Shown: piece by piece, positions 1 through 64,000 of the stretch
Position numbering within the stretch: position 1 is the first letter of the stretch
Layout: each line of letters begins with the position of its first letter
From: Gracilinanus agilis
Lineage: Eukaryota
Assembly (NCBI RefSeq): GCF_016433145.1
Contig: NC_058130.1
Coordinates: 797,441,400-797,505,399, forward strand
DNA: 64,000 nucleotides
Direction of reading: 5' to 3'
The notes under the pieces: model-generated
Seen by the model: the letters and a program-made list of their open reading frames with translations, nothing else
Told to the model about the DNA's origin: nothing
The model's database searches: none
Position numbers and translations under genes: made by a program

Positions 1-9
1 CAAACAGTC

Positions 10-231
10 CTACTCTAAACTTCTTACAGCTTTACATTCTTCAGGAGATGTTTGCAAAACACTTTTACTCACACCTGTATCAACTGAACAATCATAGATT
101 TGTCTCCCAACATTAAATGTAACATGTGGTTCTGTGCTATTTGGTGGTGAATGTGTACTTATAATAGGTGCTAAAATAGATGGATACGGGAATTGCATCT
201 CTAATTCCTGATCACCACATTCCACCTCCAT
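10..231 (-). mobile_element. pro: Endogenous retrovirus aspartic protease (pro) fragment
   Basis: Translation contains EPHVTFNVG...VDTGVSKSVL, matching the gammaretroviral-type protease pattern EPRITLKVGG...LVDTGAQHSVL (catalytic DTG). It lies directly downstream of gag on the same strand. Confidence 0.8.
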
Positions 232-239
232 TTACTTCT

Positions 240-2000
240 GCATCATTATTTTGACAAGGTTTAATAGTTCTATCATTTTGCCAGGATTTACTTTTTTTAC
301 CACACTTTCCTTCATTTTCTATTCCATTGCTCACTTGTTTTTACAGTCTCTCTGTGCTGCAAACTGTGCTATACTGAACGCATCTTCATAATGCACGTGC
401 ACCCTTTTGCGTATCCACTTTCTGGGAATTGCCTCCTGCTACTTGAGAGTATTTAGGACGAGCTCCACTTTTCACATATTCTTGCTTGTTGGGATCCATG
501 GCAACAACCATGATTACAGCAGTTACTATCTTGCTTTTGGTATGCATTGTTACACCTTTTATTATAGTTTTACAAATTCTGCCTGTAACCATTGTTAAAG
601 TTATTGCCTTGGTTTCCCCTAAGTCCTTGGTCATAGAACTGTCCTCTAAAATGACACTCTCTCATCATGTGTCCAACACGGTTATGGAAATAACATCTAG
701 GGAGGTTTTGTCTATTTATTCTTGAACTGTAACCTGTTTTAGTAGGTCTGGTAAGACCTTAAAGCTGCTACTGCTTTTATCTCTTTTATCTCATTTTCCT
801 TCAACTTTGGGTTTACTTCTTTTAATTGCTTTCTTAAATCATCAGTTAAGTCATTTCTGTCCTCTTCCTGTCTGTCTTTATCTGCTTGGTAAATATAGTT
901 AGCAGTTCTTTTAAGTTCTTCCAATCCCATAGTATACCAGTTACAACAATTATTTTTAAAATAGTTTCTTACAGAGGGACAAGAATTCTTTACAAATTTT
1001 CTTTGAATATGGCCTATGTTATCCTTGGATAAAATACCCATTTCTAGCCATTTCTCTCTACAATCTATAAGTCTATCCAAAAATGTTGTTGGTGTTTTCC
1101 CTGCCTCCTGCCTTAATCTTTCAAATTTTGACCACATGCCAGGGCATTTGGAATTTGCTTTCATAACTTCTAAAATAGATTCCCTAGCTTTTCCCAAATA
1201 TCTGTAAGCTTCAATGGAATTCATCTCGAATTCAGGATTTTCAGTGGGCCAAGGAGTGAGCTCTTCGTTATTGTTTGTTTAACAAATTGCTTTTCTCTCC
1301 TAGTTAATAGTTCATCCATAAGAATTTCAAAATCTCAAAAATCTGGATCACAAATCCTAACTGCTCTCTTAAATTCCCTTATTACTGCCACTCGTTCGTC
1401 ATCAAATTTTGGAATTCTTTTTAATTGCATCCAAACCGGTTTTCACGAAATGCTTATGGGCTTTCATATGCAAAATTCCCAAGTCAGGAAACATATAAGG
1501 CACATCTCACAAAGGAAACATCGTTGCAGGAGAGTTTTCTAAAGCTTGTTCTTCTAATTGTAGCTTATTCAGTACTTCTTGTTTTTTTAGCATTCCCTGT
1601 TTTGGCTACTTCTTGTGGTACCATCTCATACCTTTCCCCTTTGACTTTAGTAAGTTATAAGCATTGAGCTTCCACCTGCTCAAGCTTTGCTTGGAGGGTC
1701 AGAACTAGTTCTTTTATTTCACTGTTCCCTATGATTAGCCAGCCAGTAACATTAAGTCTCTTAAAAAATTGTTACTACAATTTTCTTGAATTGATAGAGG
1801 CAACCTAGTAGAAGAATCAGGAGAGTTAAATGAGGCAGTGCTCTATGTATGGCCATATCCATAATTGGTAAGAGAGCTTGGAACCCCAAAAGATCATGTA
1901 TGTAATCTGGCATGATTACCATACAGAAAAAAGGTATCATTATGGTATAATAACAAATAGTCTCCATTGCACTATGTTTAGGCATACTGGAGAAATAAAC
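240..2000 (-). mobile_element. gag: Degraded ERV gag (capsid best preserved at 739-1224)
   Basis: ORF 739..1224 has RLRQEAGKTPTTFLDRL...FVKNSCPSVRNYF..W...LEELKRTANYIY, the Gag p30 C-terminal pattern of class I ERVs. Flanks are broken by stops and frameshifts, so limits are approximate. Confidence 0.75.
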
Positions 2001-2290
2001 TTCCTGGGTAAGATGAATTTCTCCAGGGACACAACAGGAATTATTACCTTCCGCCTTTATAAGTGCAATGCAATTTGATTGATAGCTGACTGGGAGATTT
2101 GTTATGGAGCCCCCTAGCAGGCGAGAGAAGGTACTGCAACTGTCAGCACTGACTGTTGCTGAGTCTGTCAGTTACAAATTGTAACCTTCACAGAAGCCCC
2201 CTGCTGTGATTCAAGGTTTTTAAATGGATTTTGAGCTAAAAAAAAAAAAAAAGTCAAATCTCTAGGTTTTTTTCCTGTACCAGCACACCA

Positions 2291-3129
2291 ACTAAAAAAA
2301 TATATATGGAGGAGGGAAGAGATATGGGTAATGGTAGCTCAACTCGGGGATCCCCCAGAATACCCAGCTGGGTATTCTAGCCCCCGGTTAGTGAGAGTGA
2401 AACTCAATCACTTTCTCTCACTGGGCCAGTTGCACAAATGCTTTGAAGACAATAATTGTAAAACAGTATCTCTTTTATTTAAGAGGGAATACAAACTGAG
2501 GATCAGAAAAAGGAGTCCCTAACTCTAAGGAATCTAGCTAATTACCCATAATCCTCTATGTCCCTAGAGAGAGGGAGTCTTCTGTTTCTTCAGGCTAACT
2601 TAACATGCTGATTCTATCTAGGTATCTCCCAAACTGAGTAAGCTAACTATCTATGACCCTCAGTAGTTGGTTTGATTTGTTCCCCAAAAACTGCTATGAA
2701 TGAATTCCAATGGCTAAGTTCACCACAGGGGAGCTGACCCCTGAGGTAAAACCTCAAAGCTGATCTGACAGGAAATTTTAGATAAAACTTTCTGATAAGC
2801 ACAGCACGTATGGTCAGATCCTTTTCTAGATCTTTCCCAGTTAAATAGAGCACCTCCAAAGATGAATTAGGGGTATACTCCTTCTCCACAGTCAGGTGAG
2901 GTAGATGAGCTCTGATAAGCCCGCCTTTCCTCCACCATTCCTGGACAGGAAGCCCTTCACCTCCCAAAGGAAGTCAAGTTACTCTAGCTGTTATCACTTC
3001 CAAACTGTTCCTCCTCTGCCTTCTCCCTGCTAAAATCCTTTCCCTTGAGTTCCTAGTATGTGCCTTAAAGAGAGCCTTCCACTTCACTTAAATCTTATCC
3101 TATCTTTAACCTTTTCCCATTATAATACA
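2291..3129 (-). mobile_element. Probable 5' LTR of the ERV
   Basis: On the minus strand it begins TGTATTATA at 3129, exactly where L1 sequence stops. It has a minus-strand AATAAA (~2474-2479) and ends near 2291, followed by TGGTG at the PBS position upstream of gag. Confidence 0.55.
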
Positions 3130-6100
3130 TAGAAGGTAAGCTGTTTAGGATGATAGGCAAAAAAAGAAAAAATCAAGAAATGAAAAACAGGATTGCAGTA
3201 AAAGGTAAGAGAGAAGTAAAACGGAGTAAACTATAACACATAAAGAGGTGGGGGAGATATTACAGCGGAGGGGAGGATGAAGGTAGTGATAGGTAATACT
3301 TAAATCATACTCTCATTGGCTCAGAGAAGGAAGAACAGTCAGATTCACTGGGACAGAAAAGCCTATCTAACCCTATAGAGAAGTAGAAGGGGAATAAGAA
3401 AAGCGGTGGTGGGGAGGGGAGTAATATAAGGGAGAGAAAGGCTGGGAGGTGACCAAAAGACCCTGCAAAGAGGATAATAAGAAGGGAGGTGGAAGGAAGG
3501 GGAGCAAAATAAGGGAGGGGGATATAGGAGAGTGAGTAAAAGCAAAACACTGATGTAGAGGGAAAGAATGAAAGGAAAAAGGGCAGGATTAAAAGACGAA
3601 ATCAAGATGGAGGGGAATACACAGATGATAATCATAACTGTCAATGTAAATGGGTTGAACTCACCCATAAAACGGAAGCAGATAGCAGAGTGGATTAAAA
3701 ACTAGAATCCTATGATATGTTGTTTACAAGAAACACATCCTAAGTAGGCAGACACACAAAGGGTAAAGGTAAAAGGCTGGAGCAGAATCTATTGGGCTTC
3801 AAATGAGACAGTGGCAATCATATTCAAAGTTAAAACAAAAATAGATTGGATTAAAAGAGATAAGGAAGGAAATTACATCTTGATAAAAGGTAATGTAGAC
3901 AATGAAGAAATATCAGTACTCAACATATATGCACCAAATGGTATAGCATTCAGATTTTTAAAGAAGAAACTAAAGGAGCTTTGGGAGGAAATAAACAGGA
4001 AAACTATACTAGTGGGACCTTCCCCTATCAGAGCTAGATAAATTTAACCAAAATATAAATAAGAAAGAGGCAAAGGAAGTGAATGAAATCTTAGAAAAGT
4101 TAGATTTAATAGATATCTGGAGAAAACTGAAGAGGGATAAAAAGGAATATACTTTCTTTTCAGCAGCACATGGTACATATACAAAAATTGATCATGTACT
4201 AGGGCATAAAAACTTCACAACCAAATGTAGAAAAGTAGAAATAATAAATGCAACTTTTTCAGATCATAATGCAATAAAAATTTATGAAAAGGCAAATTAA
4301 AAATTAATTGGAAACTAAATAATCTAACTCTTCAAAACTGGTGGGTCAAAGAACAAATCATAGAAATAATTACCAATTTCTATGAAGAGAATGACAATGA
4401 GGAGACAATATACCAAAACTTATGGGATACAGCCAAAGCAGTACTTGGGAAAATTTATATCCCTGAATACTTATATCAATAAAATAGAGAAAAAGCAGAT
4501 CAATGAATTGGAGATGCAATTAAAAAAATGAGAAAAAACCAAATTAAAAATCCCCAATTAAATACTAAATTAGAATCCTAAAAATCAAAGGAGAAATTAA
4601 TAAAACTGAAAATTAAATAACTGTTGAACTAATAAATAAGACTAAGAGTTGGTTCTTTGAAAAAAACCCAAAGTAGATAGAAAACCAAAAAAAGTGGTTT
4701 ATTTGATTAAAAAAAAGGAAAGAAGAGAATCAAATTACCAGTATTAAAAATGAAAAGAGTGATTTCACCTTTAATGAAGAGGAAATTAAAGCAATTTTTC
4801 CAAGAGTTATTTTGCCCAATTATATGATAATAAACCTGATGATCTAGGTGAATTAGATGAATATTTACAAAAATAGAAATTGCCTAGGTTAAAAAGAGGA
4901 AACAGAATACTTAAATAATCTCATCTCAGAAAAAGAAATTGAACAAGCCATCAATGAACTCCTTAAGAAAAAATCCCCAGGGCCAGATGGATTCACAAGT
5001 GAATTCTATCAAACACTTAAGGAACAATGAATCCCAATACCATACAAACTATTTGGCAAAATAAGAAAGACTCCCACCAAATTCTTCTTATGACACAAAT
5101 ATGCTACTGATACCTAAGCCAGGAAGACTAAAAACAGAGAAAGAAATTTACAGAGCACGTTCCTTAATGAACTTTGATGCAAAGAGACTATCACAATTGT
5201 TCACTGTGACCAGTGGGATTTATACCAGGAATGCAAAGATGGTTTAATATTAGGAAAACTATCAGCAAAATTTGACCATATCAACAATGAAACTAATAGT
5301 AATCACATGATTATCTTAATAGATGCAAAAAAAAGCCTTTGAGAAAATACAACACCCATTCCTATTGAGAACAATAGAAAGCTTAGGAATAAAAGGACCT
5401 TTCTTTAAAATAAGTAGTATTTATTTAAAACCATCAGCAAGTATCATCTGCAATGGGGATAAGTTAGAAGCCTTTCCCATAAGATCAGGAGTGAAGCAAG
5501 ACGTCCATTCATTATCACCAATTTTATTTCATATTATAGTAGAAATGCTAGCTTTAGCTATTAGAGAAGAAAAAGAAATTGAAGGAATTAAAGTAGGCAA
5601 TGAAGAAACTAAACTATACTCTTTACAGATGATATGATGGTATATCTAGAGAATCCTAGAGAATCAACTAGAAACTAGTTGAAATAATTAATAATTTTAG
5701 CAAAGTTCCAGCAAAATAAACCCACATAAATCATCAGCATTTCTATATGTTTCCACAGAGCCCAGCAGAAAGACTTAGAAAGAGAAACTCCATTTAAAAT
5801 CTCCCTAGACAAAATAAAATATTTGGGAATTTATCTGCCAAGACAAAACTAAGGAATTTTATGAACACAACTACAAAACACTTCCCACACAAATAAAACT
5901 AGATCTAAACAATTGGAAAAACATTAATTACTCATGGGTAGGCTGAGCTAATATAATAAAAATGACTAACTTATTTAAATTAATTTATCCATTCAGTGCT
6001 ATACCTATCAAACTACCAAAAAAAACCTATAATTTTTTTTAAAAACCCTTATCTTCCATCTTGGAATCAATACTGTGTATTGGTTCCAAGGCAGAAGAGT

Positions 6101-7745
6101 GGGAAGGGCTAGGCAATGGAAGTTAAGTGACTTGCCCAAGGTCACACAGCTGGGAAGTGTCTGAGGCCAAAGTTGAACCTGGAACCTCCCGTCTCTAGGC
6201 CTGGCTCTCAATCCACTGAGCTACCCAGCTGCTCCCACAAAAAAACTATTTTGTGGAACTAGAAAAATAACAACAAAATTCATCTGGAAGAACAAAAAGT
6301 CAAGAATATCAAGAGAACTAAAGGAAAATAATGTGAAGGAAGGAGGTCTAGCAGTACCAGATCTTAAGCTGTACTATAAAGCAGTGGTCATCAGAACAAT
6401 ATTGTACTAGTTAAGAAATAGAAGGGTGGATCAATGGAATAGAGTAGGGGTAAATGACCTCAGCAATCTAGTGTTGGATAAACCCAAAGATCCCAGCTTT
6501 TGGGATAAGAACTCACTATTGGACAAAAACTGCTTGGAAAATAGGAAAAGAGTATGGAAACAATTAGGTTTAGATCAATATTTCATACCCTTAACCAAGA
6601 TAAGTTCTAAATGAAAATATGATTTAAATATAAAGAGTGATATTATAAGCAAATTAGGGGAACACAGAATAGTTCACCTGGTATACTACAGAGAAGGGAA
6701 GAATCTGTGACCAAACAAGAGAACATTAAAAGTTGTAAAATGAATAATTTTGATTATATTAAATTTAAAAAGGTTTTGTATAAACAAAACCAAGGTAATC
6801 AAGATTAGAAAAGAAATAACTGGGAAAAATTTTAATAAATTTCTCTGAGAAAGGTCTCTTTTCTCAAATATATAAAGAATGAAGTCGAATTTCTAAGAAT
6901 ACAAGTCATATCCCAATTGATAAATGGTCAAAAGATATGAATAGGCAGTTTTCAGATGAAGCAATCAAAGTTATCAATAATCATTTAAAAATGTTCTAAA
7001 TTGTTCTTCATTAGAGAAATGCAAATTAAAACAACTCGATAGAAAAGAAAAATGATAAATTTTGGAGCTGTGGCAAAATTGGGACACTGATGCATTGTAG
7101 GTGGAGCTGTGAACTGATCTAACCATTCTGGAGGGCAATTTGGAACTATGCCCAAAGGCTATAAAAGAATGCATGTCCTTTGATCCAGCAGTACCACTAC
7201 TAGGTGTGTATCTCAAAGGGATTTTAAAAAATGGGAAAGGGCCTGTTTGTACTGAAATATTTATAGCTGTGCTTTTTGGGGTGGCAAAGAATTGGAAACT
7301 AAAGGGATGTTTGTTGACTGGGGACTGGCTGAACAAATTGTGGTACATGACAGGGATGGAATACTATTGTACTATAAGGAATGATGAACCGGATGATTTC
7401 AGAAAGAGCTGGATAGACCTTTGTGGACTTACGCAGAGTGAAATGAGCAGAACCAGGAGAACACTGTACACGGTAAATGCAATATTGTGGAACGACCAAA
7501 CAGGATAGATTTTGCTCCTAACAGCAATACGATGATCCAGAACAATTCCGAGGGACTTAAGAAAAGGAATGCCCTCCACCTCCAGAGAAGAACTGTGGGA
7601 GTCAGAATGCGGATGAAAACATAGGATTTATCACTTTATATGATTTGGGGTTTTGGTTTAATAAGATAATTCACTTACAAAAATGAATAATATGGAAACG
7701 TTTGGTATGATAACACAGGTATAACCCAGGCTGAATTGCCTGCCA
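3130..7745 (+). mobile_element. L1 LINE (inter-ORF spacer, degraded ORF2, 3' UTR)
   Basis: ORF fragments give L1 endonuclease (IKRDKEGNYILIKG, YTFFSAAHGTYTKIDHVLGHK), RT ([10 protein letters not shown]) and C-terminal (FDPAVPLLGVY) motifs. Many stops and frameshifts. Confidence 0.95.
6033..6236 (-). mobile_element. SINE1_Mdo-type tRNA-derived SINE inserted in L1 ORF2
   Basis: Reverse complement of GGGAGCAGCTGGGTAGCTCAGTGGATTGAGAGCCAGGCCTAGAGACGGGAGG...GGAACCAATACACAGTATTGATTCCAAGATGGAAGATAAGGG, with an approximate TSD caaaaaaa(c)ctat. Confidence 0.92.
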
Positions 7746-7906
7746 GCTCTGGGGGAGGGCAGGGATGATGGCCTGGACTTCTCTCCAATGAACTCTTCCA
7801 TCATGTCCCAGGTGTCTCATCATCCTCACACCTCACCGAGGACTTTGTTCTAATTGTGTATCATTTTACCACAGTCATCTTTACTTCAAGTTGAAGCACA
7901 AGTCTA

Positions 7907-8099
7907 TTTTTTTTCCTAACTGATCTTCCATCTTAAAATCAATACTGTGTATTGGCTCCAAGGCAGAAGAGCAGGAAGGGCTAGGCAAAGGGGTTAAGTG
8001 ACTTGCCCAGGGTCACACAGCTATAAAAAGTGTCTGAAGTCACATTTGAACCTAGGACCTCCCCTCTCCAAGCCTGGCTCTCTATGCACTGTGATACCT
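7907..8099 (-). mobile_element. SINE1_Mdo-type SINE
   Basis: Same diagnostic tail (aatcaatactgtgtattggctccaaggcagaagag) and core (gtgacttgcccagggtcacacagct). Confidence 0.85.
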
Positions 8100-9184
8100 A
8101 GAAGGCCTCTCAAGTCTGTTTTCAAGGCCTTTTCCTCATCCCTTCCAGGGAATGGTCCCTGCCCCAACAGGGTGAGCTCCCCTCTTGACTAGCTCGGCAT
8201 TCTTGGACTGAGTTGCTCTTCAGCAGGTTTCACTTATTTCATCTAGACACTGAATCCTATGGTCAGGTGAGTGCTCTTCCCATCACTGGGGAGGGAACGG
8301 GAAGAATACTGGCCCACATCCCATCAGGCTGGGGCTGTCTAGGGAAGGGCTGAATAAGGGCTTCCAGATTCGCATTTCATGACTCAAGACCCCAAAGGAG
8401 ACAACTCGGGCCTGATTCCTATTTGCCGCTACCAGCAACCTTGGTTTTTCATGCTGAGCCCTTTAAGGTTGGTAAAGCCCGGGGTCCTGAGCGTGGTCCT
8501 CTTCTTCACAATTCCACATGGTGGCCACCTTCCCAAGTCCCCCCGCCCGTGTTTACGGCTATTCCCCAGGAAAGAAGAGTCGATGGCCCACTGAAGCATC
8601 CTTGCCTCTGGAAATCCTTCCTAAGCAAGCTGCCCTGAAGCAGCAGCTGATACTTTATTTGGGCAATGCCGAGCCCTCCAGGAATCGCTTTGGCACAGCC
8701 CTCACGCTCAGCGCTAAATAAAGGGAAGGCCGCACTCCTCTGGGGAACTCCCCAAAATCAAACAAGTGACCCAGATGCACAACAACAAAAAGCTGTACCG
8801 TTAAAGGGCCCTGGTTTCAGGGGCGAGTTGTTCATTCTCAGCTGAGAAGAGGACGCGTTAGAGGAATCTAAAAGAAGGCCCCGCTGTCTTGGGAGCTTTT
8901 CTTTCGCTCTGGATTGCAAATACGCAGGAGAAGCCTCTCAGTCCTAGCTCCAGCTTCTAGTCTCATAAGCGTGCATGGACACAGGATGAGGCAGAGAGAA
9001 GGTAACGAGTCATCCGGCCCATGGTTTGGTCTCACCATCTCCATCACGGCCCAGGACCCTTCTGATTGGTGGCCCCCACCAGGCCGTCTCCCTTTGGCCT
9101 CCCCCATCCGGCCTCTGAGCCAGGCACCTCCTTTCTAGCTTCCTCCCCCAGGCAGGCGTCTCTCTTTGGATCCTACACAACCTG

Positions 9185-9570
9185 AGAGCAGGGACACTGC
9201 CCGTTTGTCTTTGTGCCTCAGCATGGTGCCTGGCACGTGGTACGGGCGAACATGTTTACTGACTGAATCAGACAGTCAGTCGTGGATGGCAAGAGGCAGC
9301 TATGCTGAGTTTGCCTAAGAAACGTCAGAATTTTCACATTTTTGGTAACTCACTTTTCATGCTTTTAGGGAAGTCTGTAGCATTGATACCTCTGAGGCCG
9401 CTAAAGCCTACAACTGCACAAAGACTTCTGGGACACGCTGCCCCACTCGTTTCTTCTTGGGCTCCTCTCCTCTCTGCTCAGAAAGGGGAGAGGCTGGGGA
9501 CAGCTGGGAAAGGTAAGTCACTTAACCTGCTTGCCTCAGCTTCCTCATCTATAAAATGGGATCCTAAGAG
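9185..9570 (+). mobile_element. L2 3' end (9185-9270) and MIR fragment (9500-9570)
   Basis: gagcagggacactg...gtgcctggcacgtggta...gactgaat is an L2 tail; aagtcacttaacctgcttgcctcagcttcctcatctataaaatggg is the MIR core. Confidence 0.65.
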
Positions 9571-10082
9571 CCGCTGGGTTCTGACACTAAGATGAGGGAC
9601 TCTCTGGGAAGTCTCTGCAAACCTTAAAGAGCCGTGGTTGTTAGGAGATTCCTGCGCAGGGTCACGGGGGCTGAGACAGACGTTCTGAAGGCAGCATTCG
9701 GGCTGCACCTCTGTACTGGCTGAGGCCTGGCCCGTCCCGCCCGCCTCACCAGGGCCCAGGGGCCCTCCACACCAGGCCTCTGGGGATCGGGCTCTCTCGC
9801 TGAGAACGGTTGATGCTCACCAGCTGACCCGCACCAAGGCCCGCCAGCGGCTGCCTCGTGGGCCCTTCTTGGGCCTCAGCTCTGCCTCCATTGGCAGGGT
9901 AAGTGCTCAGAGGCCACAAATGTGTCTTTTTACGGATACTCCACAGGGGCCTTCCTGCTCTGCACAGCGCCTGCCACCACCCACAAGAGAAATGGCACTT
10001 GGGGACAGCCGGGTGGCGCTGCGCACAGAGAGCCCCGCTTGGAGCTAGGTGACTCTGGGCAAGTCACTTCCCCTTCACTCAC

Positions 10083-10118
10083 CTGGTGGGCCCGAGAGGT
10101 CGGGCACACGGGGGCCAT
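10083..10118 (-). CDS. First coding exon (MAPVCPTSRAHQ) of a third ZNF-like gene; downstream exons not found in the window
   Basis: ATG...CAG|GTGAGT with a phase-0 donor, preceded by the acceptor tctctccccag|ctgccc. It parallels MAPVPPAAAAPQ| (23007) and MAPPPPATALQ| (38332). Confidence 0.55.
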
Positions 10119-10699
10119 TCCTGCTTCTCCTGGACGCCTCCTTCGGGCAGCTCAGCTCTGCAGGGGGCAGCTGGGGAGAGAAGGGAACCATGAAGGGGGC
10201 TCCAGCAGACAGAGCCAAAGGGGTGATCCGGTCCTTCGGGTTTTTAGGGTGCAACGAGGCAGGGGAGGGATTGTCTGAGCTGGCCCGAAGGGCATGAAGC
10301 ACAGGGAACACCAGGGCCAGTTCTGCTGTGGGCCTCCAAGTAACCACCTGGGAAATGGGCCAACAGCAACAGGACCAGCCCATGGGGGGAGGGGGACAGG
10401 GAAGAAGGCTTGGAGAGCAGCACTCCCGGGCTCCGGACTGGAAGGGTGAATGGTCAGCTGGCGGGGTGGGGGCAGGGGAGACAGGCAGGAGAAGGGGGTG
10501 GGGCAAGAAGAGAACCAAGAGGGGGAGGGGAAGAAGAGGGGAGAAAGAAGGGGCGGGAAACGGGAGAAGAGGAGCGGAGAGAGGAAGGAGGGAAAGGGAT
10601 TTCCGAGGAGAGGCCGAAGAATTACCGCACGAGAAGAGCCCGCAGGACAAAGGTTAAAGGGCAGGGGTCACACACCCCCCCAATCTCCAGGCCTGGGCT

Positions 10700-11260
10700 C
10701 CGCGGGGGAGCCCTGATTTAGACCTGGGAGGACGCGCCTCGGAAAGATCCCGCAGCTCAGGTCCAGTGCGGGAGGCGCGGGTCACCCGCAGGTGCAGGTG
10801 CAGCAAGGGGCGGGGCAGCAGCCGCGCCACGATTGGCTCCGAGGCCCCGCTCCGCCCTGGGAGGGCCAATGGACGCGCCCGACTAAGCCGAGGGGCGGCT
10901 GGGACCCCCGCGCGTGCGCGTGAGCATCCTCTCCCCCTCCTACTCTAGGCGCGGAGCGTCCGGCTTCTGCCCTGGGGTCCCCCGCCCCGTCCCGCCAAGC
11001 TTCTGGCTCCCCACTCACCCTGACCCGAGACACGAGTCTCGGCTCGGCGGCGGCGGCAGCCAAGCACGCAGCCTAACAGAGGCGGCACCTGACTGCAGAG
11101 CAAAGAGAAGCCGAAAGCGGACGTGACGCACCAAGCGGATGCTTCCGCCCCATCTTCCCGCGGGAGCCATGGCGACTGCGTCCGATCCCCGCGTAGACTT
11201 CTGGGAAACGTAGTCCCAGACTGCGGTGCCGGTGCCCTTGGCCCCACCAGCGCCCACTCT
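10700..11260 (-). promoter_or_regulatory. CpG-island promoter and non-coding exon 1 (donor after 11019)
   Basis: CpG-dense. Minus strand reads GACTACGTTTCCCAGAAG (ZNF143/SBS-type, 11199-11215), CGTCACGTCC (11119-11129) and cagg|gtgagt. CCAAT and GC boxes lie at 10808-10872. Confidence 0.7.
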
Positions 11261-11359
11261 TGTTCTGCAGCCAGGCATTGGCTCTGGCCTGGTCACCACC
11301 CTGCCCTCTCCGACCCCAGATCCCCTAGAAGCTTTCAGGAGCTGGACCCCAGAGGCCAA

Positions 11360-11600
11360 CCTCATATTACAGATGGGGAAACTGAGACCCAGAGAGCCAG
11401 GTGGTGCAGTAGATAAAACAAAGGTCTTGAATTCAGATCCTGATGCATACAGGCACTAACTCTGTGACACGCAAGTCACTTCGCCTCTGTTTGCCTCGGT
11501 TTCCTCGGCTGTAAAATGGGGATAATAACAGTATCTCCCCTCTCCCGGGGTTGTTGTGAGGCTCCAAGGAGATGGCGTTTGTCAAGCACAAGGGCTTACC
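11360..11600. mobile_element. MIR-family SINE fragments (both orientations)
   Basis: cagatggggaaactgagaccc and caagtcacttcgcctctgtttgcctcggtttcctcggctgtaaaatgggg cores. Confidence 0.7.
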
Positions 11601-12545
11601 TGGAATTCTGTGTAGACTAGTCGTTGTGGTTGATATTATCGTGTAATGAGAGGCCCAACCACCCACTCAAAAGGATCATGAACTTAGCTAGCGGGACAGC
11701 CATGGGCTCCTCGTGGGGAGAATGGATGCTGCCTAGCCTGCCAGCACAAAGAATGGGAGCCCCAGGCTCCCTGGTCCCTCCCCTCTTTCCCCATTGGCTC
11801 GTTACTTGAGACTTGCCTGCTTCCTGGCAAAGCTAGCTAAGGGAAGTGTCATTGACAAACCCGTTATCCTAATTATTCCGGCATCCCCCGTGGAGGGGAC
11901 ATTTCCAAGTAAAACTTGGCAGATCTGGAACGCAGGCCTCCAGAAATGGGTGCAATAAAACTACAGGCAGAGCTCCGAGCCAAGAGCCCTTTCCTAGAGG
12001 GAGCCGGGCCCCTCCAACAGAGAGGATCCGGGCCTTCCTCACCACTGAGAGCCCGGCTTCTCCGGAGGGCAGCCATCTTGGAGGCCGGCCATCAGGGCGT
12101 CCTCTCATTGCTGGCCTCCAGGCTCTTAAGAGGCAGCAACCAGCCCATCCATGCGCCCCGGCAGCCCGATGTGACTATTAGGTCCCGAGCAGGAAGCGGC
12201 CAGCCTGCCGGGGCTCTTAATAGATGGCGGGGCTACTCACGGAAGCAGGTGGCCCCCGCCCAAGCTATGCTGACCAGCTGGGGTTTAACGGAGGGGAAGG
12301 AATCCGGCCAGCCCTAAGCCAGCCCTAGTTCCTCGGGATTCTTGCCTGCTGCTACTAAGCCGAGAATCCCCAGCCCCAAGGAATCCCATTCACCTCCACG
12401 ATGCTGACTAGAACCCATCCGAGGGACGGAGACAGCCGGGAAGGGTCAGCCGATGGCTGCGAAAGACGGCAGCTAGCATTTATCTTGCCCTTCTTGGCGA
12501 GTAAGGCTTTTACGTACATTATCTCATTTGATCCTTCCAACAAAG

Positions 12546-12577
<32 letters not shown>

Positions 12578-13224
12578 AGGTAAGCACTCCTGACGTGTGC
12601 ATTTTACCGCTGAGGAGAGGGCGATTCACAGAGATTAAATGACTGGGCCAGGCCACAAAAGCAGGAAGCGTCCAAGGCAGGATTTGAACTTGGATCTTCC
12701 CAACTCTCAGACCTATATTCTATCTGCTGGGCCCGTAGAGTCTGGAATCCTTTCCCCAACTCCCTAGGGTGTCCCAATCACCTTACCCAGCCCCCCATTT
12801 TTATGCCTCCTTCTGTGTATTATACTCGTCGAGTGCAAAGACTGTTTTTCTTTTTATTCGTTGTATTCCCGGGGTTTGGACAGTGCCTGGTACATCAGAG
12901 GTGCTTAATAAACGTTTATTAGATTGGAGTTAGTGGACTCGATCTTTTGTCCTTTGTGGCTTCACTCCTTGGGAAGGTTATCCACAAGGTGTGCCTCTGC
13001 TCCCCTTCTTCTCACTGTGTAATGAGCAGATCTGGTATCTAGCCTTACTCTCTCCGCTGACCTTTAGTCTGGCACCTCCAACTGCTGTCTTCTGAATGTT
13101 CCATAAAGATCTTAAATTCAACATGTCCAAAACAGAGCCATTATCTTCCTTCCTCAATCCTTCCCTCTTGCGAACTCAATGTTTGAACATTGTCCCAACT
13201 TTTTGTCTTGTCATTGGGCTTTGA

Positions 13225-13793
13225 TGTGGGAAATAAAATGGGTATAAAAGGATAGATTTAAAAACAGCATGGTTTGAAAAGATTTATTAACAGCCATTTA
13301 GAAAAATGAAGCCAGGTGCCTGTTAAGAGTTAGTCTGAAAGTCGCTGCCATTACCTCCTCCTCCCATCCCAGCTCTGTACCAAATCACCAAAGAGGAAGT
13401 ACCCATCTGGTCCTATAAAAGTGAAATTTGGGAAATGCCATCTAAAAGTGTATATATTTCTATGGACATGGGGAATGTATCAAAACTACATTTCCCATGA
13501 TCCAACATGGTCCAACTGGTTTCCGTTTCCGGGTCTTTGGGCTTGGGGAGGCCATCGTCTTGACACAGGGAAGAGCTTATAATCTCCTGGGTTAGGAGGG
13601 AGTGGCTCTTGGCCAGCAGACTCGGGAGGAGAGAGGATAACAAATGGAGGCGGCAGTTTTGAATGCTTACAAGTGCGTGGTCTAATTATCTATCAGTATG
13701 GCTTTAATTAAAATACTAATATATATATATATTTATACCAGCCTTTATCATTTTTCATATTTATAGTCCTCAGTCTTTATACTTTTCTCTACA
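13225..13793 (-). mobile_element. Possible solo LTR
   Basis: TG...CA ends, minus-strand AATAAA (~13283) and TATA-like motif, and an internal AACTACATTTCCCA. The TSD is imperfect (ttga/ttat). Confidence 0.4.
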
Positions 13794-14119
13794 TTATTAT
13801 GCTTCCTGCCCACATGATTATGCAAGAGAGGAAGCCAGTTGGCTCTTGGGAAATGTAGTTTGAAAGAGCCCTAAATGTCTACAGGAAATTAGATCTGGGA
13901 CCTCAAATTTAGTTCAAGGACTCCCAAATTTCCAGTATCACAGATGTCTGGAAGAGAGTGAGATGGATGACTTTGTGCAAGTCAGCCTCACTTAAATCTA
14001 ATTCACAAGAGCACCAAGATATCACTCTGGGATGTCATTGGTCCTCTTTGAAAGCGAAAGGTAAAGAATAACGCCATTGTCACCTTATTTAACTTATTGG
14101 AGAGTAAATGATGTGAGAT

Positions 14120-14546
14120 GCCTTTTGGATGAACCCAAGGCCAGAATTGCTGGGAGAAATAGCAACAATTTCAGATATACAAATGACAGTACTCGAAGGG
14201 CAGAAAGTAAAGAAGAATTAAGAAGCCTCTTGATGAGGTGAAAAAGGAGAGTGTAAGAGCTGGCTTCAAGCTTAATATAGACAAACAAAGATCTTGGCAA
14301 CTGGTCCCATTGCTTTCCAACAAATAAAGGGAGAGAAGATAGATGCAAAGTTGGACTTTATATCCTTGGGCTCAAAGATCACTGCAGATAGGGACTGAAG
14401 CCATGAAATTAAAAGATACTGGCTCCTTGGAAGAAAAGCTATGGCAAACATTGGGACAGCATACTAAAAAGCAGAGATGATCACCTTGCCAACAAAAGTC
14501 AGTATAGTCAAAGCTATTGTTTTTCCAGTAGTCATTTTTGGCTCTG
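14120..14546 (+). mobile_element. BovB-like RTE LINE, RT-region fragment
   Basis: Close resemblance to BovB RT: ggagaaatagcaacaatttcagatatacaaatgac (degenerate RYADD), ctcaaagatcactgcagat, ccatgaaattaaaagat...ctccttggaagaaaagctatg, aaaagcagagat...ttgccaacaaa. Confidence 0.85.
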
Positions 14547-15188
14547 TAATGCTGGAATTTTAATATGAGACTATTTCCCTGAGAATAACATTTTTATTAA
14601 TGGATGCATATGTCTGCTAAAAAAGAATGGATCTTTCACCAGCCCTCTCTGTGAAAGACCCTCAGGCAGTTAGATTTTTGGTTTTATAGAAAGCTATGGG
14701 GGACTTCTGGGCTAAGATAGCTGCAGTGTAGAAGAAACTTCATAACTCTTCCTACTACTGTTCACAATAAAGCATCTCAAAAGGACAAAAATCAAAATCG
14801 GATGAAGAAAGGAGCTCAACCATAGGGGACACACTTGAAGGTACACAGGGTTTGTGCAAGCTGATCACACCCCAACACACACCACCTACTGTGTCAGAGT
14901 CAGAGTGAAGGCCAGGGTAATCTCTACATTCCTGGGAGCTGGCTCAGGGCACCACAGTCTTATCCCTGAGGATAGTACAAAGCCTTGACAATGAGACTTG
15001 GAACCTGCTGAGCACAGGAGTAGCGATAGCACAGAGATGGGCTGCCCACAGCAGATGCTGTGGAGACTCAAAAAATAGGTGCTCTGCAAGTGCTGCCTGC
15101 CCTCCTCACTGGGACTTCTTACTGAGAAGGGAAGATAAAACTAACATAGCAATGGCCACCAACACCCAAGAACTATAATCTACAACTA

Positions 15189-15250
<62 letters not shown>

Positions 15251-15822
15251 GAAAGGAAAAGCCTTTGACCCTGGAGAACTTCTATGGAGAAAAACAGCAG
15301 ACTACAGAGGTGACAGTAGAGAGTGACAAACAAGCAAAAACATCCAAACTTTAAAAAAAAAAAAAAGGAAATTGGTCACAGGCTCTTGAGGAACTCAAAT
15401 TGGAGTTTAAGAACCAAGTAAGAAAGATGGAGAAACAATGGGAAGAAAAATGGGAGACAGAAAGCAAGTAATTCAAAAGGAAAATAACAGTTTAAAAGAC
15501 AGAATCTTCCACTTAGAAAAAGAGGGACAGAAATCACACCAAATAATAAGCAAATTGGAGACCAGAATTGACCTGCTGGAAGTCATGAAAAGCAGTTTAG
15601 ACCAAACCGAAAAGGAAAATCAAAATATCATAGCTGAAAAACCAGTCTTTAAAGATTAGAATTGGGCAAGTAGAAGCTAATGACCTTACAAGACAGTAAG
15701 AATTAATAAATTTAAGCCAAAAGAATGACAAATTAGAAGGGAACATGAAATATCTCACCGAAAAGAAGACAAACTTGGAAAACAGGTCCAGGAGAGACAA
15801 TTTGAGAATCATAGGTCTACCT

Positions 15823-16014
15823 CAGTGATTCCCAAAGTGGGCGCTACTGCCCCCTAGTGGGTGCTGCAGTGATCCAGAGGAGCGGTGATGGCCACAGGTA
15901 CATTTATCTTTCCTATTAATTGCTATTAAAATTAAAAAAATTAATTTCCAGGGGGCTAAGTAATATTTTTTTTCTGGAAAAGGGGCAGAAGGCCAAAAAA
16001 TTTGGGAAACACTG
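15823..16014. mobile_element. hAT (Charlie-like) MITE, 192 bp, inside L1 ORF1
   Basis: TIRs CAGTGATTCCCAAAGT / AAATTTGGGAAACACTG, with a perfect 8-bp TSD GTCTACCT (15815-15822 and 16015-16022). Confidence 0.92.
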
Positions 16015-17034
16015 GTCTACCTGAAAACCTGGAAAAAAACAGAAGCCGTGACATTATATTACAAGAAATTATCCAATAAGATTGCCCTGATATTCTTGAA
16101 CAAGAGGGCAAAATAGACATTGAAAGAGTCCATAGATCACCCTCTCTATTAAACCCTTGAAAGATTACCCCCAGAAATATAATTGCCAATTTCAAGAGCT
16201 ACCAAGCCAAGGAGAAAATATTGCGAGAAGTCAGAAAAAATGACAATTCAGATATCAAGGAATCCCAGTCAGGATTACACAAAAGTCAGGATTACACAAG
16301 ATCTGGCTACTTCCACACTAAAGGACTGCAAGGTTTAAAATGTGATATTCAGAAAGGCAAGAGAATTGGTTCTATGACCAAAGATCACCTACCCATAAAA
16401 ACTGATTATATACTTCCAGGGGAAAAGTATGAGCATTTTAAAAATAGAAGATTTCCAAGTATTTGCAGAAAAAAAGACAAGAATTAAATGGAAAAATTTG
16501 ATGTCTAAGTACAAAATTTAAGAGAAACTTGAAAAGGTAAACAAGAAAGAGGGGGAAAAATTTTGAGGGCTTCAGTAAACTCAAATTATTTATATTTCTA
16601 CATGAAAAAATGATATTTGTAACTCTCAAAAACTGTATTCACTATCATAGTAGTTAGAAGAATTATTCATAGGTAGATGTTGGGGTACTAAGTGGTTTAA
16701 GATGATATGTAAAAAAAGGGGGGGGGGAGGAATAGAATATAGCACCAAGAGAAACTTGAAGGAAGAAGAAAAATAGGATACATTATGCCACATAAAGAGA
16801 CACATGTGAGGGGGACAGGAAGAATACTATTATAAAAAGGAGAGGAAGAGAGTGCTAATAGGTAACAAGAAAAATAAAAGGGGAATAAGAAGGGAGAGGG
16901 TGGGAATGGAAGTAAAATAAGAGTGGGGGTTGGGGGACTGATTAAAAGCAAAACACTGGTATAGAAGGAAATAGTGAAAGAAGAAAGGGCAGGACTAGGA
17001 GAGGAAATCAAAATGATGGGGAATACACAGATGG

Positions 17035-17697
17035 TGTGTAAATAGAATTAGCTCTAGCCCATTCATAGTCAAAACCCTACTCAACCTAGGCATAGAAATG
17101 ATGTCACCCTCACCTTCCTTAGTGGGGAGGGGAGACGAGTTACCCACACATGACAATAAGTAACAAATCAAGAACAAGGGATGGCCCTTTGGGCAGACCA
17201 AATCAATGTGGAGACTGCCATTTGTCTACTTGAATTAGAGGTGGACCCACAGGAAGTGACGAAGGACACTATCTCTTTAAGTAAGTTAGTTACTTCCTGT
17301 GGAGGCAGTTCCCGCCTTGAACTTGGTGCTGAAGGATCTCCTGAGACCACAGAACGCTTCCACTCTGTATTGTCACGTGGCTAAGTTAGGCTGACTTCCT
17401 TGGCCTACCTGGGCCGCTTCCAAACTCTGCCTATCTGGTTGTTAGGCCTTGAGGCTGACAGCTTCATTTATTTAGCCTTTTAATCTTCTCTCTAGTCCAG
17501 GCATTCGCAGGCCTGGACTAGCCTCTCCCTTTCTCTTTATTCCTATACTCTTACCTTCCTAGTTGTAAATAAACTTGCCTCAACCTGATGCCAACTTAGG
17601 TCTGATTTAATTACGGAATCAATCTGAACTGTTGATTCCTGGCGGCCACATTTTAAATATATATATATCTATAAAATACCCAAATTTTCCTCTTACA
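17035..17697 (+). mobile_element. Solo LTR (ERV1-type) inserted at the start of L1 ORF2
   Basis: TG...CA termini, perfect 4-bp TSD ATGG (17031-17034 and 17698-17701), internal AATAAA (~17568). Removing it restores the L1 sequence acacagatggtaatcataac. Confidence 0.9.
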
Positions 17698-20555
17698 ATG
17701 GTAATCATAACTTTGAATGTGAATGAGATAAATACCCATAAGACTAGGAGCTGGTACTTTGAAAAAACAAATGAAATAGGTAAAGTACTGGTTAATCTAA
17801 TAAAAAAAGGAAAGAAGAAAACCAAATTAACAGTATCAAAGATGAAGAGGGAGACCTCACCTCTAATGAAGAGGAAATTAAGGTAATTATTAAGAACTAT
17901 TTTGCCCAATCATTTGGCAATAAACATGGCAATCTAGGTGATGTGGATGAATATTTACAAACATATAAACTGCCTAGATTAACAGAAGAGGAAATATAAT
18001 ACTTAAGTAATCTCATACCAGAAATAGAAATCAAACAAGCCATCAAAGAACTCCCTAAGAAAAAATCCCCAGGGCCAGATGGATTCATAAGTGAATTCTA
18101 TCAAACATTTAAGGAACAACTAATTCCAATACTATACAAACTATATGACAAAATAAACAAAGAAGGAGTTCTACCAAATTCCTTTTATAACACAGATATG
18201 GTACTGATTCCAAAACCCAGCAGACGAAAAACAGAAAAAGAAAACTACAGACCAATCTCCTTAATGAACATAGATGCAAAAATTGTAAATAGAATATTAG
18301 CAAAAAAAACTGCAACAAGTGACCACAAGGATTATTCACTATGATCAGGTGGGATTTATACCAGGAATGCAAGAATGGTTTAATATTAGGAAAACCATCC
18401 ACATAATTGACCATATCAACAACTAAACCAACAGAAATCACGATTATCTCAACAAATGCAGAAAAATCCTTTGACAAAATACAACACTCATTCCTATTGA
18501 AAACACTAGAAAGTATAGGATTAGAAGGACCTTTCCTCAAAATAATAAACAGTATATACTTAAAATCATCAGCAAGCATCTGTAATGGGGATAAATTAGA
18601 AGCCTTCCCAATAAGATCAGGAGTAAAACAAGGATGCCCATTGTCACCTCTATTATTTAACATTGTACTAGAAACACTAGCACTAGCCATTAGAGAAGAA
18701 AAAGAAATTGAAGAGATTAAAGTAGGCAATGGGGAGATTAAACTATCCCTCTTTGCAGATGAGTTGATGGTCTACTTAAAGAATATTAGAGAATCAACTA
18801 AAAAGTTAGTGGAAATAATCAATAACTTTAGCAGAGGTGCAGGATACAAAATAAATCCACATAAATCATCAGCATTTCTATATATTTCCAACACAGTCTG
18901 ACAGCAAGAGTTAGAAAGAGAAATTCCATTTAAAATCACCCTAGACAATATAAAATACTTAGGAATCTATTTGCCAAGCCAAACACAGGAATTATACGAA
19001 CACAACTACAAAACACTTTCCACACAATTGAAACTAGATCTAAACAATTGGAAAAATATTAATTGCTCATTGGTAGGATGAGCTAATATAATAAAAATGA
19101 CCATTCTACCCAAATTAATTTACTTATTCAGTGCCATATATATCAAACTACCAAGAAACTTTTTTACTGAATTAGAAAAAACTACAACAAAGTTCATTTG
19201 GAAGAACAAAAGATCAAGAATATCAAGGGAAATAATGAAAAAAAAAGTGAAGTATGGGGGCCTAGCAGGACCAGATATTAAACTGTACTATAAAGCAGTG
19301 GTCATTGAAACAATATAGTACCGGCTAAGAGACAGAAGGGAGGATCAATGGAATAGACTTGTAGTAAATGACCTCAGCAAGATAGTGTATGATAAACTGA
19401 AAGATCCCACTTATGGGACAAAAATCCATTATTTGACAAAAACTTCTGAGAAAATTGGAAAACAGTATGGGGAGATTAGGTTTAGATCAACATCTCACAC
19501 CCTACACCAAGATAAATTCAGAATTGGTGAATGACTTGAATATAAAGAAGGAAACTATAAATAAATTAGGTGAACACAGAATAGTATACTTGTCAGATCT
19601 TTGGGAAAGGAAAGATTTTAAAACCAAGCAAGAGTTAGAGAAAATTATAAAATATAAAATTAATAATTTTGATAACATTAAATTAAAAAGGTTTTGTATA
19701 AACAAAACCAATGCTACCAAAATTAGGAGGGAAGCAACAAATTAGGAAAAAATCTTTATAACAAAAACCTTTGACAAAAGTCTAATTGCTCAGATTTATA
19801 AGGCACTAAATCGATTATACAAAAAAATCAAGCCATTCCCCAACTGATAAATGGGCAAGGGACATGAATAGACAATTTCAGATAAAGAAATCAAAACTTT
19901 CAATAAGCACATGAAAAACTGCTCTAAATCTCTTATACTTAGAGAAATGTAAATCAAAACAACTCTGAGGTACCTTCTCACACCTAGCAGATTGGCTAAC
20001 ATGACAGCAAAGGAAAGTAATAAATGTTGGAGGGGATGTGGCAAAATGGGGACATTAATATATTGCTGGTGGAGCTGTGAATTGATCTAACCATTCTGGA
20101 TGGCAATTTGAAACTATGTCCAAAGGGCTATAAAAGACTGTCTGCCTTTGATCCAGCCATACCATTGCTGGGTTTATACCCCCAAGGAAATAATAAGGAA
20201 AAAGACTCAAAAAGGCTTTAAAAGAAGTAATGGACTTCTTTACTAGCAGCAATGCAATTCTAAGGGACTTATCAGAAAGATACTATCCACATCCAGAAAC
20301 AAAGAAGAAAAACAACTGCTGGATCATATGGATTGATGGAGATATGATTGTGGATGTAGACTCTAAGCGATCACCCTAATGCAAATATTAGTAATATGGA
20401 AATGAGACATGTAAAACCCAGTGGAATTGTGTGTTGGCTACAGGAGGAGGGTGGGAGGAGAGGAGGGAAAGAACATGAATCTTGTAACCATGGAAAAATA
20501 TTCTAAATTGATTAATTAAATAAATAAATTTACTTAAAAAAAAGTTGCTTCCTCT

Positions 20556-21720
20556 TGTGATTGTCTTAATAGTTCTACCTTTAGGCCTCCCCTGACATGC
20601 CCATTCGTGGATGTTTCCAAAGAGGAGGTGGACTTGGAGCCCTCAGCTCCTCCCACATTACTTCAGCACAGGGGAGGTTGAGCTTTGCCTCAATAAGGAG
20701 GGCATGGACACACCTTTCTCCATCCACAAAGACTTGGCTGGCTGACCTTTGTAATTAATAAGTGGGTCACAGGGGCCTTAGGCTGGTAATAAGGCTAGCA
20801 GGAGGATGGTGCTGGTTGTAAGGCAGGAGTGAACCGCAATGGGGCTGGACTTGTAACTTGTTTGTAACTGTAACAAGGATCCAACCCGGGTAACTGAGTG
20901 TCCAGAGAAACCTCAGGCTAGCTACCAGGCTCTTTTAAGATATCAAGTAACCAACTGGCCCCTTTCCTGCTGAGGAAGCAACTCCCTATTGGTTAATGGC
21001 AGGCTGGCAGGAGGTGGATATTGAACTTCCTGCCCCTCAGCAATGGAGTTTGTTCCAACCCAAACTGCTCAGAATCCCTTCCTGTTGCTTTTCTCCTTGG
21101 TCTGTGATGGTAGGCAAATAACCACAGAATCCTCTGAGTAAGACTAGGGTTTATTGATAACTGAGTAAGGGAACAAGGCAGTGGTAAGAGGGTTAGGAAA
21201 TACTGAGATGTGATGGTAAAAGATTGTCTCACTTAGGTTGGTAGAGATCCTTTTGGGATGGTCTTTGCTGACTCAGGGCAGGCAGCCCTGGGTCAGAGTG
21301 ATGTGGTCACTGGTTGATAAATAAAGTTGTTCTTGGACTAACTCTTGCCAGTGGTGACAGATATATTGAGTTGCTCTAGAAGATTAGGTCTTAAAACCGT
21401 ACACTACTCTAGGCCTCGCTACCCACATGCTCATCCCACCACCCAGGGCCCAAGGGGGGTGAGGGGTAAGTAAGTAGTCAGGGCAAAGTCAGGGGGAAAC
21501 AGAACCGGGCCCTGGGTCTCCAGGGCTTTTTATACCCTTGGTTCACTGGCAGTTGTGGCTCATGCCGCCTTCAACATTCCATCCAGGGCAACTGACAGGT
21601 CTGCCCTAAGCCAACATGGCAAGGTTAAAATCCTATTTTACACTTTTCAAATGGGTCGAAGCTCGATATGGCTGATCAGTTCTGCCTTCGAGGGCCTTGA
21701 ATCTTATCAAGGTCTTAACA
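20556..21720. mobile_element. Probable LTR-derived sequence (one or two adjacent LTRs)
   Basis: TG start at 20556, AATAAA at ~21320, CA end at 21403, and a minus-strand TATAAAAA at ~21528. TSDs were not confirmed. Confidence 0.4.
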
Positions 21721-22158
21721 AAAGATGGCTGGTCTCGGCCAGTCTGAGAGCTTCAGCCGGGCAGTAACCTCTGCTCGGAAGCAGGCGGCTTCACCCGGCC
21801 TTGGGATTTCTCAGAGAAACAACAGGATTCCACAGAAGAAAGCCGAGTGCTCGAGAATCTGGGCAGAAAGAGATCCAACCAGCCACTCGGGAAGCCAGTT
21901 CAGACCGTTCTCTGGAAGGGCGAATGCTGAAGCTGAAATACTTTGGCCTCCCTGGGAAAGCCCCGGCTGTGGAAACGAGGGCAGACGAGGAGCTGGGGCA
22001 GACCTAGGAAAGGGTGGAGGGCAGAAGGGTCCGGAAGCCCCTCCCACAGAAGCCTCCTCCGCGTTAATTCTCTTGCACTGGCCTTGGACAGGGTACAGAA
22101 CGTGGCTGGCCGCGGGCTCCTGGAGGGCAGGAGCCACCCAGCGCTCGTCCGCCTAAAG

Positions 22159-22205
22159 GAATGAATGAATGAATGAATGAATGAATGAATGAATGAATGA
22201 ATGAA
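22159..22205. repeat. (GAAT)n microsatellite, probably an L2 tail
   Basis: About 11 perfect GAAT units followed by an L2-like gggcttactcaatgcatagtgacaggcac. Confidence 0.9.
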
Positions 22206-23006
22206 GGGCTTACTCAATGCATAGTGACAGGCACCAGATGCCAAGAGGCGCGGCCTCTTTCAGGAGCCCATGGCTCGGAGGCTGAGAGGGAAGGCTCGGG
22301 GCCACGCAGTGGCAGGGCAGGTTGAGAGAGTGCAGCAACTAGCAAGGACAGAGAGAGCCTACATTTCCCAGAAGGCCTGGCGGTGCGTCCTGGCTCCGGG
22401 CACACCTCCGGCGCTGTCCCCTTGGTTCCGTCACTTCCGCCTCTGACGCCTGGGAGCGGGCCCGCGCCTGCTTCTCCTCCCCTCCTCCTCAGCCTCTGCC
22501 GCTCCACTGACCCTGCCCTCTGTGACCGCGCATCTTGGGCCAGGCGAGTCAGTGCCGGAAGCCGAAGGAACAGGCGGAAGGGTCCGCCGGGCTCCTGCCG
22601 GGGGAATCTCTGGGGAGAAGAGAAGCCGCGCTTCGGCCGGCCCCCGAATACACTCATTGGCCAGGCCAGGGGGGTGGGGCCGTCTGTAACTAATCGGGTA
22701 TCACCTCGGCGACCTGGCCCCACCCGGAAACGCCCCCTCCCCAGTCGCCTGCTCCCATTGGGCACCTCCTCGGGGTGGCATTCGAACTGGTTCCGCCCCC
22801 TCCCTAGTATGGACACGTGCAGTGTGAGTGGTCCAGCACCTGGTCGCGTCTCCTTGCTAGCAAGGTCAGCTCTCCGACCTTGGCATTCCGGGCTCCCGGG
22901 CTTCCGGACGTCCCAGGGTAGCTCTCCCTTCGTGGGGCGGGGGCCGAGGCGGCCCCTGTCAGCTGCCCAGGAGGAGGAGGAGGAGGCGGCGGAGGAGGCA
23001 GTAGCG

Positions 23007-31914
<8,908 letters not shown>

Positions 31915-32739
31915 GAATGTGACACGTGTGAAGGCTTTCTGCTAGAATACATTATTTATTGAACGCCAGAGGATTCATACCGAAGAAAACCTTATGAATC
32001 TGGAAAAGTAGGACTTAGTCAATAGCAGATGACTCTTAGAGGGATATAACTTTATGAATGTACTGATGTAGGGAATGCTTTTTTTTTAAAGCAAACATCA
32101 TGGAAGAAGTTTAAAATGTATTTAACATGAAAACCCTTTCATCAAGAATATGGAACTTACTGAACATCAAATCCATATTGGAGAGAAGTATTATGTGTAA
32201 AGATTTTAGCCAGAGGCACAATCTTTTACTAAAGTTAGGGAATTCAAACCCAAATTTTGTAGTGAAGTAAGTCCTTGCTTAATTTCCCAAAATAGTTCTT
32301 ACAAGCCTCTTCTCTCATTAACTGTCTTCCTCACACATAAAACACTTGGAATCCTAATTTACTATGAAATTTTTGGATATCTAATTGGATATAATGAAAC
32401 TGTTTCCTGAAAAATCCTGTGAATTGCCATCCATGCTTTTAATCCTTCCTGTCACTGAGGAAGAACCATCTCTAGACTTTGCTGAAATTTCTTCCTTCAG
32501 TACTTCTGCAGAATTCCTTTCCTTCTACTAACCTTCTCTTCAGCATCTACCTTCAGCAATCATCTAATCCTATTTCCCCCACCCACCCCTTCTACCAACC
32601 ATCAGGGCTTTTCTGTATTAGAAAACTACCTGAAACCTGCACCAGCCAACTACAACACATTCTGCTGACAAACAATAAAAAAAATCTGCCTCCTTGCAGC
32701 CTTCCTTGTTGTCCTCCTTTTTTCCTATGCTTTGAAGCT

Positions 32740-33520
32740 GAGTTTATGCCCCACAACACCTCATCCTGAAATTGCTCCTCCAAAGTTCACCAAAGTCCTC
32801 CTCTTCAGTCTTTATCCTCTAAGAATTATGTGTCAATTATCAGCAACTCGAGTCATTTTTCCTTCTCGATACTCTGTCCCTCCTTGGCTTTCAGGACAGG
32901 TACTGTCTCGCTTGATAGCAGCTCCTACTATGTAAGAAGTACTTGAATGTTCGAAGAGCGCATTCCCACCCTCCTTTTACAAATGAGAACATTGAGATTC
33001 CCAAGGCTTGACTTGCCTGTGGAGCTTTTCATGCCCCAGTCTTCTCTCTCCCCGTAGTCACCATTATGATGATGATAACTCAGATTTGCATAGTGTTCGC
33101 TTCAAGGTTTCAAAGGGGACAAGCATGATCTTGTAGGAGCCCCATAACAACTCTGGAAAAGAGGTGCTCTTATTTCCATTTTGTGACATTGAGGCTCAGG
33201 GTCACATAGAGAATAAACTTCCTGTGCTGTGCCCATTTTAATACACTGTGCTGCCCTTCTGAGAGCTAAAGTCCTGCCTTCTATCTGCCCCATCTTCATT
33301 CCAGTGCCTTTGCTCTATTAACTACTCTCTGCTTATCCTGTATAATATATAGCTTATTGGCACACAATTGTTTCCTTGTTTCTTCCCCCATTAGGCCACA
33401 GGCTCCTGGAGGACAGGGACTGTCTTTTTCCTCTGTATCCCCAGAGCTTAGCTCAGTGCCTGGCAGATAGTAGGGGCTTACCAGATACTTAGTATTTATT
33501 TAGACTGACTGACTAGGAAT
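32740..33520 (+). mobile_element. L2 fragments with an interspersed MIR
   Basis: ctgaaattgctcctccaaagttcacc (L2 RT region) and ctcctggaggacagggactgtc...gtgcctggcagatagtagg (L2 3' end). Confidence 0.65.
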
Positions 33521-34729
33521 CTGAACTTACTTCCAAGGTTTCAAGTGCATCCTCCAAGGGTTCCTCTCCAAACCTGAGCCAGCCTGGCTTGGGAGCTGCT
33601 GCTGGTGATACGTTCCACCATTCAGCTCATCTCCTACATTCAGTACCTCTATATCGGTTCTGTTTTTTTTCACTGTCCTTCACCAAGTCCTGTCCTGCCA
33701 TGAAAATGTCCCTTGTATCGGTTCTTTCTCTTCATTCCCATTTCACCCCTCTCGTAGGCAGAGGCAACCATGCTTATGTCAGAGCCAGAAGGGATCTGGG
33801 TGTGTAGCGCCTCTCCATTATTTACTAGCTTGGGCTACCAGTCAAGTTGCAGGGTGTTTCCTAATCTGTAAAATGGAGTTAACACTTGTAGGACTTGCCT
33901 TACAGATTTGTTGTGCGGCCTTACTGGGAATCTAAAGACCTGCATCAACCCAGTTGCTGGTTGGGCTGGTCCTTATTCTTGCCTGGAGGGATTAGCACAG
34001 CTGCCTTACCAGACTCCAGGCTAACGGGCTGGAATGGCCAGGCTCCAGGTACCTGACTTCTCAAATCTTGACTGCAGTTCTCTTGCCTTTCATTAACGCT
34101 CGAGGTCACCCCAATGTTCATGAAGTACTTACTATGTGCTAGGTATTCGCTGGTGCCCCGCCTCCCCTGCCCAGGAGCTCCCATTCTAGTGGGGACGACA
34201 GCTCTATGTGGAATAGAAATGGAAGTAATCTCAAGGAAAGCATTAGCCTGGGGAAGAGGGTCGGCCTGGTATCAGCCTGGAGTCCTCTGGCTAACACAGA
34301 TAGGAAGCAGAGGGTGGAATGGAATTCCCTCTTTTATGGCTTTAAAGCCATTTCACGCTTAGTCTAAGGTCGAGCTTCATTGGTCGAATTGTGTTTTCAC
34401 CTAATTCAGAGATCGGAGTTGGTGCGGTTTCCATCCCACTCTTGCCTGTATAGATCTGGGAATTGTCTGCATTTATGGGAGCCGCTGAGATTGGCAAGTA
34501 AAGTAGCAGAAAGAAGCCGAGAGGGCCCAGGACAAAGACTTGGGAAACTGAACCCATGTAGGGTGGGCATGACCTGGAGGAAGCTCCAACAAGGGAGGCT
34601 TTCTCTCCTTTAGTGGCTCCTCTCCCTCGATCCATTTAGGCGTTTGTTTAGATACTTTCAGGCCAAACCGCAGGGCCACATCCTTCTTTAGGTGTTCTCG
34701 TTACCGGGGGATGGTCCAGAGCACTTGGT

Positions 34730-34985
34730 TTGCAATTACAGGTATTTTGGAACAGTCGAGTGCCAGGCCGGAAGTCAGGAAGACTTATCTTGAGTTCAAA
34801 TATGACCTCAGATACTTCCTAGCTATATGATCCAGGGCAAGTCACTTTACTCTGTTTTCCTCAGTTTTCTTGTCTGTAAAATGAGCTGGAGAAGGAGATG
34901 GCAAAGCACGCCAGTATCTCTGCCCAGAAAAACCTCAAATGTGACCCTCACAAAGAGTCAGACACACTTGAAAAACCACCGACTG
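34730..34985 (+). mobile_element. MAR1/MIR-type SINE
   Basis: agtcaggaagacttatcttgagttcaaat...gggcaagtcactt...gtaaaatgagctggagaaggagatggcaaagcac. Confidence 0.8.
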
Positions 34986-37900
34986 ACAAAATACTGAAAT
35001 TACTCACCGTGTCCATTTGCCAAAGGACAGTTCTATAAAGATAGAGGTCAAGGACCATCTTAACAATTGCCTTCCCCCTGCTTTGCCCTTTGTCACCCCT
35101 GATGCCTAACTAGGGGTTATTGTATTGAATTGGACATGGAAAACGTGTCCTTTGGCATTTGTACTTCATGCTAAGTTGTTGAATTTGTAGTACAGAGAAG
35201 CCCTTGAAATGGGTCCTGAGCTGCCCAAAGGTCCCTTCTTTGTTGCCTGCTGAGCCCTGGCTCCATGCAAAGGCTCACATTCTCCTGGGATGGCAGTCTA
35301 CGTGGCTTTAGTCTGCTTGCTTATGTGGAGGGAGCTTTCCAGTCTGGTTAATCAGAATAGTCCATACACGTTTAGAGGCAGACTGGTATAGCCTGCTCTA
35401 GGAAAAGGCAAGACTCGGAGCTAAGATGACTCCTGTGTAAAGTCTAGGTCCCTGCCCCCCTCTCCACCATGCCTGAGGACATTTCTCACATCACCTGCCC
35501 CTCTTCCATCAGCCCCAAAGGAGCACTTCCTCCTTCCCCTGACTGGGGTAAGGCTCACATGTAGTGTGAGGGTTGTAGTTTGGGCACTCGGTCTCTAAAA
35601 GGTTGGCCATTACTGGTCTAGGTCATTTGGGTACTCCCCTTCCCAGTCATCCCAGCCATCCCAGCCATGACCACACTCTGGGGAGCTGGGAGTCCAGCCT
35701 GGAGAGGAACGAGCTACCTGGGCTACTTTGGGTGCCCTCCCTAGAATAGGGCAGAATGTGGTTTCAGTGTCAAGTCCTGGGGGAACGAACTTTTGGGCAG
35801 TTTTGGCTGGGATTGCAGAGAAAGTCCTGGAGAATCTGGAGTGCAGCCTAGAGAAGAATGAAGAGCCATCTTCACAAGGGAAAATCCAAAATGCTGACGT
35901 AGGGTGGTCTGCCATTATTCCCTGAAAGATTCAAAAACTTGAGTAAACTGCAGAGAGAACATGCCCCCAAATCACATTGCAAAGGGCGTATTGATTACCA
36001 GCATCCTGTGTGGAAAGTTGCCATATCTCTAAGCTGTATGAGTTTAAATGAAATGCACATTAAGGGCTCCTTGAGAAATGTATGTGAAAGAACCAGGTGG
36101 TCATCTGTGATCATCTCTAGCTCGCCACCTATGGGGAATGGGTTGGAGAATTCATTGGTTTCAGGGATTTGTTGTTTAGGAATTAGTCCTAAACCTAATT
36201 CTTTGTAGGAAATGTGGATGATGGCTGTAGTAGACATAGGAGTGGGTGGTGGACTGGGTTCTGCTCAAAAGTTCTGAATAGGAGATGCAGTCTTTGAGAG
36301 AGCAGAATGGGAGGAAGGAGCAATTGCTGAGAATTGGGCAATGGCATGGGTGTACCAGGCTCGCCTGAAGAGAAGGGGTGCTAGAAGGCTAAAAGGAGAG
36401 CAGAGAGATGGAAGAGCAGGGGAGATCATTGTAGGCCTTCCTACTCTGTCAGCCCTCTCCAACAAAGTTCAGATTTGTTCTGAGAGACCTAAGGGAAGTT
36501 CTTAAATGTCTCTTCCCACCCCCACCCCCATTTCCCTGCCAATTTGTATGCATAACTTTTGCTCTCATATATCCTTGTTTGTTTTCATCTCAGCTTTTCC
36601 CTGTGTGCTGATTATATGCTGAGTCCATGCTGAGAAAATAGAAATGGAGAAAATCAAGAATTAACTGGAAATTAAAAAAAAAAAATCAGAGAAGCAACGA
36701 AACTTTTGTGAGTGTTATTATTTTTCTGTCCATAGTGTTTGCAGGTTGTTTCTCCTTCCTGAATCTGTAGGCTGCTTGGATGCAGGAAGCATATATCTGC
36801 CTTTTTTGCCAGGCACATAGTAAGCACTTTATAAATGCTTGTCATCTGCACACCTGTGATCCTAACTAGCTGAGGGCTCAGAGGCAGGCCCTGTAGCCTC
36901 AACCTGTCTCATTTTCCATCTGTGAAATGGGTTCAACAGCTTCTTAGATTTCTTGTGAATAGAGAAACGAAACTGAAATGTGAGCTTATGTGAGGTTTTG
37001 ACCTTATTATTATTATTTGACCTTATTATTATTACTGTTTTCAGGTTGACACCTTGTTCACAAATATCTCACTTTCAGTTCACAGCAACTCCAGGAAGTA
37101 GAGGTGTTATGACTTCCATTTTACAGAAAAGGAATTGAGGCAGACAAGTTGTGTCCCACCTAAGGTCACAGAGAATAGCACCTGAAAGAATGTCCCAAAT
37201 CACAAACAATACAAATGAAAACCAAAACACCCATTAGAGTGGCAGAGGACACAAGACGTCAGAGTAGCTAAGGTTGGAGGAGTTGTGGGAAGAAAGGCAC
37301 ACTAGTACATTGTTGGTGGAACTGAGTCAGGCCAACCATTTTGGAAAGTCATTTGGGATTACAAAAATAGTGACTAACAGCACCTGTGCCATCAATCCTA
37401 TCCAACCAAATATTCAGAGCCACCAAGTAGACACGCATCAGCTGGGAAATGGCTAAACCAGTTGTGGTCCATGACCGCAACGGAATATTGTGGTGCTGTA
37501 AGAAGCCTGGAACCTGCTATAGGAGCTGATGTGGAGGGAAGGTCCACGGGCCCCGCCCCCTATGTGTGCACGCTTCTGCCGCATCAATGGTGTGTGTGTG
37601 TGAGTGGGGAGGGCCTCCTGGAGACCCTGGGGTTTCTGCAGGAATAGGGGGTCCCGGGTGTGGCCACACAAAACCCTTTGGAGGTGGGGGGCAGGAAACC
37701 AGCATTGATTAAGCACCTCCTGTGTGCAGGGCGCGCCTTGGGGCAGTCCTTTCGTTTTATCCTCTGGCATGGCTCAGTTCCTGCGCCACTTGGCTGCCCC
37801 CATAGATTGGGGCGGGGAGTGAAGGGAAATAAAGGAAATTGGGGAGCCAAATGGGATCCCCCAATAGGCGCCTCCTTCACCTAGGGTGGAAGGACATTAG

Positions 37901-38331
37901 CTAGTCCAGGACTTCAGGCATGCGCACACGTCGCTGGGGCCTCTAGACTACATTTCCCAGAAGGCTGTAGTCACCACTCCCTTGTTTCCAGGTGGGGGCG
38001 TGCACAGCTTCCGCGGCCTTACGTCACTTCCATCTTCTCCTCAGTGGCCTCTGTTCCGGCCTTGGTTGCAGCCGCGGCCCGAGCCCTGGCGTCCAGGGTC
38101 AGGGTGAGGGGAGAGCGCGGGAGCCAAGGCGCGAGACAGCGGCTTCCGGAGTTTTGGACGGGTGGGGGAGGGGCGCCGGTTCCGGAGGGCTCCGGCAGCC
38201 ACGCTCTCCCGCAAACGGGTGCGCCCATTGGTCAGGCCTAAGGGGGGTGGGTGGAGCAGCCCGGGGTTCTGCCCCCTGGGGGTGTGGCTGACTCCTCCTC
38301 TCCCCGCCCTCTCTCCCGGTGCCTGGCAGGC

Positions 38332-48976
<10,645 letters not shown>

Positions 48977-49396
48977 GTATTTGACACTATTAAGTTCCTT
49001 GTACTCCTGGGTATTCTTCTCCTTCCCTGTCTTTGGATCATACAATTAGAGGTTTTTCTCTTACCTCTTTTTAACTGTGTCTTCTCTGTCTTAACTCTGT
49101 TGTGAATTGGTTTTTTGCTCATACCCTTTAAACTAATTGCTCTCTTAGATTCTGTCCTCAACATGTTCTTCTTTTCTTTAAACTCTCTCTGTCAGGAATC
49201 TCAGCCCTGTTTGAGAACTAGCATATTAAAAAACATGGGAGGGAGCTAGGTGGCTCAGTGGATTGAGAGTCAGGCCTGGAGAGGGAAGGTCTTGGATTCA
49301 AATCTGGATTTAGCCACTTTCTAGCTATGTGACTAAGTCGCTTTGCTCCCATTTCCTAGCCTTATTGCTCTTCTGCCTTAGAACCAATAGTTAGTA

Positions 49397-51812
49397 CAGT
49401 GATACCTTGGTACATGAGGACCTTGAGTCATGAGCAATTTGAGATATGAGCTGTCAGGATCAGGATTTTTTGCTTTAAGTCACAAGTGGATATTTGAATC
49501 ACAAGCTTTTGCCACCCTCCACTAGATTGCCTGCCTAACATTTAGTTTCACAAGTTACACAAGGCTATTTCATTTAGTTAGTGTTTAGCTGACTGTGTGA
49601 GCATCTGTATTGAATTGCTTTTGCTTTCTTCTTTATTTTTGTCTTTGTTATCAGTTTTTTGGGCAACTTTCTTAACTTTTAACCATGGGTCCTAAGAAAA
49701 TGAGTGCCAAGAGCAGTGCTGAGAAGAAGAGAAGGATGATGTTCATGAAATTAAAGCAAGAAATCATCAAAAAATATGAGCAAGGTGTGCGTGTTTCTGA
49801 CTTGGCAAAAGAATACGATCGTAGTACATCGACGATATGTACGATTTTGAAGCAGAAGGAGTTGTTAAAGGTTATAACGCCAGCCAAGGGTATTAAGATT
49901 ATTTCAAAGCTCCGGACCTCTGTCCATGAAGAGATGGAGAGGCTATTGTTAGTCTGGTTGATGGAGAAGCAGCTCACAGGAGATACTGTGACCAAAAGCA
50001 CTATCTGTGAGAAGGCACGAGAGATTTACGGTGATTTGGGGGAGCAGACACCAGGAACATCAATGGATGAGGCATCAAAAGAGCCATTCAAAGCCAGTCG
50101 GGGATGGTTTGATAACTTCAAAAAAAGGTCAGGCATTCACTCTGTTGTCAGGCATAGTGAGGCGTCAAGTGCAGATGAGAAGTCAGCAAAGGCTTTCATT
50201 GAAACCTTTGCAAAATTGGTAGAAGATGAAGCATACACCCCCCAGCAAGTCTTTAATTGCGATGAGACAGGGCTATTCTGGAAAAAGATGCCGAGGAGGA
50301 CATACATAACTGCAGAGGAGAAGAGCATGCCAGGCCACAAACCTATGAAGGATAGGCTAACCCTTGCGCTTTGTGCAAATGCAAGTGGTGACTGTAAGAT
50401 CAAGCCACTACTCGTATACCACTCAGAAAACCCCAGAGCTTTTAAGTCTCATAAAATAATTAAAGAAAAACTGCAGGTTATGTGGAGGGCAAACCCCAAA
50501 GCATGGGTCACCAGGGAGTTATTTGTGCAGTGGGTAAACCTGGTCTTTGGTCCTGCCGTAAAGAAATATTTGTCGGAAAATAACCTACCCCTGAAAGCCC
50601 TCCTCGTCCTTGACAGTGCTCCTTCACACTCGCCAAACCTCACAGAGGACATCCTTTATGAGTTTAAGTTCATCAGGGTCCTCTACCTTCCACCCAACAC
50701 TACCCCTATCCTTCAGCCCATGGACCAGGTGATTTCAAATTTCAAAAAGCTCTTCGTGAAGCAGCTGTTTCGGCAATGCTTTGAGATTACAGACAGCACA
50801 GACCTCACCCTTCAAGAGTTCTGGAAGGAGCATTACAATATAGTGACTTGCCTCAAAATTATTGACATGGCCTGGCAGAGTATTACAAGGAGGACCTTGA
50901 ACTCTGCGTGGAGGAAGCTCTGGCCTGAGGTTGTGTCTGAGAGCGACTTTGAAGGAGTCGAACCTGCAGAACCAGTGGTTGAGGAGATTGTGTCCCTCGG
51001 AAAGTCCATGGGCCTGGAGGTCAGTGAAGAAGACATCGATGACCTCCTCAAGAAGCACATGGAGGAACTGACGACGGAGGAATTGAAGGAGTTACAGCAG
51101 CAGCAGCAGATGGAGGTTTTGCAGGAAATTAGTGGAGAGGAGCCCGAGGTGGATCAGGTAATCAGTACAAGCAGGATTAAGGAAATGTTGAGGTTTTGGG
51201 AAAAAATTAAACAGTTTATTGAAAAGACACACCCAGAAAAAGTTGCAGCAGGGCGTGCATTGGAGCTGTGTGATGATACTTGTTTCACACATTATCAAAA
51301 CATTCTGAAAGAGAGGAAGAAACACACTTCCATGGAAAGGTTTTTGTTGAAATAGAGAAAGGTGGGGTAAGACAGCCAAGATTCAGTGAAGAAAATGATG
51401 CTAATTAAGTCAAAAAATAGCAGTTAAGTTTAGCAATAAAATTACACATAACAAGTAATATGTAAGGCCAATTTTGCATTTAAGTATAGCGTTACATGTG
51501 TAGAGTAAGTTATGTTAAGTGGTAGCACACGAAATGAAAAACTTCTCCGCCAGCTTCTTTGCCTGACCTTAAAGGTAAATAACGTTTCATAAACAAGTTT
51601 GTTTCTTTACATCCTTTCTTATTAGCTATGTTATTTACAAAGTACACTTTTGTATGTAAAAGCATATAAAACAAAAAATTTGTGTGGTTTTTGGGGGGTT
51701 GGAATGGATTAATTGCATTTCCTTTCATTTAAATAGGGAAATTCAATTTGACACATGAGCAAATTGAGCTTGGCCATGGAATGAATTAAACTTGTGTGTC
51801 AAGGTAGTGCTG
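49397..51812 (+). mobile_element. Full-length Tigger (pogo-like, IS630-Tc1-mariner) DNA transposon, 2416 bp
   Basis: TA TSD (49395-96, 51813-14). Imperfect 22-bp TIRs CAGTGATACCTTGGTACATGAG vs CAGCACTACCTTGACACACAAG (15/22 identical). Confidence 0.92.
49685..51355 (+). CDS. Tigger/TIGD1-like transposase, 556 aa, uninterrupted
   Basis: N-terminal HTH-psq/CENP-B-type domains (DLAKEYDRSTSTICTILK; FKASRGWFDNFKKR) and a DDE_1 triad: NCDETGLFWK, VLDSAPSH, QPMDQ (36 residues between D2 and D3). Confidence 0.93.
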   Translation: MGPKKMSAKSSAEKKRRMMFMKLKQEIIKKYEQGVRVSDLAKEYDRSTSTICTILKQKELLKVITPAKGIKIISKLRTSVHEEMERLLLVWLMEKQLTGDTVTKSTICEKAREIYGDLGEQTPGTSMDEASKEPFKASRGWFDNFKKRSGIHSVVRHSEASSADEKSAKAFIETFAKLVEDEAYTPQQVFNCDETGLFWKKMPRRTYITAEEKSMPGHKPMKDRLTLALCANASGDCKIKPLLVYHSENPRAFKSHKIIKEKLQVMWRANPKAWVTRELFVQWVNLVFGPAVKKYLSENNLPLKALLVLDSAPSHSPNLTEDILYEFKFIRVLYLPPNTTPILQPMDQVISNFKKLFVKQLFRQCFEITDSTDLTLQEFWKEHYNIVTCLKIIDMAWQSITRRTLNSAWRKLWPEVVSESDFEGVEPAEPVVEEIVSLGKSMGLEVSEEDIDDLLKKHMEELTTEELKELQQQQQMEVLQEISGEEPEVDQVISTSRIKEMLRFWEKIKQFIEKTHPEKVAAGRALELCDDTCFTHYQNILKERKKHTSMERFLLK

Positions 51813-52161
51813 TATTGATTCTAAGATGGAAGATAAGGGTTTAAAAAAAAAAAAAAAAACAGGGAAGAAGAAAAAATGGAAGGCCCAGGATGACTCTGAA
51901 GGCAGTTGTACTGGGCCCCTTTTCCTTTTTTGAAATGATCTCAAGACTCTGAATGTTTCAAGTTTTCATCATTTTTATTTTGTTGGGGGTAGAAAAAAGG
52001 CTAAAAATGGGTGCTGGCTTTATTATGGCTGTGATGAGGCTTTTTTTGGTTATTGTTCCTCGATCATTTGAATTTGGGGGTATCAAAAATGGGCAAGGAC
52101 TAGATTTGAGGGAAAGGCAGAATTGGCAGGAGTCCAGATAGCACCAAACCTCCTGCCCCCC

Positions 52162-52370
52162 TAAATAGCTTTTTTTTAAACCCTCACCTTTGGCCTCAGA
52201 GTCAATACTGTGTATTGGTTCCAAGACAGAAGAGTGGTAAGGGTGGGCAATGGGGGTCAAGTGACTTGCCCAGGGTCACACAGCTGGGAAGTGTCTGAGG
52301 GCAGATTTGAACCCAGGATCTCCCATCTCTGGGCCTGGCTCTCCATCCACTGAGCTACCCAGCTGCCCCC
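52162..52370 (-). mobile_element. SINE1_Mdo-type SINE
   Basis: Near-consensus reverse copy ending ccactgagctacccagctgcccc. Confidence 0.92.
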
Positions 52371-52539
52371 GTAAATAGCTTTCTTTCCTGGCAAACCTGC
52401 CTTTTTCCGAGCATCTCCTGATGTGTTGAGGACGTCACTATCTAGCCACCTAGGCTTCTTGCCAAACTGTAAAGGCTCTACAAGTCTCGTATTTGTCCAC
52501 TTGTCCTCGCCACCATCGTGTGCCCTGCCCCAGTCTTGT

Positions 52540-53510
52540 GGTTCCACGGAAGCTGGGGTGATCTTAAAGCGCGGCTGTTTGGGCCGCGCCTGCGTCTCCT
52601 CCAAGATTCTTTCTTTGGCCGCTAAAGTTGTCCACAAGCCGCCCCTTCGTGCCTTTCTAGACTTCTCTTTTCCTTCCCTGGATGCACTCTGGCCTGCTTG
52701 CGGCCACTTAAAAACTCGGACTGTAGGCTCTCCGGAGCGGGCCGCTCTTTCTCGGATTTCCTTTAAGGGTCAGCTGAAGGGCCTCCCCTCTACTGGCTCT
52801 GGCCATGGATTACGTATTTATGTTGCGTGAGCTGGCTTACTGTAGGGGAGGGGCAGTTGGGGTTTTTTCTGTCCTCGAGGCTAGCGAGCAATTAATATTG
52901 GAATCAATCAGGGAGTTAAAGGAATTAATCTCGCCCCAAACTTCTTCACATCCAAGACTGGCGCCCTTCCCCCTCTCCCCTTAGAGGTGGGAGCGGCACG
53001 TTTGGCCTCTTGGTGGGAATCCTGGCCGACTCCGGGGCCATCCCAAGAGTGCCCAGGCTATGCCCTTTGTCACTGCACTCATTCCCGGCCCCACACTGGC
53101 CGCTCTCCCTCTCCCCAGCCCCAAGGATCCGAGCGGTCACTGGGTCTGCTTGGATCTCCCTCTCTAACCCTCTGTGATCCCCGAGTCTCCTGGTCGGGTA
53201 GCCTTTGGCCCTTCCGCCTCCAGAACCCGACCCCCGTCAGGAAGCGTCTCGGCTTCGCGCAGCGGGGATGAGGAGAGCTACAGGCCCCTCAAGGAATTTC
53301 CAGTGTAAAGGGGAGACGAAGCAGCCCACGAGGCCAACCTCAGAGGAGGGCAAGAAGAACCAACGGGAAGGGCAGCCCCAGGCTGAGAGGGGTCGGGAAA
53401 GGAGGCGAAGCGGGAAGGGGAGGCAGCGCCCACCCAGGGCTCCGATCTTGGAGGGGGGAGGGGCCCCGAGCTTCCGGAGTCGGGATGACCACCTGCGCCT
53501 TAGTGGCCGC
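52540..53510. promoter_or_regulatory. CpG-rich segment (probable CpG island) truncated by the gap
   Basis: High GC and CpG content up to the last base before the Ns; no repeat recognised. Confidence 0.5.
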
Positions 53511-54010
53511 NNNNNNNNNNNNNNNNNNNNNNNNNNNNNNNNNNNNNNNNNNNNNNNNNNNNNNNNNNNNNNNNNNNNNNNNNNNNNNNNNNNNNNNNNN
53601 NNNNNNNNNNNNNNNNNNNNNNNNNNNNNNNNNNNNNNNNNNNNNNNNNNNNNNNNNNNNNNNNNNNNNNNNNNNNNNNNNNNNNNNNNNNNNNNNNNNN
53701 NNNNNNNNNNNNNNNNNNNNNNNNNNNNNNNNNNNNNNNNNNNNNNNNNNNNNNNNNNNNNNNNNNNNNNNNNNNNNNNNNNNNNNNNNNNNNNNNNNNN
53801 NNNNNNNNNNNNNNNNNNNNNNNNNNNNNNNNNNNNNNNNNNNNNNNNNNNNNNNNNNNNNNNNNNNNNNNNNNNNNNNNNNNNNNNNNNNNNNNNNNNN
53901 NNNNNNNNNNNNNNNNNNNNNNNNNNNNNNNNNNNNNNNNNNNNNNNNNNNNNNNNNNNNNNNNNNNNNNNNNNNNNNNNNNNNNNNNNNNNNNNNNNNN
54001 NNNNNNNNNN
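53511..54010. other. Assembly gap (500 N)
   Basis: Run of N. Confidence 1.
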
Positions 54011-54456
54011 ACATTGAGATGAGCACACTCCAACCTTGAATCAGGTCTTCTCCATAGCATTTGATGGAGGAGCCAACTCTGAAAGTGAGAAGAGATCAGG
54101 GCAGGGTGTCACAGGGATGTGACTTCATTATCTAGCTACAGTGATGTCATTATAAGCACTACGTGAAGGACTGAGTGGGTACTAATTGCTCCAAATTCAG
54201 TTGGCATCATTTACCAAACATTTATTGAACATCTACTGTTGTGAAGAAAAACTGTCCTTGGTGCTGAAAACATGAATGTATTCCATCAAAGAGTCTATTT
54301 TCTTGCAGAAACCAGGATATTTATTACCCTTACCAAATAGGAGCACAAATTTATGGTTCTAAGTCCTAGGATCTCCCATGCAGCCAAGTGGTTCAGCTGT
54401 GGGAAGAACCCTTTTGGGGGGACCAGACAGTGACTGCTTTATTTCTTCCTTTTCAG

Positions 54457-54669
54457 CTCCCCTCCTTTCTGAAGAACACCCAGTTTAACAACAGGGCCGG
54501 TGACCAGGTGTTTGTGGATGATGCAGGAAATTCTGGGGCTCAATATGACATTATAAAGTATTTGTTCCCCCAAAATGAGACTGAAGTTCTGGTGAAAGTG
54601 GGATAGTTTATCCCCAGTGCTCCCCTGGGTGAAGATTTCACCATTTTGTGGGGCTGGTTTGAGTCAAAG
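54457..54669 (+). pseudogene. Vomeronasal type-2 receptor (V2R) exon-4-like pseudo-exon
   Basis: tttcag|L(P)SFLKNTQFNNRAGDQVFVD...QYDII...EVLVKVG*FIPSAPLGEDFTI...WG..K|gt. In-frame TAG at 54604-54606 and a short deletion before WG. Confidence 0.85.
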
Positions 54670-55629
54670 GTCAGAAATATTTCAATATCAGTTTGGGGTT
54701 TTCAATCATGGAAACACATCTCCTTTCTTAGGTCATGCACAAACAAGAGCTTTTTAAAATTTAGCTTTACAGAAATGCTAGTTAGTGTTATTAATTTATG
54801 CAGAACCATAATTTTATAAAATATTCTTCTACTACCTGTCTCCTCATCCTTCCCAGAAAATCTCAGGGATAAAGAGCAAGTAAGTCAGCCAAACTTACTT
54901 TTGTCCATTGAAAAATCTACTCCACCACATCCTTCAGCTCTGTGAGCCTTACCTTTTAAATGCTTTTCTTTCCTCAGTCAGGGTTGTTACACTGAACAAT
55001 ATTATACTTAGGATTATAGAATGTTATATCTGACAGGACTTTTGAGGAGCAACAACATTCTTTTTCAGATGAAGAATCAGAAGCTCATGGCAGAGGAGCA
55101 GTTGAGCCAAACCATGTGGCTCCTGATGAATAGAAGAAAAATTAAATCACTTGAATACAACTATATTGGACATTCAATTGCATATTGTTATTGTTTTATG
55201 AGCCAGGAAGAAATCCCAGAAGTCTTCTACAAAGTAAAGTTTCTTTAACTCTTCCCAAAGTGATATCATAATTTCTCACAGACTAATCTACTATCTCTTG
55301 TTATGGCCCAGACTCTTCAGTTTCTTCCCTTATTACTCTTTAGGCTCCCCATTCTTATGGGGAAAACCTGGGGAGATAACTTAATTATTGTATGTGGGTT
55401 CAGAAGGGGTGAGTAGGAGACAGGCATGAAAAAAGGTGGGACCAAACAAGTTAGGGAGACTGGGTTAAACTGCTAAGGAAAATGTCTGTTGACAGAAGTG
55501 ACAGTTAAGCCTAACTGTCACCCTGCACCATCTCGACAAGGGGCCTGTGAAAACTACAAAACAAATGACAAGAGTCTGTAACAAATGTAATTAAGGGAAC
55601 TATAGTCTAAAGGATGGGAATAGGGGTTT

Positions 55630-58020
55630 CCGTTTTATGGGTGAGTTCATCCCATTCAGATTCAGAGTTATAATTATCAACTCTGCATTCCCAGACATTT
55701 TGATTCTCTCTCCTAGTCCTGTCCATTCTTCTTTCACTGTTTCCTTTTCTACCAGTGTTTTGTTTTTAATCAGTTCTTATAATCCCCTCCCTTATTGTAC
55801 TTCCCTTTCTCCCCCCTCCCTTCTTATTCCCCTCTTATTGTTCTTTAAAGCCACTCAGTGCTCCCCCCCAGCCCTCTCCCTCCCTACCAGTCCCTTTGTT
55901 AAGTCTACTTCTCTATAGGGCGTGAATCAATTTTCTGTCCCTATGGATCTGATTTTTCTTCTCTAAGTTGATTTCAATGCACTGAAGTATTGAATATTCC
56001 CTCTCTCTAACCTCTTTACCCTTACAGTGTATAGTTATTTTTCCCTGTTGATCCCACATGCTTCTTTATGGAATATAAATTTATTCCTTTTTGTTTGCTT
56101 TCTTTTTTTTCTTATTGTTATCTTCTCCCCCCCCCCCCGTTTTGTTTTGCTAAATCAATTGTATAAAAAAATCAAGCCATTCCCCAAATAATAAATGGGC
56201 AAGGGACATGAATAGGCAATTTTCAGATAAAGAAATAAAAAGTATCAATAAGCACATGAGAAAGTGTTCTAAATCTCTAATAATTAAAGATATGCAAATC
56301 AAAACAACTCTGAGGTACCATCTCACACCTAGCAGAATGGCTAAAATGATAGCAGGGGAGAGTAATGAATGTTGGAGGGGATGTGGCAAAATTGGGATGT
56401 TAATGCACTGCTGGTGGAGTTGTGAACTGATCCAACCATTCTGGCTGGCAATTTGGAACTATGCCCAAAGAGTGATAAAAGAATGCCTGCCCTTTGATCC
56501 AGCTATACCATTGCTGGGATTGTACCCCAAAGAGATCATAGATAAACAGACTTGCACAAAAATATTTATAGCAGCGCTCTTTGTGGTGGCAAAAAACGGG
56601 AAAGCAAGGGTATGCCCTCCAATTGGGGAATGGCTGAACAAATTTTGGTATATGTTGGAGATGGAATACTATTGTGCTCAAAGGAATCATAAACTGGAGG
56701 AATTCCATGTGAACTGGAAAAACCTCCAGGAATTGATGGAGAGTGAAAGGAGCAGAAATAGAAGAACATTGTTCACAGAGACTGATATATTGTGGTAAAA
56801 TCGAATGTAATGGACATCTATTTTAGCAGCAATGCAATGACCCAAGAAAATTCTGAGGGATTTATGGAAAGGAACACTACCCACAGTCAGAGGAAGAACT
56901 ACAGGAGTAGAAACACAGAAGAAAAACAACTGCTTGGACACTGGGGTTGATTAGGACATGACTGGGGATGTAGATCTGAAAAGACCACACCCATGTAACT
57001 ATCAATAAGGTGTAAATAAGTCTTGACTGACCACACATAATAAAACCAGTGTAAATGCAAATTGGCTACAGCAAAGTGGGGCAGGAGGTTGAGGGGGTAA
57101 AGGGTAAGGTAAAAACGTGACTTATGTAACCATGGAAAATTTTTCTAAAAATAAAAATTATTTTAAAAAATAGTTATTTTGCTTTCAATTTTATTAATTT
57201 CTCCTTTGGTTTTTAGTATTTCTAATTTAGTCTTTGGGGATTTTACTTTGCTCTTTTTCTAGTTTATTTTAGTTTTGTGCCCAATTCATTGATTTCCTCT
57301 TTTTGTATTTTCTTGATATAGGCACACAGGGATATAAATTTTCCCCTGAGTACCTCTTTGGCTGTATCCCATAAATTTTTATAGGTTGTCTCCTCATTGT
57401 CATTCTTTTCAGTGAAATCAATAATTGTTTCTATGATTCGTCCTTTAACTCATCAGTTTTGAAGAGTTAGATTATTTAGTTTCCAATTAATTTTTAATTT
57501 GCTTATTCATGAACTCTTACTGATTAAATTTTTTATTCCTATGATCTGAAAAGTTTGAATTTATTACTTCTGCTTTTCTGCATTTGTTTGTGATGTTTTT
57601 ATGCTCTAGCACATGGTCAATATTTGTATACGTACCGTGTACTGCTGAGAAGAAGTTATATTCCTTTTTATCCCTATTCAGTTTTCTCCAGAGATCTATT
57701 AACTCTCACTTCCCTTACTTCTTTCTTATTTATTTTTTGGTTTGATTTATCTAGTTCTGATAGGGGAAGTTTGAGATCCCATACTAGTATAGTTTTCTTA
57801 TCTATTTCCTCCTTAAGTTACTTTAGTATCTTCTTTAAAAATCTGGATGCTATCCCATTTGGTGCATAAATGTTTAGTACTGATATTACTTCATTGTTTA
57901 TAGTGCCCTTTAACAAAATGTAATTTCCTTCCTCATCTATTTTAATCAGATCAATTTTTGCTTTAGCTTTGTCTGAGATCATGATTGTTACTTCTTTTTT
58001 TTTACTTTAGATGATGCATA
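55630..58020. mobile_element. L1 mosaic: spacer/ORF2 start (-, 55630-56140), 3' end (+, 56150-57170), endonuclease region (-, 57170-58020)
   Basis: ORF 56208..56798 (QIKTTLRYHLTP...CWRGCGK...FDPAIPLLGLYPK) on plus; reverse-strand matches to the spacer and EN of the L1 at 3130-4640. Confidence 0.85.
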
Positions 58021-58194
58021 ATAAATTATCTAAATAAACCTATGAGAAGGGGGAAGAGCACAAGCCATTCCAGGAGAACCAACTAATGTCATTATGTTTC
58101 TTTCCCTTTGATTGATGAAGGTAAATCTCTTGTTATGGGACTTCATGGACAAATGCAAATCCACTTGGATTCGGAATAGAAGAGTTTTCTGGTG

Positions 58195-58390
58195 AGAGCT
58201 GGGTAGCTCAGTAGATTGAGAACCAGGCCTAGAGACAGGAGGTCCTAGGTTCAAATCTGGCCTCAGACACTTCCCAGCTGTGTGACCCTGGGCAAGTCAC
58301 TTGACCCCCATTGCCTAGCCCTTACCACTCTTCTGCCTTGGAACCAATAGACAGTATTGATTCCAAGATGGTAGGCAAGGGTTTTTTAAA
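58195..58390 (+). mobile_element. SINE1_Mdo-type SINE
   Basis: gagctgggtagctcagtagattgag...ggaaccaatagacagtattgattccaagatgg. Confidence 0.92.
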
Positions 58391-59523
58391 GAAGAGTTTT
58401 CTTTTCACTTTGCTGGGGAGCAGTAATGGGGAGTCGAAAGATACTCGCTTTGGAGTCAAAAAACTAAAATTCATCTGCTCCATATTGTATAAATGCAGAC
58501 AAGTCATCTCCCTTTCCTGGGAATCTGTTTCCTCATCTGTAAAATGAGGTGAAACTGGATAACCTCCATAGTCCCCGGAAGTTCTACATTCTTTATTGAC
58601 ATCCTCCAAGAGCAAACTAGGAATCCCCAGAGCCTGGTGCTTTACCCTTCTTCAGGTAGAGAATAGGAGTCTGCCTGGATCTGGGATGCTAGGCATTGGC
58701 AAGGGGAAGTCTGCAGTAAACCCATTGAATTAAGTGATCTCTGAAACCCTTTTATCTCTGAGATTGGGATGCTTTGGTCCTGCTCAAGGAGAGGACAAGG
58801 AAGAGAGGAATTGGAGCACCGTCTATCTATAATCAGTCTCCAGAAGAGGTTGCACCAAGTCCTGAGTATGAGACATGGCTTAGATTTTGGCTGGTGCAGG
58901 GAAATGGGGGGACATCAAGGCACTCTCTCTTCCAAGCGATCAGAGCCATAACTGAAGTGCTTTGAAAAAACTGTGTCACCTACAAGGGCATTTTTCTTGA
59001 GGTTTTGGTCTTCAGAGGCCATTTGCTGAGCCCAGGACACAAATCACTTTCTTAAAATGGCACATCTGTACTGTATTCTCTGCTGGGAACAAGGGAAAAG
59101 AAATCCAAAACATGACTCAGCTGCAGATGCCCCCGGCAGTCTGCTCCCCAGAGTTCTTCGTGGACCAAGACTTCTCTAAGGAGGCTGGAACAGGAAGAGA
59201 GGCCCTTGTGAGGGTCTAAAAACAAGTGCTGTGAGACAGAGGCCAGTACAACAGCTGGTGAAACTATAAAACCTCCATTCATCTGGCACAATTGTCCTTG
59301 CTTTGGACAGGGGCCAGACTAATATCCCACTGTGTTTCCTCAGCTGTGGCCAGCAGACTGAGCCTGGACAGCTCCAGAAGGACAGCCATTTCTGATGCTG
59401 GACAGCTCCTCATCAGTCCAGGCCTGAGGCAGCTGACTTTGCTCCAGTCAGACTGGCTTTTTGATTTTCCCACACTTGGAACTTTGTCTTTTCAGGCAGA
59501 TGTTGCCCCATCTTCAGAAGAGC

Positions 59524-61993
59524 ATGACTCAAACGCTTTGTTCACTTCTGATCTCTTTGCTGCCCATGCTTCCAGGCTCAGTGCAGAGGACAGAGAAGGC
59601 CCCCTGCTTCCACCAGCTTAATCCCGTTGTTTCCCACGATGGGGACCTGGTGATTGGGGTCTTTTTATCCTTGTTCTCACTTGAAGTGAATAGATTAATG
59701 ACGGCAGAACTGTTTCAAAGGCCTCCCAACAAACCTTGTGAGACTTACCAGTAAGTGTCTCCAGATCTGTCAGAGCTCATTTTGACTGTGATAATTAAAA
59801 AGAGGTCCTTCTACATAGAGCAGAAGGGGAGACCCATGAATCGTGAGACAATGGGGGCTCTCCCCCCCTTCTCTAGATATCTCTTACATTCTTGTCTGTT
59901 TTTCTGTGTGAAATGGAGTTCTAAAGCCAGACAGAGAAAACCCCTCTCCTCTTCTCCTCCTCCTCCCTGCTCCCCCTAAAATGGTTCATTCTCAGGACTT
60001 TGGTCACTAGGAGATACATTGGATGGCCCTTTGGCAGATGAATATTGTGGCTTCTTCTTCTGTATCTTCCTGTAGCCAGATGTTTCTGTAGATTGATCTT
60101 TCACTGTTTTAATTCCTTAAACTCCCTTATTTTCCTTTACAAGCCTTTCTTTCCTCACAAATAATATATTCTTGTGTCTATTTTGTCTAACAGAGAAAAT
60201 CATTAAATCATTTTAATCATTGCTTATCTTCTTTTCTCATCAACTCAGTGGATTTTGTGGTTTTTTATTAGAGGGAAAAGAAAGATCTGTCATCCCTTAG
60301 AGAAACCTTAAAGAAAAATCTGTTCTAACCAACATGGACTTTTAGACTGTCTGTAATCTTGAATTTGGTATTAAGAATATTTCTTCTTGGTGAGAATAGG
60401 TTCTCTCTTTCAGTCCTCCCTGGTTATAATTCAAAGGGAAATGAAGAAAGAGAGAAAGAAATGGACACAGGATGTTATATTATCAGAATACTAAGAAGGG
60501 ACTTCAAAATAGCAAATTCTGTGAACACTATCACATTAAGTAATAGGCAGGACGAAAGATTCTGCCATGCTCATCACCTTCTTCCATAAAAACAAATCTA
60601 GATTGTGTGAGCTGTCAGGATGTGCTGGAGGAATCTTACTAAGGTAGATTTATTTTTAAAACTTTGCCAAGAATAATAGAGGTAATTGTTCTTACCTCCT
60701 GGCTTCTCAGGTAAATATCTGGTTGCTGTCATTCAGTTGTTTAAGTTATGCCAGACACTTACTGACCCTAATAGGGGTTTTCTTTGCAAGGTGCTGGAAT
60801 TATTTGCCATTTCCTCCTCCAGCTCATTTTATACATTAGGAAACTCAGACAAACTGGGTTAGGTGACTTTCCCAGGGTTATATGGCTATTAAGTGTCAGA
60901 GGCCAGATTTGAACTCAAGTCATCCTAACTTCTTGGCCAATGCTCTAAACACTCTACTAACTAGCTTCCCCTTAAAGGGGGGCACTAAGTCACCATCTGT
61001 GAAATGATCTTGATTTTTCTACACTTCTCAGAGTTGGTTTGGGAAGATAAAGAAGTGAAGATAGAGGGAAGGCTTAGCGAGGACCTCACCTTTCCCTGAA
61101 AATATCAGACAGGACCTGAGTAAAATACTGATGGTCTAAATGTGCAGGACCTCTATTTCCACATCTGTATTATTTCTGTCATTTCCTCCTTTGGGATGAC
61201 ATCTTTCCAAAATACCCATATATCAAGATCATCCCATAATGAGCTTCATGAAACTTTCCCTTCTATCTCCAGGGCGATGGGGTCTTGCTCTGCCCAGCTT
61301 CCTTAGATCTCAATGCTATTCACCTTTAACATATCTCCTGCCACCTTCTACCACACTGACTGCTATATTTATTCTCTTTCTTTCACTTTCTATTGTCAAG
61401 GACCATCTAGATCTTCTATGGGATTCAGTACATACTGGATGCTCAATATCTGTTTGTAGAATGAGAGAGTGGCTCAGTCAGGCAGAGTCCCATTAGAATT
61501 AAAAGCCAATAGACCCTCGTCAGAAATCCCAAGAAGGGAAGGATATAGGAAAAAAGCCCATGGGGGAGTATTTTTAATACAATGAAATTACCTCACAACT
61601 CTAGAAGTCTTTCATTTTGACTCATATATCTGGGGAACTTTTCCTTATGAAAAGTATTCTTTTTTAATCTTTGCTCTATTCTATGAAATGCGATCCCACA
61701 GGTGGCTGTTTAAAAATACCCAGCAGGTCCTGGCTTTAATAGATGCTATAAAGGAGATTAACAGGGATCCCAAACTGTTGCCCAACATTTCCCTGGGATT
61801 CCAGGTCTACAATGCCTACCACAGTGATGCGAGGACCTTGGAGAGCTCCCTGAGGTGGCTGTCTGGGCAATACCAGTTCATCCCTAACTACAGCTGCAGG
61901 AAGCAGAACAGGACTGTTGCTGTTATTGGAGGAGGCACATCCACTCTCTCTGTCCAGATGTCCACCCTGCTCAACCTCTACAAATTTCCACAG
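59524..61993 (+). CDS. Vomeronasal type-2 receptor (family C GPCR), exons 1-2; gene continues beyond the window
   Basis: Exon 1 59524-59750 (signal peptide, CFHQLNP..HDGDLVIG.F, phase 2). Exon 2 61702-61993 (292 nt; KNTQQVLAL..AIKEINRDPKLLPNISLGF..YN...PNYSC...AVIGG..S..S......LYKFPQ|gtgagt). Both are open and in frame. Confidence 0.88.
60700..60960 (-). mobile_element. MAR1/MIR-type SINE in V2R intron 1
   Basis: tttgccatttcctcctccagctcatttt...ggtgactttcccagggt...gtcagaggccagatttgaactc. Confidence 0.75.
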
Positions 61994-62859
61994 GTGAGTG
62001 ATATTGAACCTGACATATTCTTTGCCTTTTTTCAACCAAAATAAGAATAATAGCAAAAACAACAATAACCAGTATTTATTAAGTGCTTTAAGCTTCTAAA
62101 AATGTTTTACATAAGTATTTTTGATTGTCACAACAAATGCATGTGGCAAGTGCTATTATTACACCCATTATACAGAAGAGGACACTACTATTGAGAACAG
62201 TTGTTACTCACCCAAGATCTTTAGCTAATAAGTTCCTATGGCAGAATTTGACCCCAGGTCTTCTTGACACTACTTGAACACCCTAGGCACTGAACCATAC
62301 AGCTCTGGAGAAGGAAGAATGTCCATTCTAGGATTGTTTTGTCTTGATTATGATAGGAACCAGTATGGCAGGTAAGGAGGAGGGATGTGTCTACTTCTCC
62401 AATCAGGCTGGTTCCTTTATCGTGTGATGTCTGAGTATTTATCTGATGCTCTGATATCAAACAATAGTGGTCAAGGTTAGTGAGACATGGCATTGCTCCT
62501 AATATGAGGTCAATGAACATTATTTTAATGGCTGAGCCCAATCTTATGGTTGAAGGTTGGGCAAGAAGTATCAGGTGGTTGGGCAGAAATTTTTATGCCT
62601 CTTGATGAATAGACATCATGTTTTAATTGTGCCTGGCTACAGTTACTGAGGTCTCATCTGCTGAGTGGATTAGATATGGAGAACCATAATAGTCTGACTT
62701 ATATTTGATGCTTTTTTATTTTCCATTTTCTCATGAAAAGCAGTAGATGTGCATCAGGCCTTTTATGTACAGTTACAGCAAACATTTCAGTTGTTTTCAC
62801 TTCTTTTTTTAAATATATTTTACTTCCTTAAATATTTCACAATTACATTAACATTTTTA

Positions 62860-63530
62860 TTTAAAATTTGATCCTTTAAAATGTGAACCAATATGTCTAA
62901 AGAGATATAAAGCCATGCCTTCCCTTTGACCCAGCAATACCACTACTAGGTCTGCTTTCCCCCAAAATTAAAAAAAAAAAAAGACCTATTTGTACAAGCT
63001 ATTTTGTGGTGACAAATAACTGGAAAATGATGGGGTTACTCATCAATTGAGGAATGGCAGAATAAAGTCTTTGTATATCATTATAATGGAATACTCTTGT
63101 GCAGAGTGGAGTGAGCAGAATCAGGAGAGCACAATAAAGAGTTACAGCAATATTGTATGAAGCACATCTGCGAATGACTTAGCTCTTCTCAGCAATACCA
63201 TAATGCAAAACTATCCCAAATTACTCCTGAGAAAAGACTGATGGAGTCTGAATTCAGTCCAAAGAATTCTATATTTCACTGTCTTTCTCCATTTGTTGTT
63301 GTTTTCTCATTTTATCTTCAGATTTTCTTTCACAAAAGGACAAATTTGGAAAAACACTTTCCATGGTGGCACTTGTGAAACCGATATCAGGTTGCTTAAG
63401 ACCTCAGAGAACAAAAATCAAAGGCCAGAAAAAGGGTGAGAATTTGGAACTCAAATTTAAAAAAAGAATGTTCACATGGCAATTACATGTAATTGCAGAA
63501 AAAATATCTTAAGAGAAAAATAAATAAACT
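62860..63530 (+). mobile_element. Old L1 3' fragment
   Basis: ccctttgacccagcaataccactactaggtctg...gtggtgacaaataactgg...cagaatcaggagagc. Confidence 0.75.
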
Positions 63531-63551
63531 TTGAAGTTCCATATTCTTTTT

Positions 63552-63762
63552 TTTTATTATTTTTTTTAAAACTGTTTTTTTTATTTTAAACCCTTAACTT
63601 CTGTGTATTGACTTATAGGTAGAAGAGTGGTAAGGGTAGGCAATGGGGGTCAAGTGACTTGCCCAGGGTCACACAGCTGGGAAGTGTCTGAGGCCGGATT
63701 TGAACCTAGGACCTCCCGTCTCTAGGCCTGGCTCTCAATCCACTGAGCTACCCAGCTGCCCC
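63552..63762 (-). mobile_element. Young SINE1_Mdo-type SINE
   Basis: Nearly consensus; TSD catattcttttt on both sides. Confidence 0.93.
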
Positions 63763-64000
63763 CATATTCTTTTTCACCCTTTCCCTCTATCAGTTACCTT
63801 TTATGAAGGCAAATAATATTTCAGTTATACATGTAAAGTCATTCAAAACCTATTTCCATATCAGCCCTGTTGAACAAAATCAAGCACAGAAAACCAAAGA
63901 AAAAGAAAGTAAATAGAGGGAATATGCTTCCAGCTGGACTCAGAGTTCCTTAGTTCTCTCTTTCTGGAAGTGGATAGCATTTCTCATTAAAGGTCCTTTG

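What the first reader, a model, noticed from the sequence alone, without database searches (positions are those of the whole stretch)
49397..51812. Intact DD36D Tigger transposase with decayed TIRs, nested inside a SINE: domestication or late DNA-transposon activity
Seen: a 556-codon ORF with no stop or frameshift and all three catalytic Asp present, while the two TIRs differ at 7/22 positions (two TG/CA pairs look like decayed CpGs). The element splits a SINE1_Mdo-type SINE at a duplicated TA, so it postdates that SINE. QPMDQVI looks one codon shorter than the QPMDQQVI/QPMDQGVI I recall from relatives, i.e. a possible in-frame indel. Inference: an open ORF in a visibly aged element suggests purifying selection (a TIGD-like domesticated gene), or a comparatively late, possibly horizontally acquired Tigger invasion of the opossum lineage.
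Basis: partly seen in the sequence, partly recalled or inferred. Interest (0 to 1): 0.75.

Follow-up and report, generated by a model that had tools for sequence, protein, structure and literature searches.

The report
Full-length opossum Tigger transposon, bat-related
This is a rare full-length copy of a cut-and-paste jumping gene (Tigger/pogo type) in an opossum genome; its closest known relative sits in a South American bat, so the family probably entered opossums by jumping between species, and nothing here shows that the host has tamed it as a gene.

Summary
A 2,416-bp Tigger/pogo element (49397-51812) has imperfect TIRs (15/22) and a TA duplication. It splits a marsupial SINE and carries an open 556-codon DD36D transposase ORF that lacks one Gln codon found in all relatives.

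The ORF is open but not pristine. It has private N311S next to D310 and the deleted Q348 next to D347. The roughly 20-residue C-terminal tail of its relatives survives only as a relic behind two stops.

Contigs of public runs show the element's ends 100-1000 times deeper than its coding core. Recurrent internal-deletion joints mark abundant MITE-like derivatives. Only about 2-4 core-bearing copies exist, and at least one other is frameshifted.

The closest protein outside opossums is in the Neotropical bat Saccopteryx leptura (85-88% identity). The clade is otherwise scattered over hagfish, lizards, fishes and arachnids, which points to horizontal acquisition. No other marsupial relative was found.

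A Monodelphis domestica model joins a 96%-identical zinc-finger array to a 93%-identical, C-truncated Tigger ORF, so that locus probably carries the same insertion.

Evidence for purifying selection on this copy is weak: P = 0.0006 raw, about 0.02-0.06 after stratification or against controls. dN/dS could not be measured.

Verdict: a lineage-specific, horizontally acquired Tigger, most likely a near-neutral copy. Domestication is not shown (about 0.2). The scan noted this stretch before (s1-185002).

The parts
49397..51812 (+). Complete Tigger/pogo DNA transposon, 2,416 bp
   Evidence: TIRs, TA TSD and transposase ORF. No second copy in the window.
49395..49396 (.). Left TA of the target-site duplication
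   Evidence: Direct reading. The SINE consensus has a single TA at this point.
51813..51814 (.). Right TA of the target-site duplication
49397..49418 (+). 5' terminal inverted repeat (starts CAGTGATACCTTG)
   Evidence: Its first 13 nt are identical to the TIR published for a related Anolis Tigger.
51791..51812 (-). 3' terminal inverted repeat, matching the 5' TIR at 15 of 22 positions
   Evidence: Mismatches lie at positions 4-6, 14-15 and 19-20.
49685..51355 (+). Transposase ORF, 556 codons plus stop (DD36D)
49724..50143 (+). N-terminal CENP-B-type DNA-binding region: two helix-turn-helix domains, residues 14-61 and 82-153
   Evidence: Pfam CENP-B_N, HTH_23 and HTH_Tnp_Tc5. PDB 1hlv CENP-B, E 6e-7.
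50348..50911 (+). DDE_1 catalytic domain, residues 222-409. Catalytic codons: D193 at 50261-50263 (just upstream of the Pfam envelope), D310 at 50612-50614, D347 at 50723-50725.
50615..50617 (+). Private N311S, next to catalytic D310. Private A314S follows at 50624-50626.
   Evidence: Every other copy laid here reads A at 50616; G at 50624 is read only by the organism-B copies, while the second organism-A copy shows no T>G there and has a C insertion at that place.
50723..50728 (+). Site of the private 3-bp (CAG, Gln) deletion right after catalytic D347
   Evidence: The alignment column is 97% conserved. CAG is 'put in behind 50725' in other copies.
51356..51409 (+). Relic of the ancestral C-terminal tail behind the stop, with a second in-frame stop
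   Evidence: The translation reads RKVG*DSQDSVKKMMLIK. The bat and hagfish tails read ..SESEESV(V/A)KK.K...
49691..51068 (.). Boundaries of the commonest internal deletion seen in non-autonomous (MITE-like) relatives. The segments outside these boundaries are high-copy.
   Evidence: Joint 49691>51068 in 25 contigs of X1 and in all four runs. The ends are 100-1000 times deeper than the core (tables 2 and 5).
49237..49396 (+). Left part of the host SINE that the element split
51815..51860 (+). Right part of the host SINE with its A-rich tail
47297..48976 (+). Zinc-finger exon of the neighbouring KRAB-ZNF gene. Its stop lies 421 bp upstream of the element, and an ATTAAA signal sits at 49225.
   Evidence: It is 96.0% identical to the ZNF part of M. 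domestica model P0121.

Best explanation
This is one of very few full-length, autonomous-type copies of a didelphid-specific Tigger (pogo superfamily, DD36D) DNA transposon family.

Shown:
- A cut-and-paste element with CAG... TIRs inserted at a TA inside an older SINE, just 3' of a KRAB-ZNF gene.
- It encodes a transposase with two CENP-B-type helix-turn-helix DNA-binding domains and a DDE_1 catalytic domain.
- The same family has spawned abundant internally deleted, non-autonomous derivatives that keep only the ends.

Inferred:
- The family entered the opossum lineage horizontally. Its sister is a copy in the Neotropical bat Saccopteryx leptura, and the wider clade is scattered over unrelated animals.
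- The family was active fairly late for a mammal.
- This copy has since drifted almost neutrally. Its frame is still open mainly because it is young (about 1-3% private divergence) and by luck.
- It already carries lesions beside two catalytic aspartates, so it is probably no longer a fully competent transposase and is not a host gene.
For: Identity as a Tigger/pogo transposon.

Insertion anatomy (TIRs, TA TSD, split SINE).

Family structure:
- The ends 49454-49756 and 51070-51877 are 100-1000 times deeper than the core 49757-51069.
- Recurrent deletion joints appear in all four runs: 49691>51068, 49693/49695>51076, 49508/49513>51137.
- Core depth is only about 2-4 times single copy.
- A second core copy in the same organism is about 12% diverged, with several frameshifting indels.
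- This exact copy is present in an independent-looking whole-genome contig set, X1, as pieces with 0 differences.

Horizontal origin:
- The best non-opossum hit is a S. leptura protein, 89% identical to the M. domestica copy and 85-87% to this one.
- The ML tree gives (bat,(window,M. domestica)) with 100/100 support. That trio sits in an unresolved cluster with hagfish+Anolis, Myotis+reedfish+turtle and arachnids+frog.
- Eutherian Tigger1/TIGD1-type proteins are only 56-58% identical and form another clade.
- No other marsupial is among 180 listed hits.
- Published Tigger and bat horizontal-transfer surveys do not include this family.

Near-neutral state:
- Private N311S, A314S and the Q348 deletion.
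- This lineage has as many amino-acid changes (23) as the decayed M. domestica (16) and bat (18) lineages.
- The neighbouring ZNF array is more conserved (96.0%) than the Tigger ORF (93%) between the two homologous loci.
- Under neutrality the chance of keeping the frame on this branch is 1-10%, which is not extreme for a copy picked because it is open.
- CpG o/e is 0.37, near the background of 0.32.
Against: - Amino-acid changes on this copy's branch fall less often on sites conserved among 59 relatives than neutral mutation predicts: 2 of 23 against 43%, P = 0.0006. The M. domestica and bat branches look neutral.
- If the M. domestica locus carries the same insertion, as model P0121 suggests, that skew arose after insertion and hints at selection.
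- No frameshift in 556 codons.
- Small, transcriptome-sized contig sets of the same organism (X2-X4) hold pieces identical to this copy, which suggests transcription.
- dN/dS could not be measured, because no DNA of relatives could be fetched.
- Age estimates rest on truncated tables and k-mer shares.
Confidence: 0.6

Rival explanations
1. Incipient or lineage-specific domestication. After insertion next to the KRAB-ZNF gene, the host of this genome kept the Tigger ORF under purifying selection. It would act as a stand-alone DNA-binding protein or as part of the KZNF transcription unit. Catalysis would be dispensable, which would account for the lesions near the catalytic Asp residues.
For: - Branch-specific changes avoid conserved sites: P = 0.0006 overall and 0.037 within the catalytic domain.
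- The 556-codon frame is open, with only an in-frame deletion.
- M. domestica annotations treat the homologous ORF as coding, in one case fused to the ZNF array.
- Contigs identical to this copy occur in transcriptome-sized runs.
- KRAB or ZNF plus pogo-transposase genes have precedents such as POGK (my own knowledge). Another domesticated Tigger beside a dead KZNF gene was noted in this genome (unchecked).
Against: - Stratified by domain, the skew is only P about 0.02-0.03. Against the two control lineages, Fisher P = 0.057. Adding N311S (0.897 conserved) and the Q348 deletion weakens it further.
- The number of changes is not reduced compared with the neutral-looking homologue.
- TIRs and TSD are intact.
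- The M. domestica homologue has lost its last 57 or more residues and changed H157, D164 and N352, all 97% conserved.
- No orthologue in other marsupials.
- In this window, an in-frame TAA at 49673-49675 and the absence of an AG acceptor after 49653 rule out a canonical in-frame splice from the ZNF exon.
- A more degenerate paralogue is represented at higher depth in the same small runs, so transcription does not imply function.
Confidence: 0.22
2. A still transposition-competent autonomous element. The copy inserted recently from an active lineage, its private changes arose under transposon-level selection before insertion, and it may still mobilise the MITE-like relatives.
For: - Open ORF with all three catalytic Asp residues.
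- A selected-type pattern of changes.
- Abundant derivatives whose ends share exact 31-mers with this copy in a second organism.
- The 5' TIR is identical over 13 nt to that of a related Anolis element.
Against: - It requires this copy and the M. domestica copy to be independent insertions. Yet both lie behind 96%-identical ZNF arrays.
- The Gln deletion falls in a motif conserved in 97% of relatives, and N311S sits beside D310.
- The 3' TIR differs at positions 4-6.
- None of the private states is shared by any other copy laid, so no progeny are visible.
Confidence: 0.1
3. Vertically inherited ancient mammalian Tigger (Tigger1/TIGD1 type), with the bat similarity due to shared ancestry.
For: Tigger elements are widespread in mammals.
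Against: - Only 56-58% identity to eutherian Tigger1/TIGD1-type proteins, which form a separate clade.
- 85-88% identity to one bat genus, with no intermediate mammals and no other marsupials.
- The element is far younger than the SINE it split, whose copies differ by 22-28%.
Confidence: 0.02

Closest known systems
Tigger family of the pogo superfamily (DD29-36D), as surveyed in PMC7386202 and PMC9219625
   Same: - CENP-B-type double HTH plus a DDE_1 domain with a D..D..36..D triad.
- CAG-initiated TIRs of about 22 bp and a TA TSD.
- Length of about 2.4 kb.
- MITE-like derivatives and repeated horizontal transfer.
   Different: - This opossum/bat lineage is not among the metatherian Tiggers of that survey (Gymnobelideus, Trichosurus, Phascolarctos). 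Those have CAGAC/CAGCC termini and 541-546 aa.
- This copy lacks one Gln after the third Asp, and its ORF stops about 20 residues early.
Tigger copy in Saccopteryx leptura (protein P0242, annotated as a ZMYM6 isoform)
   Same: 85-87% amino-acid identity over residues 5-556. It is the sister branch with 100/100 support.
   Different: - The host is a eutherian bat.
- It keeps the C-terminal tail and QPMDQQ.
- It is embedded in a host gene model.
- Its DNA, TIRs and copy number could not be examined here.
M. domestica A0A5F8G8Y5 (P0001) and the 1170-aa KRAB-ZNF-Tigger model P0121
   Same: 93% identical ORF behind a 96% identical zinc-finger array, so this is probably the same insertion at a homologous locus.
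   Different: - The ORF ends at residue 501.
- It has changes at three 97%-conserved sites.
- It keeps N311, A314 and QQ.
- Its KRAB exons are only 67-71% identical to those in the window, so orthology versus paralogy is unresolved.
Horizontally transferred DNA transposons shared by opossum and bats (SPIN, OposCharlie/OC1 hAT elements; PMC10162687, PMC3621081)
   Same: The same pair of host groups, the same kind of patchy distribution, and autonomous copies accompanied by many non-autonomous ones.
   Different: - Those are hAT elements, whereas this is a Tigger/pogo element.
- It was not reported among the bat-centred horizontal-transfer families. In that study only OposCharlie2 linked M. domestica to bats.
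Domesticated pogo/Tigger genes (TIGD1-7, JRK, CENPB, POGK, POGZ)
   Same: An intact-looking pogo transposase ORF with CENP-B-type DNA-binding domains, lying next to a KRAB-ZNF gene.
   Different: - Domesticated genes have lost their TIRs and TSD, are single-copy and are conserved at orthologous sites across orders.
- Here the transposon hallmarks persist, the family is multicopy, and conservation beyond one related opossum is not seen.

Membership tests
pogo superfamily / Tigger family transposon | DDE_1 catalytic domain with a D-D-D triad, 29-36 residues between the 2nd and 3rd Asp | tested here: met
   Pfam DDE_1 E 2.7e-38. D193, D310 and D347, spacing 36.
pogo superfamily / Tigger family transposon | N-terminal CENP-B-type paired helix-turn-helix DNA-binding domains | tested here: met
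   CENP-B_N, HTH_23 and HTH_Tnp_Tc5. 1hlv CENP-B DNA-binding domain, E 6e-7.
pogo superfamily / Tigger family transposon | Terminal inverted repeats and a TA target-site duplication | tested here: met
   15/22 TIRs starting CAG. TA on both sides, with a single TA in uninterrupted SINE copies.
pogo superfamily / Tigger family transposon | Groups with Tigger transposases in a phylogeny or sequence search | tested here: met
   987 hits, the named ones among the 120 listed mostly called tigger transposable element-derived protein 1(-like). ML tree.
Eutherian Tigger1 / TIGD1 lineage | Close identity to, and a shared clade with, Tigger1-type proteins | tested here: not met
   56-58% identity. Separate clade with 100/100 support.
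Domesticated transposase gene (TIGD-like) | Loss of transposon termini (TIRs and TSD) | tested here: not met
   TIRs and TA TSD are still recognisable.
Domesticated transposase gene (TIGD-like) | Intact orthologues at the same locus across species | tested here: inconclusive
   One homologous locus in M. domestica has a C-truncated ORF. No other marsupial protein was found.
Domesticated transposase gene (TIGD-like) | Purifying selection after insertion (dN/dS well below 1) | tested here: inconclusive
   - The proxy test on conserved sites gives P = 0.0006 raw, about 0.02-0.03 stratified, and 0.057 against controls.
- A partial list of nucleotide differences gives about 9 nonsynonymous to 3-7 synonymous, against a neutral ratio of 2.6:1.
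Domesticated transposase gene (TIGD-like) | Expression as a host mRNA or protein | tested here: inconclusive
   Identical contigs occur in three small runs of unknown library type. A degenerate paralogue is covered more deeply.
Horizontally transferred transposon | Similarity between distant hosts far above what vertical descent allows, with a patchy distribution | tested here: met
   - Marsupial versus bat, 85-88% amino-acid identity.
- The tree is incongruent with host phylogeny.
- Absent from other marsupials in the protein searches.
Horizontally transferred transposon | Absence from orthologous sites in sister lineages, plus a DNA-level dS comparison with host genes | not testable with these tools
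   No access to eukaryotic genome DNA other than the window.

The most novel reading that the evidence does not exclude
In this opossum lineage, a horizontally acquired Tigger that landed behind a KRAB-zinc-finger gene is being kept by selection as a new DNA-binding protein, while its counterpart in Monodelphis domestica decays. That would be a transposase domestication caught at an early stage, with termini still attached.
Probability: 0.2. Interest if true: 0.7.

Novelty: new member of a known kind. Interest (0 to 1): 0.42.

Why it matters
Recent DNA-transposon activity is rare in mammals outside bats, and horizontal transfer is the usual way such families arrive.

A Tigger lineage shared by a didelphid opossum and a Neotropical emballonurid bat adds a pogo-superfamily case to the opossum-bat exchanges known so far for hAT elements. 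It also identifies the probable autonomous partner of an abundant opossum MITE-like family.

Because the ORF is open and a homologous locus exists in a second opossum, the locus is also a convenient test case for telling a young, lucky transposase ORF from early domestication.

Tried and rejected
No DNA of the M. domestica, bat or other relatives could be fetched, so no codon-level dN/dS, no family consensus and no TIR comparison with close relatives.
- **Metagenome scan** returned only distant relatives (63% identity or less, apparently insect-associated samples). They were not useful for TIRs or synonymous sites.
- **Protein search with the neighbouring ZNF exon** was swamped by zinc-finger words. 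Nothing above 64% identity appeared in the allowed length range, so it settled neither the species nor orthology.
- **blastn of the element against the window** found no further copy.
- **Earlier findings by sequence** gave nothing.
I re-ran it reading the protein from the session files.
- **CpG decay as the cause of the TIR mismatches**: considered and set aside. It is hard to square with 31 surviving CpGs in the ORF.
- **Canonical in-frame ZNF-Tigger splice in this window**: excluded by an in-frame TAA and the lack of an acceptor.
- **Naming the coded organisms A and B** of the run search: not possible. Circumstantially, B (nine studies) fits M. domestica and A (one 2021 study) fits another didelphid. 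This was not proven, so age and orthology arguments are kept conditional.
- **The large representative protein search, structure prediction and fold search** were not used. The family assignment was never in doubt.
Full report
**What is there**

The ORF list gives a single long frame, 49685..51355 on the + strand, 556 codons.
- Pfam places a DDE_1 endonuclease domain at residues 222-409 (E 2.7e-38), an HTH_Tnp_Tc5 domain at 82-153 and a CENP-B_N/HTH_23 domain at 14-61.
- The only solved structure matched by sequence is the CENP-B DNA-binding domain 1hlv.
- The catalytic aspartates are D193, D310 and D347, with 36 residues between the last two.
- The element runs from 49397 to 51812. Its 22-nt termini match at 15 positions, and both are flanked by TA.

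Joining 49237-49396 to 51815-51860 rebuilds a SINE that aligns without a break to six other SINE copies in the window. In public contig sets, other SINE copies continue past 49396 with the very sequence that follows 51814 (loose ends). So the Tigger inserted at a TA inside an older SINE, whose copies differ from one another by 22-28%.

That includes the missing codon: the other rows of the 11-protein alignment read QPMDQQVIS (one reads QPMGQQVIS), while this copy reads QPMD-QVIS. Other genomic copies carry a CAG behind 50725.

**What 'intact' hides**

Relatives extend about 20 residues beyond this ORF's stop. Here the next codons read RKVG*DSQDSVKKMMLIK. That is a recognisable relic of the ..SESEESV.KK.K.. 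tail of the bat and hagfish proteins, now holding two stops.

The copy also has private N311S directly after catalytic D310, A314S, and the deleted Gln directly after D347. The Gln column is 97% conserved.

**The family**

Contigs of four public runs were laid on 49050-52050 at 85% likeness or better.
- One whole-genome-sized set (X1, coded organism A) holds pieces identical to the window over 50201-51102 and 51464-51686. The copy is therefore real in that organism.
- The element's ends (49454-49756 and 51070-51877) are 100-1000 times deeper than its coding core (49757-51069). The core is only about 2-4 times single-copy depth.
- Recurrent joints appear in all runs, for example 49691>51068 in 25 contigs of X1, and 49693/49695>51076.
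- This is the signature of an abundant internally deleted, non-autonomous (MITE-like) family, about 1 kb long, served by very few coding copies.
- The second core copy in organism A is about 12% diverged, with several frameshifts.
- A second coded organism, B (nine studies), has the same high-copy ends and two core copies. It has no contig identical to this one. Its closest is 4.2-4.5% diverged over 50398-50821 and carries the CAG.

From the share of 31-mers held by organism B (0.15-0.19), and from the positions where nearly all family members read another letter, this copy's private divergence in the shared ends is roughly 1-3%. Both sources are incomplete, so this is only an order of magnitude.

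**Relatives and origin**

The word-index protein search found one M. domestica protein (P0001, 93% identical, 501 aa). The next hits were hagfish (79%), reedfish (75%), Myotis (74%), Anolis (72-73%), and a crab, a scorpion and spiders (69-71%). Eutherian Tigger1/TIGD1-type proteins were at only 56-58%. No other marsupial was among the hits.

P0001 shares its 90% cluster with a 1170-aa model, P0121. Searching with the Tigger part of that longer protein revealed a copy in the Neotropical bat Saccopteryx leptura, annotated as a ZMYM6 isoform. It is 89% identical to the M. domestica copy and 85-87% identical to this one over residues 5-556.

An ML tree gives (bat,(window,M. domestica)) with 100/100 support. 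That trio lies inside an unresolved cluster mixing hagfish+Anolis, Myotis+reedfish+turtle and arachnids+frog. The eutherian Tigger1 type and an Antechinus fusion fall in a separate clade.

Such similarity between a marsupial and a bat, with nothing in between, cannot be vertical. The family was acquired horizontally, in one or both hosts.

The literature I could read does not list this family:
- The 2022 Tigger survey lists only three Australian marsupials, with different termini and protein lengths.
- The bat horizontal-transfer survey links M. domestica to bats only through the hAT element OposCharlie2.
- Repbase and Dfam could not be consulted.

**The homologous locus**

P0121 consists of KRAB, a zinc-finger array and then the Tigger ORF from Gly2.
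- Its ZNF part matches the window's ZNF exon (47297-48952) at 96.0%, with 22 differences in 552 residues.
- Its Tigger part matches at 93%.
- Its KRAB exons match those in the window at only 67-83%.

Two independent full-length insertions behind near-identical ZNF arrays are very unlikely. I therefore take the two Tigger ORFs to descend from one insertion (about 85%), as orthologues or as products of a segmental duplication.

In this window the two ORFs cannot be joined by canonical splicing. An in-frame TAA lies at 49673-49675, and the only AG upstream of the ATG is at 49653. An ATTAAA at 49225 could end the ZNF transcript before the SINE.

**Is it under selection?**

I therefore polarised amino-acid changes with the bat copy and 59 further relatives.
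- This copy's branch has 23 changes, the M. domestica branch 16 and the bat branch 18.
- Only 2 of the 23 fall on sites that are at least 90% conserved. A codon-aware neutral model predicts 43% (P = 0.0006). The other two branches look neutral.

The signal shrinks on inspection:
- Much of it comes from an excess of changes in the poorly conserved C-terminal third.
- Within domains the P values are 0.11, 0.04 and 0.10.
- Against the two control branches, Fisher's P is 0.057.
- N311S (89.7% conserved) and the Gln deletion count against it.
- The number of changes is not reduced compared with the decayed homologue.
- The Tigger ORF has diverged more than the neighbouring ZNF array.
- A partial list of nucleotide differences gives about 9 nonsynonymous to 3-7 synonymous changes derived in this copy, against a neutral 2.6:1. 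That is compatible with ratios from about 0.5 to 1.

Under neutrality the chance that this branch kept the frame is 1-10%. That is unremarkable for a copy chosen because it is open. CpG o/e (0.37) is close to background.

Contigs identical to this copy occur in three small, transcriptome-sized runs of organism A. Their library type is not on record, and a degenerate paralogue is covered more deeply there.

**TIRs**

The 5' terminus shares its first 13 nt with the published TIR of a related Anolis element. The 3' terminus differs at positions 4-6, 14-15 and 19-20.

Whether this is decay or a native asymmetry could not be decided. Published tables show unequal left and right termini in many 'intact' Tiggers.

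**Conclusion**

Identity as a full-length Tigger/pogo transposon is certain. Horizontal origin of the family is well supported at the protein level.

The most likely state of this copy (0.6) is a young, nearly neutral, probably catalytically impaired autonomous copy. Early domestication (about 0.2) and residual activity (about 0.1) remain open, and both are directly testable.

Noticed in passing
window 43540-48976 (+): A KRAB-ZNF gene lies immediately upstream of the element. KRAB-like exons sit at 43540-43686 and 43811-43900, a linker exon at 45816-45953, and a ZNF exon at 47297-48976. Identity to M. domestica model P0121 rises from 5' to 3' (71%, 67%, 83%, 96%). That pattern suggests paralogy with a younger shared 3' part, or a chimeric model.
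   Followed up: partly
window 26773-26910 and 30577-32082 (+): A second KRAB-ZNF gene, with a ZNF array 50-60% identical to the first. The window lies in a KZNF cluster.
   Followed up: no
proteins P0121, P0242, P0243/P0004, P0010/P0015, P0256/P0257, P0248/P0249: Annotated models repeatedly join Tigger transposase ORFs of this and neighbouring clades to host domains: KRAB-ZNF (M. domestica), ZMYM6 (Saccopteryx), a GTF2I-like domain (Myotis), SCAN (Anolis), ATF7IP2 (Antechinus) and C2H2 fingers (lamprey). I did not assess whether these are real fusions or prediction artefacts.
   Followed up: no
window 49757-51069, contigs of runs X1/X2: The same organism has a second core-bearing copy, 5-13% diverged, with G217A at an invariant site and several frameshifts. 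In the small run X2 it is covered two to three times more deeply than the open copy.
   Followed up: partly
window 51353-51370: The stop that ends the ORF may be a family-wide feature rather than private. No majority difference was listed there among thousands of derivative copies, and the tail behind it is far more diverged from the bat tail than the 57 residues in front of it. I could not verify this, because the difference table was truncated.
   Followed up: partly
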